From a bacterium (GTDB lineage Bacteria; Electryoneota; Electryoneia; Electryoneales; Electryoneaceae), in assembly GCA_043801585.1 (NCBI GenBank), contig JAZDLX010000040.1:1-26931 (forward strand): a stretch of 26,931 nucleotides of DNA, read 5' to 3'. Position 1 is the first letter of the stretch. Every line of letters starts with the position of its first letter. The notes under the pieces were generated by a model, which was not told where the DNA came from, did not search any database, and worked only from the letters and a program-made list of their open reading frames with translations. This document shows positions 1 to 26,931 of this stretch, in pieces. A program made the translations under genes and the position numbers.

Positions 1-17
1 CGAGGCGTAGCTTCAGG

Positions 18-428
18 TTGAAGGCGATGGAACAGGTGCATCTCGAGGTCTGGAAGGGTGGACTTTCGGAAAAAGCCTACCGGGCTGTCTGTGATGTTCA
101 CGATGTCGTTGTGGACCGCCGTCTGAATCGTTGGGCTCTGACTTCGCTCGGTACGTTGTTTGCCGGGGGGGACACCGAGAATCAGCTTTCCTGGGCACGG
201 ATGGTCCGTCACGATCTCCATGAATTCGGTGCAACAGAAGCGGAACTCGTCTGGATCGATCGAATCGTACGGGATATTAATCCCGCTCTTCTCTATCTGC
301 GTGGACTTCATCCGGAATATGAGTTGAGGCCTGAACAGGCCGTCGTCGGGCTCTGCACACTTTCCGTGACAGAGCCGGAGATCCTCGGTGACGCGGTCAA
401 GCTCGCCGATAAAGCGCTTATTCGATAG
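18..428 (+). CDS. Hypothetical protein, probably the 3' part of a gene starting left of the window
   Basis: Frame is open back to the window edge; codon usage resembles neighbouring genes; a strong hairpin follows downstream. No recognisable motif. Confidence 0.5.
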   Translation: MKAMEQVHLEVWKGGLSEKAYRAVCDVHDVVVDRRLNRWALTSLGTLFAGGDTENQLSWARMVRHDLHEFGATEAELVWIDRIVRDINPALLYLRGLHPEYELRPEQAVVGLCTLSVTEPEILGDAVKLADKALIR

Positions 429-584
429 GCCAAGTACCGGACAGGTTAAGAAGCAATGAACTGGAGGCTATATCCGGTTATGATCTCGAGCGCTCGCGTC
501 AATCGTGAATAGAGAGTCATAAACGGATCGCTGCATCCCGAGTCGGCCAGAGGAGTTCCGGTTCGGATCTCACTCGACACATCA

Positions 585-623
585 AGCAAACCGCTCATCT
601 CCTCTCGGGATGGGCGGTTTGCT
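585..623. terminator. 15-bp stem hairpin between convergent genes; possible bidirectional terminator
   Basis: AGCAAACCGCTCATC (585-599) pairs with GATGGGCGGTTTGCT (609-623) with one G-U; no long U-tract. Confidence 0.55.
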
Positions 624-644
624 CTGTGGAAACCAGACGGATTT

Positions 645-690
645 GGAGATTGCCTCGCCATGCCGATGCTTCGGCATGGCTGGCAATGAC
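645..690 (-). repeat. 46-nt palindromic (REP-like) element, copy A
   Basis: Minus strand reads GTC-ATTGCC-A-GCCATGCCGA-AGCA-TCGGCATGGC-GA-GGCAAT-CTCC: 6-bp outer and 10-bp inner stems; colinear with copy B. Confidence 0.85.
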
Positions 691-699
691 ACCATGCAA

Positions 700-745
700 G
701 TCATCACCAGCGATCCCGATGTTTCGGGATCGCGCGGTGATCTCC
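700..745 (+). repeat. 46-nt palindromic (REP-like) element, copy B
   Basis: GTC-ATCACC-A-GCGATCCCGA-TGTT-TCGGGATCGC-GC-GGTGAT-CTCC; 34/46 identical to copy A, with all stem differences compensatory. Confidence 0.85.
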
Positions 746-808
746 GAAGGGCTTCTTGTTCTATCAGGTCGTAAGTACAATGGATACCTGCCACGACTTT
801 TAATTCGT

Positions 809-2614
809 TTAGTCGAGCAGCGGAAGCGAGAACTTCTCCTGGTCGCTGAACTCCGCCGCGTAGTCGAGCTCACCGGTGTAGCGGCCGTTAACTTTTTTAA
901 GACGTGGGAAGATCAAGCCTCTGCCCAGCGGAAAATCGGCAGTACGGCGGTCGATCTCGGCTTTCAACTCGTCGGGTCTGACAAATTCGTTGCGCAGGAC
1001 TGTTGCCCCGGCCTTGTCGCCGGTCGCTTTCAGATCGGCGACTCGTTTCAGAAGCTTCTTCACCTCGGCCGGCCCTTTGCCATGATCCAGTTCGAATTTG
1101 ATCGTTCCATCCACCTCCACTCGACGGATGACCCCCGCTGCCTCGAGCGCGTGAAACATCCCGTTGCGCGCCTTGGTATGGGCCTGTACCGGGTCGAATT
1201 TGAGGCTCATCACCATGCTCAGCAACATCCCGTCGTAGCACGCGCGGACGGTTTCTTTGTCCGCCACCTTCTCCTGAAGCAGCAGATCCAGCGCGAAAAG
1301 GCCGAACAGTTCGGCGCGGGTCTCCTCCAGCCAGGAGTACTCGTCCTCCAGGTACCCGCTGGGCTGTCCCACGCTCGCTTCCGGCGCCTGCCGTCCGGTG
1401 GTGTGCCCGATTTCGTGAAGCGCGCTGTGAAGCTGGTTGGCGTCGAAGAGACGGTCGGCGACCCGTTCGAATTCAGCTTTCGTCAGAAATTCTTTCGCTG
1501 AAAGGTTGCCCGAGACACGGTGGATCGCCTTGCCGGTGTTGACGTACACCATGTTGACCGTGCCGATATTTTTAGCTACCCATTCCTCGTTTGGCAGGCT
1601 TTGTGCGAGGGTGGTGAACGGACCGGTGACGTAGTCGCCGGACCATGTTAGCACGTTGACGAATTTCAGTTTCGGGAGGGTTTCGGGATCCACCTGTTCG
1701 CGCCGATAGGTCCACGGCGCCTGAGCTTCCCAGCGCGGGACACGCTCGGTCAGCGCATGAAGCAGTGCGTTCATCGATTCGTCGGTGACGTAAACCCCGC
1801 CTGTCGCCGCACCACGGAAATTTTTCCAGTCGTCGAGATAAACTTCAAGCGCCGTCGAAATGACGATGTCAATGGAACTGCAGTGACGCACCCAGGTGAA
1901 ATCCGCCAGTCGCCGCGCCTCCTCGGAGCCTGTAACCAACTCGAGAATTTTGGCGTCAAGATAGAGCCGCAGCCCCACGTCCCTGCTCAGGTCGCGGGCG
2001 GCTGCGAGGTGGTCGAGGACCGGACCGAGGGTTTCGCTGTACCGATCTTCGTTGCGGATGACATGCAGGTCATTCTCCTGGTCACGGACGACGCTCGTGT
2101 TGACAAGCTTTCCCGCTTCCCCAAGGTTCTTCAATTCATCCTCGGTGATGTTGGGGGGATAGAAATTCGCCTTGGCCGGAGTTTCCTGTCCGGACGTCAG
2201 GAGCGAGAGGAGGGATTCCAGTTCCTCCGGCAATCCGGAAAACCTGCCGGTTGCGAGTTCAGCCAGACGTTCATAGGGAATCTCCAGCAGATGATTCTTG
2301 CGCGGGAGCAGGCTCCACGGTCCGTTCTGCAGGTTCAGCACCGTGAGGTAATCGTCGATCAGCCGTTTTTCCTCGCCGGTTGCACCCTCCGCCAGCGAAA
2401 GGAGCAATTCACGCAACGGTTCGGTGAACGGGTCGAACTGATCCCTGAAAATGGGATTCATGCCATCGCTGGCATCGATCAGATGGCCCAACATCTGTAT
2501 TTGTTCGTCGTCAAACCGGCTGAGATCCACTTCGACCGGAACGATGGCGGCTTTGCGAGGAGGCTCGCCACTCTGGCGGTAGGGAACGGTACGAATTTCG
2601 GTTGAGGAAGCCAT
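809..2614 (-). CDS. Peptidase family M49 (dipeptidyl peptidase III-like zinc metallopeptidase)
   Basis: HEIGH zinc motif followed by EETRAE (the M49 EExR/KAE/D motif); ANFYP, LEVYLD and AQSLPNEEWV segments typical of bacterial DPP III; SD-like AGGAG upstream of the ATG. Confidence 0.85.
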   Translation of the reverse strand: MASSTEIRTVPYRQSGEPPRKAAIVPVEVDLSRFDDEQIQMLGHLIDASDGMNPIFRDQFDPFTEPLRELLLSLAEGATGEEKRLIDDYLTVLNLQNGPWSLLPRKNHLLEIPYERLAELATGRFSGLPEELESLLSLLTSGQETPAKANFYPPNITEDELKNLGEAGKLVNTSVVRDQENDLHVIRNEDRYSETLGPVLDHLAAARDLSRDVGLRLYLDAKILELVTGSEEARRLADFTWVRHCSSIDIVISTALEVYLDDWKNFRGAATGGVYVTDESMNALLHALTERVPRWEAQAPWTYRREQVDPETLPKLKFVNVLTWSGDYVTGPFTTLAQSLPNEEWVAKNIGTVNMVYVNTGKAIHRVSGNLSAKEFLTKAEFERVADRLFDANQLHSALHEIGHTTGRQAPEASVGQPSGYLEDEYSWLEETRAELFGLFALDLLLQEKVADKETVRACYDGMLLSMVMSLKFDPVQAHTKARNGMFHALEAAGVIRRVEVDGTIKFELDHGKGPAEVKKLLKRVADLKATGDKAGATVLRNEFVRPDELKAEIDRRTADFPLGRGLIFPRLKKVNGRYTGELDYAAEFSDQEKFSLPLLD

Positions 2615-2778
2615 GAAAAACTCCTGTAGATTGGTGCTGTTGGCAGGGGAATGTACTGCCCTCCGGACAACGCCTCAAGACACCCGGACGTAAACCTCCG
2701 GGGGTCAGATATCGTTCAACGAATTGCAGATTTACTAATCATTTTGAGCGAAAATGCTTGCTTTGACTAGCGGACGAG

Positions 2779-2816
2779 TGTACGATTTCGAACAGGCAAT
2801 GTACGTGAAGAGGACA
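2779..2816. promoter_or_regulatory. Putative tandem enhancer-binding-protein sites (UAS)
   Basis: TGTACGATTTCGAACA (2779-2794, TGT-N10-ACA) and TGTACGTGAAGAGGACA (2800-2816, TGT-N11-ACA), separated from a -24/-12 motif by an AT-rich spacer. Confidence 0.55.
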
Positions 2817-2867
2817 TATTATTTGGAGTGAAAATCTTAAATTCAGTAAATACAAGAGCGACAAAAG

Positions 2868-2883
2868 AGGCACAGGGTTCGCA
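2868..2883 (+). promoter_or_regulatory. Sigma-54 (-24/-12) promoter of the transporter operon
   Basis: AGGCACAGGGTTCGCA with exact GG-N10-GC spacing, 36 nt before the ATG at 2920; an NtrC-family activator is encoded in the same locus. Confidence 0.7.
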
Positions 2884-2919
2884 TAAGTAGCGGTGCCGGG
2901 CGAAAAAAAAGGATCGATC

Positions 2920-4173
2920 ATGGATCGCGTCATCGAGAAAAAGAAGTGGCCTCCCAAAAGAATTGGAATGTATGCCCTCGGTGTTCTGGTGCTTGCCGCC
3001 ATCGTCTACAGCCTTGTCTTTGCCAGCCATGAAAGCAAATTAAATGTTCAGGCGGATCGGCTGACTGTTTCAGAAGTCAGAGAGGGCCTGTTTCTCGATT
3101 ATATCCCCGCCAATGGAACCGTCATGCCGTTGAAAACAGTGTATCTCGATGCCGTCGAAGGAGGCCAGGTCGATACGATGTTCGTGGAAGAAGGCGCGGT
3201 GCTCAAAGAGGGGCAGCCGATCCTGCGGTTGACCAACACCAACCTCCTGCTCGACATCATGTACCGTGAAGCGGAACTCTTTCAACAGATCAATAACCTT
3301 CGTAATACCCGTCTCTCGATGCAGCAGAACGAGCTGAATCTGAAATCCAACCTGCTGGAACTGGACAACCAGATTGCGGACCAGAGGCGTGCCTATCAGA
3401 GGGATCAGGAACTTTTCGATAAAAGTCTGATCAGTAAGATTCAATTTGAAGATTCACGCGATCAGTACAAGTACCTCCAGGAACGCCGCAATCTGACCCT
3501 CGCGAATCACCGTATCGACAGCACGTTCCGCAGCTTACAGGTCGAACAGCTTGAGGATAACGTTCACCGCATGCAGTCCAACCTTGTGGTGATTAAAGAC
3601 CGGCAGGACAGATTGACCCTCCGTGCACCGATTCGCGGCCAGTTGACCAGTCTGATTGCCGAAGTGGGGCAATCAAAGGGTTCCGGTGAACGTCTTGGCC
3701 AGATCGACATGCTTGACGGTTTCAAGGTTCGAGCGGGCATCGACGAACATTTCATCGCACGCATTCAAACAGGGTTGAAGGGCGAATTCGACTTCGACAA
3801 TCAGACGTACACGCTGACGATCACCAAGGTCTACCCTGAGGTTGCCAACGGCCGTTTCGAGGTTGACCTGGAGTTCGATGGTGAGGAACCGGGTGGGATC
3901 CGCCGCGGCCAGACCGTTCGCATTCGCCTTGAACTCGGCGGCAGCAATGAGGCGATCCTGCTCGCCCGTGGAGGTTTTTACCAGAGCACCGGTGGTCAGT
4001 GGGTCTATGTCGTTTCTTCCGGTGGTGATTATGCTGTCAAGCGCCGGATTCAGATCGGCCGCCAGAACCCGCAGGATTATGAAGTCCTCGACGGTCTCGA
4101 GCCGGGAGAAAAAGTGATTACATCGAGTTACGACACCTTTGGAGATGTTGACCGGTTGATGTTGAAACATTAA
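2920..4173 (+). CDS. Periplasmic adaptor / membrane fusion protein (HlyD/MacA family)
   Basis: N-terminal TM anchor, lipoyl half-motifs (GGQVDTMFVEEGAVLKEGQPI; LRAPIRGQL), coiled coil, C-terminal EVLDGLEPGEKVI. ATG 2920 with AAGGA SD preferred over GTG 2893. Confidence 0.92.
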   Translation: MDRVIEKKKWPPKRIGMYALGVLVLAAIVYSLVFASHESKLNVQADRLTVSEVREGLFLDYIPANGTVMPLKTVYLDAVEGGQVDTMFVEEGAVLKEGQPILRLTNTNLLLDIMYREAELFQQINNLRNTRLSMQQNELNLKSNLLELDNQIADQRRAYQRDQELFDKSLISKIQFEDSRDQYKYLQERRNLTLANHRIDSTFRSLQVEQLEDNVHRMQSNLVVIKDRQDRLTLRAPIRGQLTSLIAEVGQSKGSGERLGQIDMLDGFKVRAGIDEHFIARIQTGLKGEFDFDNQTYTLTITKVYPEVANGRFEVDLEFDGEEPGGIRRGQTVRIRLELGGSNEAILLARGGFYQSTGGQWVYVVSSGGDYAVKRRIQIGRQNPQDYEVLDGLEPGEKVITSSYDTFGDVDRLMLKH

Positions 4174-4275
4174 TGCCGTTTTGTCTGTCGTATTGTAAAC
4201 GACATCGATATACATAACGAATCTGCATCGGCGGTGTTTCGACCGGGAATCCGCCGACAACGAGGAGATCAAGGG

Positions 4276-4965
4276 ATGATCAGAACCGTCGACCTGAAGA
4301 AAATCTACACCACCGAGGAAGTCGAAACCACCGCTTTGAACAGTGTCAATATCGAGATCAAAGAGGGTGAGTTCGTTGCCATCATGGGACCTTCGGGGTG
4401 TGGAAAATCTACCCTCCTGAATCTGCTCGGACTGCTCGACAATCCGACGGAAGGTGAGTACCACTTCCTTGGTCATGAAGTCTCGAAATTCAGCGAACGT
4501 CAGCGTGCCAACCTGCGCAAAGCGAACATCGGCTTCGTTTTCCAGAGCTTCAACCTGATCGACGAGCTGACAGTCTTCGAGAACGTCGAGCTGCCCTTGT
4601 TGTACCTTGGTGTTCCCGCGAACGAGCGTAAATCGCGGGTTTCGGAAGTGCTTGAGAATATGCAAATTATGCACCGAAAAAATCACTTCCCTCAACAGCT
4701 TTCGGGTGGTCAGCAGCAACGTGTTGCTGTCGCACGAGCGGTTGTTGCGAAACCCAAGATGATCCTCGCGGACGAGCCGACGGGTAACCTTGACTCAGCT
4801 CACGGCGAAGAAGTGATGAAGCTTCTGACGAGCCTCAATGAATCCGGTACGACAGTGATCATGGTGACGCACTCGCCATCGGATGCGGAGTTTTCGCACC
4901 GGATCATCCACCTCTTCGACGGTCATGTGGTGACTGAGAACGTCAACGAGCACCAGCTTCTATAG
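4276..4965 (+). CDS. ABC transporter ATP-binding protein (LolD/MacB-NBD family)
   Basis: Walker A GPSGCGKS, signature LSGGQQQRVA, Walker [13 protein letters not shown]-loop VTH; GAGGAG SD upstream of ATG 4276. Confidence 0.95.
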   Translation: MIRTVDLKKIYTTEEVETTALNSVNIEIKEGEFVAIMGPSGCGKSTLLNLLGLLDNPTEGEYHFLGHEVSKFSERQRANLRKANIGFVFQSFNLIDELTVFENVELPLLYLGVPANERKSRVSEVLENMQIMHRKNHFPQQLSGGQQQRVAVARAVVAKPKMILADEPTGNLDSAHGEEVMKLLTSLNESGTTVIMVTHSPSDAEFSHRIIHLFDGHVVTENVNEHQLL

Positions 4966-5152
4966 TCATCCAAAGAAGCCTCTGCGCGCGCCGTACCAGC
5001 CGTGATCGTTCGCCCGGTCCTGGTCGATTTTTGGTGCGGCGCGCCAATCTTCCTACGGTCGCTGAATGTTGAGAATCCTATCACCGCATCGAGATACCCG
5101 AGTCGCTGACCTGACTATTCTTTCGTCCTGGTGAGTCAACAGGGAGACACAA

Positions 5153-5431
5153 ATGGGTGCCTGGAAAATCCTGGTTCGACTCTTTCACAGGCAAAAACTG
5201 TTGACTTCAATCAGCTTGGCAGGATTTGTGGTCAGTATGGCGGCGAACATTCTCTTCTTTTTCCATTCTGCCCATCATCTCACCCTTGACCAATTCCACA
5301 GCAAATCAGATCGCATCTTCATCATCCACAACGTGTGCCATCTGCTGACTGATGTGCAGCGCCTGAATGACACAAGGGTCGCCTCGTGGGTGGTAAAAAC
5401 AAATTCTCAGGAAGCGTTACGGAACGAATAA
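5153..5431 (+). pseudogene. Internally deleted MacB/FtsX-type ABC permease (N- and C-terminal ends only)
   Basis: First ~60 aa align with the N-terminus of the 6207 permease (LDQFHSKSDRI vs YDRFNKNADRI); end KTNSQEALRNE* matches its C-terminus NLNPITTLRYE*; GGGAGA SD retained. Confidence 0.7.
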
Positions 5432-5501
5432 CGGGTGCGAGCGTTGTGCGTCGCCCGATAATTCTCGGCTGGTTTCGTGCCAGCTCAGTGTGGGAGAGAA
5501 A

Positions 5502-6179
5502 ATGATTGAGATCCGAGACCTCTTCAAGTACTACACCAACGGTTTCATCAAGACCTATGTCCTGCAGGATGTGTCGCTGACGGTCGATGAGGGAGAATTT
5601 CTTTCGGTCATGGGACCATCGGGGGCGGGAAAGTCGACGCTGCTTTACATCATTGGCATGCTGGATAGCGAAAGTGAGGGGGAGTACCTCTTCTACGATC
5701 AGCACGTGCACAAGCTGAACGAGAAGAAGCGCACCGAAATTCACCGCGAGCACATCGGTTTTGTCTTCCAGCAGTACCACCTGATCGACGATCTCACCGT
5801 CTACGAGAACCTGGAGACACCTCTGCTTTATAAAAAGGTGAAGAGTTCCGAACGGAAAAGCCTCGTCAACGACATGCTCGACCGTTTCCAGATTGTCGCC
5901 AAGAAAGGTCTCTTTCCAAGCCAATTATCGGGAGGACAGCAGCAACTCGTGGGAATCGCCCGGGCGCTGATCACCCGTCCCAGGCTGATCCTTGCGGACG
6001 AGCCGACCGGCAACCTGAACAGCCGTCAGGGCAAGGAAATCATGGACCTCCTGAAGAAACTGAATGAAGAGGAAGGAACCTCCATTATCCAGGTAACCCA
6101 CAACGAGGAATGGGCTCGCTACGCCCATCGTATTGTGGATCTGCTGGACGGCCGTGTCGTGTCGGATCAGCCAGTGTAG
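5502..6179 (+). CDS. Second ABC transporter ATP-binding protein (LolD/MacB-NBD family)
   Basis: [44 protein letters not shown] before ATG 5502. Confidence 0.95.
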
Positions 6180-6206
6180 TCATCACTCATCGTCAGGGGA
6201 GCCAGA

Positions 6207-8582
6207 ATGCTCTCGAGCAACCTCAAAATTGCATTTCGAAATCTCTGGCGCAGCAAGGGATATTCGATCATCAACATAACTGGATTTGCTGTCGGCATCG
6301 CCAGCGTTTTGCTGCTTACTCTCTTCATTCGACACCAGTTGAGTTATGATCGTTTCAATAAAAATGCCGACCGGATTGTCCTGGCCGACTACGATTTTTT
6401 CTGGGGCGGTGAGTGGAAACGGATCGGCGAAGCGCAACCCGGATTTGGCCCTGCCGCCGTGCAGGAGTTTTCGCAGGTGGAGGATTTTGTCCGTGTCCGG
6501 CACTGGGGAGAGGCACCTTTTCGAGTTGGCGAGAAGACATTTCTTGAGGATGCCGACTTCGCGGACCCGTCATTCTTCAGGATATTCACCGTGGATGTGA
6601 TCGCGGGAGATCCCCTGGAAGGATTGAAATGGCCCAACACCACCGCACTCAGCCAATCCACGGCCGACCGGTTGTTCGGGGGGCAAACCCCTGTTGGCAA
6701 GACGATCTACTTCGATGGGAAAACCCCTTTCGAGGTCGTGGCGGTTTACAAGGATCTTCCCTCCAAAAGTTATTTGCGGCCCGGTCTTCTGCTTTCGATG
6801 GAGACCTTTCGCACACCCGATTTCGCCTGGGGTGATTTCGACCTGTTGTATTACTGGAATACGTTCAATTTTCCGACCTACCTGCTGCTCTCCGATGGCG
6901 CCGACTGGAAGGCGTTGGATGCGCAACTGCCCGATTTCATCCAACGGCATTACACGGAAGATGTGCATTCCGAGATGAAACCGCGTCTGGTGCCGCTGGT
7001 TGACCTGCATCTCCAGGGCGATTACACGCGGATAACTATTTTCGCTCTCGTCGGGGCGTTCATCCTCGCTATCGCGATCATGAATTTCATCAACCTGACC
7101 ACCGCGCGCAGCGCTCAGCGGGCACGGGAGATCGGACTGCGAAAGGTGATGGGCGGGACACGGCGCGCGTTGATTGTCCAGTTCCTCGGCGAATCGATCC
7201 TCGTCACCTTGTTTGCAACGCTTCTCGGGCTGTTTCTTGCCGAACTGTTGCTGCCCTGGTTTTCCCATCTTGCAGACAGTCAGTTCTCGATCCCTGTGCT
7301 GAGCGACCCGCTTTTCTTGCCGTCGATGCTTCTGTTCGCTGTTCTCGTCGGAGTGCTGGCTGGGATTTACCCTGCGTTTGTGCTCGCATCCCACTCTCCC
7401 GCTCGGGCGCTCAAAGGGAACGCCGTAACGGGTCGCGCGAAGAGCGGTTTTCGCCGGTTGCTGGTGTTGACACAGTTTGCCCTGACGCTGGCAATGATCG
7501 CGGGAACTGTAACGGTCTATCGGCAGCTTCACTACCTGCAGCGCCGCGACATCGGATTCGACCGCGAGAATCTTATTTACATCCGCATGCGCGCGGAAGA
7601 CGTCAAGAAGCAGGCAGAATCGTTGAAAGCCGACATGAAAAAGGATCCGCGCATCGTTTCGGCGAGCATCGTCTCACGGATGATCGGCGCGGTGGATGGG
7701 GGAGGCTGGTCGATCGAGACACCCGCGATGCGTGCCCGAAGCGAGTCGATGGGTATTTTCGCGATCTTCGGCGATGCTGATCTGGAAGCAACGCTGGGAT
7801 TGAAGCCCCTCTGGGGTCGAACGTTCATGGCCGACGACGAAAAACGGAACGATGGCTATCTAATCAACAAGGCCGCCGCGGAGGCGGTGGGACTTGATCC
7901 GGACAGCGATCCGAGGATGACGATCTACGGAGGTGGGCCTTTCGGCGAGGTGGTCGGGATTCTCGACAATTTCAATTTCCGCCCCCTTTACAATAACACC
8001 GAGCCCGTCGTCATCGGCACGCTCAGGCCCGACAACATGTTCGACCGTCGCTATATCGCCCTGCGCATCTCGCCCGGACCCGTCGACGAAGTCATCCAGC
8101 ACCTGCGGACGGTGTGGAAGAAGTACGAACCCGGCATGGAACTCGAGTACACGTTCCTGGACGATGCACTTGAGAACCAGTACCGCGCGGAAAGCAGGTT
8201 GAGCGAAATCCTTGCCGGTTTCTCGGGGTTGGCGCTGGTTGTCGCGGCGCTTGGACTGCTGGGGTTGACAGCGTATATCACCGAGCGCCGGAAGAAAGAA
8301 ATCGGTGTGCGCAAGGTGCTCGGTGCGGGTGTGCCCAGGATTGTTGGGCTGATGGTGCGAGATTTCACCATTCCAGTGCTGATCGCAAATGTGTTCGCTT
8401 GGCCCGCAACCTTGTTCTACCTGCGGCACTGGCTCGGGAATTTCCCCTACCATGTGGATCTGACACTCGCTCCATTCGTGGGGATCGGGACGGGAGTGCC
8501 GCTGGTTTCGCTGATGGTCGTCGTCGCAGTCACCTGGCGCACAGCCAATCTGAATCCCATAACAACGTTGCGATATGAATAG
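6207..8582 (+). CDS. ABC transporter permease, duplicated MacB-PCD/FtsX architecture
   Basis: LKIAFRNLWR start; two copies of the FtsX motif (RAREIGLRKVMGG; RKKEIGVRKVLGA); two large periplasmic domains; ends NPITTLRYE. Confidence 0.93.
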   Translation: MLSSNLKIAFRNLWRSKGYSIINITGFAVGIASVLLLTLFIRHQLSYDRFNKNADRIVLADYDFFWGGEWKRIGEAQPGFGPAAVQEFSQVEDFVRVRHWGEAPFRVGEKTFLEDADFADPSFFRIFTVDVIAGDPLEGLKWPNTTALSQSTADRLFGGQTPVGKTIYFDGKTPFEVVAVYKDLPSKSYLRPGLLLSMETFRTPDFAWGDFDLLYYWNTFNFPTYLLLSDGADWKALDAQLPDFIQRHYTEDVHSEMKPRLVPLVDLHLQGDYTRITIFALVGAFILAIAIMNFINLTTARSAQRAREIGLRKVMGGTRRALIVQFLGESILVTLFATLLGLFLAELLLPWFSHLADSQFSIPVLSDPLFLPSMLLFAVLVGVLAGIYPAFVLASHSPARALKGNAVTGRAKSGFRRLLVLTQFALTLAMIAGTVTVYRQLHYLQRRDIGFDRENLIYIRMRAEDVKKQAESLKADMKKDPRIVSASIVSRMIGAVDGGGWSIETPAMRARSESMGIFAIFGDADLEATLGLKPLWGRTFMADDEKRNDGYLINKAAAEAVGLDPDSDPRMTIYGGGPFGEVVGILDNFNFRPLYNNTEPVVIGTLRPDNMFDRRYIALRISPGPVDEVIQHLRTVWKKYEPGMELEYTFLDDALENQYRAESRLSEILAGFSGLALVVAALGLLGLTAYITERRKKEIGVRKVLGAGVPRIVGLMVRDFTIPVLIANVFAWPATLFYLRHWLGNFPYHVDLTLAPFVGIGTGVPLVSLMVVVAVTWRTANLNPITTLRYE

Positions 8583-8670
8583 TCCGATTTCGTGGAGCCC
8601 GGGGATGCCTCCCCGTGAATAGATGGATCAACGATTGATCCAGGCAGCTACGTTTTTGTTGGAGGGTAGT

Positions 8671-10053
8671 GTGTTGAGCGAGAAGCGCGGCAGAATCCTT
8701 GTAGTAGATGACGACGAGGATATCCTCACCGCCATGCGTCTCCTGTTGAAATCACATGTGGAATACGTACACACGGAAAGCCATCCGAACAACCTGCTCA
8801 CTCGCTTGCGGGAAGCGGATTATGACATCGTCCTGCTCGACATGAATTTAAGCAAGGATTCCACGACAGGCCGCGAGGGATTTCACTGGCTCGATCAGAT
8901 TCTCGCTCAGGATTCTTCCGCGGTCGTTATCATGATTACCGCCTACGGCGATGTTGACACCGCCGTTCGCGCGATCAAGGAAGGTGCTGTGGATTTCGTG
9001 CTGAAGCCGTGGCAGAACGAGAAACTGCTCGCGACGGTGAATGCTGCGCTACGACTGCGTGCAAGCAGCAGGGAGGTGACGACGCTTCGGCAGCGTCAGA
9101 AACAGCTTGCCGAGGACATTGAACAGCATTTCCAGGACATCATCGGACAATCTCCGGTGATGGACCAGGTGTTCGAGACCGTCGAGAAAGTTGCGAAGAC
9201 GGACGCAAATATACTGATCCTGGGTGAGAATGGAACGGGAAAGGAACTTGTTGCTCGTGCGATCCACCGCAACAGTCTGCGGAAAGAGGACGTGTTTATT
9301 TCCGTCGATATGGGTTCGATCAGCGAAAACCTGTTCGAATCGGAGATGTTCGGGCATGTCCGAGGAGCGTTCACCGACGCGAAGCAGGACAGGCCGGGAC
9401 GGTTCGAGATTGCATCGAAAGGAACTCTGTTCCTCGATGAAATCGGGAATCTGACTTCTGCTCACCAGGCAAAGTTGCTGACAGTCCTTGAAAACCGGCA
9501 AGTGACCCGGGTCGGGAGCAACACGAACAGGCCGATCGATATCCGTCTCATCTGTGCAACCAATACGCCGCTTTTTGATCTTGTCCAGCAGAAGAAATTC
9601 CGCCAGGATCTGCTCTACCGGATCAACACCGTCGAAATTCACCTTCCGCCGCTTCGGGAACGCCATGAAGACATTCCACTGTTGGTAAATCATTATCTTG
9701 AACATTTCGGGCGGAAATACAAGCGGGAGGGATTTTCCGTCAGCACGCCGGCGATGCGAAAGCTGGAGCGCTACAGTTGGCCGGGAAACGTGCGTGAACT
9801 GAAACACGCCATCGAGCGGGCAGTCATCATGAGCGATTCCCGGATGCTTCAGCCCACGGACTTTTTCTTCGCGTCAGGGGAGGATGGAGCCGGCGAAGGC
9901 ATCGATCTCGATTCGTTCAACCTTGAGGATGTGGAACGGTCGGTGATCCTGAAGGCGATACGAAAGCATGGAGGGAACATCTCCCGCGCGGCGGAGGACC
10001 TGGGGTTAACCCGGACCTCCCTCTACCGGCGGATCGAGAAATATGGTCTTTAA
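8671..10053 (+). CDS. Sigma-54-dependent response regulator (NtrC family: REC-AAA+-Fis HTH)
   Basis: ILVVDDD, LLDMN, FVLKP receiver motifs; GENGTGKE, ESEMFGHVRGAFTDA, LFLDEIG, WPGNVREL; HTH GNISRAAEDLGLTRTSLYRRI. Start GTG 8671/TTG 8674 after GGAGGG (ORF is open from 8623). Confidence 0.95.
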   Translation: MLSEKRGRILVVDDDEDILTAMRLLLKSHVEYVHTESHPNNLLTRLREADYDIVLLDMNLSKDSTTGREGFHWLDQILAQDSSAVVIMITAYGDVDTAVRAIKEGAVDFVLKPWQNEKLLATVNAALRLRASSREVTTLRQRQKQLAEDIEQHFQDIIGQSPVMDQVFETVEKVAKTDANILILGENGTGKELVARAIHRNSLRKEDVFISVDMGSISENLFESEMFGHVRGAFTDAKQDRPGRFEIASKGTLFLDEIGNLTSAHQAKLLTVLENRQVTRVGSNTNRPIDIRLICATNTPLFDLVQQKKFRQDLLYRINTVEIHLPPLRERHEDIPLLVNHYLEHFGRKYKREGFSVSTPAMRKLERYSWPGNVRELKHAIERAVIMSDSRMLQPTDFFFASGEDGAGEGIDLDSFNLEDVERSVILKAIRKHGGNISRAAEDLGLTRTSLYRRIEKYGL

Positions 10054-11380
10054 CCGTTTTCGCGTCAGTGTTGTCCTTCGAGTAGTCGGAATCATCCTGA
10101 ACCTGGCCGTTCTACTCTTTGTCGTCACTCAGACCCATTATGTGATGTCCGTCTTTGTTCTTTCCGTCATTCTCCTGTGGCAGATCTGGTCACTGATCCA
10201 TTTCGTGGAGCGCATCGAGCGTGACCTCACACGATTCCTTGAAGCGGTCAAGTACGAGGATTTCTTTGAAACGTTTTCCAACCGTCGCAGTGTGTTTGCA
10301 AAACGGTTGAATGAAGAATTCACCCGGATCATGGACGATTTCCGGGTTGTCCGCGCCCAGCGGGAAGAGCAGATGCTCTACCTGCAGACCGTTGTCCAGC
10401 ACGTGGGCATCGCATTGCTCGCCTACGATCCGGATGGTGAGGTGGATCTGGTCAATTCCGCGGCGAAACGGTTGTTCCGGGTCAACCGGCTGCGGAATGT
10501 GCGGCAGCTTGGGCAGGTCAGCGAGGAACTGGTTCGAACCCTGTTCACACTGCGTCCCGGTCAGCAGAAAGTGGTCAAGGTGATGGATGAAGGCGATCTG
10601 CTGCAACTCGCCGTGCGGGCTACGGAATTCAAACGACAGGGCAGGAGGTTGCTGCTGGTCAGCATTCAGGACATCGGCAGCGAACTTGAAGAAAAAGAAC
10701 TCGAGGCGTGGCAGAACCTGATTCGTGTCCTCACCCACGAGATCCGCAACACGATCACCCCCATTGCCTCCCTGGCTAGCACGACGGAGGAATTGCTTGA
10801 ACAGGAGACGAATCCGGGAGCAACCGGGGAGATTCTCGAAGACGCGAAGCTCGCGGTACAGACGATCCGGAAACGGTCGCGCGGGCTGCTCAACTTCGTC
10901 GAGGCGTTTCGCAGCCTGTACAAGATCCCCAAGCCAAACCTGACTCGATTCGAGATCAGCGAATTCTTCGATCACCTCCAGGCGCTGTTCCGGCAGACCT
11001 GTGAGGAAAGGGGGATCGAAACGCATTTCACATGTAACCCGTCAGCGTTCGAATTGATCGCCGACCGCGATCTGATTGAACAGGTGATGATCAACCTGAT
11101 CACAAATGCCCTGCAGGCCCTGGAGGGAGTCGTGGACTCGCGGCTGAACGTGACCGCGATGATTGATTCTCGCGGACGGGCGCGGCTTTCTGTCCAGGAC
11201 AACGGCCCGGGGATTTCCGAGGATGTCTTCGAGAAAATCTTTGTCCCCTTCTTCACCACGAAACCTGAGGGAACGGGTATTGGGTTGTCCCTTTCGCGGC
11301 AGATCGTCCGGCTCCACAAGGGGATGCTGTCAGCTCAGTCGAGGGTCGGGGAGGGGGCGACGTTTCATTTGACCTTGTAG
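10043..11380 (+). CDS. Sensor histidine kinase (2 TM, PAS-like, HisKA, HATPase)
   Basis: H-box LTHEIRNTITPI, N-box NLITNA, DNGPGI, FVPFFTTK, GTGIGL; overlaps the regulator stop codon. Confidence 0.95.
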   Translation: MVFNRFRVSVVLRVVGIILNLAVLLFVVTQTHYVMSVFVLSVILLWQIWSLIHFVERIERDLTRFLEAVKYEDFFETFSNRRSVFAKRLNEEFTRIMDDFRVVRAQREEQMLYLQTVVQHVGIALLAYDPDGEVDLVNSAAKRLFRVNRLRNVRQLGQVSEELVRTLFTLRPGQQKVVKVMDEGDLLQLAVRATEFKRQGRRLLLVSIQDIGSELEEKELEAWQNLIRVLTHEIRNTITPIASLASTTEELLEQETNPGATGEILEDAKLAVQTIRKRSRGLLNFVEAFRSLYKIPKPNLTRFEISEFFDHLQALFRQTCEERGIETHFTCNPSAFELIADRDLIEQVMINLITNALQALEGVVDSRLNVTAMIDSRGRARLSVQDNGPGISEDVFEKIFVPFFTTKPEGTGIGLSLSRQIVRLHKGMLSAQSRVGEGATFHLTL

Positions 11381-11486
11381 CCGTTTTCTGGAATGTGTAC
11401 TCACCATGGCGCAGAGACAGTATCGTGAGTACGCTGTTCCCCGTATCGTATCTCATGCTAATGACACCGGAGAATGAACGAATTTG

Positions 11487-11503
11487 TGTAGCGAAGCCGT
11501 ACA
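11487..11503. promoter_or_regulatory. Putative UAS for the NtrC-family activator
   Basis: TGTAGCGAAGCCGTACA (TGT-N11-ACA); right half CGTACA is the reverse complement of the TGTACG half-sites at 2779 and 2800. Confidence 0.45.
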
Positions 11504-11563
11504 ATGCACCCTTATGCAGCTCGCATTACCAACATAAATCCTTGTTTTTAAGATTCAACTCTT

Positions 11564-11580
11564 TTGGCACGGAATTGGTA
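11564..11580 (+). promoter_or_regulatory. Sigma-54-like promoter of the small hypothetical gene
   Basis: TTGGCACGGAATTGGTA: consensus -24 box TGGCACG; -12 position reads GT instead of GC; AT-rich spacer upstream. Confidence 0.55.
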
Positions 11581-11684
11581 AGTGTGGAAGAGGGGCAAAC
11601 GTCATTGATTCGAACCTGATTCCAGTCCGAAACCGGCGGACGTAGTCTTTTGACAGGGTCGTGAGCCGAGAAAGAGGAGCTCTT

Positions 11685-11957
11685 ATGCCCGGGATTACGA
11701 TTCAAATTCCATCATTGGATGCTGAACACACGATCGAAATCGAAGTCAAGATCAACGGCAAGAAGAAGTCTTACACATACCGCGTCGAGATCATGGACTG
11801 GGATGATTGTGAAGAACCCCCCGAAGTCCGTGTCGAATGCCTGCGCCGGATGATCAGCGACTATGGGAAAGACTGGCAACTGGTACAGATCGGAACGCCA
11901 ACCGAAACGAACATTCCTATTATGTTCCGCAAGGTGGAGAAATCCGCGAAAAACTGA
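11685..11957 (+). CDS. Hypothetical 90-aa soluble protein
   Basis: GAGGAG SD before ATG 11685, protein-like composition (MPGITIQIPSLDAEHTIEIEVKING...), own promoter-like motif and terminator. Confidence 0.8.
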   Translation: MPGITIQIPSLDAEHTIEIEVKINGKKKSYTYRVEIMDWDDCEEPPEVRVECLRRMISDYGKDWQLVQIGTPTETNIPIMFRKVEKSAKN

Positions 11958-11990
11958 CCCATCCTGCTGAATTGACAGAATTTAAGCGTG

Positions 11991-12023
11991 AGCGCCCGGT
12001 GGTGTACCTTCCGGGCGTTTTTT
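11991..12023 (+). terminator. Rho-independent terminator
   Basis: AGCGCCCGG-loop-CCGGGCGTT followed by a T-run, just after the 11957 stop. Confidence 0.8.
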
Positions 12024-12245
12024 GCTCCCACCGCAGATGCGCTGCCTGCTTTTCAGAGCGTACTATTTGGGAGGGTCGAATGGTGGAGTGTGGCCTCTCT
12101 GTCCGCTGAATGGAGGGATGGAGCCGGGAACTCAGGCGTTGTCGGAGTGAATCCCCCGATGCTGAACCTCGATCGCTGCACTCGACGGGGAGTGGTTCCC
12201 GATGCGGAATGTTCCTACCTTTCCGGAAGTCAATAGTGGAGAGCT

Positions 12246-12297
12246 AAAAGTGACAGTTACCTTTGAAGGCTGTGTTTCAAAGGTAACTGTCACTTTT
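12246..12297. repeat. Perfect 22-bp inverted repeat with 8-nt spacer
   Basis: AAAAGTGACAGTTACCTTTGAA-ggctgtgt-TTCAAAGGTAACTGTCACTTTT; each arm is itself quasi-palindromic around GTGAC-A-GTTAC. Confidence 0.9.
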
Positions 12298-12587
12298 GAG
12301 AACGCGAGAAACAAGGCACCTTCTGAATTGTGAATCGCCTGAAGTCGGGGAATGATTGCTTTAGCAATCAGATGGAGAAGAGGTCATTTTCATGTATCCA
12401 TTGATGTTTTTTGACCTCGTGGCAGAATTCGTCCTGTCTGATCCTGAAGTGTAAATTTTGTTCTGAGAATTGATGTTTTGTCACCTCATACGTGTAAAAT
12501 TTGTGGTTCGAGGCCCATTCGGGCAACCTGTGTCAATTTCCGAAATGTTGCTCGGGCATGCGACACTCTTTTCAGTGAGGAGCAGGC

Positions 12588-13703
12588 ATGGTGTTGCACC
12601 TGCCGGATACACTGAGTCGAACGGTCACTCCCCGCTGTGTTCATTTCGGTGAGTGTGGGGGGTGCACTCTCCAGGATGTTCCCTACGAAGATCAGCTCGC
12701 TGCAAAAGCGGCTGAGGTGGGCAGGTTGATCGGCCGCACTATTGAGATCGTTCCGAGTCCGGACCCGTACGCCTACCGGCATCGAATGGATTATATCATC
12801 GCCTTCGGCAAGGTGGGACTACGGAAACGCGGTGACGGACGGAGCGTGGTCGATCTGAAGGAATGCCATCTCGTCCAGCCGAGAGTCGCCAGGGTGATGA
12901 ACGCCGTCCGAAAGTGGATCGAAGAACTTGGAATCGACACCTACGATCTGGTGACAAAACGTGGTGACCTTCGCTACCTGACCTTCCGCCACGCTTTCAG
13001 CACCGACCAGTTGATGGCGATTGTCGTGACCGCATCCGAAGAAAGCGGGGTCGAGCCACTGCTGGATCGCCTCGCGGCGGAGTGTGAATCGGTCGTCTGG
13101 TCGATCCAGCCCCGCGTCGGTGACACATCGGTTGGGGTCATTCACGGAATCATCGGGACCGAGACCATCCTTCAGCACATTCGTGGAAGGGAATTTTTAA
13201 TCAGCCCGAACGCCTTTTTCCAGAATAACCTGCTTCTCGTCGATACCATGTTCGATTGTGTGGCCGAACATGTCAGGGGATTCACCCTGGACCTTTTCTG
13301 CGGTCTCGGTGCAATCGGAATTTCCGTCGCAGACCGCGCGGAGAGGCTGATGGGGGTCGAGGTCTTCGAGGAGAACATCCGTCTGGCGCGAATCAACGCC
13401 GAATGGAATGGAGTCGTTGCTGAGTTCGTTCACGATAACGCGAACCACTTTCTTGCGTTCTACGACGGCCCGGTACCGGACACGGTGGTGATCGACCCGC
13501 CGAGGAGCGGACTGACTCCCAAACTGATCCGCAAACTCGTTCGCCTGGGCGCGGAGCGTATCGTCTACGTTTCCTGCAACCCGAGCAGTTTCGCGGACGA
13601 TCTCGCCGCCCTCGACGGGTACGAACTGGCAGAGGCTGTCGCTTATGACATGTTCCCGCAAACGCCTCATGTCGAGATGGTAACTCTCCTTGAAAAGAGA
13701 TGA
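12588..13703 (+). CDS. RNA (uracil-5)-methyltransferase, RlmD/RumA/TrmA family, Fe-S type without TRAM domain
   Basis: CVHFGECGGC Fe-S motif, AFFQNN, LDLFCGLGAIG SAM motif, DPPRSG, catalytic YVSCNP, DMFPQTPHVE; GAGGAG SD. Confidence 0.9.
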   Translation: MVLHLPDTLSRTVTPRCVHFGECGGCTLQDVPYEDQLAAKAAEVGRLIGRTIEIVPSPDPYAYRHRMDYIIAFGKVGLRKRGDGRSVVDLKECHLVQPRVARVMNAVRKWIEELGIDTYDLVTKRGDLRYLTFRHAFSTDQLMAIVVTASEESGVEPLLDRLAAECESVVWSIQPRVGDTSVGVIHGIIGTETILQHIRGREFLISPNAFFQNNLLLVDTMFDCVAEHVRGFTLDLFCGLGAIGISVADRAERLMGVEVFEENIRLARINAEWNGVVAEFVHDNANHFLAFYDGPVPDTVVIDPPRSGLTPKLIRKLVRLGAERIVYVSCNPSSFADDLAALDGYELAEAVAYDMFPQTPHVEMVTLLEKR

Positions 13704-13791
13704 GGTGCAAAGGGATTCAGTCGATCGTATTTTTGGCGCTCACAGGTATGCTTGTGCCACGAGCAGACTATCCTCAAGTGCGGATCAATAG

Positions 13792-14772
13792 ATGGCATCG
13801 ACCGTTTTAAATTCCCGAATGGGTCTGCGGTATTTTCTCATTCTGCTGACGGCGTTCATTGCGTTGGGTGCAATCGCTCTCGCAGTGTCAATGGCCCAGA
13901 TTCTCCACCTCGCTTATCACAACCCGGAAACCACGGCGCTGATGCGGATACGGGTGAGGCAGGCTCAGGAACGCAGCCTGCCATACCTGATCCATCGGGT
14001 GTGGGTGCCACTCGACTCGATGCCGACGGAACTCCCAGTCGCCACTGTGGGGGCGGAGGATGACGGGTTCTGGACCCATCACGGATTCGATTGGGAGGGT
14101 ATCCGGATGGCTGCGGAAAAGAACATGAAAAGTGGCGCAATCCGCTCCGGCGCCAGCACCATCACCCAGCAACTGGCAAAGAACCTGTTCCTCTCGCCGC
14201 AACGAAGCTACTCGAGGAAAATTCGAGAAGCGGTGCTCACGGTGTTGCTGGAACGGTTTCTGGACAAACACCGGATCATGGAACTGTACCTCAACGTTAT
14301 CGAGATGGGACCGGGGATTTTTGGGATGGAGGCAGGCGCTTACTACCATTTTGGCAAGGACTTGGATCAGCTGACGCCGCACGAGATGGCGCTGCTGATC
14401 TCCATCATCCCGTCTCCGTTAGGGTACAGGATCGACAGGGACTATGTGAATCGAATGGCGATGGCATTACAGCGCAGAATCGGCTGGCTGCCGCGTACCC
14501 CCCAAACCGATATCGCGGATTCCATCGTCACCTCTGAAATGGAATCGATGCGGCGTTTTACCCAGATCAACGATCGTCTCCTTGACAGCCTGGCCGTGAT
14601 TCAGGACACCTGGACATTTGATTCAATCGCGCTCAGCGACAGTTCGATCGTCGCCAGGCCGGGCACAGATGTCGTGTTTGTCGATACTTCCGGGACGGGT
14701 GAGGGTACGGCTCTGGTTGTCCTGGATTCGCTGGCAACCGCTGAACAAGATACCGCGCTGTTCACAGAGTGA
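13792..14772 (+). CDS. mtgA: Monofunctional peptidoglycan transglycosylase (GT51) with C-terminal extension
   Basis: N-terminal TM; AEDDGFWTHHGFD, GASTITQQLAKNLFL, RKIREA, IMELYLNVIEMG; no transpeptidase domain. Confidence 0.88.
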   Translation: MASTVLNSRMGLRYFLILLTAFIALGAIALAVSMAQILHLAYHNPETTALMRIRVRQAQERSLPYLIHRVWVPLDSMPTELPVATVGAEDDGFWTHHGFDWEGIRMAAEKNMKSGAIRSGASTITQQLAKNLFLSPQRSYSRKIREAVLTVLLERFLDKHRIMELYLNVIEMGPGIFGMEAGAYYHFGKDLDQLTPHEMALLISIIPSPLGYRIDRDYVNRMAMALQRRIGWLPRTPQTDIADSIVTSEMESMRRFTQINDRLLDSLAVIQDTWTFDSIALSDSSIVARPGTDVVFVDTSGTGEGTALVVLDSLATAEQDTALFTE

Positions 14773-14916
14773 CAGAAGCTGCACAAAAAACATGGATCCT
14801 TCATGCCGAACGGCCGGCATTCAGGATGACAACGAAGTCGTATTATGGAATTTTATCCCTCGCTGCCAATTCTCTTTTAACGCATTGGCCGAAGGATAAA
14901 TTGAACCAGTGCCGGT

Positions 14917-15897
14917 TTACCAGGCGTATGCCTCCGGAGCAGATCCACCGGGTCCCGGCCAGATCTCATCCAGCGTTTTCAGTTCCTCCTCGGACAGGGT
15001 CACTTCCAGCGTTTTGAGATTCTGTTCAAACTGTTCAAGGGTACGCGGTCCGGTGATCGGTGCTGTCACATCGGGCTGATGCAGCAGCCAGGCGAGAGCC
15101 ACCACTGCGGGAGAATCGCCGCGATTTTCGCAAAATGTTTCCCACGCCTCCAGCTTCGGACGGAATTCCTCAATACGGCCGGTGACGCTGCCACGGTTCC
15201 GCCGGGCGCCGTCCGTTTTTTTCAACACTCCGCCAAGCAGGCCACGATCGAGAGGACTCCAGGGAATGACGCCCATCCCATACTCACGGCAGGCAGGGAG
15301 GACCTCCAACTCCAGGGAGCGGTTGTTCAGATTGTAGATGCTCTGTTCGCTGACAAGTCCGAGAAAATGACGGTGTGAGGCGGTTTCATTCGCTCTGGCG
15401 ATATGCCATCCGGCAAAATTGCTGCTGCCCACGTAAAGGATCTTCCCCTCGCGCACCAATTGTTCCATCGCCTGCCAGATCTCTTCCCAAGGTGTGCTGC
15501 GATCCACATGGTGCATCTGGTAGAGGTCGATGTGATCGGTCTTCATCCGGCGCAGGCTGGCGTCGCACGCCTGACGAATGTTGTAGGCGGAGAGGCCGCG
15601 GTCGTTGACTTCGTCGCTCATATTGCCGTAGACCTTCGTGGCGAGGACAACTTTTTCACGGTTCTTCGGATTCGCGGCAAACCAGTGCCCAAGGATCTCC
15701 TCCGTCAATCCGGTCCGCGATCCACCGTAGATGTTGCCGTAGACGTTTGCAGTATCGATGAAGTTGATTCCGCTGTCCAGGGCGGTGTCCAGAATCCGGT
15801 GGCTATCCTTTTCTTCCGTGTGCACACCAAAGTTCATCGTCCCGAGGCAGAGACGGCTGACCTTCAATCCGGTTCGACCGAGATGTACAAAATCCAT
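14917..15897 (-). CDS. Aldo/keto reductase
   Basis: LGRTGLKVSRLCLGTMNFG, FIDTANVY, LATKV, IDLYQMHH, VGSSN, PWSPL. Confidence 0.95.
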   Translation of the reverse strand: MDFVHLGRTGLKVSRLCLGTMNFGVHTEEKDSHRILDTALDSGINFIDTANVYGNIYGGSRTGLTEEILGHWFAANPKNREKVVLATKVYGNMSDEVNDRGLSAYNIRQACDASLRRMKTDHIDLYQMHHVDRSTPWEEIWQAMEQLVREGKILYVGSSNFAGWHIARANETASHRHFLGLVSEQSIYNLNNRSLELEVLPACREYGMGVIPWSPLDRGLLGGVLKKTDGARRNRGSVTGRIEEFRPKLEAWETFCENRGDSPAVVALAWLLHQPDVTAPITGPRTLEQFEQNLKTLEVTLSEEELKTLDEIWPGPGGSAPEAYAW

Positions 15898-16057
15898 GAG
15901 AGCTCCAAGTAATCAGGATGGACAGGAACATCGTACCGGATGTTTCTTACACCCACGAAACGTTTGTGTGTTTCAAAAATAAAAGGAAACATTTAAATAT
16001 ATCATTCTCAAATCTTTCCATACAGAGATCTTTGCATTTCACTCCAGCTTTTCTGTT

Positions 16058-16768
16058 TTACTTGGAGCGATTTGTCAACTGGTCAAGCAGGTCCAATTGC
16101 ATCTGCTGAATCTCGGCCATCCGTTCCCATTGAACATGGAGTAGATGGTCCATCTTATCGTGTAAGGCTGCGATTTCAAGTTCTGATTTCAGGTTCACCT
16201 TGAAATCCTCGTCCGCTTCCATTCTATCACGCGCTGCAGCCCGATTCTGGCTCATCATAATGATGGGTGCCTGAATGGCTGCGAGAGCAGAAAGTGCCAG
16301 GTTGAGCAGGATGTAGGGGAAGGGATCAAATGCATCGTTTCTAAAAACAAGTGAATTCAAGGCAATCCAGATCGCCAGAGCAAGAGCGAATCCGAGAACA
16401 AACGGCCATGAACCTCCTATGGCAGCCACATGGTTGGCGAGGCGCTGTCCAAAGGTGAGTCCCTGGGAAAACTGTTCTTCCAAATGTTCGGTGATGGCTA
16501 CATGTTTCACCGCCTTTTGAGACACTTCTGTTTCCAGCTTGGTAAGTTCGCCACGCTCTTGTTTGAGTTGGTCAAGGACGTATGCAACGCGTTCGTCACC
16601 CAGGCAGGAACGGCAGATGATTCCCTCCATCTCTTGAATTTCTGGGTGCCGTGCAAGGATGAATTCAGTCAACGAAGGACGGATTATTGAAATTTTTGTG
16701 CATCTCGATGGTAGATGCTCGCGATGGCAAATACTGCAGCGCAACGTTCTTTGTTTTGTTGAAGGCAT
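16058..16768 (-). CDS. DUF1003-domain membrane protein with N-terminal CxxC...CxxC
   Basis: LTFGQRLANHVAAIGGSW, FDPFPYILLNL, AIQAPIIMMSQNR, NLKSELEI..LHDKMD; ATG 16768 with GAGGA SD preferred over 16864. Confidence 0.88.
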   Translation of the reverse strand: MPSTKQRTLRCSICHREHLPSRCTKISIIRPSLTEFILARHPEIQEMEGIICRSCLGDERVAYVLDQLKQERGELTKLETEVSQKAVKHVAITEHLEEQFSQGLTFGQRLANHVAAIGGSWPFVLGFALALAIWIALNSLVFRNDAFDPFPYILLNLALSALAAIQAPIIMMSQNRAAARDRMEADEDFKVNLKSELEIAALHDKMDHLLHVQWERMAEIQQMQLDLLDQLTNRSK

Positions 16769-17289
16769 ACCTGTCCTCGCAATTTTTCCTGATTTTTCTC
16801 TTGTAAACCTAATAATAGTGCCAAGGATGCAGATTGGGGATGCAGATAGATACAGCTTCTGCACTCCTGGGAGAGCGGGGACGGGGGCTCCGCGCGGTAA
16901 TCAACAACCTCTTGATGTGTCCATTTCCCTTGTTCAAGGGTTTGAAATTCCCGAAAATGTCACTTTTCAATCAGATAAATGGGAGAACGCTTAGGGAAAG
17001 GATGAGAGGAGAAGACACCTTCCAGTGCTCCAAAGGTTAGAAGAAACAGGGTTAGACGATCCTAAGTGCTGGTAATTAAGTGAGTTTATGAAATAGGTTA
17101 CACTGTAAAAAACAGGCAGCACTCCTGATTTAGAGTTTACGCGACGGGAAAGATCAGCCTTGGACCTTCGTCATGCCGTGATTCTATCTATTTTCGAACT
17201 TCACTGGGTGTTTCGTTCGATCGGATATATTCGATCAGCGCCGCATCCTGTAATTGAGTGCTGATGACATGATCGCTTGAGGGAGAAGG

Positions 17290-17751
17290 ATGGAGGATAC
17301 AAAGAAGATTACTCGCCGCTCATTCGTGGATTATCTGCTGCTGGTTACAGGTGCGGGAGTGTTGGGGACGATTGCCTATCCCGTGCTCAAGTTCATTCTC
17401 CCTCCGGCGCAGAGCGAGCCGAACAATCTGACGATGACCGTCATGGAAGCGGGAGCATTGGCCAGGGGAGAGTTCAAGATTTTCGAATTCAATCGAAAGC
17501 CGGCGATCATTATTCGAACGGGTGCCGACGCCAAAGCGCCCGAATCCTATCACGCACTTAGCGCAGTCTGTACGCATCTCCATTGCACCGTCCAATACGA
17601 AAATGCCAGTGGCCAGATCCTTTGTGCCTGCCACAACGGACGGTTCAATCTTCAGGGGCAAGTGCTTTCCGGACCTCCTCCAAGTGCCCTGACTGCTTTT
17701 CAAGTTGAGATCCAGAACGGAAAAATTGTCGTAGCGGTTCAGGGGGCATGA
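17290..17751 (+). CDS. Rieske 2Fe-2S subunit of a Rieske/cytochrome b complex
   Basis: Tat motif TRRSFV plus TM helix; boxes CTHLHC and CACHNG; GPPP; GAGGGAG SD. Confidence 0.93.
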   Translation: MEDTKKITRRSFVDYLLLVTGAGVLGTIAYPVLKFILPPAQSEPNNLTMTVMEAGALARGEFKIFEFNRKPAIIIRTGADAKAPESYHALSAVCTHLHCTVQYENASGQILCACHNGRFNLQGQVLSGPPPSALTAFQVEIQNGKIVVAVQGA

Positions 17752-18845
17752 TGGAAGAGAAACGGTCGAAATTCGTGGCGTGGTTCTACGAACGTCTTCC
17801 CATCGATGCTCTGAAGCAGTACTCGGAACACAAAACCGTACCCCGGACGAAAGACTTTCACTGGTATTTTTTCGGCGGGATCGCCCTGTTCTTTTTCATC
17901 GTTCAGATTGTCACCGGCCTGTTCCTGTTGCTCTACTACAAACCGACGGCGGAGAGCGCCTACGAAAGCGTTCATTTCATCGAGAGCGAAGTCTACTTTG
18001 GCTGGTTGATCCGCAACGTGCACGCCTGGTCGGCGAACCTGATGATCCTCGCCTCGTTTATCCACCTGTTTTCCAACTGGTTTCTCAAAGGGTACCGCAA
18101 ACCCCGGGAGCTCACGTGGATCCTGGGTGTTTTGCTGCTCTTTCTCGGCATGGGATTCGGTTTTTCAGGGTACCTGTTGCCATGGAACAAACTCTCCTTT
18201 TTTGCGACGAAGGTGGGCATCGAGATCGCCGGAGTGACTCCGTTTATCGGTGATTTTCTGATGAAATTCCTGCAGGGCGGGGATGATGTGTCGGGCGCTA
18301 CTCTGACACGGTTTTTTGCCATCCATGTGGCGATTTTGCCCGGTCTCACATTGCTGTTCCTCGTGCTCCATCTTTTTCTCGTCCAGTACCAGGGAATAAG
18401 CAAACCGATCGGCGACACGACGGAAAAATCGATGAAGTTCTTCCCCGATTTTGTCTACCGGGAGCTGGCCGTATGGAGCTTCTGCCTCCTTTTGCTGGCG
18501 TTTCTGGCGGTGTTCTATCCCTTCGATTCCGTGTTTATTCCGCTCGAATTACAGGAAAAGGCGTCCGCCTTCGATCCCACTCCATTAGGGATCAAACCGG
18601 AGTGGTATTTCATGTTCATGTTTCAATCGTTGAAGTACTTCCCCGGCACCATTCTGGGATTGAACGGCAAGGTGATTGCGCTTCTCAATTTTGGAGTGGC
18701 CGCATTGGCACTGTTGACAGTTCCTTTCTGGGACAGGTGGTCCAGTCGCGAGCAACACCATTGGCTGCCGAAAGCGGCTGGTGTGCTGGCAATCGTTTTT
18801 ATCATCGTGTTCACCATTCTTGGCTACGTGGCTCCAGGACATTAA
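17748..18845 (+). CDS. Cytochrome b (b6-like N-terminus fused to subunit-IV-like domain)
   Basis: Four heme-b His (RNVHAWSANLMILASFIH; AIHVAILPGLTLLFLVLH), GYLLPW, Qo motif IKPEWYF; start overlaps the Rieske stop (ATGA). Confidence 0.95.
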   Translation: MMEEKRSKFVAWFYERLPIDALKQYSEHKTVPRTKDFHWYFFGGIALFFFIVQIVTGLFLLLYYKPTAESAYESVHFIESEVYFGWLIRNVHAWSANLMILASFIHLFSNWFLKGYRKPRELTWILGVLLLFLGMGFGFSGYLLPWNKLSFFATKVGIEIAGVTPFIGDFLMKFLQGGDDVSGATLTRFFAIHVAILPGLTLLFLVLHLFLVQYQGISKPIGDTTEKSMKFFPDFVYRELAVWSFCLLLLAFLAVFYPFDSVFIPLELQEKASAFDPTPLGIKPEWYFMFMFQSLKYFPGTILGLNGKVIALLNFGVAALALLTVPFWDRWSSREQHHWLPKAAGVLAIVFIIVFTILGYVAPGH

Positions 18846-18859
18846 AGCGGAGAAAGAAG

Positions 18860-21142
18860 ATGAGGCTGTCAAAATCGGCGATTGTTCCGCCACTGTGGCT
18901 CCTGGTGCTGTCAACAGCCATCCTGCTCTTTTTCGGCGGTCAGGTGTCTTTTGCTGCTGACGCGTGCATCACCTGCCACAAGGATTTCACTCCGGATTTA
19001 ATGGATGCATTTCGTGAGGATGTCCACGCTGCAAATCAGCAGGCCTGTGTGGGGTGCCACGGAGGCAATCCGAATGCTGCTGACGACGACATGGCCGTAG
19101 CGCATGAGACCACGGATTTCACACCACCTCCATGGACGGCATCCGAGTCCGTGGAGCGCTGTGGATCTTGCCATAAAAAAGCTGTGCAAGAACTCGGAAC
19201 AGGCCCGCATCGGGGAGTGATCGGGGAGCATCCTGATCCGGATCTTCCGGGCTGCACCCGCTGCCATGCGTCACATCCGATCTACAAGATCCAGGATGCC
19301 AAGTCTCCGGTGAACAGGACGGCGGTGCTTCAGACGTGCAGTGCATGCCATGCGGATCCTGAGATGATGGCGCGCCACAACCTTTCGCCACAAATCCCCA
19401 ACGAATACCGGAACAGCGTCCATGGACGGGAGTTGCTGACCCGGGACAACGTTGCGGCGCCATCCTGTATCGGGTGTCATGACAATCACAGCGGTCATAA
19501 CGAAAACGTTTCCTCTTTCGATGAAGCCTGTTCCCTGTGTCACCAGCGGGAAGCGAAAGCGTTTAAAACGTCGAAACATCAACGTGTCTGGGAGCTGACA
19601 AATACACCGGTCTGTATCACCTGCCATGGTAGCCATGCGATCGAGATTCCCTCCGTCGAAATGTTGGGAACTGGTCCGGGAACGATCTGCTCGAAATGCC
19701 ACAATCCGGGCGACTCGCCGGATGTTTTCAGGTCTTTACTCGCGAAGATCGAGAAGGAATTCAGCCAGGGTCAGGCCCTGATTGTCGAAGCAGAAAAATC
19801 GGGGAAAAACGTCGACGCCCAAATCAAAATCCTCGAGCAGGTTCGCACCCAGCTTCAGAAAGCTCGCCAAAGCATTCACTACTTCGACCTGGACCGATTC
19901 CGCCGGGAGGTTGACAAGGGTTTGGAGCTAAGTTCGAACATCTCGACATCGGTCGAACAGCTGTTTGGCGAAAGCAGTTGCATCACATGCCATCGCAAGC
20001 TGGATCCTGAGATGGTGGCCGGGTTCAGCAACGATGTCCATGCAGACAAGAAAATATCCTGTGATGGTTGTCATGGAGGCAATCCGCTGTTGCAGGATGA
20101 GAAGGCGATGAGCAAAGAGGCAGGCTTTGTCGGAGTGCCCAAACGGCCGGCAGATATTGGACCTTTCTGTGCGCGTTGCCATTCAAAACCGGAAACCATG
20201 AACGCCTTCGTACCGGGAATCGCGACGGATCAACTCTCACAGTATGCGCTGAGTGGCCACGGCCAGGCTCTATCCAGGAATCCCTTCGACAAGAACGTGG
20301 CAACCTGTGCCAGTTGTCACGGCGTCCATTCGATACGAACGATCGACGATCCCTTGTCTCCCGTGTATGCAGTCAATGTCCCTGGAACATGCAACACATG
20401 TCATGGCAATCGCGCCCTGATGAATTCCTACGGGATTCAGACAAATCCCTATGAAGATTATCGCGGCAGTGTGCATGGGAAAGCGTTGTTGGAACAGGGT
20501 GATGTTTCCGCTCCGGCCTGCAACGATTGCCATGGAAATCATGGTGCAATGCCACCCGAGGTGGATAACATCGCCAACGTCTGTGGCCAGTGTCACCTGA
20601 TCAATGCCAACCTTTTCAAACTTTCGATCCATCGAGGCATCTTTGAATTGCGTGGCATGGAACAATGCAGCAGCTGTCATGGACATCACGCCATCAATCC
20701 TCCTACGGACGCGATGCTTTCCACAATGCCGGGGAGTTTCTGTGCAAAATGCCATGACCCGGGCAGCGCTCCGGACCAGGTGCGTGAAATGTTCACGAAC
20801 CTCGACGCAAAAAGCCTTGGGGCGCGAAATAAACTTCGCCTCGCAGAATCCTACCTGGTCAATGTGGATGATGGATTCTTCAAGCTGGACAAGGCGAAAT
20901 CGGAAATCACCAAGATGCGCGTCCTGGTGCACCTGTTTGACCTTGACACGCTGAAGGTTGCAGACAAGAATACCCTGGCCACCCTTCAGGGGGTGGAGGA
21001 CATCGGAGATAAGGGTATCGAAAATGCCATGTTTCGACGGAAAGGATTCCTGCTTGCGTTGGGTCTCTTTGCGCTCTTCCTGGCAATCGTGATTCTGAAA
21101 ATCAGGGAACTTGACAAGCAACGGAAACTCGAGTCCCAATAA
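18860..21142 (+). CDS. Membrane-anchored 18-heme cytochrome c (2 x 9-heme modules)
   Basis: Signal peptide MRLSK...SFA, 18 CxxCH motifs counted, C-terminal TM (GFLLALGLFALFLAIVILKI); GGAG SD before ATG 18860 (760 aa). Confidence 0.93.
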   Translation: MRLSKSAIVPPLWLLVLSTAILLFFGGQVSFAADACITCHKDFTPDLMDAFREDVHAANQQACVGCHGGNPNAADDDMAVAHETTDFTPPPWTASESVERCGSCHKKAVQELGTGPHRGVIGEHPDPDLPGCTRCHASHPIYKIQDAKSPVNRTAVLQTCSACHADPEMMARHNLSPQIPNEYRNSVHGRELLTRDNVAAPSCIGCHDNHSGHNENVSSFDEACSLCHQREAKAFKTSKHQRVWELTNTPVCITCHGSHAIEIPSVEMLGTGPGTICSKCHNPGDSPDVFRSLLAKIEKEFSQGQALIVEAEKSGKNVDAQIKILEQVRTQLQKARQSIHYFDLDRFRREVDKGLELSSNISTSVEQLFGESSCITCHRKLDPEMVAGFSNDVHADKKISCDGCHGGNPLLQDEKAMSKEAGFVGVPKRPADIGPFCARCHSKPETMNAFVPGIATDQLSQYALSGHGQALSRNPFDKNVATCASCHGVHSIRTIDDPLSPVYAVNVPGTCNTCHGNRALMNSYGIQTNPYEDYRGSVHGKALLEQGDVSAPACNDCHGNHGAMPPEVDNIANVCGQCHLINANLFKLSIHRGIFELRGMEQCSSCHGHHAINPPTDAMLSTMPGSFCAKCHDPGSAPDQVREMFTNLDAKSLGARNKLRLAESYLVNVDDGFFKLDKAKSEITKMRVLVHLFDLDTLKVADKNTLATLQGVEDIGDKGIENAMFRRKGFLLALGLFALFLAIVILKIRELDKQRKLESQ

Positions 21143-21385
21143 TCCCATCGTCGGTCAATGGATCGGCAGGACCGCAGATTGTGCCGCTCGGCAAGCGTGG
21201 AGCATGCTGGCGATTGAATGTTTTCGCGTGGGAAAGACAAAGCTTGATCTCGTGTTCGATCCTGGAAGCTGTTGCTGTTCACATTGGATTGGAAACGGGG
21301 TACGGAGTACGCAGATACAGGTGAGACGGCCGAAGGAATGCCGTCGCGAGATATCGCAGGAACGTGGGGGCAGAAAGGAGCAAAG

Positions 21386-21652
21386 ATGAACGAGGAAAAA
21401 TTCTGGTATGGTTATGGACGAATGATGAAGCTGCTGGAAGCGCTCGGTCTGGTCCTCCTCGTCTTCGGACCCATCGCAGGTATTGTGCTGCTTTTCATGC
21501 AAGATATGGGCGTGCGTTTTGTTGGAGTGTTTCTGATTGTAATGAGCGCTTTCCTCTCGCTGTATCACTTCAGTTTCGCCTATGTGATGCATGCGCTGCG
21601 ACAGGCGTGCAAGGGCAGAATGGAACCGGAGCCGGAGCCGGAGCAGAAATAA
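21386..21652 (+). CDS. Small two-TM hypothetical membrane protein (88 aa)
   Basis: AAGGAG SD before ATG 21386; two hydrophobic helices; C-terminal EPEPEPEQK. Confidence 0.7.
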   Translation: MNEEKFWYGYGRMMKLLEALGLVLLVFGPIAGIVLLFMQDMGVRFVGVFLIVMSAFLSLYHFSFAYVMHALRQACKGRMEPEPEPEQK

Positions 21653-22543
21653 CCGGACAATCCAGGGTTGAAGGATACATCTCTTCCAATGGGGTTGTGG
21701 AACATCGTCAGAGGCGGAACTGATCCACTCAGGTGGCGCAACCTGTCGAAAGTGCTTTTTTTAAACTTATCAAGAGTGTCATCAGGCGATGGTCCGGTCG
21801 AGTGCCATTGCCTGACAGAAACAGTATGAGTCACACAGATGCATGCAGTGAATGCACTGTCTTCTCAAAACGAAGTATCGATGCGGTGCAGCGAGTCGTG
21901 CGGTATTTGTGTGAATCGGAATTGCATGCCATTTCCCTTTCACGATGTTCCCAAGCTCCTTCCGGAATAGTTCCATGATCCGTTTTCATATGGGATCGCT
22001 TTGCCAGTTGTCATAAACACCGGACGATGTGGGATTGTTACATTGGATGGAGCTCAATGACGATGTTTCTTCAAATCATCTTTTTCTTTCATTCAGCAAC
22101 AAACGGAGCACGCAATGCGTATCGACCTCAACGTTTCTGTCTTGAAATCCTTGATTATTATGGGATTTGTCATCGAAGTTCGCAATCCGTACACCGGTGG
22201 TCATCTGTAGAGGGTGTCGCGCTGCCACGATCGAAAGGAGATGGCGATACAGTTTTTACCCGGTTTGTATGGCGGAGGGGAGGATCCACGACCGCGGCGA
22301 GAGGTGAGCGATGGAGCACACCCATCAGCATGGAAAACTGCGAGAGATGCGGTACGAGCCGGATTTGGACTTGATCCAAGAAATCGTTCAGCAGGCTCCC
22401 AAGTCAATCACCCTTCCCGAGTCTGCACAGGAACCGCAGGAAATGAGTAATTCAACGACACCGAGAGCAGGAATGGCTCTTGCATCAGGGGTGCCTGTGA
22501 GGTTTATTTATGCGGTTCCAGAAGCGGGATAGTTTTTACGTAT

Positions 22544-22616
22544 TCCCCGGTAGCTCAATTGGCAGAGCGGGTGGCTGTTAACCACTAGGTTGGGGGTTCA
22601 AGTCCCTCCCGGGGAG
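22544..22616 (+). tRNA. tRNA-Asn (GTT), CCA not encoded
   Basis: Acceptor TCCCCGG/CCGGGGA + G discriminator; D-arm GCTC-AATTGGCA-GAGC; anticodon arm GGTGG-CT-GTT-AA-CCACT; T-arm GGGGG-TTCAAGT-CCCTC. Confidence 0.97.
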
Positions 22617-22617
22617 C

Positions 22618-22857
22618 ATGTTTACGGTTTATGCTATTTATAGTCCATCGATTGATCGTCTCTACATCGGACAAACCGGAGATTTTAAGAACCGCCTTCG
22701 CGCACATCGCGAGGGCGGTTCAGGTTTCACGTCGAGGGCAACGGATTGGATCGTCGTGTATACAGAACGGTATGCGACTCGACAGGAAGCGATTCGTCGA
22801 GAACGGCAATTGAAGTCGTTCCGAGGTCGTGAATTCTTAAGGAAGCGCCTTAAGTAG
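22618..22857 (+). CDS. Stand-alone GIY-YIG nuclease (79 aa)
   Basis: VYAIYS...LYIGQT, conserved Arg/His (RLRAH), FT, catalytic Glu in EAIRRERQLKS. Confidence 0.9.
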   Translation: MFTVYAIYSPSIDRLYIGQTGDFKNRLRAHREGGSGFTSRATDWIVVYTERYATRQEAIRRERQLKSFRGREFLRKRLK

Positions 22858-22909
22858 GCTGTTATCCGCCAGCTGGCGGATGGGGGTTCAAGTCCCTCCC
22901 GGGGAGCAT
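22857..22909 (+). repeat. Duplicated 3' half of tRNA-Asn with an inserted perfect palindrome
   Basis: 22881-22909 is identical to 22591-22619 (29 bp); GGCTGTTA at 22857-22864 equals 22573-22580; the 10 nt between them in the tRNA are replaced by TCCGCCAGCTGGCGGA. Confidence 0.92.
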
Positions 22910-22937
22910 AAAGCCAGGCAGAGACGCCTGGCTTTTT
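22910..22937 (+). terminator. Rho-independent terminator of the tRNA/GIY-YIG transcript
   Basis: AAAGCCAGGC-agagac-GCCTGGCTTT-TT. Confidence 0.85.
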
Positions 22938-22950
22938 CGTTGGTGGGACG

Positions 22951-23007
22951 ATGCACTCGTTATACGTCCTGTATTCCAAGACGCTGGACAAATACTATCG
23001 GTTTTGA
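22951..23007 (+). pseudogene. Remnant N-terminus of a second GIY-YIG nuclease
   Basis: Translates MHSLYVLYSKTLDKYYRF*, cf. MFTVYAIYSPSIDRLYIG; ATC GGT (IG) lies in a shifted frame at the expected position; similarity then ends. Confidence 0.65.
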
Positions 23008-23682
23008 GGTCTATTTAGAAATTCCAGACGGCCGGAAAATGACCTGCGGAACCTCAGAGTCCCTTTCCTCTCTCTTTCTGTCCCACTCAATGGTCAATAG
23101 CTGAATTGCGTCACAAATTGAAAAATGAAGGTTGTTTCCTATCCGTACTTAGGTGCATATTACGCGGTTGCCTGTCTGAATAGTATCCTACAAAAGGTCA
23201 CGATTGTTCTTTCCTTATCTTGGATTCGTACCCTGGCACAATAAAACAATATTCGTTGATCCCTTAAAAATGTCACATCTTCCGATATGTATCGATGAAA
23301 AGGAGGGGAAATCCGGACTCGGAGGGAGCAGATCAAGCGAAAAATGCTGCAGGAAAGAAAACGGCAAAACTTGAGATCAAGAGGACATCGTGATTATACT
23401 ATCAACACCACAGCCACCCATGGCGAACTTTCCAGAATGGTCTGAAGATGTACAATGGAACATCAAAAATGAATTGTGACGGGCGTACTTGAATAGGATT
23501 ATGAAATTGGTGAGCTGGCACTGGAAAATCCCAGTTTCTTATCCCATGTGCTTGTTATTTACGTGAAATCCATTGAATGTCGCTGGGCGCTGGAGGGTAT
23601 GGACCTGTCGCTTGCAGAGATTGTTAACTTCATGATTATATCTTGAATAGTGTAAGAAAACGAGGATTCATCAACAGTAATA

Positions 23683-23709
23683 AAAATTTCCTGACCCTCA
23701 GGAAATTTT
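23683..23709. promoter_or_regulatory. 12-bp perfect inverted repeat directly upstream of fabF; candidate operator
   Basis: AAAATTTCCTGA-CCC-TCAGGAAATTTT. Confidence 0.55.
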
Positions 23710-23712
23710 AAC

Positions 23713-24993
23713 TTGGAGGATCCCACTATTCCCAAGAATAACAGACATAGAGTTGCGATAACCGGGTTAGGGGTTGTGTCACCGATAGGTATCGGCCGTG
23801 ATAATTTCTGGCAAGGCCTGGTTTCCGGCAAAAACGGTGTTGGACTAATTACGCATTTCGACCATACGGATTTCACGTCTCACCTTGCTGCGGAGGTTGG
23901 TGACTTTGATCCGGAAGTATGGATCGACAAGAAAACCTCGCGTAGAATGGACCGGTTTGCTCAATTCGCTGTCGCTGCCGCTACCATGGCAATGGAAGAT
24001 TCTGAACTGGCCTCGTACAATTTCGACAAAGAGAGGACCGGTGTGATCATTGGATCGGGAATAGGGGGCTCACAGACTATAGGCGAGGGATCCGTCGGAT
24101 TGTATGAAAACGGACCAAAAGCATTGACCCCGTTTTTCGTGCCAAAATTGCTGATAAACATGGCCGCAAGTATGGTTTCCATCCGTTTCGGATTAAAGGG
24201 ACCCATTTCTGCATTATCTGTGGCATGTTCCACCGGCGCCAATGCCATTGGCGATGCCTTCAGGATTATCCAGCGGGGTGACGCAGATATTATGCTTGCC
24301 GGCAGTTCGGAGGCGGCGATCACTCCCCTTGCCTTTGGCGGGTTCTGCGCTACTCGATCCATGACCACCAGTACGAATCCGGATAATGGCTGCCGTCCTT
24401 TTGACAAGGAGCGGGATGGTTTTGTCATGGGTGAAGGGGCAGGTATTATTATCCTTGAAAATATGGAACATGCCTTAAAACGAAACGCTCCCGTTTATGC
24501 AGAGCTCACAGGTTATGGAAATACTGCGGAAGCTTATCATTACACTGCACCGGACCCCACCGGTCAGGGAATGATCCGATGTATGAAGCGATCTCTGGAT
24601 GACGCCGGAATCGAGTCCGATCAAGTTGATTATATCAACGCACATGGCACATCTACTGTTTTAAACGATAAGACAGAGTCTTTCGCCATAGCCCAGCTTT
24701 TCGGTGAACACGCCCAAAAGCTGAAAATCAATTCCATTAAATCCATGATCGGACATTTATTGGCAGCAGCTGGTTCGGTTGAGTTTATTTCAACAATTCT
24801 CAGTATCAAAAACGGGATGATTCCACCCACAATTCATTTTCGTACCCGGGATCCCGAATGCCCCCTCGACTATGTTACCGGTAAGGCAGTAGTATCAGAA
24901 GTGGACGTAGCATTGTCTAATTCGTTCGGTTTCGGAGGTGGTAACGTTTCCCTCATCGCTCAAAAATATCGAGAATCAGATGACTATTCCTGA
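23713..24993 (+). CDS. fabF: Beta-ketoacyl-ACP synthase II (start codon uncertain)
   Basis: RVAITGLGVVSPIG, RMDRFAQ, active-site ACSTG, NAHGTST, KSMIGHLL, SNSFGFGG (Cys-His-His triad). Confidence 0.93.
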   Translation: MEDPTIPKNNRHRVAITGLGVVSPIGIGRDNFWQGLVSGKNGVGLITHFDHTDFTSHLAAEVGDFDPEVWIDKKTSRRMDRFAQFAVAAATMAMEDSELASYNFDKERTGVIIGSGIGGSQTIGEGSVGLYENGPKALTPFFVPKLLINMAASMVSIRFGLKGPISALSVACSTGANAIGDAFRIIQRGDADIMLAGSSEAAITPLAFGGFCATRSMTTSTNPDNGCRPFDKERDGFVMGEGAGIIILENMEHALKRNAPVYAELTGYGNTAEAYHYTAPDPTGQGMIRCMKRSLDDAGIESDQVDYINAHGTSTVLNDKTESFAIAQLFGEHAQKLKINSIKSMIGHLLAAAGSVEFISTILSIKNGMIPPTIHFRTRDPECPLDYVTGKAVVSEVDVALSNSFGFGGGNVSLIAQKYRESDDYS

Positions 24994-26080
24994 ATTGAAA
25001 TTAGAAAAACTTACGGCAAGTATTCCCATTGTCCAGGGCGGCATGGGTGTCAGAGTATCGATGGCTCCGCTTGCAGCAGCAGTGGCTAATGAAGGCGGGA
25101 TAGGCACCATTTCCTGTCTTGGACTTGGCGGATTGGATGCCTCCAAGGATCTATTCGAAAAAATTTCTCTGGAAGCCCTCGAAGCTGAAATCCATAAAGC
25201 GTTCAGCATGATAACCAATGGTCATCTTGCAGTAAATATCATGGGCGTCATCAGTAATGCCTACGACATGGTCAAAACATCCGTTATCGCCGGGATTAAA
25301 ATCATTGTTTTTGGCGCCGGCCTTCCAATGAAGCTTCCCACCGTTGTTGAAGATCCTGAAGTAAACCTCGTACCGATAGTCAGCTCGGCCAGAGTTACCG
25401 AGCTCATTCTGCGTGGATGGGATCGTCGCCACGGCATCACCGCTGACGCACTTGTTCTTGAAGGTCCCCTGGCGGGTGGGCACTTGGGATTCTCATTTGA
25501 ACAACTCAAGAATCTTGATGATTTTCGGGTTGAAAAGATTCTTGGGGAAGTTCTTGAGGAGATCAAACCCTTCGAAGATAAATATGGCCGAAAAATCCCT
25601 GTCATTGCCGCCGGTGGAATCTACACAGGTTCAGATATTGGACGAATGCTCAACCTGGGCGCCTCAGGGGTTCAGATGGGAACTCGTTTTGTCTGTACTG
25701 AGGAATGTGGCGTTTCCGATGAGTTTAAGAAGGCCTATCTGGATGCTAAAAAAGAAGATATCGTGATCGTTGAAAGTCCGGTAGGAATGCCGGGCCGAGC
25801 CATCAGAAACAAATTTATCAAAGCTCTTGAAAACGGCGAAAAGATGAAGTTTAAATGTCCCTACAGATGCCTTACCGCCTGTCAGATCGCCAAGGCCAGA
25901 TACTGCATCGCGGAAGTCCTGTTGAACTCCTATTTCGGTGATGTTGATCATGGATTGATCTTTTGCGGAGCTAACGCCTGGCGAGTCAACAAAATTGTCA
26001 GTGTGAAAGACCTGATAAACGAACTCCTTGAAGAATTGAAGGAATACCAGCCAGAATATCATCATGCGGAATCGAAGTGA
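24980..26080 (+). CDS. Nitronate monooxygenase/FabK-superfamily flavoprotein, FabX-like with C-terminal 4-Cys motif
   Basis: PIVQGGMGV, EGPLAGGHLG, VIAAGGI, GVQMGTRF, SPVGMPGRA, CPYRCLTAC...YCIA; ATG 24980 overlaps the fabF 3' end. Confidence 0.85.
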   Translation: MTIPELKLEKLTASIPIVQGGMGVRVSMAPLAAAVANEGGIGTISCLGLGGLDASKDLFEKISLEALEAEIHKAFSMITNGHLAVNIMGVISNAYDMVKTSVIAGIKIIVFGAGLPMKLPTVVEDPEVNLVPIVSSARVTELILRGWDRRHGITADALVLEGPLAGGHLGFSFEQLKNLDDFRVEKILGEVLEEIKPFEDKYGRKIPVIAAGGIYTGSDIGRMLNLGASGVQMGTRFVCTEECGVSDEFKKAYLDAKKEDIVIVESPVGMPGRAIRNKFIKALENGEKMKFKCPYRCLTACQIAKARYCIAEVLLNSYFGDVDHGLIFCGANAWRVNKIVSVKDLINELLEELKEYQPEYHHAESK

Positions 26081-26204
26081 TGTCATGATGGCGGTCTGCC
26101 GTCAAGGGAATTTGCACGATTCAGCTGTTTTTTTAGTGTGGTTTTGGGACGCGGAATCCTGCTGGCATGGCAGACGACTCTCTGTTTTTCCAGGTTTAAT
26201 GAGG

Positions 26205-26224
26205 TTCCTGACGGTCAGGGAATT
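26205..26224. promoter_or_regulatory. Second copy of the CCTGA-N3-TCAGG palindrome
   Basis: TTCCTGACGGTCAGGGAATT is 17/20 identical to TTCCTGACCCTCAGGAAATT at 23688-23707. Confidence 0.4.
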
Positions 26225-26289
26225 CAGATAGAGTCAGCTTACTATGTAGTGAAGAAGCCTGACAATCATTCTAGGCACAAACCGCTCTT

Positions 26290-26406
26290 CTATTCGCTTC
26301 GCAGCGCGTCTGTCGGATTTGACCGTACCACACGTAGCGAAAGCGCGCTCACCAACCCCAGTGCCAACATCACCGAGCCGAGTCCGATGGAGAGGCCCAA
26401 CACATG
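26290..26406 (-). pseudogene. C-terminal remnant of a MacB/FtsX-type ABC permease
   Basis: Minus strand reads HVLGLSIGLGSVMLALGLVSALSLRVVRSNPTDALRSE*: last TM helix plus the NPxxxLRxE* terminus also seen in the 6207 permease. Not in the ORF track. Confidence 0.7.
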
Positions 26407-26407
26407 A

Positions 26408-26911
26408 CGGGTTGAACTCGATCTGCCGGAAATCATCGAATTGAAAAAGGAAATCCTGAAGGAACGGCTCGATTACGAAATGATCGGCGCTTCTGTTGTG
26501 GATCACTCCTGGATTGACAGGGTGAATCCCGAGGGGAAGAAAAAAGCTATCCTGTTAGCCGAAGGCCTTCTGATGTACCTCCCGAAACCCGAGGTTATCT
26601 CCCTCTTCAGGGCCATCTCCGATAAATTCCGTGATTCGCGGTTTGCCTTCGAGGTGGGGACCGAGAAATACACGAAGGGCATCTGGAAAAAGATCATCGT
26701 CATGAAGATAAAGAGGGAACTCGGTCTCGACGCGGGAATGTCCTACAACTTCGGCGTCCGCAGCGCACGCGAGATTGAATCCTACGGGGAAGGCCTTAAG
26801 GTCATCGATGAATGGTCCTACGTGGAGGACCCTGACGTCCGTCCGAAGATCCTGAAATATCTGGGTCTTTCCAGGACGCAGTGGACTGTGACGGTGGGAG
26901 TGAACGAATAG
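26408..26911 (+). pseudogene. 5'-truncated SAM-dependent methyltransferase (leucine carboxyl methyltransferase/TcmP-like)
   Basis: ELDLPEIIELK and LLAEGLLMYL are mid-protein motifs of this family; in-frame TGA at 26405-26407 and no upstream glycine-rich SAM motif. Confidence 0.7.
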
Positions 26912-26931
26912 GTTTTCCTTTTTTCATCGCA

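Follow-up and report, generated by a model that had tools for sequence, protein, structure and literature searches.

How does a unit of 290 bp, with one small gene and no integrase, come to lie between two copies of a tRNA 3′ end? The question arises at the tRNA-Asn gene of the window, the whole stretch of 26,931 nucleotides that was analysed here. We call the genome of the window G000, its contig C174 and the 79-residue protein encoded in the unit P0001. Read from the sequence, the insert is a recent one, in which a single small GIY-YIG gene is joined to a partial tRNA copy marked by a hairpin. Our preferred reading, which we consider probable although far from certain, is that the unit is a selfish nuclease–hairpin element of tRNA genes. 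By analogy with related enzymes, it would nick single-stranded DNA and be copied in by host repair. Its way of working would be that of Ssn or REP–RAYT elements, with tRNA genes as the site of action. The features of the locus are these:

22544..22617, + strand: intact tRNA-Asn(GTT), the host target, CCA not encoded (ARAGORN; Rfam 67.8 bits; 100% identity to the tRNA-Asn of G001)
22581..22590, + strand: tRNA nt 38–47, the stretch exchanged for the palindrome in the downstream copy (sequence comparison)
22591..22619, + strand: left direct repeat, tRNA nt 48–76 (repeat scan, exact 29 nt)
22618..22857, + strand: stand-alone GIY-YIG gene, 79 aa (P0001; PF01541, E 6e-13)
22857..22864, + strand: inner arm, 8 nt, a copy of tRNA nt 30–37 (anticodon loop) that overlaps the P0001 stop codon
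22865..22880, no strand assigned: palindrome TCCGCC-AGCT-GGCGGA, 16 nt, with a 6-bp stem and a 4-nt loop (folds on both DNA strands)
22881..22909, + strand: right direct repeat, tRNA nt 48–76 (exact 29 nt), with the host-tRNA hairpin directly after it
22910..22937, + strand: terminator-like hairpin of the host tRNA gene (by folding; same stem and different loop in G001)
22951..23007, + strand: possible remnant, 18 codons with weak similarity to the beginning of a second short GIY-YIG gene

The two copies of the 29-nt repeat, at 22591–22619 and 22881–22909, are identical, with a period of 290 bp and mismatches on both flanks. None of the other direct-repeat families listed in a 7-kb scan exceeded 25 nt, and most were imperfect, so an exact repeat of this length is far beyond chance. 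Deletion of one period in silico left the tRNA followed by the hairpin, and the right repeat is likely the displaced original 3′ end of the tRNA. The ATG of the P0001 gene, which is the sole in-frame start after the upstream stop, falls on tRNA positions 75–77. The ends of the exchanged stretch, tRNA nt 38–47, are self-complementary over 3 bp. At this locus Rfam reports the tRNA only, besides a chance tmRNA match on the partial copy. The original prediction had described the repeat at 22591 and 22881 and the plain tRNA gene with terminator that remains once a period is removed, and both descriptions are borne out. It had placed only a 79-aa ORF and a partial tRNA copy between the repeats; these are present, but the 16-nt palindrome had been missed. 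The terminator seen behind the second copy does fold and is kept in G001, but the hairpin at 22910..22937 is absent from the list of a consensus terminator scan. The unit was also rightly described as integrase-free: none of the seven PF00589 (tyrosine recombinase) matches of G000 is on C174, and neither is any of its 13 Y1_Tnp matches.

By domain search, the neighbouring genes on C174 are ordinary metabolic genes. Genes for a Rieske protein, cytochrome b and a large multiheme cytochrome c stand consecutively at window positions 17290–21142. The possible remnant at 22951–23007 scored 14.3 bits (E 0.15) and ranked fourth among 100,446 genome segments. It lies just behind the terminator, which is the place of such genes in many Bacteroidota loci, and no similar stretch was seen in the G001 allele. 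No read run contained more than 0.05 of the stretch; four runs gave coverage only on the tRNA-like parts, and this came from other organisms.

The search for alleles of the locus took in the 15 remaining genomes of the family. A tRNA-Asn gene was found in 14 of them, once at a contig end, and none of the 13 alleles with a readable flank had a homologue within 1.5 kb by tblastn. One of these alleles belongs to G001, from the same genus, in which an identical tRNA-Asn is preceded by an upstream region of 85% identity and followed directly by the same terminator stem. CCA is encoded in the empty G001 allele but in neither of the G000 copies; it is also not encoded in seven of the 13 empty family alleles. 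The simplest reading is that the insert was gained in the G000 line. Loss in G001 may be an alternative, G001 being another species with a flank identity of about 85%. Close homologues occur in two of 61 relatives (G000 included) and in one of 80 sampled Patescibacteria, which is a patchy presence. Broken homologues were found in G002, together with tRNA scraps 8 kb downstream, and in G008, 2.7 kb away.

Other rearranged pieces of tRNA-Asn were seen in the relatives. Two loci, L127 (G014) and L128 (G013), hold 43-bp duplicates of the tRNA-Asn 3′ part that start at the anticodon loop, as at ordinary integrated islands; the one in G013 lies 25 kb from the tRNA. In G001, 25 nt of the tRNA-Asn 3′ end recur in inverted orientation 2.5 kb upstream of the tRNA, and this copy has a hairpin of its own (L144, 1164–1188).

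P0001 consists of a PF01541 GIY-YIG domain (residues 2–67 of 79, E 6e-13) and no other domain. This match and the catalytic Tyr, Arg, His and Glu assign it to the GIY-YIG superfamily. Y16, R26, H30 and E62 are invariant in all 67 aligned proteins, and Y5 and G18 of P0001 are also conserved in this alignment. The structure model has a pLDDT of 94. Among known structures, the best sequence matches are the UPF0213 proteins of PDB entries 1ywl and 1zg2. The closest folds in Foldseek are UPF0213, Slx1 and HIGLE, all with E > 0.001; the TM scores are 0.67–0.70 to Slx1/HIGLE versus 0.51–0.57 to I-TevI/UvrC. There is no Asn after E62. Being stand-alone, without a C-terminal Asn and nearer to Slx1/UPF0213 than to UvrC/I-TevI, the protein falls, by these features, in the prokaryotic Slx1-like group. 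NCBIfam has no family for P0001, PADLOC gave only short, weak and partial matches (E 0.002), the PHROG match is weak (E 2e-4), and the neighbours in the Atlas are unnamed GIY-YIG clusters. No close homologue was found on phages (50,697 phage records), plasmids or viral contigs, the last of these scanned with a single peptide pattern.

The original prediction had linked GIY-YIG domains with homing endonucleases, and for P0001 this does not stand, as both sequence and fold are closest to UPF0213/Slx1 and not to the I-TevI/SegB type. An I-TevI/SegB-type identity was considered for P0001 and rejected, the protein being a bare Slx1/UPF0213-like domain without NUMOD3 or another DNA-binding extension. 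In classical homing, a SegB-like enzyme would cut both strands of the empty tRNA gene, with an occupied allele as the template from which the cassette is copied. This reading nevertheless survives best among the alternatives, and we rate it as unlikely. SegB is a free-standing GIY-YIG gene co-transcribed with tRNAs; it cuts at a T-arm motif, preferably at a tRNA-Asn site immediately 3′ of CCAR (PMC2330249, in part). The presence of CCA in the empty G001 allele and its absence from both G000 copies would suit such a preference, and the overlap of the ORF with the downstream tRNA in 86 of 123 loci recalls the processing control proposed for segB. On the other hand, PF01541 covers residues 2–67 of the 79 and leaves no DNA-binding extension, the occupied allele keeps a full intact tRNA gene, and CCA is missing from seven of the 13 empty family alleles as well. 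Neither a duplicated arm nor a hairpin would be expected from homing, and P0001 has no phage matches. Since a bare domain without a DNA-binding part stands beside an intact target, the single-strand nicker of our preferred reading suits the locus better than a double-strand homing enzyme.

Scanning species genomes with peptide patterns gave 97 confirmed relatives, of which the best 80 were analysed. By record title the hosts are mostly Patescibacteria, and also Bacteroidota and Ignavibacteria. A same-strand tRNA lies within 100 bp at 68 of the 80 genome loci (69 in a recount) and within 600 bp at 71 (70 in a recount); a tRNA or tRNA fragment is present at 78. The motif CCGCC-N3–6-GGCGG occurs within 150 bp at 68 of the 80 loci (again 68 in a recount) and is lacking at 12, and some loci have no partial copy (L074, L092). 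Among the best 80 of 139 metagenome loci, found with one pattern and possibly overlapping the genome set, a same-strand tRNA within 100 bp and the palindrome motif are each present at 68. The tRNAs within 100 bp are of at least 14 types, with Asp and tmRNA in addition; 'Cys' and 'SeC' isotypes look like miscalls and were dropped from the list. The tRNA lies downstream of the gene at 59 and upstream at 12 of the 71 loci, and partial copies are found either 5′ or 3′ of the gene. At most loci the unit measures about 280–440 bp. Broken gene copies are present at L003, L046, L258 and L284.

The linkage to tRNA genes separates these proteins from their Ssn-type look-alikes. For this control, profile matches from relatives, five seed genomes and a 41-genome family sample were split by the C-terminal tail alone, using the best 30 loci per search and 36 hand-picked regions after removal of 14 duplicates and five fragments. 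A tRNA lies within 450 bp at 28 of the 42 loci with short proteins, two of them seed loci, versus none of 59 with tailed Ssn-type proteins. SRM-like repeats flank ten of the 42 short versus 47 of the 59 tailed proteins. In further Patescibacteria the corresponding tRNA counts are 16 of 30 short versus 0 of 7 Ssn-type proteins. For 14 of the 42 and 14 of the 30 short proteins there is no intact tRNA within 450 bp. A quick tree of 97 rows has a 44-row branch that contains all 34 SRM-flanked proteins and excludes P0001 (SH-aLRT 96). SsnA itself is absent from this tree, and the branch was taken as Ssn from its flanking repeats. Most forks of the tree are open, and the tRNA-linked proteins do not resolve as a single clade.

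Some members of the family have other settings. Distant homologues lie at tmRNA or tmRNA-like 3′ ends (L258, L259, L334, L353), at L259 with hairpin-marked partial copies on both sides. At eight loci (L034, L040, L042, L046, L049, L059, L077, L093) the target tRNA-Asn or tRNA-Thr has an anticodon-loop intron of 187–573 nt. G128 and G063, with genomes of 0.7 and 1.2 Mb, hold 13 and 8 small GIY-YIG genes, several of them at different tRNAs with different hairpins. At L342 (G134) the short ORF of a distant homologue lies within what we take, by motif, to be 16S rRNA-like sequence.

In the window the downstream copy consists of tRNA nt 30–37, the 16-nt palindrome in place of nt 38–47, and then nt 48–76. 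At homologous loci, too, the palindrome swaps for tRNA sequence and does not plainly interrupt it. The replaced stretch is the D-loop at nt 15–17 (n = 26), nt 24–31 (n = 8) or nt 10–12 (n = 4), and more rarely the D-arm (n = 2) or nt 38–47 (n = 2); more distant members have exchanged the anticodon arm or the T-loop for the hairpin. Automatic chaining of the arms gave 66 of 74 loci with some spurious chains, and we cite clean cases only. The tRNA-Asn junction 37|48 holds three different 16-nt palindromes in three genomes (the window, L143 and L013), and tRNA-Met copies use this junction as well. The palindrome is letter-identical to that of the window in 57 of 91 non-redundant homologous loci. 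Distant members have other hairpins, often of the same 16-nt build. The 6-bp stem, 4-nt loop and TC...GA ends are common to many hairpins beside Ssn-type genes, and the NTS consensus shares them with the palindrome of the window (PMC11893778, in part). The hairpin stands exactly at one junction, next to host-matched tRNA sequence, in both orientations, and the other junction is variable and reaches far into the flank at some loci. A fixed hairpin junction and a variable second one fit a nick at a constant position in the folded tRNA gene, after which sequence is copied from a donor; they also fit a single crossover between a small circle and either arm.

Nested forms were seen as well. At L143 (G042) tandem gene-less arm–hairpin–arm units stand between the tRNA and its terminator, with further nested inserts behind the gene. 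At L044, L052 and L086 the palindrome is nested in another copy of itself.

These junctions also bear on a passive origin of the layout, which we regard as improbable. An integrase acting in trans would have placed a mini-island at an anticodon-loop att site, and a mobile palindrome would later have entered the dead copy. The copy in the window does begin at the anticodon loop, like the 43-bp att-like duplicates in G013 and G014, and anticodon-centred sites are the commonest class for islands (PMC4383910, in part). The palindrome is moreover dispersed, self-nesting and found in intron and RNase P-like sequence. But 5′ copies dominate in this family (59 tRNA-downstream versus 12 tRNA-upstream loci), whereas islands number 3760 at the 3′ versus 159 at the 5′ side (PMC4383910, in part). 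Against a passive origin there are also the duplications that extend far into flanking DNA (L060, L289), the hairpin at 68 of 80 loci, its position, which tracks protein groups, and the unit size of about 280–440 bp at most loci.

Our preferred reading of a nuclease–hairpin element is consistent with the arms, which follow the host tRNA. The acceptor stem of the copy equals that of the adjacent own tRNA at 47 of 55 loci, compared with 7% for other loci, and the inner arm fits the own tRNA better in 55 of 55 and 11 of 11 cases. In 35 cases the stem differs from that of the closest relative by protein; here the copy agrees with its own tRNA in 29 and with the relative in one. As the loci are related, the p-values of these arm matches are overstated. 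Host-matched arms could instead come from long co-inheritance with gene conversion. A second gene copy of 93–100% identity adjoins the gene at eight of the 80 genome loci and two of the 80 metagenome loci. Such a second copy is also found at eight of 50 other loci (six distinct), and L307 holds a threefold array. The arrays repeat the dead tRNA copy and not the intact tRNA.

Much of the original prediction is thus supported beyond the window. It had proposed a minimal selfish element that targets tRNA genes and had named tRNA-linked homologues, tandem amplification and empty alleles in relatives as points to check. The homologues are tRNA-linked (68 of 80 genome and 68 of 80 metagenome loci, versus 0 of 59 for Ssn-type look-alikes), they form arrays of near-identical units, G001 carries the tRNA-Asn and terminator without the insert, and there is no integrase on C174. 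The 3′-end duplication that it emphasized holds at the window, but the commonest form in the family duplicates the 5′ part of the tRNA.

The palindrome is a dispersed repeat whose tie to the gene is strong but not exclusive: it is abundant in genomes in which no close homologue was found and also stands in SRM- and REP-like repeats. G000 contains 59 copies of TCCGCC-N4-GGCGGA versus none of a control pattern; by regex classes, 35 of the 59 lie in SRM-like and 19 in REP-like repeats (54 of 59). G000 also holds two Ssn-type genes (on C212 and C15) and 13 Y1-transposase matches, and either kind of enzyme could move the palindrome. G001, G028 and G044 have 22, 43 and 29 copies, and no close homologue was found in these genomes. 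The Patescibacteria G128, G134 and G138 have 22–54 copies and only more distant small GIY-YIG genes. This non-exclusive spread is the main evidence against the palindrome being the enzyme's own site. Gene and palindrome co-occur across 80 Patescibacteria (4 of 6 versus 12 of 74), and the Fisher p value of 0.013 is only suggestive because kin are not independent. The flanks of the palindrome show a weak tendency to unusually stable folding (mean −7.8 versus −6.8 kcal/mol; 9 of 58 below the 5th percentile). At L357 (G138) the palindrome lies within sequence that is presumably RNase P RNA-like, a label taken from motifs.

A constant hairpin between two variable arms, both following the host tRNA, also invites a guide. 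RNA or single-stranded DNA of the form arm–hairpin–arm would pair around a small loop in the tRNA gene, and an Slx1-like enzyme would cut the resulting four-way junction. The replaced stretches are loops or short stems, the fold resembles that of the branch-cutting Slx1, and the unit is on a predicted transcript. However, the inner arms are short and uneven (3–16 nt; 8 nt in the window), local duplication accounts for the arm match equally well, and the nearest tested analogue, SsnA, ignores RNA (PMC11893778, in part). We therefore give guide-directed cutting a low probability. In the boldest form of the idea, which we hold to be only slightly less doubtful, the arm–hairpin–arm would be a retargetable guide, and a nuclease of fewer than 80 residues would grip the hairpin and also mobilise a cross-phylum 16-nt repeat into tRNA, tmRNA, rRNA and REP sequences.

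Domestication by the host, as a tRNA-coupled repair or defence nuclease kept for its benefit, is about as improbable as guide-directed cutting. It would explain the conserved catalytic residues and the up to 13 paralogues in a 0.7-Mb genome, and amplification by SegB does benefit its phage (PMC13096335, in part). Against it stand the patchy presence of the gene (two of 61 relatives, one of 80 Patescibacteria), broken copies (L003, L046, L258, L284), arrays that repeat the dead copy and not the intact tRNA, and PADLOC matches that are weak and partial (E 0.002). An assembly artefact can practically be dismissed: the assembly is of metagenome type with 225 contigs, but the layout is shared by well over 100 separate records, and its junctions follow biological patterns.

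For the selfish nuclease–hairpin element that we prefer, we infer the catalytic steps by analogy with SsnA, Slx1 and SegB. The gene would be transcribed together with the tRNA and exposed through tRNA processing. Just as Ssn does with a hairpin of this size, the protein would bind the 16-nt hairpin, and it would nick an adjacent branch point where a single strand of a tRNA gene, or of its own copy, is folded. The broken end would pair with the tRNA arm beside the hairpin, copy hairpin and gene, and rejoin the chromosome. Alternatively, a small circle may recombine via one arm. Both routes would leave one intact tRNA and one dead copy. Repeated nicking would keep the arms matched to the host, make tandem arrays and perhaps seed the hairpin into other folded DNA.

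If this is true, integrase islands are not alone in colonising tRNA genes, and a one-gene element of about 300 bp does so as well, in Patescibacteria, Bacteroidota, Ignavibacteria and further groups. Many unannotated GIY-YIG proteins of about 80 residues would thereby gain a function; among 8000 scored there are 5020 matches at E 1e-10, a number that likely includes Ssn-type proteins. The origin of many tRNA pseudo-fragments in genomes would be accounted for, and the dispersed 16-nt palindrome would have a candidate mobiliser. The system is small enough to be probed with a single protein and few oligonucleotides, and it offers a predicted cut region at tRNA nt 37–48 and a natural empty allele.

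In the literature compared, mostly open-access main texts, chromosomal small GIY-YIG genes bracketed by hairpin-marked tRNA copies are not described. The family of integrase-free tRNA-gene elements is widespread and, as it appears, undescribed. The supplements of PMC11893778 list GIY-YIG neighbourhoods and could bear on novelty. The prokaryotic Slx1-like GIY-YIG proteins of the UPF0213 type (PMC1564403, in part; PDB 1ywl, 1zg2) share the minimal domain without a C-terminal Asn; the available part of PMC1564403 describes them as probable repair enzymes, without tRNA-gene linkage. GIY-YIG ORFs in the non-intron rRNA insertions of CPR bacteria (PMC11270868, in part) are likewise scattered in structured-RNA genes, but they are in rRNA only, and the main text mentions neither tRNA nor a palindrome.

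The Ssn system (cd10448; PMC11893778, in part) is similar in having a single-domain GIY-YIG gene beside a short, genome-wide dispersed hairpin of 6 bp with a 4-nt loop; the word 'tRNA' is absent from the main text of that paper. P0001 differs in its length (79 versus 94 aa), in the lack of the C-terminal tail of the SRM-flanked group and in its place outside the SRM-flanked branch (SH-aLRT 96). Its flanks are tRNA direct repeats, with no SRM or NTS at the window locus; SRM-like motifs occur at two of 80 and three of 80 homologous loci. REPtrons and REP–RAYT systems (PMC3733652, in part) also place a single nuclease gene between members of a dispersed family of palindromes, but RAYT is a Y1 HUH transposase for which that source, as far as available, describes no tRNA targeting, and P0001 is a GIY-YIG protein.

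SegB of T4/T6 (PMC2330249 and PMC13096335, both in part) is likewise a GIY-YIG gene beside same-strand tRNA genes; it is on the tRNA transcript, cuts tRNA genes and drives tandem amplification by recombination. It is phage-encoded, cuts double strands and has a C-terminal NUMOD3 part, whereas P0001 is chromosomal and has PF01541 only; no tRNA duplication or hairpin is described for SegB in the available parts of these papers. Islands integrated at tRNA genes (PMC4383910, in part) have the same bracket of an intact tRNA and a displaced end fragment in the same orientation. The unit in the window differs from them in having no tyrosine integrase, a size of 290 bp and a palindrome in the fragment, and 5′ forms are common in its family. 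By the features tested, the unit is outside Ssn, SegB, REPtrons and integrase islands, and it is probably nuclease–hairpin selfish DNA of another form.
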